A stretch of 51,755 nt of DNA, from positions 1 through 51,755 of IMG/VR virus record IMGVR_UViG_3300042434_000548; one strand, 5' to 3'. The position numbers and the translations under genes were made by a program. Under the pieces are notes generated by a model. It did no database searches. It had not been told where the DNA came from and was given only the letters and a program-made list of their open reading frames with translations. The stretch's first letter is position 1. Every line of letters starts with the position of its first letter. The DNA is from a virus (lineage: Duplodnaviria > Caudoviricetes). Shown piece after piece: positions 1-51,755 of this stretch.

Positions 1-127
1 GGGGTGCTGAACTTTAACGAACGCACATCTGACCGCACCTATACGGCGGTGCAGTTCTCCGATAATGGCGGTATCCCGTTCACGGATATTCAGGTTGCCT
101 ACGGTACGGAGCAGATTAAAAATCGTG
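1..127. repeat. Terminal overlap, identical to 51629-51755 (circular assembly)
   Basis: Exact 127-nt match GGGGTGCTGAAC...AAAAATCGTG at both ends; the reading frame continues across the junction. Confidence 0.97.
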
Positions 128-561
128 TGGCGATTAACCGTCCTGGCGAGTCGCTTATCACGGTGGACGACACCGATTCAATTAACGAATACGGGGCTAT
201 CACGTTCGACATTTCAGATTCGCTACTTGCCGACGATACACAGGCGACCGATCTGGCGACGCTACTCGTGGAGCGTTACGCGCAGCCGACGTTGCGTATC
301 ACGAGGATCGGGGTAGACCTCCGCGCAATAACGGATGGTCAGGTGTCGTCGCTGCTAGACCTAGAACTAGGCGACGTTGTAACGGTCACGCTCACACCTA
401 ACGGTATCGGTGATCCGATCTCGCAGGCGCTCATCATTGACGCTATCGAACACAGCATCGGCGTTTCTCAGCATCGCATGACGTTCGACCTGTCACAGAC
501 CGATCCCGCGTTCGTGCTGGATTCGCTTGTGTGGGGTGTCCTGAATGACGATAAACTATGA
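1..561 (+). CDS. C-terminal part of minor tail (hub/Tal-like) protein that begins at 50396
   Basis: In frame with the ORF from 50396 via the overlap (GKDGVLNFNER...); position between tape measure and fibre; siphovirus tail-like motifs (DSINEYG, LDLELGDVVTV, IEHSI). Confidence 0.85.
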   Translation, partial: GVLNFNERTSDRTYTAVQFSDNGGIPFTDIQVAYGTEQIKNRVAINRPGESLITVDDTDSINEYGAITFDISDSLLADDTQATDLATLLVERYAQPTLRITRIGVDLRAITDGQVSSLLDLELGDVVTVTLTPNGIGDPISQALIIDAIEHSIGVSQHRMTFDLSQTDPAFVLDSLVWGVLNDDKL

Positions 562-587
562 CGACTGATCCACGGAGGTAGGGACTT

Positions 588-2192
588 ATGGCAGGCGCAG
601 GCAAGAAGACCTTTATCGCGGGTGAGGTACTGACCGCTGCCCAGGTCAATGACTACTTGATGGACCAGGCAGTTATGCGGTTCTCTGGGAGTGCGGCGCG
701 CGCGGCTAGCATCACGGTGCCGACTGAGGGCATGACTACCTACCTGGATGACGTGAATCGTCTGGAGTTCTACAACGGGGCGGCATGGGTAGAGGTAGCA
801 GTAGAGTCGTCGGACCTTCGGAATCTGACTACGGCGTCAGCGCAAGTATTCGTAAGCGCCGGGGCGGGATCAGTTGTCGCACTACAACCTGGCGTTGACG
901 GTCAAGTCTTGTCAATTGACGGCACCGCTAGCGTAGGGATCGCTTGGAAAACACCGTCTTCGGGTGGCGATGCTGCCTATCTGCAAGTCGCCGCTAGTGG
1001 GGTCACCGCGCTGCCTAACACATTAGGCGCAGGCTTCTACCAGATTCAGACTTCTGGATCTACCTCATACACAGATACCGAATGGCGGTTCGTGGATGTA
1101 GATGGGCGCCTTTATGGGGCAACAATTACTGCTGGCGCAGGATTTTTCACTCTCCCCGTGGATGCGGCATCACTAAATATCACCACAGGGACATTCCCGT
1201 TCACCGTTCTACTGCAAGAGGTTAAGGGAGTATCTGATACGTTGCTTAATCCTCCCATCGTGAGTGCGTGGAGTTGGAAGGAAATCGGCGGCGGCGACAT
1301 CACTACTACCTTCGACGGGGGCACAGCATCTATCGGTGTATTTAATACCAATACTGGTAAGTTTCAGAATGTCGGCGCGGCAGCGTCCACATTGTCGGGG
1401 GCCAGTATTGCGAGTAGCCTTGTCAATCTTGGTACTTCTCTTAACATTGTGGCGGTTGCCGCTAACGCAGCAGGCGTATGGTCTACCGCATCCGTTACCG
1501 CATCCACCTACTATCCATTTCAGGTATTTACTGGCAATGGAACCTACACGCCTCCACCTTGGTCTACAACGGCTGATGTACTGGTAGTTGCTGGTGGTGG
1601 TGGAGGGCGTACGGGTCCAACAATGACTGAAAGGGAGTCAGGAGCCGGGGCAGGTGGCGCGCAACGCGTTAATGCTATTCCTACTACTGGTTCTGTTGCG
1701 GTTACGGTCGGTGCGGGTGGGTCGGGTCTAAATGGCGACGGATCAAACTCATCCTTTGGTCCGACAACAAGCACGGGTGGCGGTGGGATGGTTATTAGTC
1801 CCGGGGCACCGTCCGTTAACGGGCGGTCGGGAGGCGCTGGTAGCGGAGGTTGTGGTCCTACCGGCGCTGGGGGTGCAGGAATCTCAGGACAAGGCTTCCC
1901 CGGGGGTACTGGCGCAACGCGGACTACTTCTCCAACTGTCTTCGTTAAGGGCGGGGGCGGCGGCGGCGTGGCATCGGCAGGCGAAAACATGGTTGGACCT
2001 GGCACCACCCAGCAAGCAGCCGGGGGTTCGGGAAGCCTTGCGTTTGGGATTTGGGTTTCTCCTGGCGGGACCTCCGGATACAACGTAGCAGCACCCCTAG
2101 GCGGTCCAGGTTACGGCGCTAACGGGTGGGCACCCGCTGCCCAAACGGGTGTAGGTGGCAACGGTATCGTGGTGGTGAAGGCTAATGGGTAA
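588..2192 (+). CDS. Tail fibre / receptor-binding protein with glycine-rich C-terminal domain
   Basis: N-terminal KTFIAGEVLTAAQVNDYLMDQ...PTEGM anchor typical of actinophage fibres; FTGNGTYTPP...VLVVAGGGGG...GGNGIVVV Gly-rich domain; GGAGG upstream. Confidence 0.8.
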   Translation: MAGAGKKTFIAGEVLTAAQVNDYLMDQAVMRFSGSAARAASITVPTEGMTTYLDDVNRLEFYNGAAWVEVAVESSDLRNLTTASAQVFVSAGAGSVVALQPGVDGQVLSIDGTASVGIAWKTPSSGGDAAYLQVAASGVTALPNTLGAGFYQIQTSGSTSYTDTEWRFVDVDGRLYGATITAGAGFFTLPVDAASLNITTGTFPFTVLLQEVKGVSDTLLNPPIVSAWSWKEIGGGDITTTFDGGTASIGVFNTNTGKFQNVGAAASTLSGASIASSLVNLGTSLNIVAVAANAAGVWSTASVTASTYYPFQVFTGNGTYTPPPWSTTADVLVVAGGGGGRTGPTMTERESGAGAGGAQRVNAIPTTGSVAVTVGAGGSGLNGDGSNSSFGPTTSTGGGGMVISPGAPSVNGRSGGAGSGGCGPTGAGGAGISGQGFPGGTGATRTTSPTVFVKGGGGGGVASAGENMVGPGTTQQAAGGSGSLAFGIWVSPGGTSGYNVAAPLGGPGYGANGWAPAAQTGVGGNGIVVVKANG

Positions 2193-2475
2193 GGAACGCC
2201 TATGGGCATTAGTCGATGGAGGTAATGCTTGCGTCATGGTGCAAGTCGCTACGGATGAATGGATTTCGGAGAATCCTAGCGATGATCCTAACTTGCGTTA
2301 TGTTCTGTCGCCTGATGGACCGGGCAGAGCCTCCCCTGGGTACTTACTAGACGAATCAGTCGGGCTATTCGCTGCGCCTAAAGAGTGGTTTCCCGACGAC
2401 TGGTACTTTGACGATGATCCGAATGTTTGGTCGTGGGTAGACCCAAATCCACCGATTCCCCCAACGGGGGAGTAG
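2185..2475 (+). CDS. Small fibre-associated protein
   Basis: Overlaps the fibre stop; acidic and Trp/Pro-rich like proteins commonly following Gly-rich fibres. Confidence 0.6.
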   Translation: MGKERLWALVDGGNACVMVQVATDEWISENPSDDPNLRYVLSPDGPGRASPGYLLDESVGLFAAPKEWFPDDWYFDDDPNVWSWVDPNPPIPPTGE

Positions 2476-2505
2476 TATCCATCTAAGCCGATCAAAAGAG
2501 GGGTT

Positions 2506-3066
2506 ATGAGGCTTAGGAATAGAGATAATCTGCTCGCCGGTGTCATCGAAGTGTTTGATGATGCTATCTCGAACACCGAGGAGATAACTGCCTATCTAAA
2601 GCGTAAAGATTCATGGAATCCAGCGCGTATCGGCGTGGGGGAGGGTGAGGCGATACTTGAGAAGCGTAACAATAAGGTTACCTTCTTTGATCCGCTTGCC
2701 TTCACGTGCCCCGATGTTCTGCGAAAGTTTGCAGGGACCGTTTGGAACTATTTGGATGATTACGCTAAACGCTATGACGTTACCTTTATGGGCATGGAGA
2801 ACGTGAATGTCAATCGGTATGAGCCTGGGGAATACTATGTTGCTCATGCCGATGATGGGATTGGTCAAAGCCGCATTATCTCTGCGCTTGTTTATCTAAA
2901 TAATGTTGAGGAAGGCGGGCAAACGGAGTTCATCTACCAGAATGTTTCCGTGTACCCGAAGGCGGGACGGCTGGTGATCTTCCCGTCAAACTATGCTTAT
3001 TCTCACGCGGCACATCCCCCAACTAGCGGGGTCAAATACTCTGCGGCGTTTTGGACGGTGAAGTGA
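2506..3066 (+). CDS. 2OG-Fe(II) oxygenase (prolyl 4-hydroxylase-like)
   Basis: RYEPGEYYVAHAD (HxD), ISALVYLNNVEEGGQTEF, GRLVIFPSN...H...P..SG.KY motifs. Confidence 0.9.
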   Translation: MRLRNRDNLLAGVIEVFDDAISNTEEITAYLKRKDSWNPARIGVGEGEAILEKRNNKVTFFDPLAFTCPDVLRKFAGTVWNYLDDYAKRYDVTFMGMENVNVNRYEPGEYYVAHADDGIGQSRIISALVYLNNVEEGGQTEFIYQNVSVYPKAGRLVIFPSNYAYSHAAHPPTSGVKYSAAFWTVK

Positions 3067-3551
3067 TGGAGCCTTTCATTCTGCGAGAAACATTCCCGCC
3101 TGACTCGCGTGAGCGTCTACTTAGGGATTGCGATCTACTAAAGAGGCGCGGAGACATAAGTCCCGATCCTGAGATGGGCCGACACATCTCTAACAGTCCA
3201 AGGCTCTACGCCTACTCGGAGCATCTGCTTCCGCTAGTGCGCAAGGTATTCCAAGATGACAGCATCCTCCCGTCGTACAACTGTTGGGCTGACTATCGCA
3301 GCGTAGATTCGCGCCTACCCGCACACAAGGATTCTAACGCTTGCACGTTCACGGTCGATTATTGTGTGCAACAGCACGAGCCGTGGCCTCTCTACGTCGA
3401 AGGCAAGGAATACATCCTGCAAGAGAATCAGTCACTCGTGTTTATGGGTGAGGATCAAGAGCATTGGCGTCCCGCGTTTAAGCCGGGGAACATGGTCGAA
3501 ATGATCTTCTTCCACTTTGTGCGCCCGGATCATTGGTACTTCACAGACTGA
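3066..3551 (+). CDS. Second 2OG-Fe(II) oxygenase-fold protein
   Basis: LPAHKDSNACTFTVDY (HxD), WPLYVEG, GEDQEHWRP, IFFHFV; TGATG coupling to the previous gene. Confidence 0.75.
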   Translation: MEPFILRETFPPDSRERLLRDCDLLKRRGDISPDPEMGRHISNSPRLYAYSEHLLPLVRKVFQDDSILPSYNCWADYRSVDSRLPAHKDSNACTFTVDYCVQQHEPWPLYVEGKEYILQENQSLVFMGEDQEHWRPAFKPGNMVEMIFFHFVRPDHWYFTD

Positions 3552-4222
3552 TGCGCATCGCCGTCGTTACCGCGTTGTTCGGCGCATACGATCCACTCTC
3601 CGCACCGCCCGATGGTTTCGATGACGCCGTGTGCGTAACCGATTCGGCAGACGGTATGCATGACGGGTGGCGCACCATAGTGGAACCGCTATCGGATGAT
3701 CCGCGTTTGGATGGTAAGCGTGCGAAGATGCAGCCGTGGCGTTACACGGATTGTGATGCGGCTATCTTCCTAGACGCAAGCATCGAAGTAACGTCACCTG
3801 ACCTACGGACATGGGTAGAGCCGATGCTGACGGCGCACGATCTTGTCGTTTGGTCACATCCGGAAGGTCGAACGTGTTACCGGGATGAGGCGGCGGTCTG
3901 TTGGGACTGGCCCAAATACTCCCGTTACGATATGCGCGGTCAGATAGATGCCTACGCTGCTGATGGGATGCCCGATAAGTGGGGGCTGTTCGCGTGCGGC
4001 ATGATCGGGTGGCGGTTCACGGATGAGGCTAAGGCGTTCGGGGATGCGTGGCTAGCAGAACAGTCCCGCTGGTCATGCCAGGATCAGGTCAGCCTGCCGT
4101 ACCTACTCTGGCGGGAGGGCAAGCCGTTCGGCATCTGGCCTGCGAACCAGTACCAGAACCCCCACATTCGCGTGAGGTGGGATCGCCGCCCAGTCGGGAA
4201 CGGCCCGTCAGCCCCAAAGTAG
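3551..4222 (+). CDS. Glycosyltransferase, DUF616/MUCI70-like
   Basis: VVTALFGAYD, VCVTD, KMQPW, IFLDAS, HPEGRTCYRDEA, DQVSLPYLLW motifs; TGATG coupling. Confidence 0.75.
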   Translation: MRIAVVTALFGAYDPLSAPPDGFDDAVCVTDSADGMHDGWRTIVEPLSDDPRLDGKRAKMQPWRYTDCDAAIFLDASIEVTSPDLRTWVEPMLTAHDLVVWSHPEGRTCYRDEAAVCWDWPKYSRYDMRGQIDAYAADGMPDKWGLFACGMIGWRFTDEAKAFGDAWLAEQSRWSCQDQVSLPYLLWREGKPFGIWPANQYQNPHIRVRWDRRPVGNGPSAPK

Positions 4223-4861
4223 ATGATCGGGGTGCTTATGCCCCCAATGATGCGCACACAAACTATCGGGATGCGGCTCACCCCACGGCGTATCAGTCCA
4301 CGGGTTACAGAACCTAGCAGGCAGCACAGGTGTGTCCGGGTACTGTTGTTCCTTAATCCGGGTCAACAGTTTGGGTCCGGTTTGCCAGTCAATGCTGCGT
4401 GTCTCTGTAGCGATGTTGCCGGGGATAGCGTCAATGACCGCGCGGATAAGCGGCTGCTGCGGGGCGCTCATCATCCAAGCGTTAGAGATCAGCCAATCGT
4501 CAATCTCATTCGCTAACAGTATGTCCATCTGTGTGAACTCATCGGGGATGGGGCGTAGAGGTTCCATATCCGTGTTCACATACAAACCGCCATAACGGTA
4601 AAGCAGTTCATAGCCCAACAAGTCTGCTTGCGCTACCTGAATGATGCTGGTTGTTTTTGCCGCTCCCGCGATGGGCGTCCACTCCATACCGCAGTTCACG
4701 AACAACGATTCGTTAATGAGTGGTGGGCGGTTGTCGTAACCCCATTCGATCACGCGCCATTCGGGGTTCAGTTCCTTCCACCGCTCCCCGTACTGAATGT
4801 ACTCGTTGGGCATTTCGCGTGGCCCAAACCATGCGCGGTGTATCAGTTTGGGGATCGCCAT
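4208..4861 (-). CDS. Glycosyltransferase GT32 (Och1/DxD sugar-binding family)
   Basis: IPKLIHRAWFG, W.ELNPEW, ADLLGYELLYRYGGLYVNTDMEPLRP, TGPKLLT. Confidence 0.9.
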   Translation of the reverse strand: MAIPKLIHRAWFGPREMPNEYIQYGERWKELNPEWRVIEWGYDNRPPLINESLFVNCGMEWTPIAGAAKTTSIIQVAQADLLGYELLYRYGGLYVNTDMEPLRPIPDEFTQMDILLANEIDDWLISNAWMMSAPQQPLIRAVIDAIPGNIATETRSIDWQTGPKLLTRIKEQQYPDTPVLPARFCNPWTDTPWGEPHPDSLCAHHWGHKHPDHLLWG

Positions 4862-5859
4862 GTGACGCCCTCATTCTCACGGAACCAGTTAACGGTACGT
4901 TCGATGCCTTCCGCGAGCGGCATAAACGCATCCGGCGTCACACCGATCAGATGCAGAGTCTCCACATTTGCGGATACGACTGTGCCCAACTGCTTGACGG
5001 CACGGTTCACGGCGATGCTATCTAGCGCAGGCATCGCTTCCATCACGGCATCCTGCACGACCTTGACCCGCTGCGGGGTAGACAAGGGACCGCCTTCCGG
5101 TTCCCCGGCACGCATCGGCACAGATTCGATAACGGCTGTGGGGATGAAACGCTGTACCGCGTGCGCCACATCCAACACGCGTAACGGTTCACGGTTGCCT
5201 ACGTCAATCGGATGCGCAGGCACTACATCGTCGCTAGCGGCTTCCAGAGCCGACACGAACACGGCTGCCACATCACCTACCCATACGGTGTCGCTGTACT
5301 GCGTACCGCCTCCGTAGAGCCGCATAGGGTCACCTGAGAGCGCGGAGCATACAAACGAGGGCACGATCTTGCGTACCTTGCTAGGACCGTAGGGGGCGGG
5401 TGCCGACTGGCGTGGCCCGTAAGCGTTCATCGGGCGCACCGCTGTAACGCGCAGCCCCCGATCCTCCCGGTACATCTTCACGAACTCTTCCCCGCACGCC
5501 TTAGTAAGACAGTAGGTGCCGCGCCCAATACCTGAGTTCCCTACCGCTGCGAACACCACGGGCAGGTTGTAACGGCTAGCGGCCTCAAAAACGTTAAGGG
5601 TGCCGATGATGTTTGTCTCTGCTGCGGGTCGCGGGTTGTCGATAGTCTCCGCAGTACCCAACACAGCCGCTAGATGAATGATGCCGTCTACATGCGCTGC
5701 GAGTTCATGCACGATTGTTTCGTCGCGCACATCACCCAACAGAGTGTTAACGCCACGGGACTTGTGATCCAAGATCAGCGCCTTGTGACCGCGCCTATGC
5801 AATTCGTCCTGAATCCAACTGCCAATGAATCCGTTACCGCCTGTGATGCCTACGATCAC
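4843..5859 (-). CDS. NAD-dependent NDP-sugar epimerase/dehydratase
   Basis: ITGGNGFIGS Rossmann motif, IIHLAAV, YCLTK (YxxxK), RPMNAYGPRQ. Confidence 0.92.
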   Translation of the reverse strand: MIVGITGGNGFIGSWIQDELHRRGHKALILDHKSRGVNTLLGDVRDETIVHELAAHVDGIIHLAAVLGTAETIDNPRPAAETNIIGTLNVFEAASRYNLPVVFAAVGNSGIGRGTYCLTKACGEEFVKMYREDRGLRVTAVRPMNAYGPRQSAPAPYGPSKVRKIVPSFVCSALSGDPMRLYGGGTQYSDTVWVGDVAAVFVSALEAASDDVVPAHPIDVGNREPLRVLDVAHAVQRFIPTAVIESVPMRAGEPEGGPLSTPQRVKVVQDAVMEAMPALDSIAVNRAVKQLGTVVSANVETLHLIGVTPDAFMPLAEGIERTVNWFRENEGVTWRSPN

Positions 5860-6491
5860 CGCATACCCCTAACGTTGCGTTCTGCTGCTTCCATATCCGT
5901 GTGTAGTGTGATGTTGTCTCCGTGGATGACGTACTCATAGTCGATATCGGGGGATGCGTGGAAGCGCGCCCCGTTTCTGGCGGCGTCGATCCAAAACATC
6001 CAATCTTCACAGACCATATCCCGGTATGGTGACCGCTCCCAGACCCAACGCCGGAACGGAGAACCAGAGAACACTAGGTTGTGTGGGGATTTGAGTATGT
6101 CGGCGCGGGTTGCGTGACGCGCTGGCAACCATTGCCCCGACAATTGGATACCGAACATGTAAACATCCGCGTCCGTGCGGTCTAGGTTGTTGAGCGCGTG
6201 CGGAAAAATCACATCATCTATGTCCATCTTGCACACCCACTCCGTGTTAACGGAAGCGATAGCCTCATTCACTAACACCTGAGGGTGATTAACGAATGTT
6301 CCATGTGCCTGCTTAAACACGACGCTAGATAGGTACACATCTCCTAGCGTGGCTATTGCTGACGGCACATCATCGGTCACGATCATTACCCGGTCGGGTT
6401 GCCGCTCTAGCATGGTGACGGCACGCATCCACCTAGGCAGGAACGCACGGTACTTATCTCCGTAAGCGACGGCTACTAGGCCGATGCTCAC
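5856..6491 (-). CDS. GT-A (GT2-like) glycosyltransferase
   Basis: EWVCKMDIDDVIFP (DxD), EDWMFW motif; GTGA coupling at start. Confidence 0.8.
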   Translation of the reverse strand: MSIGLVAVAYGDKYRAFLPRWMRAVTMLERQPDRVMIVTDDVPSAIATLGDVYLSSVVFKQAHGTFVNHPQVLVNEAIASVNTEWVCKMDIDDVIFPHALNNLDRTDADVYMFGIQLSGQWLPARHATRADILKSPHNLVFSGSPFRRWVWERSPYRDMVCEDWMFWIDAARNGARFHASPDIDYEYVIHGDNITLHTDMEAAERNVRGMR

Positions 6492-6733
6492 AGCGCGTCC
6501 CACGTTTTGCGGTCGATAACCCCGGTCACATTGATCCCCTTACTATCCTGAAACTGGCGCACCGCTAAAGCCACCGCGTGACGATAACGCCCATCTAGTG
6601 GACCGTCGTACACTCCGTGTTGCGCTAGCCGTGACTGCGCCCACAGCACAAGCATCCCCCGGTCCTCTGTGTCCAGGGTGTGTCTGTAGTCGGGGCGGTC
6701 TTTCGGCGCGCTGCTACCACTTGTGTGTGTCAT
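6488..6733 (-). CDS. Stand-alone peptidoglycan-binding domain protein
   Basis: QSRLAQHG.YDGPLDGRY...AVRQFQDSKGINVTGVIDRKTW = PG_binding_1 signature; start taken at MTHT. Confidence 0.8.
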   Translation of the reverse strand: MTHTSGSSAPKDRPDYRHTLDTEDRGMLVLWAQSRLAQHGVYDGPLDGRYRHAVALAVRQFQDSKGINVTGVIDRKTWDAL

Positions 6734-6818
6734 TAGTTTGCGTGAACCCTTACGCATATCCGGTATCCTAATGGTGCGAAGCGTGATAACTGAATGATGC
6801 CACCCGCACGGAGGAAAC

Positions 6819-7085
6819 ATGCCATACGAAACGCCGGATTGGGTGGCGATTGTCAGGGATGCCGCAATAGTTCTCGCGTTCCTTGTCGCACTCATCGCCG
6901 CGCTAACGGCTGTGGGCAAGTTTTTTATCGTCAAACCACTTGAGCGTTACATAGATGAGCGCACGCCCCGTAACGGCGGGAAGTCTTTGGGTGAACTGCA
7001 CACGAAGGTAGACACGTTAGGGGAACGCATCGCGCGTATCGAAGGGGAAATAACTCGTTTGGATGACGAACTTGACTCCCTCTAA
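6819..7085 (+). CDS. Membrane protein with coiled-coil tail (lysis cassette)
   Basis: One TM helix, RNGGKSL motif, coiled C-terminus; GGAGG RBS. Confidence 0.7.
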   Translation: MPYETPDWVAIVRDAAIVLAFLVALIAALTAVGKFFIVKPLERYIDERTPRNGGKSLGELHTKVDTLGERIARIEGEITRLDDELDSL

Positions 7086-7362
7086 AAAGCCGTCGTGGAA
7101 ACTGCGCAGGCGCGCAGTATTCGGGAGCATGGTTTTCGGTGTCGCAATCATCGTCTATGTGGCGTTCCGGTGGGATGACACATCACTCGCACAAACGTTA
7201 GCGTTGGGTGGGTTTGGTTTGATCGGCGCTGTTGTCGCGGCATATGTCGGGGGTGCCGCGTATGAGGATGTGAGAAACTATCAGACAGACGCCGCATACC
7301 TGAGCGGCGAACCTGAGATAACAGATTACGGCTTGGAGGGCGAAGATTATGTGGAGCGGTAA
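7063..7362 (+). CDS. Two-TM membrane protein, holin-like
   Basis: SWKLRRR followed by two hydrophobic helices; located in the lysis cassette. Confidence 0.65.
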   Translation: MTNLTPSKKPSWKLRRRAVFGSMVFGVAIIVYVAFRWDDTSLAQTLALGGFGLIGAVVAAYVGGAAYEDVRNYQTDAAYLSGEPEITDYGLEGEDYVER

Positions 7363-7588
7363 GTGGTGGATGCTCGCCACAGAGAGGGCCGCTAAGACGG
7401 CTGCGCAGATCGTCCTCACTATCGGTGCAGGCAACGCGTTTAACCTGTTCACGGCTGATCTACAGTCCATCATTGGGCTTGCGTTGGGTGGCGCTGTCCT
7501 GTCCTACGCAACGTCGATTGTGTCTAGTGAGATCACGAAGAGCGACGATCCGACTCTGCTGCCTAAGTCTGTGCGGGATGAGCCGTGA
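7349..7588 (+). CDS. Holin, r1t-like family
   Basis: ATERAAKTAAQ ... ALGGAVLSYATSI signature; directly upstream of the endolysin. Confidence 0.85.
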   Translation: MWSGKWWMLATERAAKTAAQIVLTIGAGNAFNLFTADLQSIIGLALGGAVLSYATSIVSSEITKSDDPTLLPKSVRDEP

Positions 7589-8412
7589 GCGGCATATGGC
7601 TTAAAGACCTTGCCGACATTTTGCGCAAGGCTAACGTTCCCGTTATCGAAGAGTCTTACAACCGTGGCCCGTATGCGGGTAAGTCGTGGAAGCAGGTCGG
7701 GTTTAACGGTCAAGGCTACAGGCAGTTCCGTTACATTCTCTGGCATCACGACGCTAGCCCCGCGAATCAGGATTCGCCCGGTGCGCTTGAGTGGATGAAA
7801 TACATGGACATTGCCCCGGCAGGCGCGATATGGGTTTGCTCCGGGTGCAACGGTAAGCACGCATCGGGGACTTGGCATTTGATCGCCGCTGGTTTGTCGA
7901 ACCATGCAGGCACCGGGGGTTACGACCCGCGCAAGGGCGGCAACACTTGGAGCGTTCCGAAAGATGGGATGAACGCGGTGAGCCTAGGCATCGAAACAGA
8001 CCACACCTATAACGAGTCGTGGAAGGGTCGCAAAAAGCAGGCGCAACTTAACTCCCTGCGCAGGGGAACAGCCGCGATCATGCTGGCCTACAACATTGAC
8101 CCTAAGCCCGGATTGCTCCGGCACTTGGATTGGACGAACGGACTGATCGACGGTAACGGCAAGTTCACTACCTACGGTCGCAAAAACGATATCGACGGCT
8201 TAGACCTTGCCGACGAACGCGCAACCGTTAAGCGCATCATCGGTGAACTCCGCAAGGGCACAGAGTCACCGAAACTCCGCGCCACCCGCAGACAACTCGC
8301 ACGCACACAGACAGCGGCACAAGACCGCAAAGAGGCTGGCGAGTCCATCGCCGGATACCCAACGTTCATCCGTAAACTGCGAGACAGGATCACCCGACTC
8401 ACAAAGGGGTAA
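7585..8412 (+). CDS. Endolysin, N-acetylmuramoyl-L-alanine amidase (amidase_2-like)
   Basis: WLKDLADILR, ILWHHDAS, AAGLSNHAG, SLGIE, LRHLDW, RKND zinc-amidase motifs; basic helical C-terminus. Confidence 0.85.
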   Translation: MSGIWLKDLADILRKANVPVIEESYNRGPYAGKSWKQVGFNGQGYRQFRYILWHHDASPANQDSPGALEWMKYMDIAPAGAIWVCSGCNGKHASGTWHLIAAGLSNHAGTGGYDPRKGGNTWSVPKDGMNAVSLGIETDHTYNESWKGRKKQAQLNSLRRGTAAIMLAYNIDPKPGLLRHLDWTNGLIDGNGKFTTYGRKNDIDGLDLADERATVKRIIGELRKGTESPKLRATRRQLARTQTAAQDRKEAGESIAGYPTFIRKLRDRITRLTKG

Positions 8413-8417
8413 CCCCG

Positions 8418-8663
8418 ATGCCGTCACTCGCAGACGCACTATCAGCAGCCATACCAAACAAAGGTGGACCCTCATGCCACCTATGCGACGTAATAACAGA
8501 CCTGCCTAACGCCGACAAGGAAGCGTTAAACGCAGCCATGAATGATCGCCGCATGACAGCCACCATGATCACAAAAGCACTAACAGATAGCGGCTATGAT
8601 GTAGGCGTAGCAAGCGTACGACGCCACAGACGCGGCGAGTGCGCTGCACAGAACGTGGGATGA
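8418..8663 (+). CDS. Small HTH/Zn-binding protein
   Basis: CHLC...ITKALTDSGYDVGVASVRRHRRGEC pattern seen in actinophage DNA-binding proteins. Confidence 0.65.
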   Translation: MPSLADALSAAIPNKGGPSCHLCDVITDLPNADKEALNAAMNDRRMTATMITKALTDSGYDVGVASVRRHRRGECAAQNVG

Positions 8664-8788
8664 CGCGCGCCCCACACAGGCGGGGAGCGGGACGCGAGTG
8701 CGCCCCTCTCTCAACTCCCCTCCCCGCCACCCCACCACACGTTAAAACCAACTAACCGGACGCGTTAAAAAAGGGCACAGGGGCGGCA

Positions 8789-8801
8789 GTATCCTAGAAA
8801 C
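8789..8801 (+). promoter_or_regulatory. Leaderless -10 promoter (TATCCT-N6-ATG)
   Basis: TAnnnT hexamer 6 nt before ATG 8802. Confidence 0.5.
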
Positions 8802-9083
8802 ATGCAGACCGAAGGGCCACACCCCATGAGCGAAACAGCATCGGTCAAAACAGAGGATCAGATCGAAGCCGCCGTACTCGCCTACCTCCGCGACGTATAC
8901 GAAGACCCCGCAATCATCACCGGGTGGGTTGTGATCGCTGAGTTCGTGGACTCTAAGGGGATACCTGACCTGCACGCGTTCGCCACAACAGGTATGCCCT
9001 ACTGGAAGATTAACGGCATGTTGGATGCGGCCCCGTCAGAAATCGCCTACACCTATGACGATGACGATGAGGACGATGACTGA
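8802..9083 (+). CDS. Hypothetical protein
   Basis: ORF with ITGWVVIAE...GMPYWKINGML motif and acidic tail. Confidence 0.7.
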   Translation: MQTEGPHPMSETASVKTEDQIEAAVLAYLRDVYEDPAIITGWVVIAEFVDSKGIPDLHAFATTGMPYWKINGMLDAAPSEIAYTYDDDDEDDD

Positions 9084-9255
9084 GATCGCGTCCCTGAGCC
9101 GTGACCTTGACCGCCTCATCCGGGTAGTCGGAGAAATGAAACAAGCCGACTTGGATACGTTGGAAGGCGTGTTAGAGCGTGGCCTGATTCATGTGATGGT
9201 GGAACGTCAATTGCGGGTGCATACAGGCGTGTCTGCGTTGCGTCCGGTGTCCTGA
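9076..9255 (+). CDS. Hypothetical protein
   Basis: GAGGA RBS; overlaps previous stop. Confidence 0.5.
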   Translation: MTEIASLSRDLDRLIRVVGEMKQADLDTLEGVLERGLIHVMVERQLRVHTGVSALRPVS

Positions 9256-9272
9256 CTGACAGACTTACGCGC

Positions 9273-10046
9273 GTGCCTTACTTCACGCAGAACAGGGAAA
9301 TGCGCCGTGATGGTGTGTGGAACTTTACGCTTCCGGCGTGGGTAGTTGAGTTACCAGACGGTTCGCATTTTAACGTGTGCCCTAATGCGGGTGCGTGCGC
9401 GAAGTTCTGCTACGCCCGTAACGGAACATATCTGTTCCCCAAGGTGCGCGGTAAGCATCTGTCTAATCTGCTGCTTGTGCGTGATAACCCTGATTGGGTG
9501 AACATCCTCATGGATGAGTTACGGCATAAGCGATTCACGCAGACGGGTGTGCCGCGAGTGATACCGGGGCTAGACGACACCGGGCACCTGTCCCCGTGGG
9601 CGAAGCATTGGCTCATGGTGGGTGGGGCGGCTGTGCGTATCCATGACTCCGGGGACTTTTTCTCCCGCGACTACCTGAACGGGTGGAGGCAAATCGCGAA
9701 GCGCAACCCGCACATCCTGTTCTATGCGTACACGAAAGAGGTCGCGATGGTGAAGGATGCGGGACTGAACCCGGCAAGTAACTTCCTTACCTGTTACAGC
9801 ATGGGTGGGCGGCAGGATCATCTGATTGACAGGGCCACGGATAGGCACGCAGATGTGTTCCCTGACGAACAGGCGTTAACGGATGCGGGTTATTTCAGTC
9901 AGCACGCGAGCGACCTGCTGTGTGTTCTCGCTCCTAGCAACCGCATCGGCATCCCACAAAACAACATCCCCCACTTCCGTAAGGGTCTAGCGGGTCGCAC
10001 GTTCTCGCAGGCGCAACAGGACCGGGCACGGGTAGTGGTGGCATAG
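9273..10046 (+). CDS. GP88-family protein (mycobacteriophage gene 88-like, probable Fe-S)
   Basis: FTLPA, CPNAGACAKFCYA, RIHDSGDFFS, FYAYTK motifs. Confidence 0.8.
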   Translation: MPYFTQNREMRRDGVWNFTLPAWVVELPDGSHFNVCPNAGACAKFCYARNGTYLFPKVRGKHLSNLLLVRDNPDWVNILMDELRHKRFTQTGVPRVIPGLDDTGHLSPWAKHWLMVGGAAVRIHDSGDFFSRDYLNGWRQIAKRNPHILFYAYTKEVAMVKDAGLNPASNFLTCYSMGGRQDHLIDRATDRHADVFPDEQALTDAGYFSQHASDLLCVLAPSNRIGIPQNNIPHFRKGLAGRTFSQAQQDRARVVVA

Positions 10047-10324
10047 TGGCGATAAAGGCAGCACGCATCCGGCTCATAGAACAAGCCGCCTGCCGGGAAG
10101 CAGACCCCTATATTTTCAACTTCACAGACGGACCATTCGTGTTCATGGCTCTGCGCTACTGCGACCGATGCCCGGTAGTGCGAGAGTGCGACGAATTCGT
10201 GCGCCCACGGAAATCCTTTTACGACGGTGTAGCGGCAGGCAAGGCGTGGCGTAACGGTGAGCGTGTAGAACCTGACAGCGATGGGCGTAGAATCCCCACC
10301 GCTCGCGGTAAACTAACAGAATGA
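10046..10324 (+). CDS. whiB: WhiB-family transcription factor
   Basis: AACREADP..F...ALRYCDRCPVVRECD...GVAAG: four Cys plus a variant of the GVWGG turn. Confidence 0.85.
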   Translation: MAIKAARIRLIEQAACREADPYIFNFTDGPFVFMALRYCDRCPVVRECDEFVRPRKSFYDGVAAGKAWRNGERVEPDSDGRRIPTARGKLTE

Positions 10325-10452
10325 TGAGTCCCCTCACGGCTTACGCGGTGTCAGTCCACGAACTGTACCTAGCGTTTCGTGAGGCAGGATTCACGGAGGC
10401 TCAGGCAATTTTTCTGACAGCGCAGAGGATGAACGCAGATGCCAAACGATAA
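10321..10452 (+). CDS. Small hypothetical protein (43 aa; not in ORF track)
   Basis: MMSPLTAYAVSVHELYLAFREAGFTEAQAIFLTAQRMNADAKR; ATGA coupling; GFTExQA motif common in phage small proteins. Confidence 0.7.
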   Translation: MMSPLTAYAVSVHELYLAFREAGFTEAQAIFLTAQRMNADAKR

Positions 10453-11713
10453 CGTCGGGTCGCATAAGGATGAGTTCATCGAACTAGGGTCTAGTGGTCT
10501 GCGCCGATCCGGTGGAACCATTACGGAAGAGTTCCTTGCGAACCTGCAAGGCGTCAAGGGCTTTAAGGTCTACCGTGAAATGCGGGACAACGATCCCGTT
10601 ATCGGGGCGATGCTGTACGCCATTGACAAGGTGATTACCCGCCTTGAGTGGCATGTGGAAGGTGACGACGAACGTACTGCCGTGTTCGTGCAAGAGTGCC
10701 TAGATGATATGTCGGACTCGTGGGATGCGACGCTACAGAACATCCTGTCGATGCTTGTTTACGGATGGTCTTTCCACGAGATCGTGTACAAAATCCGGGG
10801 CGGGTTAACGGATGATCCGCGCACGAACTCGCGGTTTAAGGATCACCGCATCGGGTGGCGCAAGTGGCCCGTGCGCGCGCAGGAGACTTTGCAAGAGTGG
10901 ATGATTGACGAGCGTGGCGGTATTCAGGGGATGGTGCAGATCGACCCGTCCGGTGGCGGGTTGCACCGTATCCCTATCGAAAAGGCGTTGCTGTTCCGCA
11001 CGACGACGAACCGCAATAACCCTGAGGGCTATTCGCTGCTGCGTAACGCATACCGTCCGTGGTTCTACAAACGGCGTATCGAAGAGATCGAAGCGGTCGG
11101 CATTGAGCGTGACCTAGCAGGTTTGCCTATGGCGTTTGTGCCACCTGAGTATTTGATGAACACGGCGAACCCCGCGCAAAAGGCTGTGCTGCAAGCGATC
11201 ACGGATATCGTGCAGAACGTTAAGCGCAACGAGCAAGAGGGCATCGTTTTCCCCGCCGCTTACGATGAGCAAGGTAACCGGGTGTTCGATCTGCAACTGC
11301 TGTCCGCTAGCGGGGGTAGGCAGTTCGACACGGGTGCCGTTATTCAGCGTTACGATCAGCGCATTGCTATGTCGCTGCTGTCTGACTTCCTGCTGCTAGG
11401 TAGTGACCGGGTTGGGTCGTTCGCGTTGGGTACGGCGAAGATTGACCTATGGACCCTCGCAGTAGACAGCATCGCTAAGACCATCGCGGAGGTCGTGAAC
11501 CAGTACGCGATCCCCCGCCTGCTAACGCTTAATGCGATGCGTACCGATAAGTTGCCTTATCTCACTTACGGTCAGGTCAGTAGCGTGGAACTGAGCGACG
11601 TTGCCGATTACGTTTCGAAACTGGTCGGGGTGGGTGCGATCATGCCTGACCCGCAGTTGGAAGAGCATTTGCGCCAGTTGGGTGATCTTCCTGATTCGCA
11701 GCCTCTCGTTTAG
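10439..11713 (+). CDS. Portal protein (DUF935/Mu gp29-like)
   Basis: YREMRDNDPVI, YGWSFHEIVY, NPEGYSLLRNAYRPW, GIERDLAGLP, GSFALG. Confidence 0.9.
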   Translation: MPNDNVGSHKDEFIELGSSGLRRSGGTITEEFLANLQGVKGFKVYREMRDNDPVIGAMLYAIDKVITRLEWHVEGDDERTAVFVQECLDDMSDSWDATLQNILSMLVYGWSFHEIVYKIRGGLTDDPRTNSRFKDHRIGWRKWPVRAQETLQEWMIDERGGIQGMVQIDPSGGGLHRIPIEKALLFRTTTNRNNPEGYSLLRNAYRPWFYKRRIEEIEAVGIERDLAGLPMAFVPPEYLMNTANPAQKAVLQAITDIVQNVKRNEQEGIVFPAAYDEQGNRVFDLQLLSASGGRQFDTGAVIQRYDQRIAMSLLSDFLLLGSDRVGSFALGTAKIDLWTLAVDSIAKTIAEVVNQYAIPRLLTLNAMRTDKLPYLTYGQVSSVELSDVADYVSKLVGVGAIMPDPQLEEHLRQLGDLPDSQPLV

Positions 11714-11722
11714 GCTGTTGCC

Positions 11723-13489
11723 GTGTTGCGGTTTAAGGCGCGTCGCCGTCAGTCGCCTGCGCTGAAACCTCAGGGCGAGTTGACCGCGAGTGAACGTCGC
11801 GTTATTCGCTTGTTGGATGAGGCGATGCAGGCTGTCGCGCGGCAGGCTCAGTCGCAGTTGACGCGTATCGCTGACGCTGTAGCGCATAAGCCGGAAGGTG
11901 CTGTGGCTGATCTTGTCACGGTGGACCCGTGGTATGAGTTGCAGCGCGCGTTGGAAGCGGAGTTGCTTGCGGAAGCGTTGGATGCGGGTTCGCGGGTGCA
12001 GTTGCCTGCTGTGCAAAAGGCGACGCTGAATTTCGCGTTTGACCGGGACCGTCCTGAGTCGGCGGCGTGGGCGCGCACGGAGTCAGCGAATCTCGTGCGG
12101 GAGATCACGGAGGGTCAGCGGCAGACGATCCGTGACGTTATCGTGTTTGGGCAGGAACAGGGGTTGTCCCCGCAGGATACGGCGCGGAGGATTCAGCAGA
12201 GCGTTGGGCTAACCAGTCAGCAGGCAGGTTGGGTGTCGAACTTCCACAGCCGTCAGGTATCGCAGGGGCTCGCTGCGGGGATGACGCTGGAACAGGCTAT
12301 GGCAGCCGCTAACGGTCCCACGGGGAAGTACCAGCAGCAGATACACCGCTACCGTTCTATGACGATTGCGCGTACTGAGATCATGCGCGCGAACAGTCAA
12401 GGCAGGCAGGCGGCGTGGGATCAGGGATTGACCGGGGGTTGGATCAGTCCCACATCGAAAAAGGAATGGATTGCGGAGTCTGACGCGTGCGATATCTGTA
12501 TGCCTTTTAACGGGACGCGTGTGGATGTTAAGGGGCAGTTCCCCATCGGTGAGCCTCCCGCGCACCCGAACTGCCGTTGCGATGTGCTGCTGATTCCTGA
12601 CCCGGTGCCTGCTGATCTTGCGGGTATGTCGGGTGCTGAGTTGGATTCGCTGATTGGTGATTTGTTGTCGGGTGATTTGTTGCCGACTGTTCCGACTCCG
12701 GGTGCGCAGCCGTTGCCGTCTGTGCAGTTGCCGTCTGTCGCGCCGACTAACGCCGCACGGCATGGGTTCGACTATTTCGCCGCTGACGAGTACGCGTACT
12801 TCATTGACAAGGTGGACCGTTACAAAAAGGCGGGAAGTAGTAACCCGGAGGACACGATCCTTAAATCCATGCTCAAGGATCAAGGGTTTGACGCGAAGCC
12901 CACGCTTGTTGACGATGCGGCGTTCGATGCGTTGCGCGACGATGACGCCTATACCTACATGGGGCGTGGCTTGTCTAACGATGAGTCCGTTAACGTGGAG
13001 TGGTTCGCGGAGAACTTTAAAGACGGTGAACTGTTCGCGGGTCGCGGCATCTTTGGTAACGGCACCTACATGACGCCAGACGAGGAAGTCATGCAATGGT
13101 TCTCCCGTTACGCCGCTGACGGTTCGCCCCGCGCTCACGGCACGATTGTGGATTCGTTGCTTAAGCCTGACGCGAAGGTGATTGACTATGACGACGCGTA
13201 CAGGATGATGCAGGAAGCGACGCCGTATTCGGAGCGCAAAAAGTATTTCGATGCGACAGGGCATGGCTACACGGCACCGAATAAAAAAACAGATGATCGT
13301 CTGTATGGGCTCATGGACGTAGGGCGATGGGCAGTAGCAAACGGATACGACGCAATCCGAATCCCAAACCCGGTGATCGGGGGAAGCCCCATCGAAGCCA
13401 CCTACTACAATGTGTTAAACCGGGGCGCTCTCGTTGTCAGGCGCACAACGAGGGACCGCGACCCCGCATACAACGACGTAGGCAAATAA
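11723..13489 (+). CDS. MuF-like minor head protein with C-terminal toxin-like (ADP-ribosyltransferase-like) extension
   Basis: TIARTEIMRA, KEW...CDIC...PPAHPNCRC MuF motifs; Pro-rich linker; C-terminal RG...GIFGNGTY...GYDAI...VLNR domain. Confidence 0.85.
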   Translation: MLRFKARRRQSPALKPQGELTASERRVIRLLDEAMQAVARQAQSQLTRIADAVAHKPEGAVADLVTVDPWYELQRALEAELLAEALDAGSRVQLPAVQKATLNFAFDRDRPESAAWARTESANLVREITEGQRQTIRDVIVFGQEQGLSPQDTARRIQQSVGLTSQQAGWVSNFHSRQVSQGLAAGMTLEQAMAAANGPTGKYQQQIHRYRSMTIARTEIMRANSQGRQAAWDQGLTGGWISPTSKKEWIAESDACDICMPFNGTRVDVKGQFPIGEPPAHPNCRCDVLLIPDPVPADLAGMSGAELDSLIGDLLSGDLLPTVPTPGAQPLPSVQLPSVAPTNAARHGFDYFAADEYAYFIDKVDRYKKAGSSNPEDTILKSMLKDQGFDAKPTLVDDAAFDALRDDDAYTYMGRGLSNDESVNVEWFAENFKDGELFAGRGIFGNGTYMTPDEEVMQWFSRYAADGSPRAHGTIVDSLLKPDAKVIDYDDAYRMMQEATPYSERKKYFDATGHGYTAPNKKTDDRLYGLMDVGRWAVANGYDAIRIPNPVIGGSPIEATYYNVLNRGALVVRRTTRDRDPAYNDVGK

Positions 13490-13500
13490 AGGGGTAACAA

Positions 13501-13731
13501 ATGGACAGGATTATTAAGTTCGCGCAGTTGGATGCAGCCGTGGGGCGCATCAAAGATTGGCTAAACATCGAAGTGCAGGAACAGATCATTACGGCGGCGC
13601 GTGAAGCGGGGTCGATAGATCGGATGCCTGAGCCGTACAGGTCGTGGCTTTCGATGGAGTTTGACCAGTTGCCGCCTGAGGTTCTGGAAGTTAACTACGG
13701 GGATGTTGTTGCTGCGCGGGAAATGGAGTGA
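13501..13731 (+). CDS. Small acidic protein, candidate immunity protein
   Basis: AAGGGG RBS; immediately downstream of the MuF extension. Confidence 0.6.
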   Translation: MDRIIKFAQLDAAVGRIKDWLNIEVQEQIITAAREAGSIDRMPEPYRSWLSMEFDQLPPEVLEVNYGDVVAAREME

Positions 13732-13758
13732 CCCGCCCTCCGGGGAAGTGAGGACGGG
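13732..13758. terminator. Hairpin between convergent genes
   Basis: CCCGCCCTC-N9-GAGGACGGG (fully paired with one G-U on the minus strand). Confidence 0.5.
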
Positions 13759-13779
13759 CCAAACCAGACTAGGGCGCGG

Positions 13780-14076
13780 TCAGTCGTCGTCGTAATCCTC
13801 ATAGTGGACCCAACCGCTGTCATCCCCGAACAGTCGCGTTAGCACTTTGCTGATTGCCTTGCTCTCACGCTGCGTTACCGGGGTCATGCTCACATCGTGC
13901 AGGTCGTTAACTTGCTCGCCGTACCAGTACCAGTAGCGTCCCGCCATATCGCGCAACCGCTTCATGCTGATCTGTGATGGGCGTGCCCCGTCGCGTAGCA
14001 GGTTCAGGATCGCGGCGTGTGTGTGTACGGCGTCGGGGTTCATGGTGATGTGCAGGGTGATGGTCGTGCCGCTCAT
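13780..14076 (-). CDS. Hypothetical protein (island A)
   Basis: Start MSGTTITL with ATGA coupling. Confidence 0.65.
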   Translation of the reverse strand: MSGTTITLHITMNPDAVHTHAAILNLLRDGARPSQISMKRLRDMAGRYWYWYGEQVNDLHDVSMTPVTQRESKAISKVLTRLFGDDSGWVHYEDYDDD

Positions 14077-14225
14077 GGGATGTGCCCCTGAACTCTCGCA
14101 GACTCTAGGCAAGCAGCGCAGGTGACTGAACTAGGGAATCCTGTGATGGTGGCGGGGTCTTTCATTCCGGTGAGTCCGCAGTAGGTTGCCCATCCCGGTC
14201 CCCCAATCAGGTGCCGCGCGGTCAT
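14073..14225 (-). CDS. Small Zn-binding hypothetical (50 aa; not in track)
   Basis: MTARHLIGGPGWATYCG...VTCAACLE; GGAGG RBS; ATGA coupled at both ends. Confidence 0.7.
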   Translation of the reverse strand: MTARHLIGGPGWATYCGLTGMKDPATITGFPSSVTCAACLESARVQGHIP

Positions 14226-14425
14226 CGTGTTACCTCCGCGTACTGCTGCAACAGCGCAAGGCTGACGGTGTGTGACGGGGCACTAGCGCGGTCTGTATCT
14301 ATCCTGTAGTAGACGGTTCCCCGCACGACACGGGTAACGGTTGCGTACTGTACGCAATTGGCCCGGCGACCCATGCGCCATTTTGGGAGGGTGAAGCGGG
14401 TGCCGCGCTTGATCGTGGCGGTCAT
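14222..14425 (-). CDS. Hypothetical protein (SH3-like beta fold possible)
   Basis: Coupled ORF ending EVTR*. Confidence 0.7.
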   Translation of the reverse strand: MTATIKRGTRFTLPKWRMGRRANCVQYATVTRVVRGTVYYRIDTDRASAPSHTVSLALLQQYAEVTR

Positions 14426-14583
14426 GCCGTCACCGCCTTAAACGCGTTGTCAGGTGTGTGAGCGCAGTAGCCGTAGGCGTGATCGCAGGAAGCGTGCATG
14501 AGTTGCGCCGGGGTCTTACCTTCCAATGACGCCAGGTATTCGTTAACGAGTCTGTCCCATTCCGGGGTGCCGACGCTACTCAT
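14422..14583 (-). CDS. Small hypothetical (53 aa; not in track)
   Basis: MSSVGTPEWDRLVNEYL...KAVTA*; flanked by 17-bp direct repeats. Confidence 0.7.
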   Translation of the reverse strand: MSSVGTPEWDRLVNEYLASLEGKTPAQLMHASCDHAYGYCAHTPDNAFKAVTA

Positions 14584-14885
14584 GCCGTCACCGCCTCTCC
14601 GAATTCGTAGGACCGGAAAGCGTGGGCGCGGTACGCGAGTTCGCCTACCTGATCGCAGTAGACGTTAGTGATCTCGCCTTTGATCCATCGCTTGCCTGCG
14701 CGGTTAAAGACGCGGCGCACGGTGTAGGTGTCTGTTCCCTCGCTGTAGTCGATTTCGACGGTGTAGCCGCTGGCGACGGGTAGAACGAGTGTGCCGTCTG
14801 TGAGTCGGACGCGACCGCCGCTGATCGCGAAGATGGTCATGCGACCAATCTGTTCGGTGAGTGTGGCGGCTTGTTCGGTGTTCAT
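14580..14885 (-). CDS. Hypothetical protein
   Basis: QIGRMTIFAISGG...DTYTV...VYCDQ; GAGGGG RBS; own promoter. Confidence 0.8.
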   Translation of the reverse strand: MNTEQAATLTEQIGRMTIFAISGGRVRLTDGTLVLPVASGYTVEIDYSEGTDTYTVRRVFNRAGKRWIKGEITNVYCDQVGELAYRAHAFRSYEFGEAVTA

Positions 14886-14927
14886 TGTGGTTCCCCTCTG
14901 TTTGGCCCCGTGGGGCGTGATGGTTTG

Positions 14928-14956
14928 AGTGTAGCAGGTTCAGGCTGTCGTGGGAA
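14928..14956 (-). promoter_or_regulatory. Promoter with palindromic operator, copy 1
   Basis: TTCCCA-cgACAGCCTGAACCTGC-TACACT (17-bp spacer). Confidence 0.75.
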
Positions 14957-15347
14957 GTGGGTTAAGCATCGGACCCGGCTCAATATCCTCCCGAACCAGA
15001 CTGTCCGAATAGATCGAATCGCGGGTCACCGGGTCAGCGAAGCACTCATAGAACAGGTGATCGTTAAGCAGTTCACTCATCCGGTCCAACCAATCGTCAA
15101 GGCTGCCCTTCCACGGTGCCGCCGCTGACGGGTCAAACTGCCGCATCGTCCCATCCCGCACCATCGAATCCGACAGGTCATCGGACAGCACGAACAGGCT
15201 GCCCCAATGCTCCCTGCCGGGGTAGGTCAGCCCCGTGACCCGCACTAGCCCCCAACCGCGCATGGAGGACGAGAACTCTGTGGCGTTTATGCAGCACATG
15301 CCGCGTGCCTCTTGTGGGTCTTTGTAAGCCTTGCCGCGTCTAGCCAT
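14940..15347 (-). CDS. Hypothetical protein
   Basis: TAATG coupling; 135-aa ORF. Confidence 0.65.
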   Translation of the reverse strand: MARRGKAYKDPQEARGMCCINATEFSSSMRGWGLVRVTGLTYPGREHWGSLFVLSDDLSDSMVRDGTMRQFDPSAAAPWKGSLDDWLDRMSELLNDHLFYECFADPVTRDSIYSDSLVREDIEPGPMLNPLPTTA

Positions 15348-15508
15348 TAGATCGCCCCCTGGTAGCAGTTAGCGCATAGCGCGCGCCCGTCATCACTCAC
15401 GGTAGTAGCGATCCCCGGACACCCCTCACACGAGGGACAGGCGCAGCAGAGCCCCGTATCTTCCGCGTCCCACTCTTGACTCTTCCCGCAGTTATGGCAC
15501 TCACTCAT
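15347..15508 (-). CDS. Cys-rich small protein (53 aa; not in track)
   Basis: MSECHNCG...CCACPSCEGC...CANCY; coupled at both ends. Confidence 0.7.
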   Translation of the reverse strand: MSECHNCGKSQEWDAEDTGLCCACPSCEGCPGIATTVSDDGRALCANCYQGAI

Positions 15509-15663
15509 CGCGTGACCTCATAGGAATCCGTGGGCCAGTCGCCCCGCTGCACCATCTGCCACACGCCGTAGGGCATGTAGTACCAGCGCATGTAGCCGCT
15601 GTCTGTCGTGTAGGCGCGAACATAGGTGCGGTCGCCTGCTTTGATGGTCTGGAAAAAGTTCAT
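15505..15663 (-). CDS. Small hypothetical (52 aa; not in track)
   Basis: MNFFQTIKAGDRTYVRAY...EVTR*; ATGA coupled. Confidence 0.7.
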   Translation of the reverse strand: MNFFQTIKAGDRTYVRAYTTDSGYMRWYYMPYGVWQMVQRGDWPTDSYEVTR

Positions 15664-15995
15664 GCTGTCACCCCCAAAGCCTCGCAGCGGTACCCCATCG
15701 GAACGTTAGCGCCACAATCCGGCCCAACCATCCAAACCCCCATGTAACCCATATCGTTGCCCTCTGCCGCTGCCTCATCGTCGGGGTGGATCAGTCCGGT
15801 GCCACCCAACCCCAACAGGAGCGTGATGCCCTTGTTGTCGCGGGTCTTACGACCGCACACGATGCAGCAGTTGTGTTCCTCTGCGTTGGGGCTGTTGTGG
15901 TATTCGTCGGAGAACGCGGTGCGTCCGGGCTTCAGGTAGTCGTTGAGTTCCAAGATGGGGTGTGTCGCCCATTCGGTAACGGTCGTGGTTGTCAT
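15660..15995 (-). CDS. Zn-binding hypothetical, paralog of 42287-42637
   Basis: CIVCGR...GGTGLIHPDD...MG.W.VGPDC...VP. Confidence 0.75.
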   Translation of the reverse strand: MTTTTVTEWATHPILELNDYLKPGRTAFSDEYHNSPNAEEHNCCIVCGRKTRDNKGITLLLGLGGTGLIHPDDEAAAEGNDMGYMGVWMVGPDCGANVPMGYRCEALGVTA

Positions 15996-16279
15996 GCCGT
16001 GACTCCGTTCTCATCGAACTGCGCCCGAACCACCGTGACGACTGAATCGACGGTCTTTCCTTGACGCAGAATGTCGCGCCCGAAACCCTCACGGTCGATG
16101 ACGGATGCAACCCATCCTGCCCACTTGCCGTAGGCGTAACGCTCATGGATGGAAAGCCACTTGCTGTCGCCTAGCGCGATTTCGATGAACTCGCTTCCGC
16201 TCTGACCCCGGCGGCTGATTTCTGTCGGGATGCCTGCGGCTGCTAGTCCGTCTTGGAGCATGTTCCAGCGCGTCCTCAT
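15992..16279 (-). CDS. Hypothetical protein flanked by 33-bp direct repeats
   Basis: Coupled ORF ending AQFDENGVTA*. Confidence 0.75.
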   Translation of the reverse strand: MRTRWNMLQDGLAAAGIPTEISRRGQSGSEFIEIALGDSKWLSIHERYAYGKWAGWVASVIDREGFGRDILRQGKTVDSVVTVVRAQFDENGVTA

Positions 16280-16308
16280 GCCGTCACCCCGTTCTCATCG
16301 AACTGCGC
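15992..16308. repeat. 33-bp direct repeat pair (15992-16024 and 16276-16308)
   Basis: TCATGCCGT(G/C)AC(T/C)CCGTTCTCATCGAACTGCGC, 31/33 identical. Confidence 0.9.
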
Positions 16309-16428
16309 GTACACGATGGACGCCGCGTACTGCTGCACATCGCCGCGAATGTTCTCGCGGCTAGTGCCGTACAACTCTTCCCACTTTGCGGGGTCGATCT
16401 CTACTGTGAATGAGATTCGCACCTTCAT
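16276..16428 (-). CDS. Small hypothetical (50 aa; not in track)
   Basis: MKVRISFTVEIDPAKWEELYG...AQFDENGVTA*; AGGGGG RBS; first gene after the promoter. Confidence 0.75.
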   Translation of the reverse strand: MKVRISFTVEIDPAKWEELYGTSRENIRGDVQQYAASIVYAQFDENGVTA

Positions 16429-16471
16429 TGTGTTACCCCCTGTTCGGTGGCCCGGTGTTGGGCACAGCCCT

Positions 16472-16500
16472 AGTTAAGCAGGTTCAGGCTGTACATGCAA
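16472..16500 (-). promoter_or_regulatory. Promoter with operator, copy 2
   Basis: TTGCAT-gtACAGCCTGAACCTGC-TTAACT. Confidence 0.75.
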
Positions 16501-16557
16501 GCAGGAACCGCCAACTATTTTCCGAATCGGACATTTTGGGACATTGCCTGTTTGGGC

Positions 16558-16586
16558 TTGCACCTACAGCGTCAGGCTGCTTTACT
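16558..16586 (+). promoter_or_regulatory. Promoter with operator, copy 3 (leaderless)
   Basis: TTGCAC-ctACAGCGTCAGGCTGC-TTTACT-N6-ATG(16593). Confidence 0.75.
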
Positions 16587-16592
16587 TGAGCC

Positions 16593-16946
16593 ATGACAAC
16601 GACAGCAGCGAAACTCACGGTCTGGAAAGTCGAAGATCACGAGGGCACGGGCGAGTGCAGCGAGTGCGGCAAGACCGGGCTGCGTTGGGTCACCTTCCTT
16701 AGCGACGGTTCCCGCGTCGGCGGCGAGTGCGCAAAGCGCATCCTGGGATGGGCACCCACGAAGTCGAAGTTCTCGTGGCTGACGGGCATGACCGTTGTTG
16801 ACGAAAAGGCGATCCACAATGGCACGGGTCACGCGGTGCTAATGCGGTCAGAGTCAGGGCGCACCGGGGTCATGGCGGTTAACGGCAACGCGATTGTTTC
16901 CGGCCCGTTTGAGTGGGTCGCGAAGCAGTTCGCTAACGAATACTAG
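16593..16946 (+). CDS. Zn-binding hypothetical protein
   Basis: CSECGK...VGGECAKR; leaderless start. Confidence 0.75.
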   Translation: MTTTAAKLTVWKVEDHEGTGECSECGKTGLRWVTFLSDGSRVGGECAKRILGWAPTKSKFSWLTGMTVVDEKAIHNGTGHAVLMRSESGRTGVMAVNGNAIVSGPFEWVAKQFANEY

Positions 16947-16957
16947 GAGGGGACGGC

Positions 16958-17143
16958 ATGAACAGGTGGCGCAAGATGGGCAAGGCATGGAGACTCAGCG
17001 ACGACTATTCGACGCTTTGGATTCGCCGCGTCGAAGGGCGGGAGTACCACCTGCTGCATCGCACTCGCGATGGGTGGGCGACGTTGGGGGTTCACGGCAC
17101 GCTGACAGCGGCACAGGCTGACGGCAACGCGCTCATGCGGTGA
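16958..17143 (+). CDS. Hypothetical protein
   Basis: AGGAGG RBS, GACGGCATGA junction. Confidence 0.7.
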   Translation: MNRWRKMGKAWRLSDDYSTLWIRRVEGREYHLLHRTRDGWATLGVHGTLTAAQADGNALMR

Positions 17144-17167
17144 CAGCACCGCGAGCATTATCGCCCG

Positions 17168-17179
17168 TACAATGGGCGA
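17168..17179 (+). promoter_or_regulatory. Leaderless -10 promoter (TACAAT-N6-ATG)
   Basis: TACAAT 17168-17173, 6 nt, ATG 17180. Confidence 0.65.
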
Positions 17180-19288
17180 ATGGACTTGCTAGACAGAATT
17201 AACGCGCTCACAGACGATCAGTTGCGCATGGTCGCAGAGCGCGACGACGCATCCGGCGTACTCGCCGCGTACCGTCTAGCCGAACTCCGGGGACTTCCCT
17301 ACCCTGACCGTGAGGCAGCGATCCTGGGCGACGGGTATGTGATCGTTGCGCAGGCGGGGCAGATTCAGAAACTCCCGATTGAGTCAGTCGAAAAGATCAT
17401 CCGTGAAGAGGACGGCGAATACTGCGTCTACTCGCACGACGGCTCTCAGTCTTTCGGCTGCTACCCGACGATGGAGGACGCGGAAAGGCGGCTGCGTCAG
17501 ATTCACGTTTTCCGTTCGGTGATCCGCGAAGGTTCGTTCGTGTCGTGGAACTCATCCGGTGGCAGGGCGCGCGGTCAGGTCGAACACGTTATGCGTGAAG
17601 GCGTGTTGGGTGTGCCTGACTCAGAGTTCTCTATTAACGCGACGGAGGATGATCCGGCTGTTCTGATTCGTATTTGGCGTCAGGGGTCGCAGGGTTGGGC
17701 GGCTACGGAAACTCTTGTGGGTCACAAAATGTCCACGCTGACGCCGATCACGCCGCTGAACAAGCAGGCGACGAAGCGTGAGGATGGGGAGGATTTCCCG
17801 CCTGAGGCGTTCGCTTACACGCCCGATAGGGAAATGCCGTCTACTTGGAAACTGCGTTTGTGGGATTCGCTGGAAGAGCGGGAGACAGCGGCGCAGGTTG
17901 GGCGTGCGCTTGCAGCGTTGGGTCCGGGTGGGTTCCGTGGCAATCGCGTGCAGATTCCGGCAGAGGATTTGCCGTCTGTGCGTCGGAAGGTTCTCGCGGC
18001 GTGGCGCAAGGTCAATGAGCCTGACGCGGAGATTCCTGAGGTTCTGAAGCAGACGTTCACCCCGCCTGAGGGCGTGCAGGAAGCCGCTCAGAGGGCGCTT
18101 GAGTGGATTGCGGAGGGTCACGCAGGTTCGGGGTTCACGGACACGGGTAGGGCGCGTGCGGCTCAACTGGCGCGCGGCGATGGGGTGAGTGAGGAAACAA
18201 TCCGTCGTATGGCTTCCTTCCTGGCGCGGCATGAGGGCGACAGCAGCGCGGAAGGTTTCTCTGCGGGGGAGGACGGTTTCCCGTCACCGGGCCGGGTGGC
18301 GTGGGATGCGTGGGGGGGTGACCCCGCTGTCGCATGGACCCGTTCCGTTATCGCTGGTTTGGATGCTGCGGAAAAGCAGTACGACCCCGATGATATGGCG
18401 TTGAACCCGCGTCAGCGGATGATGTACGAAAAGTTTGAATGGATCGCTGACACGTTCGGGGCGTTTGATGGTGGCGTCGGCGCTGACGGAGCGCACTACA
18501 TCACAGCAGCAGACAACGTGTTTAACGATCAGGGTCTTAACTGCGCTAACTGCGTGTTCTATAAGGGCGGCGGCGGCTGCGAGATTCTGAACATGCCTGT
18601 TGAGCCTGAGGGCGTGTGCAAACTTTGGATCATCCCAGAGCGCAACGTTACTGAATCCGCTAAAGCGGCTGTTAAGCAGATCAGTAGGGATGGGCGTTTT
18701 CTGCGGAAGGAAGCGTATAAGCGGTTCACGTTGGGACCGCTGTATGTTCCTGACTTCATGGATGCGCACGGGGAGTGGACTGACAGTACGGAGTTGCAGC
18801 AGGCAGTTTGGGAATGGGTCAAGGCGGGTGACCGCACTATCTATTTGCAGCATGACCGGGATGTGCGTGCGGGTGAGTGGGTCGAAGTGATGACGATGCC
18901 GCAACCGTGGACCGTCGATATGTTGAACGGTAACGGTGAGTCCATCGGGAAGATCACCTACCCGGCAGGGACCGTGTTCCTAGGTGTTATCTGGGATGAG
19001 GAGCCGTGGCAGCAAATCCTTAACGGTGAACTGCGCGGTTACAGTATCGGCGGTTTCTCTGACCGTGTGCTAGCCGATCTGCCGGAAGAGGCAGCGCGGG
19101 ACGGTATCGAACTGTCGCAGGAACCATCATTGGCTAAGTCGATTGCTGACGCGGTTGCTATGGCGATGCAGCAGACACAGCCTGTCGTTAACGTTATGAT
19201 GCCGGAACAGGGTAGGGCTAGGGTTGTGCGCCGTATCGAACGGGACGAGCATGGCAACATTGCTCGCATTATCGAAGAGGATGAGTAA
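17180..19288 (+). CDS. Multidomain capsid maturation protease (XkdF-like C-terminal domain)
   Basis: C-terminal RFTLGPLYVPD..DAHGE...LQHD...GELRGYSIGG; upstream DUF2945/Tudor-like GSFVSWNSSGGRARG and HiPIP-like CANC...C...C.LW modules. Confidence 0.8.
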   Translation: MDLLDRINALTDDQLRMVAERDDASGVLAAYRLAELRGLPYPDREAAILGDGYVIVAQAGQIQKLPIESVEKIIREEDGEYCVYSHDGSQSFGCYPTMEDAERRLRQIHVFRSVIREGSFVSWNSSGGRARGQVEHVMREGVLGVPDSEFSINATEDDPAVLIRIWRQGSQGWAATETLVGHKMSTLTPITPLNKQATKREDGEDFPPEAFAYTPDREMPSTWKLRLWDSLEERETAAQVGRALAALGPGGFRGNRVQIPAEDLPSVRRKVLAAWRKVNEPDAEIPEVLKQTFTPPEGVQEAAQRALEWIAEGHAGSGFTDTGRARAAQLARGDGVSEETIRRMASFLARHEGDSSAEGFSAGEDGFPSPGRVAWDAWGGDPAVAWTRSVIAGLDAAEKQYDPDDMALNPRQRMMYEKFEWIADTFGAFDGGVGADGAHYITAADNVFNDQGLNCANCVFYKGGGGCEILNMPVEPEGVCKLWIIPERNVTESAKAAVKQISRDGRFLRKEAYKRFTLGPLYVPDFMDAHGEWTDSTELQQAVWEWVKAGDRTIYLQHDRDVRAGEWVEVMTMPQPWTVDMLNGNGESIGKITYPAGTVFLGVIWDEEPWQQILNGELRGYSIGGFSDRVLADLPEEAARDGIELSQEPSLAKSIADAVAMAMQQTQPVVNVMMPEQGRARVVRRIERDEHGNIARIIEEDE

Positions 19289-19644
19289 TGGCTGGTCTTG
19301 TTAACGCTGGCAAAAATGAGATGCTTGACGGTTTCGCAGGCGCGGTAACGCATGTGTCGTTGCATACGGCTGACCCGTCAACTAACGGGGCTAATGAGGT
19401 TTCGGCGTCGCCGTACACGCGCGAGGCTGTGTCGTGGGCTTCCGCTGCTAGCGGGTCGTTGCAGAACTCTGCGCAGGTTGTTTTCGATGTTCCGGGTTCC
19501 ACAACTATCACGCATTTGGGTTACTGGTCCGCTTCCACGAGCGGCACGTTCTACGGTTCGCGCCAGTTGGACACTAACCAAACGTTCGCGACGGCAGGGA
19601 CGTACACTATCGGGGCTAATCTCATTACTGAATCCATTACCTAA
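19288..19644 (+). CDS. Virion structural protein
   Basis: VSLHTADP...NEVS...YTR.AVSW...F.VP...ITH.G.W motif common in phage minor virion proteins. Confidence 0.75.
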   Translation: MAGLVNAGKNEMLDGFAGAVTHVSLHTADPSTNGANEVSASPYTREAVSWASAASGSLQNSAQVVFDVPGSTTITHLGYWSASTSGTFYGSRQLDTNQTFATAGTYTIGANLITESIT

Positions 19645-19655
19645 CGGGTGCGCTT

Positions 19656-19769
19656 ATGGCGTTACTGACGTTGGATAATGAGCAGCGCGGCAAGTTGGAT
19701 GATTCGGTCATCGGGTTTCTGTCGCGGTTTGTGACGCTCAATAGCGAAGTGTCGGGCAAGTTGGGATGA
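19656..19769 (+). CDS. 37-aa peptide with internal TL(D/N)xExxGKL repeat (not in track)
   Basis: MALLTLDNEQRGKLDDSVIGFLSRFVTLNSEVSGKLG; ATGA coupling to the next gene. Confidence 0.6.
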   Translation: MALLTLDNEQRGKLDDSVIGFLSRFVTLNSEVSGKLG

Positions 19770-20824
19770 GTGACTTTACTGACGGCGCTGCGCTATTCGG
19801 CGCTAATGCCGGGTTCGTCACGGGTGAGTCGTCGGACGTAGGTTCTGCGTCTGGCGATATGGGGTTTGCTGGTTCCGTTAGCGGGGTGTCGTCGGGGGCT
19901 GGAACGGTCGCGGGTGTCGCCGGGTTCACGGGCGCGGTATCGGGTGTGTCGGGGGTTGCCGGGGCGGTTACGGGATCGGTCGCGTTTAGCGGAGCGGTCG
20001 CGGGGGCGTCGGGCGTTGTGGGGGTTGTTGCCGGGTCTGTCGGGTTCACCGGGGCGGTAACGGGCGCGGTTCAGGTAGTCGGAAGCGGCACGGGTTCCGT
20101 GGGCTTCACGGGGCTTACAGGCGGTTCATCGGCGGCGGTAGGTGCAGCGGCGGGATCACCAGCCCTCACCGGGTCAGTCAGCGGGGGCGCAACCGGGGCG
20201 GGAACTGTCGCCGGGTCTGAGGGCAGTAACGGGGTAGTGCAGGCGGCGACTCAGGTTGTCGGCACGGTCGCAGGCGCGCCAGGGCTTACCGGAAACAGCG
20301 CGGGAACCGCAACAGCGGCAGGCACAGCCACAGGATCAGCAGGCTACATAGGCAGCAGCATAGGTAGCGCGGCAGTTCAGGGCGCAGCAGCGGGATCACC
20401 GGGCATTAGTGGCACGGTCGAAGGCGCAAACAACAGCACCGGGACCGTTATCGGTGTTGCGTCTAGCGACAACTACAGCGGATTCGTTGTGGGAACGTCG
20501 ATCTCTAGTGGGAATGTCACCGGATCACCCGCAATCAGCGGAAACGTCAGCACGGGCGGTATCACCCCGGTATCGCCACCTGCCCCACCCGATTTGCCTG
20601 CTAGCGGCGGCTACGTTTGGTCATTCTCAGGTGACGCAACCACGATCATTGACGTTACGGGCTTTATCGACGGGCTCGCGCAATCAGTCGCGCACATTAG
20701 CGGCGTGATTGGGTCTGCCGGGGGCACGAGTGGGACGGTTCCCGTGACGGGCAGCGCGTCGGGGCGTGCGCGTATACGCGAACAAGATGACTTGGAAGTC
20801 CTAGAGTTGCTTGGATTGCTTTAA
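19766..20824 (+). CDS. Gly/Ser/Ala/Thr-rich repetitive virion protein (head fibre-like)
   Basis: Many tandem G.V.G..G(F/L)TG repeats; located in the head module. Confidence 0.7.
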   Translation: MSDFTDGAALFGANAGFVTGESSDVGSASGDMGFAGSVSGVSSGAGTVAGVAGFTGAVSGVSGVAGAVTGSVAFSGAVAGASGVVGVVAGSVGFTGAVTGAVQVVGSGTGSVGFTGLTGGSSAAVGAAAGSPALTGSVSGGATGAGTVAGSEGSNGVVQAATQVVGTVAGAPGLTGNSAGTATAAGTATGSAGYIGSSIGSAAVQGAAAGSPGISGTVEGANNSTGTVIGVASSDNYSGFVVGTSISSGNVTGSPAISGNVSTGGITPVSPPAPPDLPASGGYVWSFSGDATTIIDVTGFIDGLAQSVAHISGVIGSAGGTSGTVPVTGSASGRARIREQDDLEVLELLGLL

Positions 20825-20833
20825 ACTGGCGTT

Positions 20834-21037
20834 ATGGCTAAGACGATTCGACCTGGCACGCACGTTAAAACACTCACGGACGCGGGACGCATCCGTCATG
20901 TGCGTGTTCTCGCGGTGGATGATCAGGACAATATCGACGTTCGCCTAGGCTACGCATCTAACGCTACGTCGTCCTCGTTCGCTGCGGATCGTGTTACGTC
21001 CACCACGACGCGCGGCACCATTTTCTCTGAGGATTAG
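20834..21037 (+). CDS. Hypothetical protein (leaderless)
   Basis: TAAACT-N6-ATG. Confidence 0.65.
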   Translation: MAKTIRPGTHVKTLTDAGRIRHVRVLAVDDQDNIDVRLGYASNATSSSFAADRVTSTTTRGTIFSED

Positions 21038-21108
21038 CACCGGAATCCTGCCACGACCTAGGGGTTAAAAACCCCGGTATGATTGTGAAGGATATTGGAG
21101 GTGCAATC

Positions 21109-21951
21109 TTGGCTAGGAAAGCCCCAAAGATGACGGAACTCATTATTGAGGAAACGTCTGGCGTGGATCATCCCGCCCACTTGCATGAGGGGTGGCTTGT
21201 TATTAAGGCTTCCAATACGCAAACTGTGGCAGACGTTATGGATGCTCTGCCCGAACCGTTAGGAGAGAGCATGGCTAACGACCCCACAGAGGTTGTGACC
21301 GCTGAGACTGACTCTGAGGTTCTGCTGTCTGCCGAAGAGGACAAGGCAGAGGGCATGGAGCCTGAGTCAAAGCAGATCGAAGAGGAACTTGCTATGGCTA
21401 TGGCGCGCATCGCTGAACTTGAGGCGCGTATCGCGGAGATGGAGGGCGCAGAGCCTTCCGATATGGAGCCGATGGAGGAGGGCGCAGACGATGTTGTGGC
21501 GCTCGCGAAGTCTGCCCCGGAGCCGATCCGCAAGGCTATGGAGGAACTTGTTAAGGCAAAGGCAGAGGCAGAGGGTGCGCTTGCTAAGGAGCGCGAGGAT
21601 CGTGCCGACGCTGACGCGATTGTTAAGGCGCGTGACACGTTTAAGCATCTGAACCTTGACCCGGAGCGTGTCGGTCCTGCGCTGCGTCGCCTCGCGGCGA
21701 TTGACGCTGATCTGGCGAAGTCCGTGGAGGATGCGCTTTCTGCTGCTGACGCGCAGAACGAGTCCGCTGACATTTTCACGGAGGTCGGCAAGGGTTACGT
21801 TCCTTCCGGCGATGCTATTAACCGTATGACTTCCCTCGCGAAAGCAGCGGTGAGTGAGGGTAAGGCCGCAACTGTTGAGCAGGCTATGGCTCAGGTGGCT
21901 ATCGAAAACCCTGCGCTTTACAACGACTACCTGAATGAGAAGGGAGCCTAG
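21109..21951 (+). CDS. Scaffolding protein with N-terminal protease-like segment
   Basis: GGAGG then TTG; ELIIEETSGVDHPA followed by an acidic coiled coil; possible internal start at 21271 (AGGAGAG-ATG). Confidence 0.75.
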   Translation: MARKAPKMTELIIEETSGVDHPAHLHEGWLVIKASNTQTVADVMDALPEPLGESMANDPTEVVTAETDSEVLLSAEEDKAEGMEPESKQIEEELAMAMARIAELEARIAEMEGAEPSDMEPMEEGADDVVALAKSAPEPIRKAMEELVKAKAEAEGALAKEREDRADADAIVKARDTFKHLNLDPERVGPALRRLAAIDADLAKSVEDALSAADAQNESADIFTEVGKGYVPSGDAINRMTSLAKAAVSEGKAATVEQAMAQVAIENPALYNDYLNEKGA

Positions 21952-21953
21952 TA

Positions 21954-22352
21954 ATGGCTTTTGAGTTCTCTAATGCTGCGGTCAAGACTACGTTCACCGC
22001 TGGTGAGGATCTTTCCGCAAAGCAGTTCCATTTCGTGAAGATCGACAATGGCGATGGTGAAGTTGTGGCGGTTTCCGCTGCTACTGATCGTCCCATCGGC
22101 GTGCTTCAGAACGCCCCTACCGCTGGTCAGGCCGCCGAGGTCACCATCGTGGGCGGCACTAAGGTGGAGTGCGGCGGTTCCGCATCGTTCGGTCAGCCGC
22201 TTTTCTCTTCCGCTTCCGCTACTGCCGTGACGCTCGCGTTCGGCACTACCGCGTCGGCTGCTTTCTCCGTTGGCACGTTCATTGAGAGCGCCGCTGCCGG
22301 GGCTATCGCTGCTGCCGTCATCGACTGCGCTAACGCTGCGCGTGGACTCTAA
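21954..22352 (+). CDS. Capsid decoration/cement protein (DUF2190-like)
   Basis: AGEDLSAKQFHFVK...PIGVLQNAP..GQAAEV...G; directly before the capsid gene. Confidence 0.75.
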   Translation: MAFEFSNAAVKTTFTAGEDLSAKQFHFVKIDNGDGEVVAVSAATDRPIGVLQNAPTAGQAAEVTIVGGTKVECGGSASFGQPLFSSASATAVTLAFGTTASAAFSVGTFIESAAAGAIAAAVIDCANAARGL

Positions 22353-22365
22353 GGAGAAATAGAAA

Positions 22366-23343
22366 ATGCCACAGCCTACACAGAGTCAGGTTCATGTTGA
22401 CGCAATCCTGACTAACATCAGCGTTGCGTACATGCAGCGTGCAGAGAATTTCATTGCGGACAAGGTTTTCCCTGTTGTCCCGGTGGATAAGCAGAGCGAC
22501 AAGTATTTCGTTTACGAGAAGAATGATTGGCTGCGCGATGAGGCGCAGGTTCGTACCGATGGTACGGAGTCTGTCGGGTCCGGTTACAACATTGCTACCG
22601 CGACCTACTACGCAGATGTGTTCGCTATTCACAAGGATATTGGCGATCAGACGCGTGCGAACGCCGATGCGCCGATTAACGTGGACCGTGAGGCTGCGGA
22701 GTTCGTTACTCATCGTCTGCTGACCCGTCGTGAGATTCAGTTTAATAACGACTTTATGACCACGGGCAAGTGGGCTAGTGACGTTACTGGCGTTGCTGCG
22801 TCGCCCACCACGGGTCAGACGATTCAGTGGAGTGACTACACGAACTCCGACCCGATTAACGACATTGAGGCTGGCAAGGCTGGCATCCTTTCGGTGACCG
22901 GGCTTGAGGCTAACACTCTCGTTCTGGGATACGACGTTTTCCGTCAACTCAAGAATCATCCCGATCTCGTGGATCGTATTAAGTACACGAGTTCGCAGAC
23001 GATCACGGAGGACATGCTTGCTCGCATGTTCGACATTGAGCGTGTGCTTGTGTCGAAGTCGGTTAAGGCCACGAACAAGGAAGGCGCTACTGGCGCTTAC
23101 TCGTTCACCACGGGTAAGACGGCGCTGCTTGCGCACGTTGCCCCGAACCCCGGTGTGCTTACCCCGTCTGCTGGTTACACGTTCTCGTGGACTGGCGTTT
23201 CGCAGGGCATGGGTCTGACGATCGGTACGTCGTCGTTCCGGCTTGAGTCGCTGCGCGCTACCCGCGTGGAGGCTGAACTGGCGTTCGATAACAAGGTCGT
23301 TGCTTCCGATCTTGGGTATTTCTGGAACACGATTGTTGCCTGA
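22366..23343 (+). CDS. Major capsid protein (lambda gpE-like)
   Basis: HVDAILTNISVAY...FIADKVFPVVPVDKQSDKY...SDPINDI; AAGGAG RBS; followed by a terminator. Confidence 0.92.
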   Translation: MPQPTQSQVHVDAILTNISVAYMQRAENFIADKVFPVVPVDKQSDKYFVYEKNDWLRDEAQVRTDGTESVGSGYNIATATYYADVFAIHKDIGDQTRANADAPINVDREAAEFVTHRLLTRREIQFNNDFMTTGKWASDVTGVAASPTTGQTIQWSDYTNSDPINDIEAGKAGILSVTGLEANTLVLGYDVFRQLKNHPDLVDRIKYTSSQTITEDMLARMFDIERVLVSKSVKATNKEGATGAYSFTTGKTALLAHVAPNPGVLTPSAGYTFSWTGVSQGMGLTIGTSSFRLESLRATRVEAELAFDNKVVASDLGYFWNTIVA

Positions 23344-23368
23344 TCCGGTTACTCATAACTGAATAGCG

Positions 23369-23414
23369 CGGAGCGGGGTCACTCTCATAAGGGGTGGCCC
23401 CGCTTCCGGCTTTT
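23369..23414 (+). terminator. Intrinsic terminator after the capsid gene
   Basis: GGAGCGGGGTCACTC...GGGTGGCCCCGCTTCC then GGCTTTT. Confidence 0.75.
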
Positions 23415-23458
23415 AGGGGACGGTTACGGCTCTACACTAGACGCGGGAGGTCAACATT

Positions 23459-23872
23459 ATGACTTGGAGTTACAGCGGGAATCCGGGGGCAAGCGATCTT
23501 GACCTGATCCGTTTTCTCATTCAGGACACGGACACTACGGAACAGTTGTTCAGCAATGAGGAACTGACCTATTTGGATAACGCGTACGGGGATGCGTACT
23601 CTGCCGCTATCGCAGCCGTTACCACTTTGATTGCGAAGGGGTCGCGGGTTCAGGAAGAGTCTAAGACTGTCGGTGACTTGTCGCTGTCTGTTAAGTCCGG
23701 TGCGCTTGTCTCGCAATGGGAAGCCCTCTTGCGGCACCTTAAAGCGGAGCGTTTCCGGCTTAACCCCGCAGCACCGATCATTAACGGCAACGCGATTGTG
23801 CCGACTGTGGAGCGGGTCGAAGAGGATGAGTCCACAGACTTTGTTGTCGGGCAGATGGATAACCGCACATGA
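23459..23872 (+). CDS. Head-to-tail adaptor
   Basis: MTWSYSGNP...IRFLIQDTD....FSNEE; position after capsid. Confidence 0.8.
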   Translation: MTWSYSGNPGASDLDLIRFLIQDTDTTEQLFSNEELTYLDNAYGDAYSAAIAAVTTLIAKGSRVQEESKTVGDLSLSVKSGALVSQWEALLRHLKAERFRLNPAAPIINGNAIVPTVERVEEDESTDFVVGQMDNRT

Positions 23873-24210
23873 GTCTAGAGTCCAATTTTCGGGAATTGTT
23901 CTCGCAGATCGTGACGCTTTTCCCGCCTGCTACGTCTGCATCTATTGACAAGTATGGGAAGCGGTCTTTTACGGCGTCTGCGTCTGTGTCAGCGTGCGCA
24001 CATTACGTTAGTGAAACGACGTTGACGCGGGATGAGTTGGGTCGCGAAGTCGTGGAGGACGGCAGGTTCTATCTGTATGGCGTGTTCCCGGTGACAACTG
24101 ATTACAAAATCCGTTTGGATGATGGTTCGGAGCCCGTGATTATCGCGGTCGATACACCGTACGATCAGAACGGTGCGCATCACACGGTGGTTCATGTGGG
24201 CGGCGGCTGA
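23869..24210 (+). CDS. Head-to-tail stopper/closure protein
   Basis: IDKYGK motif, size and synteny. Confidence 0.7.
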   Translation: MSLESNFRELFSQIVTLFPPATSASIDKYGKRSFTASASVSACAHYVSETTLTRDELGREVVEDGRFYLYGVFPVTTDYKIRLDDGSEPVIIAVDTPYDQNGAHHTVVHVGGG

Positions 24211-24212
24211 TC

Positions 24213-24635
24213 GTGGCGAACTTTAGCGTGAGGCTTACCGGACTGAACAAGGTCATTGCCCTGGCGAATCGGGGTGATGGTTTGGGTCCGGTGATTCAGC
24301 GCGCTATTTTCGCGGAGGCGACAACGGTTCTGAATGAGTCAAAGCGGATCGTCCCTGTCGCTACGGGCAATCTACGCGCGTCTGGCAAAGTGGAGAACCC
24401 GCAGCGACTAGGAACGAAATACAGCGTCGAAGTCACTTACGGTGGAGCGGCTGCGCCGTATGCGTTGTTCGTTCACGAGATTCCCCCGAACTCTGGTGGT
24501 CGTTGGGGAACGGGCAACACGCACAAGGCGGGTAAGACGTTTAAGTTCCTTGAGATTCCGGCTAACGCTCACCGCGACAAGTTCACGAATAACGTGAAAG
24601 CGCGGGTCGTGGAGTACCTGAGGCGGTCACGATGA
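24213..24635 (+). CDS. HK97 gp10-like neck protein
   Basis: VPVATGNLRASG...APYALFVHE...KFLE. Confidence 0.85.
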   Translation: MANFSVRLTGLNKVIALANRGDGLGPVIQRAIFAEATTVLNESKRIVPVATGNLRASGKVENPQRLGTKYSVEVTYGGAAAPYALFVHEIPPNSGGRWGTGNTHKAGKTFKFLEIPANAHRDKFTNNVKARVVEYLRRSR

Positions 24636-25027
24636 TTCTGGAAGCATTGGCAGACAAGTTGACAGCGGCGTCTGTCGCGACGGTGGGCACGAACCTGTTT
24701 ATCGGTTTGATGCCTGACAAGCCTGACACTTGTGTGGCGCTGTATGAGTATGCGGGTGCTGCGCCGCTGGAAGTGCTGCGCGATAACGACGCGACGTTGG
24801 AGCGTCCGTCTGTTCAGGTGATGGTGCGCGCGTCCCGCAACGACTACCCCACGGCTAATGCTTTGATTACGGCGGTTCGTGACACGCTCACGGATGTTAC
24901 AGATGAGACAATCAGCGGCGTGAGATTCCTCAGGGTTAATCAGAACTCATCCATTAACCATGTGGGGACGGATGACAATGATCGACCCGGTTTCACTCTG
25001 TCATTGACTACTGTAGTTGAGCGGTAA
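24632..25027 (+). CDS. Tail terminator protein
   Basis: LFIGLMPDKPD...PSVQVMVR...GTDDNDRP.F. Confidence 0.8.
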   Translation: MILEALADKLTAASVATVGTNLFIGLMPDKPDTCVALYEYAGAAPLEVLRDNDATLERPSVQVMVRASRNDYPTANALITAVRDTLTDVTDETISGVRFLRVNQNSSINHVGTDDNDRPGFTLSLTTVVER

Positions 25028-25029
25028 GC

Positions 25030-25167
25030 ATGGATGCTTACGGGAAAGGTACGTTAACGACTGATCGGCCCCGTTGCTGGCGCTGCAATAAACTGCTAGC
25101 GGAACTTGTGACGGCACCCTGGCGAATAACGTGCCCTAGGTGTAAGGCCGCTAACAAACAGGAATAG
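25030..25167 (+). CDS. Mu Com-like zinc-ribbon protein (45 aa; not in track)
   Basis: RCWRCNKLLAE...ITCPRCKAAN matches the Com family RCxxCxKLLA...IxCPRCxxxN pattern. Confidence 0.8.
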   Translation: MDAYGKGTLTTDRPRCWRCNKLLAELVTAPWRITCPRCKAANKQE

Positions 25168-25174
25168 ATACCTT

Positions 25175-26341
25175 ATGACCCTGCGTGACGAGTTCACTAA
25201 AGCGATCAAAGCCACGGAAGAGTTGACCGCCCGGAAGCGCATGTGGCAACCGGGCGTCGAATGGTTGGGCACGGAAGGCACCGTTACGACGGACGCGATT
25301 CAGGGTGACCCTGAGTGGGCGTCGATTCTGCGTGCATGGGATTTGGACCCTGACGAGTTCCAGATCATCGAACCCGTGTTGTTTAACTCATGGGGCGGTG
25401 AGGACGGGTTAACGAACCGTCAGTTTAAAGCGAAGGTTGTGCGGCGGGTTCACTCGCATGTTGACCTTGAGCCGCTGATCGCGCAGGCGATGAAGCACAA
25501 GCCGCGTAAGCGCGAGTTCACGGGTGATGCTGTGCTGAACGTTGTGCTTGCGGATTGGCAGATTGGGAAGGCTGACGGAGACGGCTTGGAGGGAACGATC
25601 CAACGGATCGTGGATGCGCGCGGTGCCGTAGTGGATCGTGTGCGGGAGTTGCGGAAGATCGGTCGCGAAGTGTCGCACCTGAACGTGCTATGGACCGGGG
25701 ACAGCGTAGAAGGTTGCGTGGGGTACTACCCGTCGCAGACGTTCGCTGTTGAGTTGGATCGCCGCGATCAGGTCAAGATTACCCGCAGGTTGTTAACGGA
25801 TTCGTTGCAAGAGTGGTCGAAGCATTTTGGGACTGTGACTGTTGCGGCTGTCGCAGGTAACCACGGAGAGAACAGGAACGCGGGGGGTAAGGCGTTCACG
25901 GGTGCGCACGATAACGATGATCTGGCGATTGTGGAACAGGTATCGGAAATCCTCGCAGCGAATGAAGAGGCGTACGGGCATGTGCGGTTCGCTGTCGCGC
26001 GCGACAACCTGACCGTTACTGTCCCGGCTGCTGGTTGGATCGTCGGCGTGACGCATGGGCATGTGACCCGTAGCGGCGCTAACGCTGAATCGAAGTTGCG
26101 GTCGTGGTGGGAGAAGCAGGCGGCGGGTAAGCAGCCGATTGGGGATGCTGACGTTCTCGTGTCTGGGCATTACCATCATCTGCGTGTCGCGGATTGGGGT
26201 GGCTGTTTCTGGTTGCAGGCACCTGCGATGGATGGTGGCTCTGAATACTGGCGCGTTGCGACGGGTGAAGTTTCGCAGCCGGGTATGCTCACGTTTGTAA
26301 CGACTACCGATCAGCGTGTGTGCGATATCGCTGTGCTGTGA
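25175..26341 (+). CDS. Calcineurin-like metallophosphoesterase/nuclease
   Basis: ADWQIGK, GDSVE, GNHGE, THGH, GHYHH motifs. Confidence 0.9.
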   Translation: MTLRDEFTKAIKATEELTARKRMWQPGVEWLGTEGTVTTDAIQGDPEWASILRAWDLDPDEFQIIEPVLFNSWGGEDGLTNRQFKAKVVRRVHSHVDLEPLIAQAMKHKPRKREFTGDAVLNVVLADWQIGKADGDGLEGTIQRIVDARGAVVDRVRELRKIGREVSHLNVLWTGDSVEGCVGYYPSQTFAVELDRRDQVKITRRLLTDSLQEWSKHFGTVTVAAVAGNHGENRNAGGKAFTGAHDNDDLAIVEQVSEILAANEEAYGHVRFAVARDNLTVTVPAAGWIVGVTHGHVTRSGANAESKLRSWWEKQAAGKQPIGDADVLVSGHYHHLRVADWGGCFWLQAPAMDGGSEYWRVATGEVSQPGMLTFVTTTDQRVCDIAVL

Positions 26342-26353
26342 AAGGGGCCGGGT

Positions 26354-26500
26354 GTGATTTGTGCTGACTGCAAGGCAGGTGGCGATCTTAACGCGGCGGG
26401 TGATGTGGCGGCTGCCGCGCTGTGTCATGGGCGGTGCCGTTGGGCTGCTGGTAGTTGTTTCTGTCAGCACGCGGTAGGCAGGTATGGACGACTCTCCTAG
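26354..26500 (+). CDS. Small Cys/His protein (48 aa; not in track)
   Basis: MICADC...H..C....CFCQH; AAGGGG RBS. Confidence 0.65.
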   Translation: MICADCKAGGDLNAAGDVAAAALCHGRCRWAAGSCFCQHAVGRYGRLS

Positions 26501-27545
26501 CGTCGCGTTCATTAGCGGCGACTGGAACACACAGGTAGACCCACCTGAGGCTAACGGGTGCGCGTATTACCGTCAGGTGCTTCCGTGTCGGCTGCTACAG
26601 GCGCAGGGGTTTGATGCGATGGTGGGGCAGCCGCGTCCCCATGACCCTATGGGGATTGGGTTAGCGAAGGATGACGGTGCCCTATTCGGGTTCGACGTTA
26701 ACGTTTACAAACTTATGATGCACGCGAGTGTGCCACAACTGTTTAACGTCATGCAGGCCAAAGGTCAGACAGTCGCGGTAGACATAGACGATTTCCATTT
26801 CGATCTGCATAAAGAGAACGTTGCGTATGCGGCGACTAACCCGCACACGAACCCGACGAATAACCGCATGTGGTATGAGATCGGGATACGGCAGGCAGAT
26901 TTCGTTACGGTGTCTACGGCGTTCCTCGCGGATTTCTACGGGCGCAGGTGTCGGGATGTTCGTTTGGTTCGTAACGCTGTGGAGACTGACAGGTTCACTC
27001 CCGTGCAGCAGCCTGAGTCGCCTACGTTCGGATGGTTGGGTGGCACGCTGTGGCGGTCAGGGGATATCGAAATGTTGCGGGACTGGTTGCCCGATTTCGC
27101 GAAGACACACGGAATCCGTGTACATCATGCGGGGCACATCCCCGGTGACCCCCGGCATTTTGCCGTGCGCGCGGGACTGGCGCGGGTGGATACCGGACCC
27201 ATGCAAACCATTAGCAATGTGCCTCAGATGATGCACTCGTTTCATGTGGGGCTTGTGCCGCTCGCGCCGGGGGCGTTTAACGAAGCGAAGTCGTACCTGA
27301 AAGGGCTTGAGTATGCGGCGGCGGGTATCCCGTTCATCGCCACGCCCACAGAGGAATACAGGGTGCTAGCGGCGTCGGGGGTGGGGAGGCTAGCGTCTAC
27401 CCCGGCTGAGTGGCGCGACCACGCTACGGCCCTCCTAGACCCGTCTACGCGTATCGCGGAGGCGAAGCGCAACCGGGAGATCGTGCAGGAACAATTCGAT
27501 ATCAAAGGGATGGGGGAGGCATGGGCTACCGCGATCACTTCCTAA
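26484..27545 (+). CDS. GT-B (GT4-like) glycosyltransferase
   Basis: YYRQVLP, DIDD, ADFVTVST..LA, VRNAV, GLVPL...FNEAKSYLKGLEYAAAGIPFIA. Confidence 0.9.
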   Translation: MDDSPSVAFISGDWNTQVDPPEANGCAYYRQVLPCRLLQAQGFDAMVGQPRPHDPMGIGLAKDDGALFGFDVNVYKLMMHASVPQLFNVMQAKGQTVAVDIDDFHFDLHKENVAYAATNPHTNPTNNRMWYEIGIRQADFVTVSTAFLADFYGRRCRDVRLVRNAVETDRFTPVQQPESPTFGWLGGTLWRSGDIEMLRDWLPDFAKTHGIRVHHAGHIPGDPRHFAVRAGLARVDTGPMQTISNVPQMMHSFHVGLVPLAPGAFNEAKSYLKGLEYAAAGIPFIATPTEEYRVLAASGVGRLASTPAEWRDHATALLDPSTRIAEAKRNREIVQEQFDIKGMGEAWATAITS

Positions 27546-28126
27546 ACCACGCAGGCTGCATTGCGGTGCAGAATGAAGCGACGATACATGCACTAGACCG
27601 CAGTATCCCGATGCGCTCCCTCGCGATGCTACTCATCGGCATAGGTAACGGTGGGGCGGTGGAAATCTGGCGCAACGCTCTCCCAGACGGCTCAAGTGTT
27701 ACCGCGCTAGATGGTGACCCTGCCGCTGCCGCGCTCCCCGGACTAGGCGTTATCGGATGCGATACGAAAGACCGTATCGCCATGAGACACGCACTCAAGG
27801 GTCAATGGTTCGATGTAGTCATTGACAGCACGGGCACGATGCAGCCGTACGCGTGGCCTTTCCTGCGCCCCGGTGGGATTCTCATTTATGAAGGATATGT
27901 TCCAGAAATGATAATGATGCTGGCACGCGACCTGGCACTAGGTGACGATTCGTGGCTGCCCATCGAAGAGGTCATGCGCGTAGATGTGTACCAGCCGTGT
28001 GCGGTCGTGGAGAAACGGAACCCTAGGGTTGTGCCCTACCTTGACGTAATGACCGGGAATTTCGCGGACGTTACCCCGGAGAGTGTGTATTACGCGGCGG
28101 GGGCGAAGCGCGTTATCCCCGCGTAG
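27521..28126 (+). CDS. Class I SAM methyltransferase-like protein (possibly degenerate)
   Basis: LLIGIGNGGAVEIW, VTALD, FDVVID, PFLRPGGILIYE. Confidence 0.65.
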   Translation: MGYRDHFLNHAGCIAVQNEATIHALDRSIPMRSLAMLLIGIGNGGAVEIWRNALPDGSSVTALDGDPAAAALPGLGVIGCDTKDRIAMRHALKGQWFDVVIDSTGTMQPYAWPFLRPGGILIYEGYVPEMIMMLARDLALGDDSWLPIEEVMRVDVYQPCAVVEKRNPRVVPYLDVMTGNFADVTPESVYYAAGAKRVIPA

Positions 28127-28135
28127 ACTAGGAAC

Positions 28136-28675
28136 GTGGCGAACTACTGGCGTAAGCGTGCCTATCAGCAATCCGCAACGGAACCGGATGGGCTGTCGAA
28201 GCGTGGGCTTGTTTATTTGATGAGCGAGTTTTTCCAGGTGGGCGCTAACGCTAGCGTGTATTTCGCCCTAGACACGAACGGCAAAGAGGTCGAATTTCAG
28301 TTCTATGAGATCAGTAGTAATCAGTCTGAGATTCGCGCGTCCCTGATCGAAGACCCCGCGACGGTGACGCAATACAACTACATCACGCCACGGAACCTGA
28401 ACCGAAAGTTTCCCGATAGTGCTACGGCGTCGTTGTCTGCTGCGAGCGCGGTTACGGGCGGGACGGTAGTGGCGACGGAACTGCTGGGCAGTACGACTAA
28501 GGCGGGTGGGGAGATCACATCGCAGAAAATCCATACGCTGCGCGACGGCACGGTTTACGTTATGCGGTTCGTTAATGTGTCGAATCAGGCAACGACCTGT
28601 CACATGAATCTTGGTTGGTCGGAGAATGATCCTGCGGTGTTCCGTTTGATTGACCCGGTAGACCCCGCTTCCTAG
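28136..28675 (+). CDS. Hypothetical protein, probably beta-rich/structural (leaderless)
   Basis: TAGACT-N6-GTG; 179-aa ORF. Confidence 0.7.
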   Translation: MANYWRKRAYQQSATEPDGLSKRGLVYLMSEFFQVGANASVYFALDTNGKEVEFQFYEISSNQSEIRASLIEDPATVTQYNYITPRNLNRKFPDSATASLSAASAVTGGTVVATELLGSTTKAGGEITSQKIHTLRDGTVYVMRFVNVSNQATTCHMNLGWSENDPAVFRLIDPVDPAS

Positions 28676-28884
28676 GCTCTCGCGGCCTTGCTGTACTCCC
28701 CGTACTCCCGCATTTCGTCAATCGTGAGGGAATCCAACAACGCGTAAAAGCGAACCTTGTCGCTCTCATAGGATTTGGTTGCACGCTCCCGCTCCCAATT
28801 CGTCGGCGCGAGGGCGCGTGCCGCGCCAGAAACACGGAGCGCGTTTTCTAGGTTCAGCATCTTGTCGAACTTCCGGGTGTCCAT
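28672..28884 (-). CDS. Hypothetical protein, paralog of 36069-36269
   Basis: MDTRKF...LENALR.S...LDSLT.DEM..Y; GAGAGG RBS. Confidence 0.75.
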   Translation of the reverse strand: MDTRKFDKMLNLENALRVSGAARALAPTNWERERATKSYESDKVRFYALLDSLTIDEMREYGEYSKAARA

Positions 28885-28915
28885 CGTGGCTATCCTCTCG
28901 CGTCCTGCTGCGCCC

Positions 28916-29311
28916 CTAGGCGGGGACGCAGCCCTTGCCCTCGCATCCGTAGCAGACGTAGCCGGGCCACGCCTGCGACCCGCCTGCGCCGCCACAGCGA
29001 CCGCATGAGCGCATCCCCTGCGCTGCCCACTCTGCTTCCTTGGCTGCCCAATGCGCTGCGCGCTCGCGCTGTTCGTCTGTGACCTCAGGGCGCGGGGCGC
29101 GACGGGCGGAGATCATTTCGCGTGCCTCACGGCGGCGGTAGCGGTCGCACGCGTAGGTGTGGATGACGATGCTTTCACCGTCGATCTCATACTCACTCGC
29201 GCCGCTGATCGGCTCTGAGCAATACACGGCGCGTCGATCTAGCACGCCTGCGTGAGCGTCCACGGCGGTGCCACACGCGGTGCAGATTCCGGGGTAGCGG
29301 TTCGTTGTCAT
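28916..29311 (-). CDS. Zn-finger protein (DnaJ-like CxxCxGxG repeats)
   Basis: NRYPGICTACG; CGRCGGAG...CYGCEGKG. Confidence 0.75.
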   Translation of the reverse strand: MTTNRYPGICTACGTAVDAHAGVLDRRAVYCSEPISGASEYEIDGESIVIHTYACDRYRRREAREMISARRAPRPEVTDEQRERAAHWAAKEAEWAAQGMRSCGRCGGAGGSQAWPGYVCYGCEGKGCVPA

Positions 29312-29526
29312 CACTTGCCCCCAATCGCGTCGCGTCCAGCGGCGGTCAGGTTCCAACCGCTCTCGCTAGCCCATTCGATCAGGCCACGGGCAGACAGTTT
29401 CTCCGTCATCTGCCACGCGACGCCATGACCGATCCAGTAGGTGCAGCAGCCGCCTGCCGCGACTGTGTTTGCGTCAATAACGCGCAGCGCGTCAATCGCC
29501 TTGCGGGTCAGTTTCGTTTCGCTCAT
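29311..29526 (-). CDS. Small winged-helix-like protein (leaderless)
   Basis: KLSARGLIE.....WNLTAAGRDA; start at +1 of promoter copy 4. Confidence 0.7.
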   Translation of the reverse strand: MSETKLTRKAIDALRVIDANTVAAGGCCTYWIGHGVAWQMTEKLSARGLIEWASESGWNLTAAGRDAIGGK

Positions 29527-29532
29527 GGGTCT

Positions 29533-29561
29533 AGTTAAACAGCCTGAGGCTGTACCGTCAA
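29533..29561 (-). promoter_or_regulatory. Promoter with perfect palindromic operator, copy 4
   Basis: TTGACG-gtACAGCCTCAGGCTGT-TTAACT-N6-ATG. Confidence 0.85.
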
Positions 29562-29624
29562 GCCCAAATCGGGGGATTCCTAAAAGTTTCCGTTATGTCC
29601 GTTTTCCCGCGAGGGGTAGAAACG

Positions 29625-29660
29625 AGAAAGCCCCCGCCTCAGGGGGATAAGGCGGGGACT
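29625..29660 (-). terminator. Intrinsic terminator
   Basis: AGTCCCCGCCT...AGGCGGGGGCT followed by TTCTCG on the minus strand. Confidence 0.7.
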
Positions 29661-29760
29661 CTCTCTGACCCTTTTGGAGACTTACTAGCGGCGCTCCGTG
29701 GTACCGCACTCATAGTCAAGCAGACCCGCTAACCCCACGCAAGGGCTACCCGTCAGTAAC

Positions 29761-30117
29761 TTACGACTCGTGCCACGGGCAATACACGACGACAGCAGCA
29801 GCCACAAGCGCAGCCGCCTCACGCTCCGTAAACCCCGAATCCACCGCGACCAACGCTAGAACAGCCTTGTCATACCCGTCATCTAGCGCGCCACAAATCG
29901 ACCTGCCTACTTCGATGCTGGTTTCCCGGCTAGCCCTGATCCCCTCAGACGCAAGCAGCGACAGGTACAGGTCATCGTCATCCGTCGCGCGCTCAGGCGC
30001 GGGAACTGGCGCGGGTGCCTCTTCCGTTACCGTGACGGTTGCCTGCGGGACAGCAGCGGGACGCACGCACCCCGAAACGACGAACGCGACGATAGCAAGT
30101 GCAATCAGATACTTCAT
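29761..30117 (-). CDS. DUF732-domain lipoprotein
   Basis: Signal peptide with lipobox VSGC; DDLYLSLL...GRSICGALDDG...AAVVVYCP. Confidence 0.85.
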   Translation of the reverse strand: MKYLIALAIVAFVVSGCVRPAAVPQATVTVTEEAPAPVPAPERATDDDDLYLSLLASEGIRASRETSIEVGRSICGALDDGYDKAVLALVAVDSGFTEREAAALVAAAVVVYCPWHES

Positions 30118-30125
30118 GGTTATCC

Positions 30126-31136
30126 TCACAGGTTCAGCCATTGCGGGTGATCCAACGTCCACCGCACGGTACGTTCCAACGATTGTTCTAGTGATAGGGG
30201 CGCTTTCCATCCGGCATCGCTGATCTTCGACCCGTCAAGCGCGTACCTGAGATCGTGACCGGGGCGGGAGGAATGGAAATCTACGAGGTCATAGCGCAGC
30301 GGTTTGCCTAGACAGTCAGCGACCATCTGCGCCATTTCCAGATTCGTTACTTCCCGCTCTCCGACAACGTGCCATTTCGCCGGGGTGGGAGATTCCCAGA
30401 ATGTCGGGGCGTCCTGCGTGAGCGCGAACAGCAACGCGTCAGCCTGATTCCTCGCGTGCAGGTAGAACCGGGAACCGATCACGCCTTCCGGGGATGCGTG
30501 GATGGGGACAGGCTCTCCCGCGATCACGCGTTGCATCACCATCGGCACGAACTTTTCGGGGTCTTGCATTTCCCCAATAATGTTCATCGTGTTCGTGATC
30601 ACTAGCGGCATATCGTATGTACGCCAGTACGCGTAACCGATAGACTCTTGCGCCGCTTTAGACGCGCTATACGGGTTCGATGGTAGGTACTGATCGGTCC
30701 ACTCTTTGTGTGCGTGGCCCGGTGCTGCTGGCCCGTACACTTCATCGGTCGAAACATGCAGGATGCGTTTAATGTCGCGGCGTCGCGCAAACTCGAAAAC
30801 GTTAACCGCTAGGGATACGTTGTTTTCGATGAACGGCGCAGGGTGCGTTATCGACCTGTCCACATGGGAGTCAGATGCGACGTTCAGAATGTAGTCAATC
30901 TCCCCGATTTCATAGTTCAGTACGCTGCTGAACGGCGCGGTGAGGTCGTGCGTGATCACGGTTACCCGCTGATAGTCGTCGTCCAACCCGGCTACGGCGT
31001 ACCGGATGCGGTCTGTGATGCCGCGATGCCGGAACGAGACAAGGCACACGATCTCATCGTTCGTGTTTGTCAGTAGGTGTCTGAGAACGTGGGAGCCGAC
31101 GAACCCGCTAGCCCCTGTCAGTAGTACCCGTGCCAC
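30126..31136 (-). CDS. rmlB: dTDP-glucose 4,6-dehydratase-like NDP-sugar dehydratase
   Basis: LTGASGFVGS, SHVDRSI..P..F, STDEVYG, PSNPYSASKA, RPGHDLRYA. Confidence 0.85.
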   Translation of the reverse strand: MARVLLTGASGFVGSHVLRHLLTNTNDEIVCLVSFRHRGITDRIRYAVAGLDDDYQRVTVITHDLTAPFSSVLNYEIGEIDYILNVASDSHVDRSITHPAPFIENNVSLAVNVFEFARRRDIKRILHVSTDEVYGPAAPGHAHKEWTDQYLPSNPYSASKAAQESIGYAYWRTYDMPLVITNTMNIIGEMQDPEKFVPMVMQRVIAGEPVPIHASPEGVIGSRFYLHARNQADALLFALTQDAPTFWESPTPAKWHVVGEREVTNLEMAQMVADCLGKPLRYDLVDFHSSRPGHDLRYALDGSKISDAGWKAPLSLEQSLERTVRWTLDHPQWLNL

Positions 31137-31149
31137 GGGCTGCCCCTTC

Positions 31150-32700
31150 CTAAATCCATTCGCTCTGCTGTGTGATGCTCAATGGCGGCGCAATGCCGTA
31201 ACTGCGTGTCGGCGGTTCGAACATCGCTAACAATACGGCTTCCGCGCGGTCGGGAGAGTTAACGCCGCGCCGCTTCATATCGGCTTTCGATTCGATCTGC
31301 AAACGACCGGAAGCGTTAGCGCGGTAGGTGGGTGCCGCTAACTGTGCAATCACCTTCCGGTCTACGGCTAGCGTGCAATCCTGTTCCCCATCGCCGTCAG
31401 GTTGCAGCAGCGTCCGCAGATTCCACCACATTTCGGCGCGCTGGTTCGCGAACTTCTCCGAATCGTAGGCACGTTCTGCGACGTTCACGGCGACTATATC
31501 TGCGCTGTGTCTGCCTTCCTTGCCCCACTCTTGCAGCAGACTGGTCACGCCCCATCCGACGCCGATAGCGTCGATCTTCACGCGCACTTTCTCTGCGATG
31601 CCGCGTTCAGCGTGGGACGTTTGCGCGCGGTGGATGTGTTCCAGCACGGTCCCCGCAACCGCAACAGCGTTATCGTTATTCGTGGATGTGTGAACGATGT
31701 GCGTGCAGAGCCCGTCTGCCCGTGCGATAACGAACTCGTCGCCACCATCGGCAGCAACGTCCACACCCAACCGCACCCTGCCTTCATCGGGAACGCTGTC
31801 AATGACAGCACTCTCCACCCAATCGACGGGAATGGTTGCGTTAGTGGTTGTGCGGGGGAAGCGCGCGAGTACACGCGCCTGAACGAACGGCGCATCCGGC
31901 CCGAACTCTTTAATAACGTCGTTCACCCAATCGGGACTGACAAGATTTTTCGCCCAATCGCCCACGACTTCACCCGTGAAATTAGGTGTCGAATACGCGT
32001 CAATCGGGATCACGTTGTACAGGTCGCTATTACAGGCACGTTCGAACCATGAACCTGTCTGATCTGTCGGCGGGTTACCCAACAACAGCAGGCGTGTATG
32101 CCCACCCGTCATAAGGGCTTCGATAGCGTTACCGATGATCTGCGAGATACCGCCTGCCTCGTCCACCACGATAAGCAAATGTTCCGCGTGGATACCCTGC
32201 ACAGCGGCTTCATTATGGTCGGCGGCAGAGAAACCGTCAGCGATAACGATATCGTCTATCTTCCACTCCGTTGTCAGCACTTCACCGGGAAGGTTGTGTG
32301 CGGCGTGGAGTCTGCGAATGTGGGGCCACAGAATCCCGCGCACCTGACGGAACGTGGAAGCCGTCGTAACGACGCGCACTTTGTCGGCGGGATGCACCGC
32401 GACCCACCACGCGATAGCGCGCGCAGCAATGTGTGACTTTCCGGGGGAGTGGCAGGCGGGGACGGCGGTGCGTTTGTTGTCCCGCACGGAGTTCAGAATT
32501 TCTACCTGCTTGCTCCACACGGATTCGCCTAGCCCATCGGTCACGAACTTTACGGGATCGTTCCGGTACGGCAACCAGCGCGGGTCCACGCCTTGATGAA
32601 TTACATTCCGCAATGCTAGTAACTGTTCGCGGTCTAGTTGCATGAGAGCGGCTGCACGCTTGTCACGCGGAGCCGCTAACAGAATGTCGTTAGGATTCAT
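31150..32700 (-). CDS. terL: Terminase large subunit
   Basis: Walker A CHSPGKS, Walker B IVVDEA, GNP, nuclease GVDVAADGGD, IDAIGVG, SPDRAEA. Confidence 0.95.
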   Translation of the reverse strand: MNPNDILLAAPRDKRAAALMQLDREQLLALRNVIHQGVDPRWLPYRNDPVKFVTDGLGESVWSKQVEILNSVRDNKRTAVPACHSPGKSHIAARAIAWWVAVHPADKVRVVTTASTFRQVRGILWPHIRRLHAAHNLPGEVLTTEWKIDDIVIADGFSAADHNEAAVQGIHAEHLLIVVDEAGGISQIIGNAIEALMTGGHTRLLLLGNPPTDQTGSWFERACNSDLYNVIPIDAYSTPNFTGEVVGDWAKNLVSPDWVNDVIKEFGPDAPFVQARVLARFPRTTTNATIPVDWVESAVIDSVPDEGRVRLGVDVAADGGDEFVIARADGLCTHIVHTSTNNDNAVAVAGTVLEHIHRAQTSHAERGIAEKVRVKIDAIGVGWGVTSLLQEWGKEGRHSADIVAVNVAERAYDSEKFANQRAEMWWNLRTLLQPDGDGEQDCTLAVDRKVIAQLAAPTYRANASGRLQIESKADMKRRGVNSPDRAEAVLLAMFEPPTRSYGIAPPLSITQQSEWI

Positions 32701-33160
32701 CCTCGTTATCGTCCATCGCCTCTAGCACGGACAGCAATTCGTTAACGAGTTCCTGCTTCGATACTTCCACCTGAACGGGACCGTTATCGGGTCCGGTGAT
32801 TTCGGTTCGCATGTGCCTGCCGAAAAATGCGGGGGCGGTGCGTTCCAGATACCACGCGGCTGCCTGCCAGTTTTTCGGCGCTGCATCTTGGATCATTTGC
32901 AGGTTCGTGGTGATTGCCTCTGACCGGGCGCGGTCTACGTCCATCATAAAATCTAGGTAACGCTGCTGCATTTCGTCTAGTTCCTCGCCTGCTTCCTGTA
33001 TAGCAAGGGCGGCTTCACCTTTGCGCAACCATTCATAGATTGTGCTGCGTGCGATGCCTGCTGTGGATGCGGCGTGTTCGACGTAGTTCCCTAGGCGCAA
33101 ACTCTGAACAATGTGTGCGTGAACTTCCGGCGTTAGCCGGGGCTTGTGTGGGCGCGCCAT
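32690..33160 (-). CDS. terS: Terminase small subunit
   Basis: HTH (AGIARSTIYEW), WQAAAWYLER, EITGPDNGPVQV; upstream of terL. Confidence 0.85.
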   Translation of the reverse strand: MARPHKPRLTPEVHAHIVQSLRLGNYVEHAASTAGIARSTIYEWLRKGEAALAIQEAGEELDEMQQRYLDFMMDVDRARSEAITTNLQMIQDAAPKNWQAAAWYLERTAPAFFGRHMRTEITGPDNGPVQVEVSKQELVNELLSVLEAMDDNEDES

Positions 33161-33215
33161 AGCAACTACTCCTAACGGTCGGGGGATTGTGGCCCACGCA
33201 CAGCATAACGCATGG

Positions 33216-33452
33216 CTAGTAGTCGCCGCGTGCTACGCCTGTTGCGTGCGCTGCGTGTATCCAAATGTCGGGGCGCTCTTTCTGCCCGTCCTCATAGTTG
33301 AGAAAGTCGATACGAACCCAACGTGACTCTAGGTGTCCTGCAAGATCAGCGATAGCGTTAGCAGCGTCCTCGCGTCCTTTGCGGTAGCCCTCTATTGCGC
33401 CGCGTTCATACGCCTCGTCTACGACTCTGTAAATGTCCTGTTCGCTAGCCAT
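33216..33452 (-). CDS. Hypothetical protein
   Basis: GGGAGG RBS; AYERG..EGY.KG motif. Confidence 0.65.
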   Translation of the reverse strand: MASEQDIYRVVDEAYERGAIEGYRKGREDAANAIADLAGHLESRWVRIDFLNYEDGQKERPDIWIHAAHATGVARGDY

Positions 33453-33585
33453 TGTGTTTCCCTCCCTTCATATATTTGGTTAGACAATCTTTCGAACAGA
33501 AATCCAACATTTCGTCATGCACGCGGAAGATCGTCAACATGGAGTTACGCGGTAGTTCCTTCCGGCACATGCGACACGACAGCAT
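33445..33585 (-). CDS. TRASH/YHS-like zinc finger (46 aa; not in track)
   Basis: CRMCRK...FCSKDCL; TAATG coupling. Confidence 0.7.
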   Translation of the reverse strand: MLSCRMCRKELPRNSMLTIFRVHDEMLDFCSKDCLTKYMKGGKHNG

Positions 33586-33881
33586 TAGTCGGCGTCCTCC
33601 GGGGTGACCCGGAAATCTTTAACGTCCATGATGACGCGCCACAAATAGTCTGCCGATTCTCGGCTAGGCGCGTACTCCGCGAACCAAGTCATGCGCTCCA
33701 CGAACTTGTTACGCATCGTGTCGGCACCATGAATAAAACTGTTACGGCGTACTAGGTCGTACTGTGTCGGTGCCCCACCGGGGACCGTTATTGACGGGGT
33801 AGGTATCGCGTTGTCCGATCCTGATAACACAAAGTTCGCACCGCGCATCACCCAATCGGATAGACGATTTGTATTGCTCAT
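33585..33881 (-). CDS. Hypothetical protein (start uncertain)
   Basis: Stop is coupled to the next gene; 5' part overlaps 33742-34053. Confidence 0.4.
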   Translation of the reverse strand: MSNTNRLSDWVMRGANFVLSGSDNAIPTPSITVPGGAPTQYDLVRRNSFIHGADTMRNKFVERMTWFAEYAPSRESADYLWRVIMDVKDFRVTPEDAD

Positions 33882-34053
33882 GTGCCCTCGCAACAATCCA
33901 TGCTTCCGCTTCCGTATCGGCGTTGCCGTGATTTTGGCAATCGTCGCAGTACCAGTACCAGCCTGCGAGCGTGCAACCTGACTGTTCCACGCTGTGACGG
34001 ATGATCTGTTCGAAAAGTTGCCGCGCTCGCGCGCGATGCTCTGCGTCATTCAT
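33742..34053 (-). CDS. Hypothetical Zn-binding protein
   Basis: WYCDDCQNHG...A..H...C; ATGA coupling. Confidence 0.6.
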   Translation of the reverse strand: MNDAEHRARARQLFEQIIRHSVEQSGCTLAGWYWYCDDCQNHGNADTEAEAWIVARAHEQYKSSIRLGDARCELCVIRIGQRDTYPVNNGPRWGTDTVRPSTP

Positions 34054-34541
34054 CGCTTAACGCACTTGTGCGGGAACGACTGGTAGTAACGTTCGTAGGG
34101 CACCCATATCCAATTCGTGATCTGCCATTGCGACCACGGGTATTGCGTTGCGTCTACGCCGCGACCATTAGGGGTCAAGCCCCACGGCTGCCACCATCGC
34201 CCCTTGTTTGTCATATGGAGATAGACGATGCGCGCCTGACGCGCCGGGTTCAGCATCGCGGCACGGGACCACCACCACTTGTGAGAATGTGCGGAGGTCT
34301 GTATCTGAAAAATACCTAACGCACCGCTGAACCACGGGCTGCTTTCGGAAAGGTTCTGACCCTTGGATTCGCGCATGACAACCCCGTACGCGATGCGTAA
34401 CGGGTGACCCTTAAAGCCTGCGTCTTGCAGAATCTTGACGACGCGGCACTCTCCCGCTTCCGCGCGAGCGGCTAGCGGAAACCCAATAAGGATTCCCGCC
34501 AGCACGCCCACAACGAGTGCGTAGAGAGCGGCGCGCTTCAC
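34050..34541 (-). CDS. Secreted lytic transglycosylase (SLT/lysozyme-like)
   Basis: Signal peptide; RES catalytic motif, GALGIFQI, LNP..QAR, WWQPW. Confidence 0.8.
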   Translation of the reverse strand: MKRAALYALVVGVLAGILIGFPLAARAEAGECRVVKILQDAGFKGHPLRIAYGVVMRESKGQNLSESSPWFSGALGIFQIQTSAHSHKWWWSRAAMLNPARQARIVYLHMTNKGRWWQPWGLTPNGRGVDATQYPWSQWQITNWIWVPYERYYQSFPHKCVKR

Positions 34542-34825
34542 TTACTTCGCCGTTCTCGCAAAGCCTCCACATCGGCGCGATTAAAGATTGTCCTGCGTCC
34601 CCGCTTTCCGACAGGAATAATCTGCCCCTTATGCACCATCTGACGGAGATTATTTGCCGTGACCCCTAGGATCGCAGCCGCTTCCACACTATCGACCTGA
34701 GCGTCAGTCGGCGCGGCGTTCTGCACGGGTGCCGGGGCAACCGCGTCTGCTACGGCGTGCGTGATCTGATCCCGCAGATTCGGGCTATCCACAAAAGCGA
34801 CTGACGGAAACTCGTTACTCATCAT
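34538..34825 (-). CDS. HTH DNA-binding protein (excisionase/MerR-like)
   Basis: VDSVEAAAILGVTANNLRQMVHKG....F.RADVEAL. Confidence 0.85.
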   Translation of the reverse strand: MMSNEFPSVAFVDSPNLRDQITHAVADAVAPAPVQNAAPTDAQVDSVEAAAILGVTANNLRQMVHKGQIIPVGKRGRRTIFNRADVEALRERRSK

Positions 34826-35205
34826 TACCACGGTGCCCTCTCCGATTCGTTAGATGCTGCTGTCTTAGTTGGGTTTTCGATTTTGGGGACGATGCCGACT
34901 GAATCCGCACGAACCTCCGCGCCCGTGCGCTTTTGCCCATCCTTTTCGTAGGTGCGCATTTCCACAACACCTGTAACGGTAACGCGGTCGCCTTCCTTAA
35001 CGGTATCTGCTACCGCTTCGCCCTGCTTGCCCCACACGCTGACGCGATACCACGACGGTTCGCCGCGCTTCGCACCTTCAGGACCGCGCTTAAACGGAGT
35101 CACCTTCACAACGAGCGTCGCGACAGCATCGCCACCATTCATAAACCGAATCTCAGGGTCTTTATGCACAAACCCCGTAAACCCGATTTGGGCTTCACCA
35201 GCCAT
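34825..35205 (-). CDS. ssb: Single-stranded DNA-binding protein
   Basis: DPEIRF..GG..VA, WYRVSVWGKQGE.V...VKEGDRVTVTG...RTYEKDG. Confidence 0.92.
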   Translation of the reverse strand: MAGEAQIGFTGFVHKDPEIRFMNGGDAVATLVVKVTPFKRGPEGAKRGEPSWYRVSVWGKQGEAVADTVKEGDRVTVTGVVEMRTYEKDGQKRTGAEVRADSVGIVPKIENPTKTAASNESERAPW

Positions 35206-35554
35206 GTTCTCTACCTTCCACTATTCGTGTTCCTCCGTCGTCGTCCAACAGGACACGGGAGCCATTAGGGGTTGTCATGGGCCATTCGCTAGGGTCAGCC
35301 CACGACGGCACAAGCCACCCATTTTCGTAACTGTCACGCGGGTTTTGATGCACGGATTCGGGCGCGATGTTGTGGCACGGGGAGCAAAGCGCAATCAGGT
35401 TAGATAACGCATCTTTGCCGCCGTGCTTCCGCAACTTCCGGTGATGAACTGCAACGGAATCGTAAAGGTGCTTCCCGCATTTTTGACACACGCGATCACG
35501 GTCGAATACGGCTTGCCGCATTTCGGGTTTCATAGCCTGCCACCGATCAGCCAC
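35195..35554 (-). CDS. HNH endonuclease
   Basis: CQKCG...HHRK...GG....NLIALCSPCHN. Confidence 0.9.
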   Translation of the reverse strand: MADRWQAMKPEMRQAVFDRDRVCQKCGKHLYDSVAVHHRKLRKHGGKDALSNLIALCSPCHNIAPESVHQNPRDSYENGWLVPSWADPSEWPMTTPNGSRVLLDDDGGTRIVEGREHGW

Positions 35555-35575
35555 ATCACGGGCCGAAAGATTACG

Positions 35576-36004
35576 TTATCTATCGTGTTCAGGAAAAAGC
35601 GGTGGCACTCCGACAGCGCGGATTCGAATGTGTGCGCTGGGGATTCCGTACTGCTTTTCGCAGACCAGTCGCGTGACTTGACCGTCATCTGCGAACGCGA
35701 TTCCCGTGAGCCCGTCCAATACAGCACGCGCCAGTTTGTCGATATCGGGTCTGACATACGGTGTCGCCCTCCGCGTGCTGCGTGGTTGCTCAAGTGAAAA
35801 CGTGATTTCCACTTGCACCGCTCCCGTTAGCGGCGCATCCATTACAGCAGCACATGCGCGGTAGATATCGTTACGCCACGCCGTTAGTTCCTCGTTTTTC
35901 TGATGAACTACGCGACCGTTAAACACGCTCATGGAACCCTGCGTGATGGGTTTTCCTGGCACGGTGAATTGCCACGACTCGCGTTCGCTACTCACGAGTA
36001 ACAA
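35576..36004 (-). CDS. rusA: RusA-like Holliday junction resolvase
   Basis: VPGKPITQGS, RPDIDKLARAVLDGL....DDGQV. Confidence 0.92.
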   Translation of the reverse strand: MLLVSSERESWQFTVPGKPITQGSMSVFNGRVVHQKNEELTAWRNDIYRACAAVMDAPLTGAVQVEITFSLEQPRSTRRATPYVRPDIDKLARAVLDGLTGIAFADDGQVTRLVCEKQYGIPSAHIRIRAVGVPPLFPEHDR

Positions 36005-36017
36005 TTATATGGGGTGA

Positions 36018-36057
36018 AATGGTAAAGCCCCCGACCATCGCGGGGGCCATTACCATT
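36018..36057. terminator. Long inverted repeat / terminator after island C
   Basis: AATGGTAA-A-GCCCCCG-N7-CGGGGGC-CA-TTACCATT. Confidence 0.65.
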
Positions 36058-36068
36058 CTGTGTTATTC

Positions 36069-36269
36069 CTAGCGTTGAGTCTTTCGCCACTTGCGATACG
36101 CCGTCATCTCGTCTGGCGTCAATGAGTCAAGAGCCGTCAGCCACCGCTCTTTGCAGCCCCGATATCCACGGTCGTCGGCGTCTATCGGCCTTGCATGCGT
36201 TAGCGCCACCCATGAATAACGCGCGGCGCGCTCTAGGCGGTCGATCTCTGCGAACTTGCTGTTCATCAT
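36069..36269 (-). CDS. Hypothetical protein, paralog of 28672-28884
   Basis: MMNSKF...LERAAR.S...LDSLTPDEM..Y; GGAGG RBS. Confidence 0.75.
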   Translation of the reverse strand: MMNSKFAEIDRLERAARYSWVALTHARPIDADDRGYRGCKERWLTALDSLTPDEMTAYRKWRKTQR

Positions 36270-36475
36270 TTGCCCTCCGTTCGTGTCGCGATCCATGCGG
36301 TCGCAGCCCTGAGCGTACGGAAGCCGCCGTCGCCCGTTCCTGTCGTGGTGCGCGGGAGCATCATGCGCAGCCCGTCGCGGTAAATGAAATAGCGGGTTAC
36401 GCCGCTCCGCTGCATCGCGCCGCTCTTCCAAGTGGTACGCACTTTGCTAACCTCTGTGGCGATCTGGTAGATCAT
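36266..36475 (-). CDS. Hypothetical protein
   Basis: Coupled ORF in island C. Confidence 0.7.
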   Translation of the reverse strand: MIYQIATEVSKVRTTWKSGAMQRSGVTRYFIYRDGLRMMLPRTTTGTGDGGFRTLRAATAWIATRTEGK

Positions 36476-36476
36476 T

Positions 36477-36827
36477 TCAGCAAGTCCCTTCGTAGCGCAG
36501 GATTCCGTCCAGAGCGATTACGGTTCCGTTGTGAACCTCAAAGTCATCCATGCCGATGTTCTCCACGATGTATCCGGCGGCGGTCATGCCGTCGATCATG
36601 CGCTGCATCTTCGCCGGAGCATTTTTGCCCCACACGGTGACGCGGTAGCGACCGTTGCGCTCCATCTTTGTGTAGTGCGCGTCGCGCGTTCCCATGCCCA
36701 TGCGGAGGCGAACGTGATGGTGAACCATTTCGGTCACGCCCTGTGCGGCTACGCGGTACTTGCCCTCAGGGGCGATCTCGCGGATCACGCGGTCGATCTC
36801 TGTCTTAGTGGCTCTCTTCGCTCTCAT
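36477..36827 (-). CDS. Hypothetical protein (leaderless, start MRAKR)
   Basis: ATG lies 6 nt after the -10 of promoter copy 5. Confidence 0.75.
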   Translation of the reverse strand: MRAKRATKTEIDRVIREIAPEGKYRVAAQGVTEMVHHHVRLRMGMGTRDAHYTKMERNGRYRVTVWGKNAPAKMQRMIDGMTAAGYIVENIGMDDFEVHNGTVIALDGILRYEGTC

Positions 36828-36833
36828 GGGTCC

Positions 36834-36862
36834 AGTTAAGCAGCCTGACCCTGCCCTGTCAA
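36834..36862 (-). promoter_or_regulatory. Promoter with operator, copy 5
   Basis: TTGACA-ggGCAGGGTCAGGCTGC-TTAACT-N6-ATG. Confidence 0.85.
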
Positions 36863-36918
36863 CTCCAAACCTAGGAAATCCCGAAAGTTTCCGAAAGGTC
36901 TGGAATGTCCGATTTCTG

Positions 36919-37008
36919 CTAGTGGGGGCGCGACCTGAGAACCCGACAGGTCTGGCACTCCCGCAGCCCATACACCCAACCGCCGCAACCCGTACAGCGG
37001 TGGACCAT
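36919..37008 (-). CDS. 29-aa zinc-ribbon peptide (not in track)
   Basis: MVHRCTGCGGWVYGLRECQTC; TGATG coupling. Confidence 0.55.
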   Translation of the reverse strand: MVHRCTGCGGWVYGLRECQTCRVLRSRPH

Positions 37009-37478
37009 CACGACCGCTCCAAGTGGCGCAGGCGCAGCGTCGCCCAATCGTGGTCGCTCCGCTGACCCAATGGCGCGATCAGGTCAAGCGTGTTCGCCAG
37101 ATCGCCACGGCACATGCGGCACGGGGAAGTGTAATCGTCAAAGTCGATCCACCCTTTAAAGCAGGGATCGCCGTGTGTGCACACGCAATTCTGCTTCCCG
37201 CAATGACGCTCAGGTTTCGACTCGCTCATGGCTAGCCGCGATTCGGCGGCGAACTGCGCGTGCTTCCGGTAACGATTAACAAGAACTGCCGGGGTCAGCA
37301 TCACATCTGTAGCGCCATAATGGTTGCGGATTGCATCCCGCGCGAACTCAACTGTCATGCCCGGTGCGGAATCGCGGAGAACATCCTGCCATGCCAGCAC
37401 TTTCAGTTCATTAGGTGAGTGCCTGCCGTCTAACTCGTTTGCATAGATCAGTAGCCCTAACACTTCCTCGTCTGTCAT
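37008..37478 (-). CDS. Replication accessory protein (helicase loader/inhibitor-like)
   Basis: LDGR...AWQDVL...A..AIRNHY.....TPA motif following the initiator; Cys-rich C-terminus. Confidence 0.6.
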   Translation of the reverse strand: MTDEEVLGLLIYANELDGRHSPNELKVLAWQDVLRDSAPGMTVEFARDAIRNHYGATDVMLTPAVLVNRYRKHAQFAAESRLAMSESKPERHCGKQNCVCTHGDPCFKGWIDFDDYTSPCRMCRGDLANTLDLIAPLGQRSDHDWATLRLRHLERS

Positions 37479-38311
37479 GCCCCTATCTCCCTCTGCCCGA
37501 ACTTCGCTGCGAGCGCGGCGTAGGCGTCCATCCTGCGTTCTCCCCCGGTCGCTTGTCTAGTGCTTTTCGCGGGTAGCGGATCGTCGTCCCATCGCCCCTG
37601 TCGCAGCCATGTTTGGGGATGGGCTGTGAACTGATCTTCCCTGTTGGGGTCGTGGGCATAACGCTCCGCAGCGGCGATTATTAAACCCGCGTCAGTCTCG
37701 CAGATCGCTTGCTTCCACGCGCCGTATGCAGCCTTTTTCCCGACTCGCCTAGGGTAGACCTGCCAGAACACTTCGAAAAGAGGGCTGTAGGCGACTCTGG
37801 CGTACGCGACGGGCAGGTCCGGGGCAATGAGGGCGGGGAGAATTTCCGGCTCTCTGAATGGCTCTGAGGGCGTCAGTTCAGGGAAAGGCTCAGGCGAATG
37901 ATGGATAGTAGTAGTTCTAGTGTTCTGTTCTAAGTGTTCTGTATTTATAGTGCGGTTTTCCGACTTCGCATAATCCGACTTCGGGTAATGTCCATTCATT
38001 TCCGTAATGTTAGGCGTTTGTGGGTCATCGTAGATGAATGAAGTCTTAGCGAACTGCCCCTTCGCATCCCGCTCAGTAACCGTTACTAGATACCCGGTTT
38101 CCCGCAACTCATCCAACCCACTCAACACCGCTCGCCTACCGTCCGAATCAGACGACTCCGCAAGCAAATCAGCCGTAATCCGATAGTTGTCAGGGAACGA
38201 AAGCATGTAGGCCAGCAGACCACGCGCCTTATAGGACAGTCGGCGGTCCCTAATGACCTCGTTCCTGATCTGGACGAAATGGGACTCTGGGCGCGGCGCG
38301 CGAACGATCAT
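37475..38311 (-). CDS. Replication initiator protein (HTH N-terminus)
   Basis: FVQIRNEVIRDRRLSYKARGLLAYMLS...LDELRETGYL; C-terminal FEVFWQVYPRRVGKKAA...HPQTWLRQGRWDD. Confidence 0.85.
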   Translation of the reverse strand: MIVRAPRPESHFVQIRNEVIRDRRLSYKARGLLAYMLSFPDNYRITADLLAESSDSDGRRAVLSGLDELRETGYLVTVTERDAKGQFAKTSFIYDDPQTPNITEMNGHYPKSDYAKSENRTINTEHLEQNTRTTTIHHSPEPFPELTPSEPFREPEILPALIAPDLPVAYARVAYSPLFEVFWQVYPRRVGKKAAYGAWKQAICETDAGLIIAAAERYAHDPNREDQFTAHPQTWLRQGRWDDDPLPAKSTRQATGGERRMDAYAALAAKFGQREIGA

Positions 38312-38315
38312 CTAA

Positions 38316-38738
38316 TTACTCCCCATGCAACTGACGGAAATGAAACAGGTCTGCCAAATCAGGTTCGTTCGCCGCAATCAGACGCGCGTAACGGCTAGTG
38401 AAATCGTTACTGAGCGCGAACGGTTCCCCTGTCCGGGTTTGGATACTGTACTGCCAGCGCAGAATCTCAAAGAGCATCTTAATACTGCACTTGTCGTTAC
38501 CTGCCTGTTTCCATTCCCGCGCGAGACTCACGAGAGCGTCGTAAACCTGCGGGTTATCGTGATGGAACTTGACGAAACGCACTTCGATTTCGTCTGGCAG
38601 CAGCGCCATTTGCCGCGAATCGTAACGCGGTCTAGCCGCTGACGGGTCAAGCGCACACACCTGACACGACTCACCCGAACACGCGTGGATTTTCTCTAGG
38701 CGTTCTATGTCGTCCCCGAATAATTCCCAGAGACTCAT
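38316..38738 (-). CDS. Hypothetical conserved phage protein
   Basis: FHHDNPQVY...SIKMLFEILRW...LSNDFTSRYAR...F.FR. Confidence 0.75.
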   Translation of the reverse strand: MSLWELFGDDIERLEKIHACSGESCQVCALDPSAARPRYDSRQMALLPDEIEVRFVKFHHDNPQVYDALVSLAREWKQAGNDKCSIKMLFEILRWQYSIQTRTGEPFALSNDFTSRYARLIAANEPDLADLFHFRQLHGE

Positions 38739-39397
38739 TACCGTTCCCCTCCGGGGCAGCCGATCTCCCCTGTCGCGTCATAGAACTTGCAGTAGTCCCG
38801 GCAGAAACGCACCGGACGTTCACCCTCAGGTGGCGTATCCAAGGTTTCCAGTTCGCGCAGCCACTCAATTCCCTGCAATGCGAGTTCAGGATCGTATGGT
38901 TCGCTGTGAATCTGTACATGGTTTTCGTTGCCGTCGCGCGGAATCCCCACAAGCGTTACCGTTTCCACGATTTTGTCGTTGCATGTGAGCAGATATGCGT
39001 ACAACTGCACTTGCATACGCTGCTGATCGCTAGGCCACGGGTGCGACTTGCTCGCGAGTTTACTTTTCGTGGTCGTTTTCCAGTCGATCACTTCATGTGC
39101 GGCGGTGTCGTACACATCCACATGACCCGTTAGCCCATCTGCGCTGACTTCCATTTCCGTGATGTAACGCTCACCGAAAGGGTCAAGCCGCGTGACCCGC
39201 TTTTCCAACTCTGTGTGTATCGCTGTGCCCATCCACGCAGCCATTTCCAGCGTGTCATGGTTCGTTGTACGCGTCCCGAACAGGCGATGCCACACCTGAG
39301 CGCGGCACCCGCCGATTTCGCTAGGGCCGACAGCCTTTTGCACAGACCGCGCACTCTGCTTGTTCGACATTAACGAGAGTACGAAATCCTTATCCAT
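38738..39397 (-). CDS. Cas4-like PD-(D/E)xK exonuclease
   Basis: GPSEIGGC, GTAIH, GHVD, IDWKT, QVQLY, FCRDYCKFY...C. Confidence 0.88.
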   Translation of the reverse strand: MDKDFVLSLMSNKQSARSVQKAVGPSEIGGCRAQVWHRLFGTRTTNHDTLEMAAWMGTAIHTELEKRVTRLDPFGERYITEMEVSADGLTGHVDVYDTAAHEVIDWKTTTKSKLASKSHPWPSDQQRMQVQLYAYLLTCNDKIVETVTLVGIPRDGNENHVQIHSEPYDPELALQGIEWLRELETLDTPPEGERPVRFCRDYCKFYDATGEIGCPGGER

Positions 39398-39524
39398 GCT
39401 TCGCCTCATCCCGCGCAGCGTCAGCATCATGCAACCACGATTCGATAACGTCGTCGTGGTCGATTGTTACGCCCTCATCTGCGAACTGCTGTAGCCGCTC
39501 CATGCGTTCGACGTAGCCCCTCAT
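39390..39524 (-). CDS. Small hypothetical (44 aa; not in track)
   Basis: MRGYVERMERLQQF...; coupled at both ends. Confidence 0.5.
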   Translation of the reverse strand: MRGYVERMERLQQFADEGVTIDHDDVIESWLHDADAARDEAKHG

Positions 39525-39610
39525 CGCTTGTCCTTCCTGTCGCCCGTCATGCCTAGCCAATAGCCAAGCGCAAACACAAGCCCGATTAGTAAAAGGTCAA
39601 TCACGTTCAT
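39521..39610 (-). CDS. 29-aa membrane peptide (not in track)
   Basis: MNVIDLLLIGLVFALGYWLGMTGDRKDKR. Confidence 0.55.
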   Translation of the reverse strand: MNVIDLLLIGLVFALGYWLGMTGDRKDKR

Positions 39611-39615
39611 GTGCG

Positions 39616-39987
39616 TTACCCCATATCCATCGCGGCACGAACCGCTGTGCCGACACTACGCGCAATGTCGATCTGTGTCCGCAGACGTTGCGCGTTAGCG
39701 CGCGCAGCCCGGACGATAGCCTCACTCGTGTTCAGGCGCGTGAGTTCGCTAGCGCACTCTACTGTCGATTCGTCGTCCACTTCCTGAACCGTGATCTTGC
39801 GTCCCGCTTCCAGAGCGCGAGCGCGAATCGTGAGCCTAGCCCTCGCGGAGTTAATTTCGTACAGCGACTTAGCCGACGCGTATTCCATTTCCGCATGGTC
39901 TAGTTGCTTGTGCGATTCGTCGTACTCTTGCGAGAGCGCGACAAGTTTCGCTTCCACATCTGCCGGGGTGTAAAGGCGACTCATCAC
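39616..39987 (-). CDS. Coiled-coil protein in the recombination module
   Basis: Heptad helices; coupled to Sak. Confidence 0.75.
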   Translation of the reverse strand: MMSRLYTPADVEAKLVALSQEYDESHKQLDHAEMEYASAKSLYEINSARARLTIRARALEAGRKITVQEVDDESTVECASELTRLNTSEAIVRAARANAQRLRTQIDIARSVGTAVRAAMDMG

Positions 39988-40679
39988 GCCTCCGCGTTCT
40001 CACGCAGTTGCGCCAGACGGTCAAGCAGGCGGCTGCGGGGAGTCTCATCCTTACCGTCCCACAGCATCGAATCCAATTCACCCATTTCGTTGAGCCGATC
40101 ATAGATCGCTTTAAGGTCCGACTCGTTATCCACGGCTACCGCATCACCCAACAGGGCGAACACGACAGCAGGTGGCGGCGTGAACTGTTCCACCGCGACC
40201 GCGTAACCCTCAGGCGGGTTCAGAGTATGCCCCACAACATCATTACGATTACCCCCGTCGTACAGGGACAGCCCGAACTGTGTGCCCAGGTTAATCGCGG
40301 CACGCTTGAGCGCGTCCGACTCTGCCGTCTTGACCGCCATATCGTGCGCTTCCCCACGCTGCGGGAGAGTCGCTGAACCCACAGCGGCTTCCGTATATGT
40401 CGTGTCTCCTAGGAAATCTTCATCTACATGTAGGCGTAGACGCATCACTACTTTGTAGCCGACATTCCAACGCCCCTTGTCGTCCTGATCTTCGAACGCG
40501 AGTTCAGCGGAGAGAACGTCAGCGGACCATCCACCGAAACCGAACACCCGGATAAGGTGCGCTTTAACGTCCCACGCTTCCAGATAGGACAGGCTCATGC
40601 CGCCCTGCTGACGGGACGAAACGCGATGCTTCGCGAGCGGCTTAAGCAGCGTCGCGTATTGCTGCGGAGTGAGTTTCAT
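39984..40679 (-). CDS. sak: Rad52/Rad22-family single-strand annealing protein (Sak)
   Basis: LSYLEAWDV...LIRVFGFGGWS, KTAESDALKRAA.NLG..FG.SLYD. Confidence 0.92.
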   Translation of the reverse strand: MKLTPQQYATLLKPLAKHRVSSRQQGGMSLSYLEAWDVKAHLIRVFGFGGWSADVLSAELAFEDQDDKGRWNVGYKVVMRLRLHVDEDFLGDTTYTEAAVGSATLPQRGEAHDMAVKTAESDALKRAAINLGTQFGLSLYDGGNRNDVVGHTLNPPEGYAVAVEQFTPPPAVVFALLGDAVAVDNESDLKAIYDRLNEMGELDSMLWDGKDETPRSRLLDRLAQLRENAEA

Positions 40680-40697
40680 CGTGCCCCTCTTCCTCGT

Positions 40698-40880
40698 TTA
40701 CGCCTTGACGCGGGGCGATGCCTCACGCCATGACTTAATTGTTTCGGGCTTCCACAATGGTGTGCGCCCGTACTGCACATCCGGGGCAGGCATCTTGCCG
40801 CGCGCCCGGTACGCGGTCACGGTAGACGGGGCTAGCCCCAATTCTCGCGCGACCTCTGTAGCCGTCCAATAACCTGACAC
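40698..40880 (-). CDS. HTH transcription regulator (AlpA/MerR-like); candidate operator-binding protein
   Basis: TEVARELGLAPSTVTAYRARGKMPAPD...GRTPLW; AGGAGG RBS. Confidence 0.85.
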   Translation of the reverse strand: MSGYWTATEVARELGLAPSTVTAYRARGKMPAPDVQYGRTPLWKPETIKSWREASPRVKA

Positions 40881-40888
40881 GGTTCCTC

Positions 40889-41296
40889 CTAACGGAACTT
40901 GTTTACCCAATCGGTGATCTCATGCGGGTGCATGAAACTTGCGGTGTGTGTGACATTCCAAAAGTTGTCATGCTTGTCGTACTCGCAGTATTCGGCATGG
41001 AACTTCCCGCCACGCACGAACACTTCCACAAGAGTCCGATCACTCGTGGCGACTTCGACACTATGAACGGTGGGCTTCGCAGCAGATGTTGACCAGTCCC
41101 ATTTGATGCCCTCTGCGTTCATGTGCGCGAGCGCGGGAGCGAACTCGCCCCATTGCCGGATGCTGTCCTCAACGCTAGTCATAAACCTATCGGGGAAGCA
41201 GGCGGGGCAGATGCACTCAGGCTCACAGAACCGTACGCCGTGACAGTCCGGGCAATCGACCCCAACAAGCGCAAGCGGGTTAATGGTGGCGGTCAT
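40889..41296 (-). CDS. Hypothetical Cys-rich protein (island D)
   Basis: CPDC...CICPAC; coupled. Confidence 0.7.
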   Translation of the reverse strand: MTATINPLALVGVDCPDCHGVRFCEPECICPACFPDRFMTSVEDSIRQWGEFAPALAHMNAEGIKWDWSTSAAKPTVHSVEVATSDRTLVEVFVRGGKFHAEYCEYDKHDNFWNVTHTASFMHPHEITDWVNKFR

Positions 41297-41634
41297 GCGT
41301 CCTCCCTGTCGTGGCGCGGTTCGAACTCGCTGTCTGGCGCGGGGGTGGCGTCGTCGCGAACGATGTTCGACTCACACAGGTTGCAGCCGAACCAGTACGC
41401 GGGATAGACGGCAAGGTCACTTTTCGCGATGCCGCACCACTTGCAGCAGCCGTCCTCATCCCACACGGGCGCTGCGCTGTCGGCGGCGATGAACTCCCGC
41501 GCTGCTTCCTCTGTGGGGAAGTCGCGGAGCGTGGACGGTCCCGCGCCCCACATATTCACCTGAACGGCGTAGATGGTGGGCGGCTGTCCTTCGCCCGTCC
41601 ACGGGTTCGGCTCTGTGACTACTGTGTAGGTCAT
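41293..41634 (-). CDS. Hypothetical protein
   Basis: FPTEEAAREF, CKWC...CNLC; ATGA coupling. Confidence 0.7.
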   Translation of the reverse strand: MTYTVVTEPNPWTGEGQPPTIYAVQVNMWGAGPSTLRDFPTEEAAREFIAADSAAPVWDEDGCCKWCGIAKSDLAVYPAYWFGCNLCESNIVRDDATPAPDSEFEPRHDREDA

Positions 41635-41834
41635 CGGGACCACGCTCCCTTCATGGCGGCGGTGCGCTCTGCGTCAAGCGCGAGGGCGGCGCGAGCGTCT
41701 GCCGTGTTGCCCTTGACCTTGACCCATCCGGCAGGCATCGCGCCTGCCTGCATCATCTTGCGGGATGCGACGTTGCTGTGCGGTCCCTGGTAGATCACCT
41801 GATAGGTGTCGCGGTGAATGACGGTGTAGATCAT
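41631..41834 (-). CDS. Hypothetical protein
   Basis: Coupled ORF. Confidence 0.7.
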   Translation of the reverse strand: MIYTVIHRDTYQVIYQGPHSNVASRKMMQAGAMPAGWVKVKGNTADARAALALDAERTAAMKGAWSR

Positions 41835-42004
41835 CGCGCAGCCGCCTCTGCCTGATCGCGGGTGTCGTACTCTCCGATGAAAAGCCCGTCAGCATCGAAC
41901 ACATGCCAGTTGCCGTCCATGCCGGGACGCTTGCAGGGCATAATCATCCAACCTGCGTGGGTAATGCCCACAAGCCCGGTCTGTGCCCAGTTGACTATTG
42001 CCAT
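41831..42004 (-). CDS. Hypothetical protein (start MAIVNW)
   Basis: GAGGGG RBS; first gene after promoter copy 6. Confidence 0.7.
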   Translation of the reverse strand: MAIVNWAQTGLVGITHAGWMIMPCKRPGMDGNWHVFDADGLFIGEYDTRDQAEAAAR

Positions 42005-42047
42005 TGTCTTTCCCCTCTGTCGTGCCCCGTGGGGCGCTGATACACCT

Positions 42048-42076
42048 AGTGAAGCAGGGTCGCGCTGCATAGTCAA
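42048..42076 (-). promoter_or_regulatory. Promoter with operator, copy 6
   Basis: TTGACT-atGCAGCGCGACCCTGC-TTCACT. Confidence 0.75.
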
Positions 42077-42107
42077 GGCTAAACTGCCTAATTCCGTAAT
42101 GTCTGTT

Positions 42108-42209
42108 TCAGGCGAGTCCGTCCACCCACCCCGCGACCCCCATACCCGCAAGGATCAGCACGAGGAACGCCACCGCTGCGACTGTCTCGCCGCGCCTAGT
42201 CAACTTCAT
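42108..42209 (-). CDS. 33-aa membrane peptide downstream of the ribozyme
   Basis: MKLTRRGETVAAVAFLVLILAGMGVAGWVDGLA; AAAGGGG RBS. Confidence 0.7.
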   Translation of the reverse strand: MKLTRRGETVAAVAFLVLILAGMGVAGWVDGLA

Positions 42210-42223
42210 TTCTGTTACCCCTT

Positions 42224-42283
42224 TCGCCTGTCTCGTCAGGCACGGGAGGCGATTCCCGTGCGACCCCATCACGGGGTTTCGAC
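42224..42283 (-). ncRNA. Type II hammerhead ribozyme with pseudoknot
   Basis: Minus strand GUC-GAAA-CCCC(GUGAU)GGGG-UC^-GCACGGGA(AUCGCC)UCCCGUGC-CUGACGA-GAC-A-GGCGA: complete catalytic core, three stems, loop I/3' tail pseudoknot. Confidence 0.88.
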
Positions 42284-42286
42284 TCG

Positions 42287-42637
42287 TTACACCATCCGTT
42301 CGCGGTTCGCGTACGGGTTGTCTAGCCGGAACTCTTCCGGCACCCGCTTGATGCACTCAGCGCCGACCGGGAACCATCCCATATCGCCGCCGTTGTGCGG
42401 GTAGGTCGCATAATCGTCGGGGTGGACGATCAAGCCACCGCCCCCGGAAACGTACACACCATCTGAGTTCCCATTACGGCTAGCGTTACGACCGCAGAAA
42501 ATGCACTCGCGTCCGTCTGTGCTGCCGCCTTTACGCCCGTTGTTAATGCGGTTCCAGTAGGTGTCACCCCACATGACGCCGCTGGCATCTACGATGCGCG
42601 CGCCATGCAGGATTTCGGCTGTGAGTTTCCGATTCAT
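42287..42637 (-). CDS. Zn-binding hypothetical, paralog of 15660-15995
   Basis: CIFCGR...GGGGLIVHPDD...MGWFPVGAEC...VP. Confidence 0.75.
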   Translation of the reverse strand: MNRKLTAEILHGARIVDASGVMWGDTYWNRINNGRKGGSTDGRECIFCGRNASRNGNSDGVYVSGGGGLIVHPDDYATYPHNGGDMGWFPVGAECIKRVPEEFRLDNPYANRERMV

Positions 42638-42927
42638 CGGGCGATCCTGACTCGCGAAACGGGGATGCCGTGGGCTGCTGCGTACTCGCGCTTCGCCGCG
42701 TTAATGGCTGCGCGGCGCTCACGCTGATCCAACTTCGCCATGAGATAGGCGATGACGTTAGCGAACGGCTGCGCGTCCTCGCGGTCCTGAGCGCCGTAGA
42801 GCGCAAGCCATTGGATAGCGGTCTGGAAGTCGCCGTCTGACGGCTTGTGCGCGTCCATTCCGTCTGCGAGGAACGCGTCTACGGTGTCGTCGTCGGCGCT
42901 GATCCGCTCTTCCCATTCGATCTGCAT
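42634..42927 (-). CDS. Hypothetical protein
   Basis: AAGGGGG RBS; first gene after promoter copy 7. Confidence 0.75.
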   Translation of the reverse strand: MQIEWEERISADDDTVDAFLADGMDAHKPSDGDFQTAIQWLALYGAQDREDAQPFANVIAYLMAKLDQRERRAAINAAKREYAAAHGIPVSRVRIAR

Positions 42928-42969
42928 TGCTGCCCCCTTACTTATGCCCCGTTGTGGGGCGTTAGAGCA

Positions 42970-42998
42970 AGTGAAGCAGGGTCAGGCTGCATTGTCAA
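42970..42998 (-). promoter_or_regulatory. Promoter with operator, copy 7
   Basis: TTGACA-atGCAGCCTGACCCTGC-TTCACT. Confidence 0.8.
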
Positions 42999-43054
42999 GC
43001 GGTAACGCAGGGCAATTTCAGGATCGGACATTCCGGGACACCCCATTTCGGGGC

Positions 43055-43083
43055 TTGACAGCGCAGCGTGAGGCTGCTTAGAT
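43055..43083 (+). promoter_or_regulatory. Promoter with operator, copy 8
   Basis: TTGACA-gcGCAGCGTGAGGCTGC-TTAGAT. Confidence 0.8.
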
Positions 43084-43131
43084 GGGGTTATGTGAGGCTG
43101 CAAGGCGCAGCCGGGAAGGGGGCCACCGCCC

Positions 43132-43368
43132 ATGTTCACCACTACCACTACCCGCCCGGTCAAGTTCCACGGTTGGACGCTCCCGAAGGGCGCTACCGTA
43201 ACGCTCACGCAGGTTCGCGTCGATAAGTACTCGCCTGTTGAGCAATACACGACCGCGAGCGCCACAAGCGCCGACGCGCCGCACGCAATCGCAATCCCCA
43301 CGGACGCGCTCGCCGCAACCTACACAGAACTCGCCACACTCCCGTGGCACACGGAGCATCTTTACTAG
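43132..43368 (+). CDS. Hypothetical protein
   Basis: AAGGGGG RBS; lies between promoter 8 and a terminator. Confidence 0.7.
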   Translation: MFTTTTTRPVKFHGWTLPKGATVTLTQVRVDKYSPVEQYTTASATSADAPHAIAIPTDALAATYTELATLPWHTEHLY

Positions 43369-43384
43369 ATGCCACAAGCGAAAG

Positions 43385-43428
43385 AGCCCCGGCTATGCGA
43401 CCTCCGCGACTCGCAACCGGGGCTTTTT
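43385..43428 (+). terminator. Intrinsic terminator
   Basis: AGCCCCGG...CCGGGGCT followed by TTTT. Confidence 0.75.
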
Positions 43429-43530
43429 CCTGCGATAGAATGAAGTCAGCAACGTGTCCAAAGTGACCCCGCCCTAACGTGACTCGCGTGGTCCCTAGGT
43501 GCCGGGGTTGCCGCGCGCCTAGGGAGCGGA

Positions 43531-43743
43531 ATGTACCGGGTACTCATCGGCATTGACTACGCAGGAAAGCGCGTGGAGCCGGGTACTGTCGTGGACGATC
43601 TTCCCCCTAAGTCTGTGTCGTGGCTTGTTGCTCAGGGCGTTATCGAAAAGGCAGATGTTTCCGTTGTTGCCGATGCTGCGCCTAAGCCTGTTGAGCCTAT
43701 TAAGCCGCGTGAGCCTCAGTCTCCTAGCAAGGGAGGCAAGTAA
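43531..43743 (+). CDS. Small protein preceding the tail tube genes
   Basis: YRVLIGIDY..KRVEPG.VVDDLP..SV.WL..QG.IE. Confidence 0.75.
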   Translation: MYRVLIGIDYAGKRVEPGTVVDDLPPKSVSWLVAQGVIEKADVSVVADAAPKPVEPIKPREPQSPSKGGK

Positions 43744-44463
43744 ATGCCTACTTTCCGTCACGGTAAGCGCACGGTTGTGCTGCTGAATGGCACGGATATG
43801 TCGCCGTTCCTGAACGAAGCGACGCAGACGCAAGAGATCGAAACTGCGGAGACAACCACGTTCGCAGACGACGATAAGACGTACATCACCGGACTAGGCG
43901 ACGGCACGATCTCTACTAGCGGACTGTTCGACGGCACCGCTAACGCATCGAATGATGTTCTGTCCGGCGCTATCGGTCAGGAAGATAACACTTTCACGGT
44001 GCTTCCTGAGGGCGCTACAGCCGGGTCACGATCCATCATCGCTAACGGTCAGTTGACTTCATACGAGGTTTCGTCCCCGGTTGGGGATGTTGTCGCTATT
44101 TCTGCGGAGGTTCAGGCAGACGGCGGCTTGTTCTCAGGGCTCGCGCTGAATGGCCTGCTTAACACGGGCACTTCCGCGTCACTCTCTGGGATTAACGACG
44201 GTGCTGCTACGTCAGGCGGTGGCTTGTTTAACCTTCACGTTACCGATAACACGCGTGATGGTGCCGCCACGGTTAAGGTTCAGCACTCTGCCGACAACGC
44301 AACGTGGGTTGACCTCGTGACGTTTACGGCTGTTTCGGCGTCGTCCACCACGGGCGAGAGCATCACTAGCACGGGCACGGTTAATCAGTATCTCCGTGCA
44401 GCACATTCCCTCGCCGGATCATCCGGCTCTATCACCTATCACGTTTCGGCAGCAAGGAGATAA
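43744..44463 (+). CDS. Tail tube protein paralog with C-terminal beta-sandwich extension
   Basis: MPTFRHGK...ETAETTTF...KTYITGLGD...TSYEVSSPVGDVV plus about 110 extra aa. Confidence 0.8.
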   Translation: MPTFRHGKRTVVLLNGTDMSPFLNEATQTQEIETAETTTFADDDKTYITGLGDGTISTSGLFDGTANASNDVLSGAIGQEDNTFTVLPEGATAGSRSIIANGQLTSYEVSSPVGDVVAISAEVQADGGLFSGLALNGLLNTGTSASLSGINDGAATSGGGLFNLHVTDNTRDGAATVKVQHSADNATWVDLVTFTAVSASSTTGESITSTGTVNQYLRAAHSLAGSSGSITYHVSAARR

Positions 44464-44468
44464 CGAAA

Positions 44469-44897
44469 ATGCCCACCTTCAAGCATGGTAAGAACGCTCA
44501 GTTCCGCATTGACGGAACCGCTGGTTCACTCGTTAATATCAGCGATACGCTCAATGAGATCAGCCTGCCCCGCGAGATTGAGACAGCGGAGACTACCGCT
44601 TTCGGTCAGAACGACAAGACCTACATCACGGGTCTGGGCGACGCCACGATTTCCCTGTCTGGCATGTTCGATGCCACGGTCGATACGCAGATCGCAGGCA
44701 ACATCGCGAACCTTAAGTCCGGTTCGGTTTCCAGCCTCTCGTTTGAGTACGGTCCCGCTGGTTCCGCTTCCGCGCAGCCTAAGTTCACGGGTGAGGCACT
44801 CATCACTTCCTATGAGGTTTCTAGCCCCGTGGGTGATGTTGTGACGTACTCGCTTGAGTTGCAGGTCACGGGCGGCGTTACAGGCACCACGTTCTAA
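44469..44897 (+). CDS. Major tail tube protein
   Basis: MPTFKHGK...ETAETTAF...KTYITGLGD...TSYEVSSPVGDVVTYSLELQVTG; AAGGAG RBS. Confidence 0.88.
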   Translation: MPTFKHGKNAQFRIDGTAGSLVNISDTLNEISLPREIETAETTAFGQNDKTYITGLGDATISLSGMFDATVDTQIAGNIANLKSGSVSSLSFEYGPAGSASAQPKFTGEALITSYEVSSPVGDVVTYSLELQVTGGVTGTTF

Positions 44898-44953
44898 CTA
44901 TTCCGGTTTAGAACTTTCCACGTTCCCTTTGTGGGCCAATGAAAGGAAAAGTA

Positions 44954-45343
44954 ATGGCAGGTTTGCGGGACAAGATTTTTGCCGCTCAGGATATTCCTAC
45001 TGAGGTTGTGAAGATTCCTGAGTGGGGTGTGGATGTTCTCGTGCGCGGTATGAGCGCGGGTGATCGCATCACACTCATGCAGAACGCGTTCGATCAGACA
45101 ACGCAGCAGGTCAACATGAGCATCGTGTACCCGGATGTTGTTGTGGCTTGCACTTACGATCCTGAGTCGGATGAACCCGTGTTTACCGATGCGGATAAGC
45201 CTGCGATTCTGGCAAAGTCAAGCGCGGCAGTTGAGCGTCTGGCGAACGTCGGACTGAGGCTGTCCGGTATCGGCAAGGATGAGCAGGACGCGGCGGGAAA
45301 AGATTCCTCCAAGTCGCAGAACGCAGATTCGTCTACGAACTAG
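44954..45343 (+). CDS. Tail assembly chaperone (gpG-like)
   Basis: EVVKIPEWGVDVLVRGMS...R; position between tube and tape measure. Confidence 0.88.
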   Translation: MAGLRDKIFAAQDIPTEVVKIPEWGVDVLVRGMSAGDRITLMQNAFDQTTQQVNMSIVYPDVVVACTYDPESDEPVFTDADKPAILAKSSAAVERLANVGLRLSGIGKDEQDAAGKDSSKSQNADSSTN

Positions 45344-45498
45344 CGCAGAGGTTGGGGAGGACGGTAGATGAACTCCTATTTGGGGGTCCGGGTCATCGTC
45401 CTCTCTCCTCGCTAGAACTGACGGAGTGGATTGCGCTAGAACATTTGCGCGTGTGGGAGCAAGAGCAGGCGCAGAAAAAAGCGCGAAAGGGTAGGTAG
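45295..45498 (+). other. -1 programmed frameshift (GGGAAAA at 45295-45301) giving a gpGT-like extension ending at 45498
   Basis: The -1 frame reads RFLQVAERRFVYELAQRLGRTVDELL...SSLELTEWIA...KGR*. Confidence 0.88.
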
Positions 45499-45500
45499 TC

Positions 45501-48500
45501 GTGGCTGTCGCTAATGTTGTCGCTAAGTTCGAAGCGGACATTAGTGATGTTCAGGCGAAAATGGCGATGCTGCGCAGCAGTTTCGCGCAAGCAGGAGATT
45601 CCACAGAGGCGCTATCGCAGCGCATGGTGATGCTTGGCAACACGGTTTCGAATGTTGGCAAGCAGATGACGCTTGGTATTACTGCCCCGCTTGCTGCGCT
45701 AGGCGTCATTGCTATTAAGACGCAAAAAGATTTCGAAGTATCCATGAATACGCTTGGCGTAGTTTCGGGTGCTGCTGCTGCTGAAGTGCAGGCACTTAGC
45801 GATTACGCAATGAAAATGGGCGCGGATACTGTTTATTCTGCTGGCGAAGCCGCTAACGCAATGGTGGATTTGGCTAAGTCGGGATTCACGCCTGCGCAGA
45901 TTTCCGGTGGCGGTCTTGCTGCGACTATGGCACTCGCGGCGACAGAGGGCATGGCGCTGACCGATGCCGCTGTAACCGTAGCAAACGCTATGGCTACATT
46001 CGGTCTGGAAGCGAACCAGGCAAGCAGCATTGCCGATGCGCTCGCGGGTGGCGCTAATGCGTCTACTGCATCTGTCGAATCGCTTACGTCTGCTCTGCGT
46101 CAGGTTGGTCCCGGTGCTGTCAATGCCGGGATGTCGTTGCAGGAAACTGTAGCGACGCTTGCTGCGTTCGATGCTGCTGGTATTAAGGGTTCGGATGCTG
46201 GTACGTCGCTTAAGACAATGCTCATGCGGCTTGTGCCGACTTCTCAGGAAGCCGCTGATTCTATGCGGCAATTGGGTATCGACTTCACTAATGCTGACGG
46301 ATCATTTAAGAGCATCACCGAGATCGCGCAGATTCTCCAAAATCGTTTGGGTGGTCTGTCAGAGGCGCAGAGGGTGCAGGCGCTTACGACTATTTTCGGG
46401 GCCGATGCGACACGCGCCGCGACTGTTCTAATGACTGAAGGCGCGTCAGGTCTGCAAACCTATATCGACGGCACTAATCAGTTGGGTGCAGCACAGGAAC
46501 TTGCTAATGCTCGCATGAAGGGTACTGCGGGGACTCTTGAGCAACTGAAGGGCTCTCTGGAAACTGCTGCGCTAGTTATTGGCGAGAATCTGGCACCTAC
46601 TTTCCAGGTGCTAGCGAATCTCGTTAAGTCTGTGACAGACGCGTTCCTTACTTTGCCTAAGCCGTTGCAGCAGATCACGGTTGCTGCTGGTGCGGTTGCC
46701 GCTGCTATGGGACCGATCCTATGGGTCGGCGGGAAAATCCTTGTCCTTATGGCGAGCATGTCGAAGGCGTTCGTTGCCGCGCGTGTGTCGATCACTTTAG
46801 CGTTTAGGCAGATTGCTGCTGGCGCTAAGGCTACTCAGATTCAGATTCAGACTTCCATGATCGCTGCGCGTACTAGCATGGGCGCTTTAGTTGCGGGTGC
46901 GCGTGCCGCTGGCGCTGGTTTCGTTGCCACGTTCCGCACGATGACGGGCGCTATCCGTGGATTCATGGCGGCATTGGGTCCGGTAGGTATTGCGATTATT
47001 GGTGCGTCTGTCGCCTATGAAGTGTTTGTCGGTGCCCAGCAGGAAGCAGAGGACAAGGTTAATAGCCTTACCGATGCGATGAAGGAACAGAACGCGGTCA
47101 TGGGTGAGGCTGTCGCTCTGCAACTGGCGCAGGATTTGCAGGAACTTGCCTACGGTTTCGCTGAGAACACAAAGTTTGTTGACGATCTCGCGGCGCTAGG
47201 TTTGACGCTGGATGAAGTCATCATGGCTTTGATGCAGGGTGGCGACGCTATGCAGCAGTTGACGACGCGCGTTAACGAGGCGGCTGCTGGTAACGATAAG
47301 TTGCGTATGGCGGCAGGTAATGTTATCGGCACGCTGGCGATGGAGAACGAGTCTGTCAATCAGGCGCGAGCGCAGTACGAGTCTTACAACACCGCGAAGG
47401 CGCTCGCTGCCCAAGTTACAGGTCAAGTTGCAGACGCTACTACTGGCCTGACCTCCGCTACTGTGTCAGCCGCTATCGCTGCTGGTGAAGCGATAGCGCC
47501 AACGCAGGGTCTTACCTCATCCATGACGGATCTCGGAACGGCTGTTGGTGAAACAGCAACAGAGATCGACATCATGCGCCAGGAATACAACGAGTGGATC
47601 TCCGTCACCGGACAGATTGCTGCGGTGGATACCGCTGCTGCGTCCATCGATAATCTCGGTGCTGCTTCGGTTGAATTCGGCACGAACCTGATGGGGCAGA
47701 CGCCGAAGGCGCGTGACTTCCGTGGGGAAGTTGTTAAGGCGTTTGAGGATTCTGCTGCTGCTGCCGCGTCGCTATCGGATGACCTGCCGACACAGCGTGC
47801 GATCTTCACCGGGGAACTTATTAAGATCGTTGCTGCCCTGCGCGCTAGTGGCGTCAAGCCTGCCGATATCGAAGCGTTCCTAGGCGCAATGGAAGGTCTG
47901 CCTGCGAGCGTGTCGGACATTATGCGTGGCGCGGCTAAGGCTGTTGGAGACACGGACTTTAAGACGGAAATAGAAAAAGCGTTTAAGAAGTCTGTCAAGG
48001 CGGGTGCGCCGATGACGGCTGACACAATGGCAGAACTGGCTAAGGGCGCTAGCAAGTCGGCTAAGGAAGAATTGGGTCTAACACTTGAGCCGGAACTGGC
48101 GTCGATTATTAAGAGCGGCACAACTGCCCTACGCCCAACCGCATTTAACAATGGACAACAAGTAGGAACGTCTATCGGCTCGGGAACCGCTAACGGTATT
48201 TTGAGTAGTAGCCCTACTGTCGTTGCCGCTATCGAACGCGTAATCGAAAATGCGCATACTGCTGCAAAGGCGAAAGCAGAATCTACGTCGCCGTCTAAGT
48301 TGTTCGCACGATTCGGCGACGATATCGGTGCTGGTATCGCGGTGGGTGTGGCGCGTTCTGGAAGCCGGGTTAATGCTGTGGCGCGCCAACTTGTGCAGAA
48401 CCTTATGCGCGCTGTTAATGCTGCGCTTGCCCCTGCGATGGGTCCGGTGCAGTCCGCAATCGCTGACGTATTCGGCAACATCCCATCGGTGCGTGAGGCG

Positions 48501-50399
48501 GAACGTGCTTTGCAGGATGCGTCGTGGGCTGTCGCTGACGCGCGCGATGCCGTAGTGGATGCCGAGAAGCGGCTAGAGGAAGCGCGCAAGGAAGGCAACG
48601 CGCGCGAGATCGCTAGGGCAGAGCGTGATCTAGCACGGGCACGCCGTGACGTTACTGACGCTACCTCTGCTTTGCGTGACGCACAGGCAGGGCTAGACCT
48701 CGCGAAGTATATTGCGCAGAACAAGCAGGCTGTTAAGGCGCTTGAGCGTTTGGGTAAGCAGTTCGATTACATCGTCGCGAAGATGGAGGAAGTGTCCGGG
48801 GCGCTTACCGAATTGCAGGACTTGACCGCGAAGCCGTTTGGTCAGTCGTCGCAGGTTGCTCGCATGTTCGGTAGCGATACCGATATCGACGGCGTTATCA
48901 GCGGCTACATGCAGTTGCGTGATGTAGTTACTGAGGCGTTCGGGGTGTTGACTGATCCTAAGATTGTCGGCGCTGCTGCTGCTAACGCTAACCGTGATCA
49001 GATGAACGCGACGTTGGGGCAGTTGGAAACACTTACCGCTGAAGCGGTGCAGTTGCGTGAGAGGTATCAGGCGAACCTTGAGCGCATCACGAAACTGGAA
49101 GAGGATTACCAAAAGCAAGTTGAGTCGATTAACGCACGGTACGACGGGTTGGAGGCGGCGGGTAAGGCAAATCTTGCCGCTTTGGAAGAGCGTCTACGCG
49201 GGGTTACCGCTGAGTACGAACGCGAGAACAGCGCCCTGCTGAGTCTCGTTAACGCACGGGATCAGTTCCTCACCCGTTTGGGCGACAGCACCCGCAACTT
49301 CATTAACAACCTGTCGTTCCCGCCCCCAACTACGCGCACGGTGCGTGAGGCGCGCAGGCTTGCTAACGGAATCCTTGTCACGATAGACCGTGAAATTACT
49401 GAGGGCGGCGATTCATCTAGCATCCGTACCGCTCTTGAGCAAAGACTGAACGAATTGCGGTCGTTCTCCGCGAACATTAAGTCCCTGATTCAGCGTGGGC
49501 TTGATCCTGCGCTGGTTCAGGACTTTGTTTCTGCTGGCGTGTCGGGTGCGGGGGATGCGGTTGCGCAACTGGCTAAGGGCACAGATGAGGAACTGCGCGC
49601 GGTTAACGCGGTTCAGTCTGCGTTGGGGCAAGAGATCGCAGATTTCGGTGCTTACGCTGAACAGCAATGGTTCGCTGCGGGGATCGCTCAGCAGGAAGCG
49701 ATTGTTGCTCCGTTGCAGGCGCAAAAGGATGCGCTTGCTCAGTCTGTCGCGGATGCTAAGGCTGCGTTGGATCAGTTGGCAGCGCAACGTCAGGCGGCGT
49801 TGGATAAGGCGCGTTCCACGTTTGAGGCTGAGAAAGCAAAGATCGAAGCGGATAATGCGGCGCTGATTGTTCGCATGGATCGAATTGCGGCGCAGATCGA
49901 AGGAATCATTGCCACGCTTGCCGCATCATTGCCACCCCGAACGGTGCAGGCAGGGCAGGACGCTATGCAGGCGTTGCTTGACGGGTTCCGCAGGAAGTAT
50001 CCGCAGATTGCGCGTGACCTTGGCAAACTTATGGATGCTCTCGCGGCGTCGCTGAACCGCACGATCACGCTCACGGTTCGCACGGTGTATGAGGCAGCCG
50101 GGAGTATGCCTAGGCGCGCGATGGGTGGACCCGTTCAGGCACGCACCGCGTACCTCGTGGGCGAGCGTGGACCGGAAGTGTTCGTGCCTTACGGCAACGG
50201 CAACATTATTCCTAATCACAACCTAGGTTCTGTGCCGTCTATGGGTGCGCGTGGCGTGAGCGGCGCTGGCGCGGTCATTAACATTCAGGTGAACGCGGGT
50301 ATGGGTGCTGACGGTGGGGAGATTGGGCGTCAGGTTGTGGATTCGTTGCGCCAGTACGAACGCCGTAACGGTCCTATCCCGATAAAGGTGGCGGGATGA
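45501..50399 (+). CDS. Tape measure protein
   Basis: 1632 aa, Ala-rich; TP901-like core (GKQMTLGITAPL, GIKGSDAGTSLK, LTTIFGADA); C-terminal GGPV....YLVGERGPE. Confidence 0.95.
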   Translation: MAVANVVAKFEADISDVQAKMAMLRSSFAQAGDSTEALSQRMVMLGNTVSNVGKQMTLGITAPLAALGVIAIKTQKDFEVSMNTLGVVSGAAAAEVQALSDYAMKMGADTVYSAGEAANAMVDLAKSGFTPAQISGGGLAATMALAATEGMALTDAAVTVANAMATFGLEANQASSIADALAGGANASTASVESLTSALRQVGPGAVNAGMSLQETVATLAAFDAAGIKGSDAGTSLKTMLMRLVPTSQEAADSMRQLGIDFTNADGSFKSITEIAQILQNRLGGLSEAQRVQALTTIFGADATRAATVLMTEGASGLQTYIDGTNQLGAAQELANARMKGTAGTLEQLKGSLETAALVIGENLAPTFQVLANLVKSVTDAFLTLPKPLQQITVAAGAVAAAMGPILWVGGKILVLMASMSKAFVAARVSITLAFRQIAAGAKATQIQIQTSMIAARTSMGALVAGARAAGAGFVATFRTMTGAIRGFMAALGPVGIAIIGASVAYEVFVGAQQEAEDKVNSLTDAMKEQNAVMGEAVALQLAQDLQELAYGFAENTKFVDDLAALGLTLDEVIMALMQGGDAMQQLTTRVNEAAAGNDKLRMAAGNVIGTLAMENESVNQARAQYESYNTAKALAAQVTGQVADATTGLTSATVSAAIAAGEAIAPTQGLTSSMTDLGTAVGETATEIDIMRQEYNEWISVTGQIAAVDTAAASIDNLGAASVEFGTNLMGQTPKARDFRGEVVKAFEDSAAAAASLSDDLPTQRAIFTGELIKIVAALRASGVKPADIEAFLGAMEGLPASVSDIMRGAAKAVGDTDFKTEIEKAFKKSVKAGAPMTADTMAELAKGASKSAKEELGLTLEPELASIIKSGTTALRPTAFNNGQQVGTSIGSGTANGILSSSPTVVAAIERVIENAHTAAKAKAESTSPSKLFARFGDDIGAGIAVGVARSGSRVNAVARQLVQNLMRAVNAALAPAMGPVQSAIADVFGNIPSVREAERALQDASWAVADARDAVVDAEKRLEEARKEGNAREIARAERDLARARRDVTDATSALRDAQAGLDLAKYIAQNKQAVKALERLGKQFDYIVAKMEEVSGALTELQDLTAKPFGQSSQVARMFGSDTDIDGVISGYMQLRDVVTEAFGVLTDPKIVGAAAANANRDQMNATLGQLETLTAEAVQLRERYQANLERITKLEEDYQKQVESINARYDGLEAAGKANLAALEERLRGVTAEYERENSALLSLVNARDQFLTRLGDSTRNFINNLSFPPPTTRTVREARRLANGILVTIDREITEGGDSSSIRTALEQRLNELRSFSANIKSLIQRGLDPALVQDFVSAGVSGAGDAVAQLAKGTDEELRAVNAVQSALGQEIADFGAYAEQQWFAAGIAQQEAIVAPLQAQKDALAQSVADAKAALDQLAAQRQAALDKARSTFEAEKAKIEADNAALIVRMDRIAAQIEGIIATLAASLPPRTVQAGQDAMQALLDGFRRKYPQIARDLGKLMDALAASLNRTITLTVRTVYEAAGSMPRRAMGGPVQARTAYLVGERGPEVFVPYGNGNIIPNHNLGSVPSMGARGVSGAGAVINIQVNAGMGADGGEIGRQVVDSLRQYERRNGPIPIKVAG

Positions 50400-51755
50400 C
50401 AACTAGCACGAAGGTTTTTATCTCGTTCCCGACGACTACGCCGGGGCTAGGTAATGACTTTCAGTTAGATGACACGGTGAAGGGCGTGTTGGATTCGCCG
50501 CTGTACACGTTGGGTGGCGGGTCGGAAGTTGCCGTGGATGTTACTAACGATGTGCGTTCCGTTACGGTGCGGCGTGGTAGGTCTTTCCAGTTGGAACAGT
50601 TCCAAGCGGGGCAAGCGAATGTCGTGCTGTCGAATAATGACCGCGACTTTGACCCGACGAATGGACTACAGGCGGGGACGCGCACGAACCTAGTAGTGAA
50701 TCCGTCGTTTGAGACTGGCGTGGCGGGATGGTCTGCGTCAGCGACGGCTCTCACGGTCGCAGGGGCGTCGCTTGTGCAGTCGGCTGAACGGTCCATGTTC
50801 GGGGATTACGGGGCGTCTGTGACCTCCACAGCCACGGGTGACGGCATCCACTACACGCTCACCGGGCTTGCCCCGAACACGACGTATGTTGTGTCGGCGT
50901 ACGCGTACATCTTTGCGGGTGTCGGCGTACAACTGCTTACGCGCGACAGCACTAACGGGGTGAACGGCACCACTAGCGTTACTGCTACGGCGTCGGATTG
51001 GACCCGCATCACTTCCACACTCGCGACGGGCGCGAGCGCAGCGACGGGACTGATCGCGTTTAAGTCGCTGTCTGCTGATTCTCAGTTCATGGTGGATGCT
51101 GTTGTCGCTGAGAGTGCGTCTGCTGGTTTCTACTTTGATGGTTCTGTGGCTGACGGCAGAATCGTTAACGCGAGTGCTGCGTGGACGGGGACGCCTGACG
51201 CGTCCTCATCGTCCCTAACGTATTCGATTCTAGGTACGGGCTCTCCGTACTTCCCGTCTGTGCGTCCTCGCGTGCCCCTTGCTATCACGGTCAATGGGAG
51301 CGCAGCGTTCACGGGGCGTGTGGAGGATTGGGATTTCGATTACAACGTAGCCGGGGATAGTGTCGCGGTGGCTAAGGCTGCTGACGGTTACGCTGAACTT
51401 GCGCGCACGGAAATCTTTTCTCTCACGGCTAGCGTGGAATCTTCCGGTGACCGTATCGACAGGGTGCTAGACCTTGTGGAAGTTAACTGGCCTGCGTCGC
51501 TGCGCGCTATCGACCCCGGCGAAGTAACGCTAGCGAATGCGAGTGTCAGTACATTTCCCGTGAACACGCTTGAGTATCTGCGTAAGGTAGAGCAAGCGGA
51601 GTTCGGGGCGCTGTTCATCGGCAAGGATGGGGTGCTGAACTTTAACGAACGCACATCTGACCGCACCTATACGGCGGTGCAGTTCTCCGATAATGGCGGT
51701 ATCCCGTTCACGGATATTCAGGTTGCCTACGGTACGGAGCAGATTAAAAATCGTG
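50396..51755 (+). CDS. Minor tail (hub/Tal-like) protein, N-terminal part, with inserted carbohydrate-binding-like domain; continues to 561 (about 597 aa total)
   Basis: ATGA coupling to the tape measure; VRRGRS..LEQFQAG..V.L.N.DR.FDP; insert TNLVVNPSFETGVAGW...TYVVSAY...WTRI; open through the window end. Confidence 0.85.
   Translation, partial: MTTSTKVFISFPTTTPGLGNDFQLDDTVKGVLDSPLYTLGGGSEVAVDVTNDVRSVTVRRGRSFQLEQFQAGQANVVLSNNDRDFDPTNGLQAGTRTNLVVNPSFETGVAGWSASATALTVAGASLVQSAERSMFGDYGASVTSTATGDGIHYTLTGLAPNTTYVVSAYAYIFAGVGVQLLTRDSTNGVNGTTSVTATASDWTRITSTLATGASAATGLIAFKSLSADSQFMVDAVVAESASAGFYFDGSVADGRIVNASAAWTGTPDASSSSLTYSILGTGSPYFPSVRPRVPLAITVNGSAAFTGRVEDWDFDYNVAGDSVAVAKAADGYAELARTEIFSLTASVESSGDRIDRVLDLVEVNWPASLRAIDPGEVTLANASVSTFPVNTLEYLRKVEQAEFGALFIGKDGVLNFNERTSDRTYTAVQFSDNGGIPFTDIQVAYGTEQIKNR
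51629..51755. repeat. Terminal overlap, identical to 1-127
   Basis: Exact match. Confidence 0.97.

Follow-up and report, generated by a model that had tools for sequence, protein, structure and literature searches.

A type II hammerhead ribozyme among the small early genes of a lake-water phage, with a likely use in processing of the early mRNA

The phage genome and the locus

The window, by which the whole stretch of DNA under analysis is meant, is an entire IMG/VR virus record (51,755 bases) that carries direct terminal repeats and has an estimated completeness of 100%. The stretch occurs in 20 sequencing runs, all of them of DNA, with 17 from lake water, one from freshwater and two labelled metagenome only. 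The major tail protein (43744-44463) was assigned to phrog_9522 (E 4.9e-58) and shows 30-37% identity to its counterparts in Arthrobacter and Microbacterium phages; the long ORF 45501-50399 is taken, from its size and position alone, for a putative tape-measure protein. The kinship of the tail protein together with the lake and freshwater origin of the runs gives a hint that the host could be a freshwater actinobacterium. Nothing matched when the region 41000-44000 was compared by megablast with 50,697 phage records, and a tblastn search with the 534-aa ORF 588-2192 returned a single partial match, of 13% coverage, to a Pontimonas phage.

A leftward block of small early genes includes those for an HTH protein, a Rad52-family annealing protein and a PD-(D/E)XK nuclease. 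The recombination module spans 38738-40679 on the minus strand, where the Rad52/22 annealing protein (PF04098, E 3.2e-26) is followed two genes later by the PD-(D/E)XK/Cas4-like exonuclease. The earlier note had placed the ribozyme inside an operon of small genes, and its neighbours are indeed leftward early genes on the minus strand. The features of the locus, with the fourth copy of the promoter-like repeat, are the following:

43054..43083, plus strand, divergent rightward promoter-like repeat CTTGACA-N17-TTAGAT (repeat search)
42970..42999, minus strand, promoter-like repeat CTTGACA-N17-TTCACT ahead of the 97-aa gene (repeat search; putative promoter)
42634..42927, minus strand, 97-aa gene, first of the leftward unit (ORF list; family unassigned)
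42287..42637, minus strand, upstream 116-aa gene (ORF list; family unassigned)
42222..42284, minus strand, type II hammerhead, whole Rfam match (RF02276)
42218..42221, minus strand, Shine-Dalgarno-like GGGG, 8 nt ahead of the ATG (sequence; putative function)
42108..42209, minus strand, 33-aa ORF MKLTRRGETVAAVAFLVLILAGMGVAGWVDGLA with its ATG at 42209, predicted single-pass membrane peptide (ORF list)
42048..42077, minus strand, second promoter-like repeat, immediately behind the 33-aa ORF (repeat search)
36834..36863, minus strand, fourth copy of the promoter-like repeat (repeat search)

The features around the ribozyme are tightly packed. The TAA stop codon of the 116-aa gene occupies 42289-42287 and is followed by 3 nt, CGA, before the hammerhead, and on the other side the Shine-Dalgarno GGGG begins 2 nt past the pseudoknot strand of the ribozyme. 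The 30-nt promoter-like repeat, CTTGACA-N17-TTMRMT, is present in four copies in the window and in none of 100 shuffles. A sigma-70 scan of 41500-43600 returned no promoter-like site, the repeats included, and the assignment of the latter as promoters is therefore putative. A scan for terminators over the same region found two weak sites only, and no terminator-like site was found in 42100-42300 or between the ribozyme and the next gene. On this arrangement the hammerhead would lie about 715 nt into the first leftward transcription unit, which would comprise the 97-aa gene, the 116-aa gene, the hammerhead and the 33-aa ORF.

The 33-aa peptide is the same in the window and in two related genomes described below, L002 and L152. 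At the nucleotide level four distinct sense-codon differences (codons 6, 15, 20 and 32) were observed, all of them synonymous third-position changes, which amounts to modest evidence that the ORF is a gene; its stop codon is TAA in L002 versus TGA. No match to the peptide was found by tblastn against the phage records at E<=10, and no function could be assigned from PHROGs, Pfam or PADLOC to the 97-aa, 116-aa and 33-aa products or to the proteins encoded upstream of the ribozyme in L002 and L152; the sole match of such a cassette protein, that of gene A in L152, was to phrog_37844, which is itself a family of unknown function.

Other observations concern the wider surroundings. The two repeat copies around 43000 face each other and resemble a divergent early control region, and the variable region of L002 has more copies, in both orientations. 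A G+C-rich hairpin followed by TTTTT (43385-43430, plus strand), located behind the 78-aa rightward ORF 43132-43368, resembles a rightward intrinsic terminator ahead of the structural genes, although it is absent from the output of the terminator scan. A segment of 175 nt, 41827-42001, which holds most of a 57-aa ORF (42004-41831), is missing from L002 and from a 21-kb contig of run X16, and its loss fuses a promoter-proximal leader to the next gene.

Identity and anatomy of the ribozyme

When both strands of the window were searched against 4227 Rfam families, a match to RF02276 (Hammerhead_II) was obtained on the minus strand, from 42284 to 42222, covering the full model (positions 1-66 of 66) with 40.4 bits against a gathering score of 37 and E = 7.1e-5; a search with this single family gave E 1.7e-8. 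The margin above the gathering cut-off is just 3.4 bits. Neither at the gathering threshold nor at E<=1 did the Rfam search return a second match in the 51,755-base window, and RF02276 had zero matches in 14 well-known control genomes. This is the Infernal/Rfam check that the earlier note had asked for. The parts of the ribozyme, all on the minus strand and in the order of the RNA, are the following:

42281..42283, minus strand, stem II 5' strand GUC, positions 11.3-11.1, pairing with GAC 42232-42230
42277..42280, minus strand, core G12 A13 A14 A15.1 (GAAA), read from the sequence and aligned to the invariant GAAA of the model
42263..42277, minus strand, stem III hairpin A-CCCC/GGGG-U with loop GUGAU (RNAfold, 5 pairs, -7.4 kcal/mol)
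42261..42262, minus strand, predicted scissile bond, 3' of C17 (42262) and 5' of G1.1 (42261) (Rfam alignment, GUC then stem I)
42240..42261, minus strand, stem I hairpin of 8 bp with loop AUCGCC (RNAfold, 8 pairs, -14.2 kcal/mol)
42248..42252, minus strand, pseudoknot strand UCGCC in loop I, complementary to 42228-42224 (duplex about -6.9 kcal/mol)
42233..42239, minus strand, core C3 U4 G5 A6 N7 G8 A9 (CUGACGA), N7 being C (sequence and model alignment)
42230..42232, minus strand, stem II 3' strand GAC, positions 10.1-10.3 (sequence)
42224..42228, minus strand, pseudoknot strand GGCGA in the 3' tail, 1 nt (A) beyond stem II

The invariant core is complete, with C3 U4 G5 A6 N7 G8 A9 as CUGACGA at 42239-42233, G12 A13 A14 within GAAA at 42280-42277, the A15.1-U16.1 pair as A42277-U42263 and, at H17, which must not be G, C42262. 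The topology is that of a type II hammerhead, since stems I (8 bp) and III (5 bp) are closed by loops and stem II (3 bp) is open; the strands of stem I, GCACGGGA (42261-42254) and UCCCGUGC (42247-42240), form eight perfect pairs. The tertiary contact consists of a 5-bp pseudoknot between UCGCC in loop I and GGCGA just 3' of stem II, at an offset of 1 nt, where at least 4 bp were looked for. Placing the cut 3' of C17 follows the accepted hammerhead numbering, as does the numbering of the core positions.

The locus is confirmed as a genuine type II hammerhead ribozyme and as a member of RF02276. The same class had been proposed in the earlier note, and the proposal is borne out by the Rfam match, the core, the topology and the pseudoknot; the sequence is exactly as that note described it, with a full core, perfect stems I and III and an open stem II of 3 bp, the complementarity that it saw between loop I and the downstream GGCGA is there, at a length typical of the family, and the cut that it predicted between 42262 and 42261 coincides with the family's site in the Rfam alignment, itself a prediction. 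It had the locus right as well, but its borders (42224-42283) were one to two bases too narrow.

Folding of the RNA

The secondary structure of the hammerhead was computed at -24.3 kcal/mol, to which the pseudoknot duplex adds about -6.9 kcal/mol. For the 76-nt region ViennaRNA does not give the hammerhead as the nested structure of lowest energy; the best nested fold reaches -29.5 kcal/mol and pairs the CCCC of stem III with the Shine-Dalgarno GGGG. The modelled energies of the hammerhead with its pseudoknot and of this nested fold are on a par. In growing prefixes of the RNA up to 42240, stems III and I made up the minimum-energy fold in every one. The z-score of the fold against shuffles, -1.51, is weak, as expected for a pseudoknotted ribozyme, and gives no support by itself.

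Close relatives and the variable upstream cassette

The close relatives of the window are two viral contigs, L002 (also L147 and L162) and L152 (also L161), with flanks 95-98% identical; a query with the 135-aa protein recovered the same two and no others, and the comparative depth at the locus is therefore thin. Their ribozymes score 40.0 bits (L002) and 39.8 bits (L152) with RF02276, and the three genomes differ only in loop III, which is GUGAU in the window, GCGA in L002 and GUAA in L152. In near-identical contigs from two further runs there were no substitutions within 42222-42284, and the flanks differ. L152 carries a second hammerhead 275 nt upstream of the first, which at 36.3 bits lies 0.7 bits below the cut-off; its core is that of the first copy except that N7 is U instead of C, and the pseudoknot strands are the same. 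The five core-proximal pairs of stem I read C-G, A-U, G-C, C-G, A-U in the second copy and G-C, C-G, A-U, C-G, G-C in the first, so that four of the five have changed in both strands and still pair, and the fifth is unaltered. These pair counts come from anchored parsing by script. The core is retained at both related loci, the second copy of L152 included (N7 aside), and in this small sample the changes fall in loop III or are compensatory in stem I; the earlier note had asked for covariation in related contigs.

The sequence upstream of the ribozyme behaves differently. Homology between the window and L002, and between the window and L152, does not extend past 42284, where the Rfam match begins; the upstream genes differ in all three genomes, whereas the ribozyme and the 33-aa ORF are constant. 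The cassette of the window consists of the 97-aa and 116-aa genes. In L002 this block is inverted and stands behind a rightward copy of the promoter-like repeat, and the ORF before the ribozyme is a different one, of 148 aa as listed and of 130 aa from the chosen start. In L152 the second hammerhead separates two other genes, of 101 aa and 70 aa, and the 70-aa ORF ends with a TAA inside loop III of the first hammerhead. From comparison of these sequences, the slot between the putative divergent promoters and the hammerhead is hypervariable. The arrangement in the window is not an assembly accident, because it recurs over 42008-43100 in a collinear 21-kb contig of another run. Homologues of the 116-aa gene, with 52-95% identity, were found at five viral loci, and near those of 52-69% identity (L003-L006) no hammerhead was detected within 3 kb at E<=1.

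Several details of these regions were noted in addition. Relative to 42284-43051 of the window, segment 1761-3354 of L002, a genome of 95-97% identity to the window, has about 940 nt of other sequence inserted. In L152 (1278-1293, minus strand) the 70-aa ORF runs across stem II, GAAA and the 5' strand of stem III, its TAA (in loop III, GUAA) being 6 nt ahead of the predicted cut site, and a ribosome completing this gene would occupy the ribozyme. Contigs with unrelated flanks from runs X18, X19 and X20 match just the stretch from stem I to the core (42227-42267, about 40 nt, with 7 differences), and a 5.6-kb contig contains two of these matches at a distance of 1.1 kb. Near-identical contigs often end at the ribozyme, as though the assembly graph forked there.

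Association with a small membrane peptide

A pattern scan was made for ATG-K-L-T-[KR]-[KR]-G at 10-40 nt behind a hammerhead core, with a well-formed hammerhead as the filter. The pattern was found at 23 viral loci, 15 of which pass the filter, namely the two relatives, 12 loci of a separate lineage (L139-type) and L138. The separate lineage encodes a 50-aa peptide starting MKLTKRGKRVRAVAILLG; a thirteenth locus of it, L144, is cut by a contig end and fails the filter. L138 has a 31-aa peptide and a hammerhead of 35.0 bits. In bacterial and archaeal genomes the same scan gave 46 hits, about the number expected by chance from a hand estimate, and none of the 46 had a hammerhead. The 33-aa and 50-aa peptides have 13 of 21 N-terminal residues in common, seven of these being imposed by the search. 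In the L139-type lineage one downstream sequence, 78-100% identical between loci, is found behind two upstream contexts that are unrelated to each other (44-49% identity).

Type II hammerheads across phages

The setting of the window ribozyme was compared with that of other phage hammerheads through a sequence pattern that describes type II hammerheads whose stem II is GUC/GAC and that was found in at least 131 stretches of viral contigs (L007-L137). Hammerheads were called well-formed when stem III had at least 3 bp and stem I at least 4 bp, which held for 134 of the 149 unique hits among the matches listed, versus 0.5% of controls with shuffled interiors. Where loop I had at least 5 nt, a pseudoknot of at least 4 bp with the hammerhead's own tail was possible in 73/88 of the matches listed (21% with permuted tails) and one of at least 5 bp in 57/88 (7% with permuted tails). 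Among the matches listed these 73 comprise 46 distinct pseudoknot strands, and in 70 of them the 3' strand begins 0-1 nt past stem II; the pseudoknot of the window, with 5 bp and an offset of 1, is typical of the matches listed.

The position between genes is equally regular. Counting open frames of at least 50 codons, 131 of the 134 well-formed hammerheads among the matches listed have an upstream stop codon within 200 nt, at a median of 1 nt (IQR -1 to 4), with 117 within 20 nt. A Shine-Dalgarno-like motif with a start codon follows within 200 nt downstream in 116/134 of the matches listed, the start lying at a median of 25 nt from stem II (IQR 21-31), and the downstream ORFs, with a median of 71 aa, are of many kinds. 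With the stop at a median of 1 nt and the start some 25 nt past stem II, the ribozyme nearly fills the intergenic gap; the corresponding distances in the window are 3 nt and 20 nt, against the medians of 1 and 25 among the matches listed.

Phage hammerheads were further grouped into 18 clusters of similar members. Four of these show more upstream than downstream contexts, two the reverse and 12 an equal number, the last usually with both flanks unrelated and ribozymes at least 85% alike. A rule that the hammerhead always travels with its downstream gene is not upheld by these counts, with only 4 of 18 clusters in its favour, and it is safer to state in general that phage hammerheads sit at mosaic junctions.

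Two structural features of the set were also seen. Among the matches listed, the stop codon of the upstream gene abuts or overlaps the first base of stem II in phage type II hammerheads. In 46 of the 134 well-formed hammerheads among the matches listed, stem I is about 6-10 bp long, usually 7, its loop spans just 3-4 nt, usually 3, and a pseudoknot is not possible; the tails of such pseudoknot-less hammerheads often start with CAAC or CACA among the matches listed.

Known systems

Natural type II hammerheads were described by Perreault et al. in 2011 (PMC3088659); the pseudoknot between loop I and the 3' tail is needed for fast cleavage, which is slowed more than 100-fold when it is broken. 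The same study describes type II hammerheads as common near phage and prophage genes, where they cleave within long transcripts, and reports arrangements of several copies that flank genes of changing identity; the processing of long phage transcripts into shorter mRNAs was the role proposed there. The purpose of bacterial and phage hammerheads is still called undefined in a 2019 review (PMC6765202), and literature searches, made for the most part through listings, showed no published test of the function of a phage hammerhead. Desulfovibrio vulgaris has three predicted type II hammerheads close to phage-like genes, and a cyPhyRNA-seq study showed their cleavage both in vivo and in vitro (PMC8782182); they belong to the same family and have the same context as the ribozyme of the window, but theirs are chromosomal and assayed, whereas that of the window is phage-borne and predicted.

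The ribozyme of the window shares with RF02276 the core (CUGANGA, GAAA, H17), the closed stems I and III, the short open stem II and the pseudoknot, and does not differ from the family in structure; its stem I (8 bp, 6-nt loop) with UCGCC/GGCGA is one of many combinations found in the family. Its location between small phage genes and the two gene-flanking copies in one relative also agree with the family as the 2011 study presents it (PMC3088659). The sequence itself is new and comes from an uncultured phage of lake water; it belongs to a known ribozyme family and lies in a typical phage setting, and since the family has thousands of known members the find is an ordinary one.

Proposed role of the ribozyme and alternatives

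The likely use of this type II hammerhead, in what appears to be the first leftward early unit, is the intercistronic processing of the early mRNA, a reading to which we give a probability of roughly 0.8. Transcription would start about 715 nt upstream, at 42999-42970, and proceed through the 97-aa and 116-aa genes; stems III and I would fold as the RNA emerges, after which the 3-bp stem II would close and loop I would dock on the 3' tail through the 5-bp pseudoknot, leading to self-cleavage between C42262 and G42261. The upstream two-gene mRNA would keep a 2',3'-cyclic phosphate behind the stem III hairpin, and the downstream RNA would have its 5'-OH end right at the stem I hairpin of 8 bp, with the Shine-Dalgarno sequence and the 33-aa gene 40-52 nt beyond the new 5' end, followed by the remaining early operon. 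The downstream message would in this way gain a fixed, structured 5' end, and its fate would become independent of the upstream accessory cassette. Cleavage in vivo and the effects of the new ends on stability or translation, as well as the promoter assignments, are what we infer from sequence and predicted structure.

The splitting of a polycistronic mRNA had been predicted in the earlier note and agrees with the role already proposed for the family in the 2011 work (PMC3088659). Two further suggestions of the note fared less well. A message for the 33-aa peptide alone is not what the locus predicts, as no terminator-like site follows the ORF and the element that stands behind it is the promoter-like repeat at 42077-42048. 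Control of peptide translation by ribozyme folding found no specific support, given that the closeness of the Shine-Dalgarno sequence is general and that stems III and I form first.

The last suggestion corresponds to a regulatory switch, in which the balance between the hammerhead fold and a fold hiding the Shine-Dalgarno sequence would set translation of the 33-aa peptide. The nested fold in which the CCCC of stem III pairs with the GGGG would fit such a device, since cleavage would free the Shine-Dalgarno strand, and so would the 2 nt between the latter and the pseudoknot strand; however, stems III and I come first in all prefixes, the alternative fold is no better than the hammerhead with its pseudoknot, and the second copy of L152 precedes a different gene, of 70 aa. 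The proximity of the Shine-Dalgarno sequence to the pseudoknot is a trait of the whole family, found before many different downstream genes, and therefore shows no special link to the 33-aa peptide, so that the switch is regarded as improbable. Somewhat better placed, though still unlikely, is a service to the upstream genes, for which stem III and the cyclic phosphate would provide a hairpin-closed 3' end as a substitute for a terminator, with the downstream end as a by-product. The hammerhead lies 3 nt past the upstream stop (median 1 nt among the 134 matches listed), no terminator-like site occurs in 42100-42300, and the upstream context is the more constant one in 2 of the 18 clusters. Against it, the upstream genes have been replaced in 3 of 3 genomes with the ribozyme and the downstream ORF kept, and the L139-type lineage shows the same, with upstream sequences at 44-49% and downstream ones at 78-100% identity.

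Another view takes the ribozyme DNA of about 60 nt mainly as a recombination linker or spreading repeat at cassette borders, with cleavage secondary or neutral. Homology breaks exactly at the 5' edge of the hammerhead in all three pairwise comparisons, a gene of L152 is flanked by two copies sharing the 5' 13 nt and the 3' stretch from core to pseudoknot, both flanks are unrelated in 12 of the 18 clusters with ribozymes at least 85% alike, and contigs with unrelated flanks in three lake metagenomes match only 42227-42265/7. Yet all catalytic nucleotides are kept, stem changes are compensatory and the pseudoknot covaries (46 strands in 73 among the matches listed), and the upstream gene in any case ends where the homology breaks; the odds on this view are slim. 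Least probable is an inactive look-alike or a decayed copy that has lost cleavage. The score is 3.4 bits above the gathering cut-off, the second copy of L152 falls 0.7 bits below it, and some predicted hammerheads were inactive in the 2011 study (PMC3088659), but the core has zero deviations, the pseudoknot has the length and offset usual for the family, and the changes among the three genomes are confined to loop III.

Beyond mRNA processing itself, the ribozyme may serve as a natural insulator against context and as a cassette border, placed where the hypervariable accessory slot has its fixed edge, its DNA supplying homology for swaps; this wider reading is tentative, and we hold it to be possible at clearly less than even odds. 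If it were true, the conserved early operon, which starts with the MKLT[KR]RG peptide, would receive the same 5' end whatever the cassette. It is favoured by the three genomes with three upstream cassettes and a break exactly at the ribozyme edge, by the separate hammerhead lineage with the same pattern before a similar peptide, and by the occurrence of hammerhead and peptide together in 15/23 viral hits versus 0/46 bacterial or archaeal ones, whereas the downstream side being more constant in just 4 of 18 clusters speaks against its generality.

The likeness to RiboJ, whose original paper reportedly dates from 2012, would be an analogy of function only, with a hammerhead before the ribosome-binding site, the upstream part removed and a constant 5' end. 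The precondition for such use, an upstream part that varies between relatives, is seen in this phage. RiboJ is an engineered hammerhead with an added 23-nt hairpin, whereas the ribozyme of the window is a natural type II hammerhead with a pseudoknot and no added hairpin, and is not a RiboJ member. RiboJ insulators are hammerhead-based parts that normalise the 5'-UTR (PMC7536230).

For the question of what bacterial and phage hammerheads are for, which the 2019 review leaves open (PMC6765202), the locus is a clean test case. It offers a complete genome with a single copy in a defined early operon, and two relatives in which the cassette has been replaced or inverted, one of them with a second copy. 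With these natural variants, and with the tight packing of stop codon, hammerhead, Shine-Dalgarno sequence and start codon in the 134 matches listed, the insulator or processing idea is directly testable with reporters.

The MKLTKRG start of the peptide was also met at loci with no hammerhead upstream (L140, L146, L156, L157; L148, L160). The carriers there are small membrane peptides and a protein of 187 aa, the tail of which looks lysozyme-like by eye, and the N-terminal motif is therefore wider than its association with the ribozyme.
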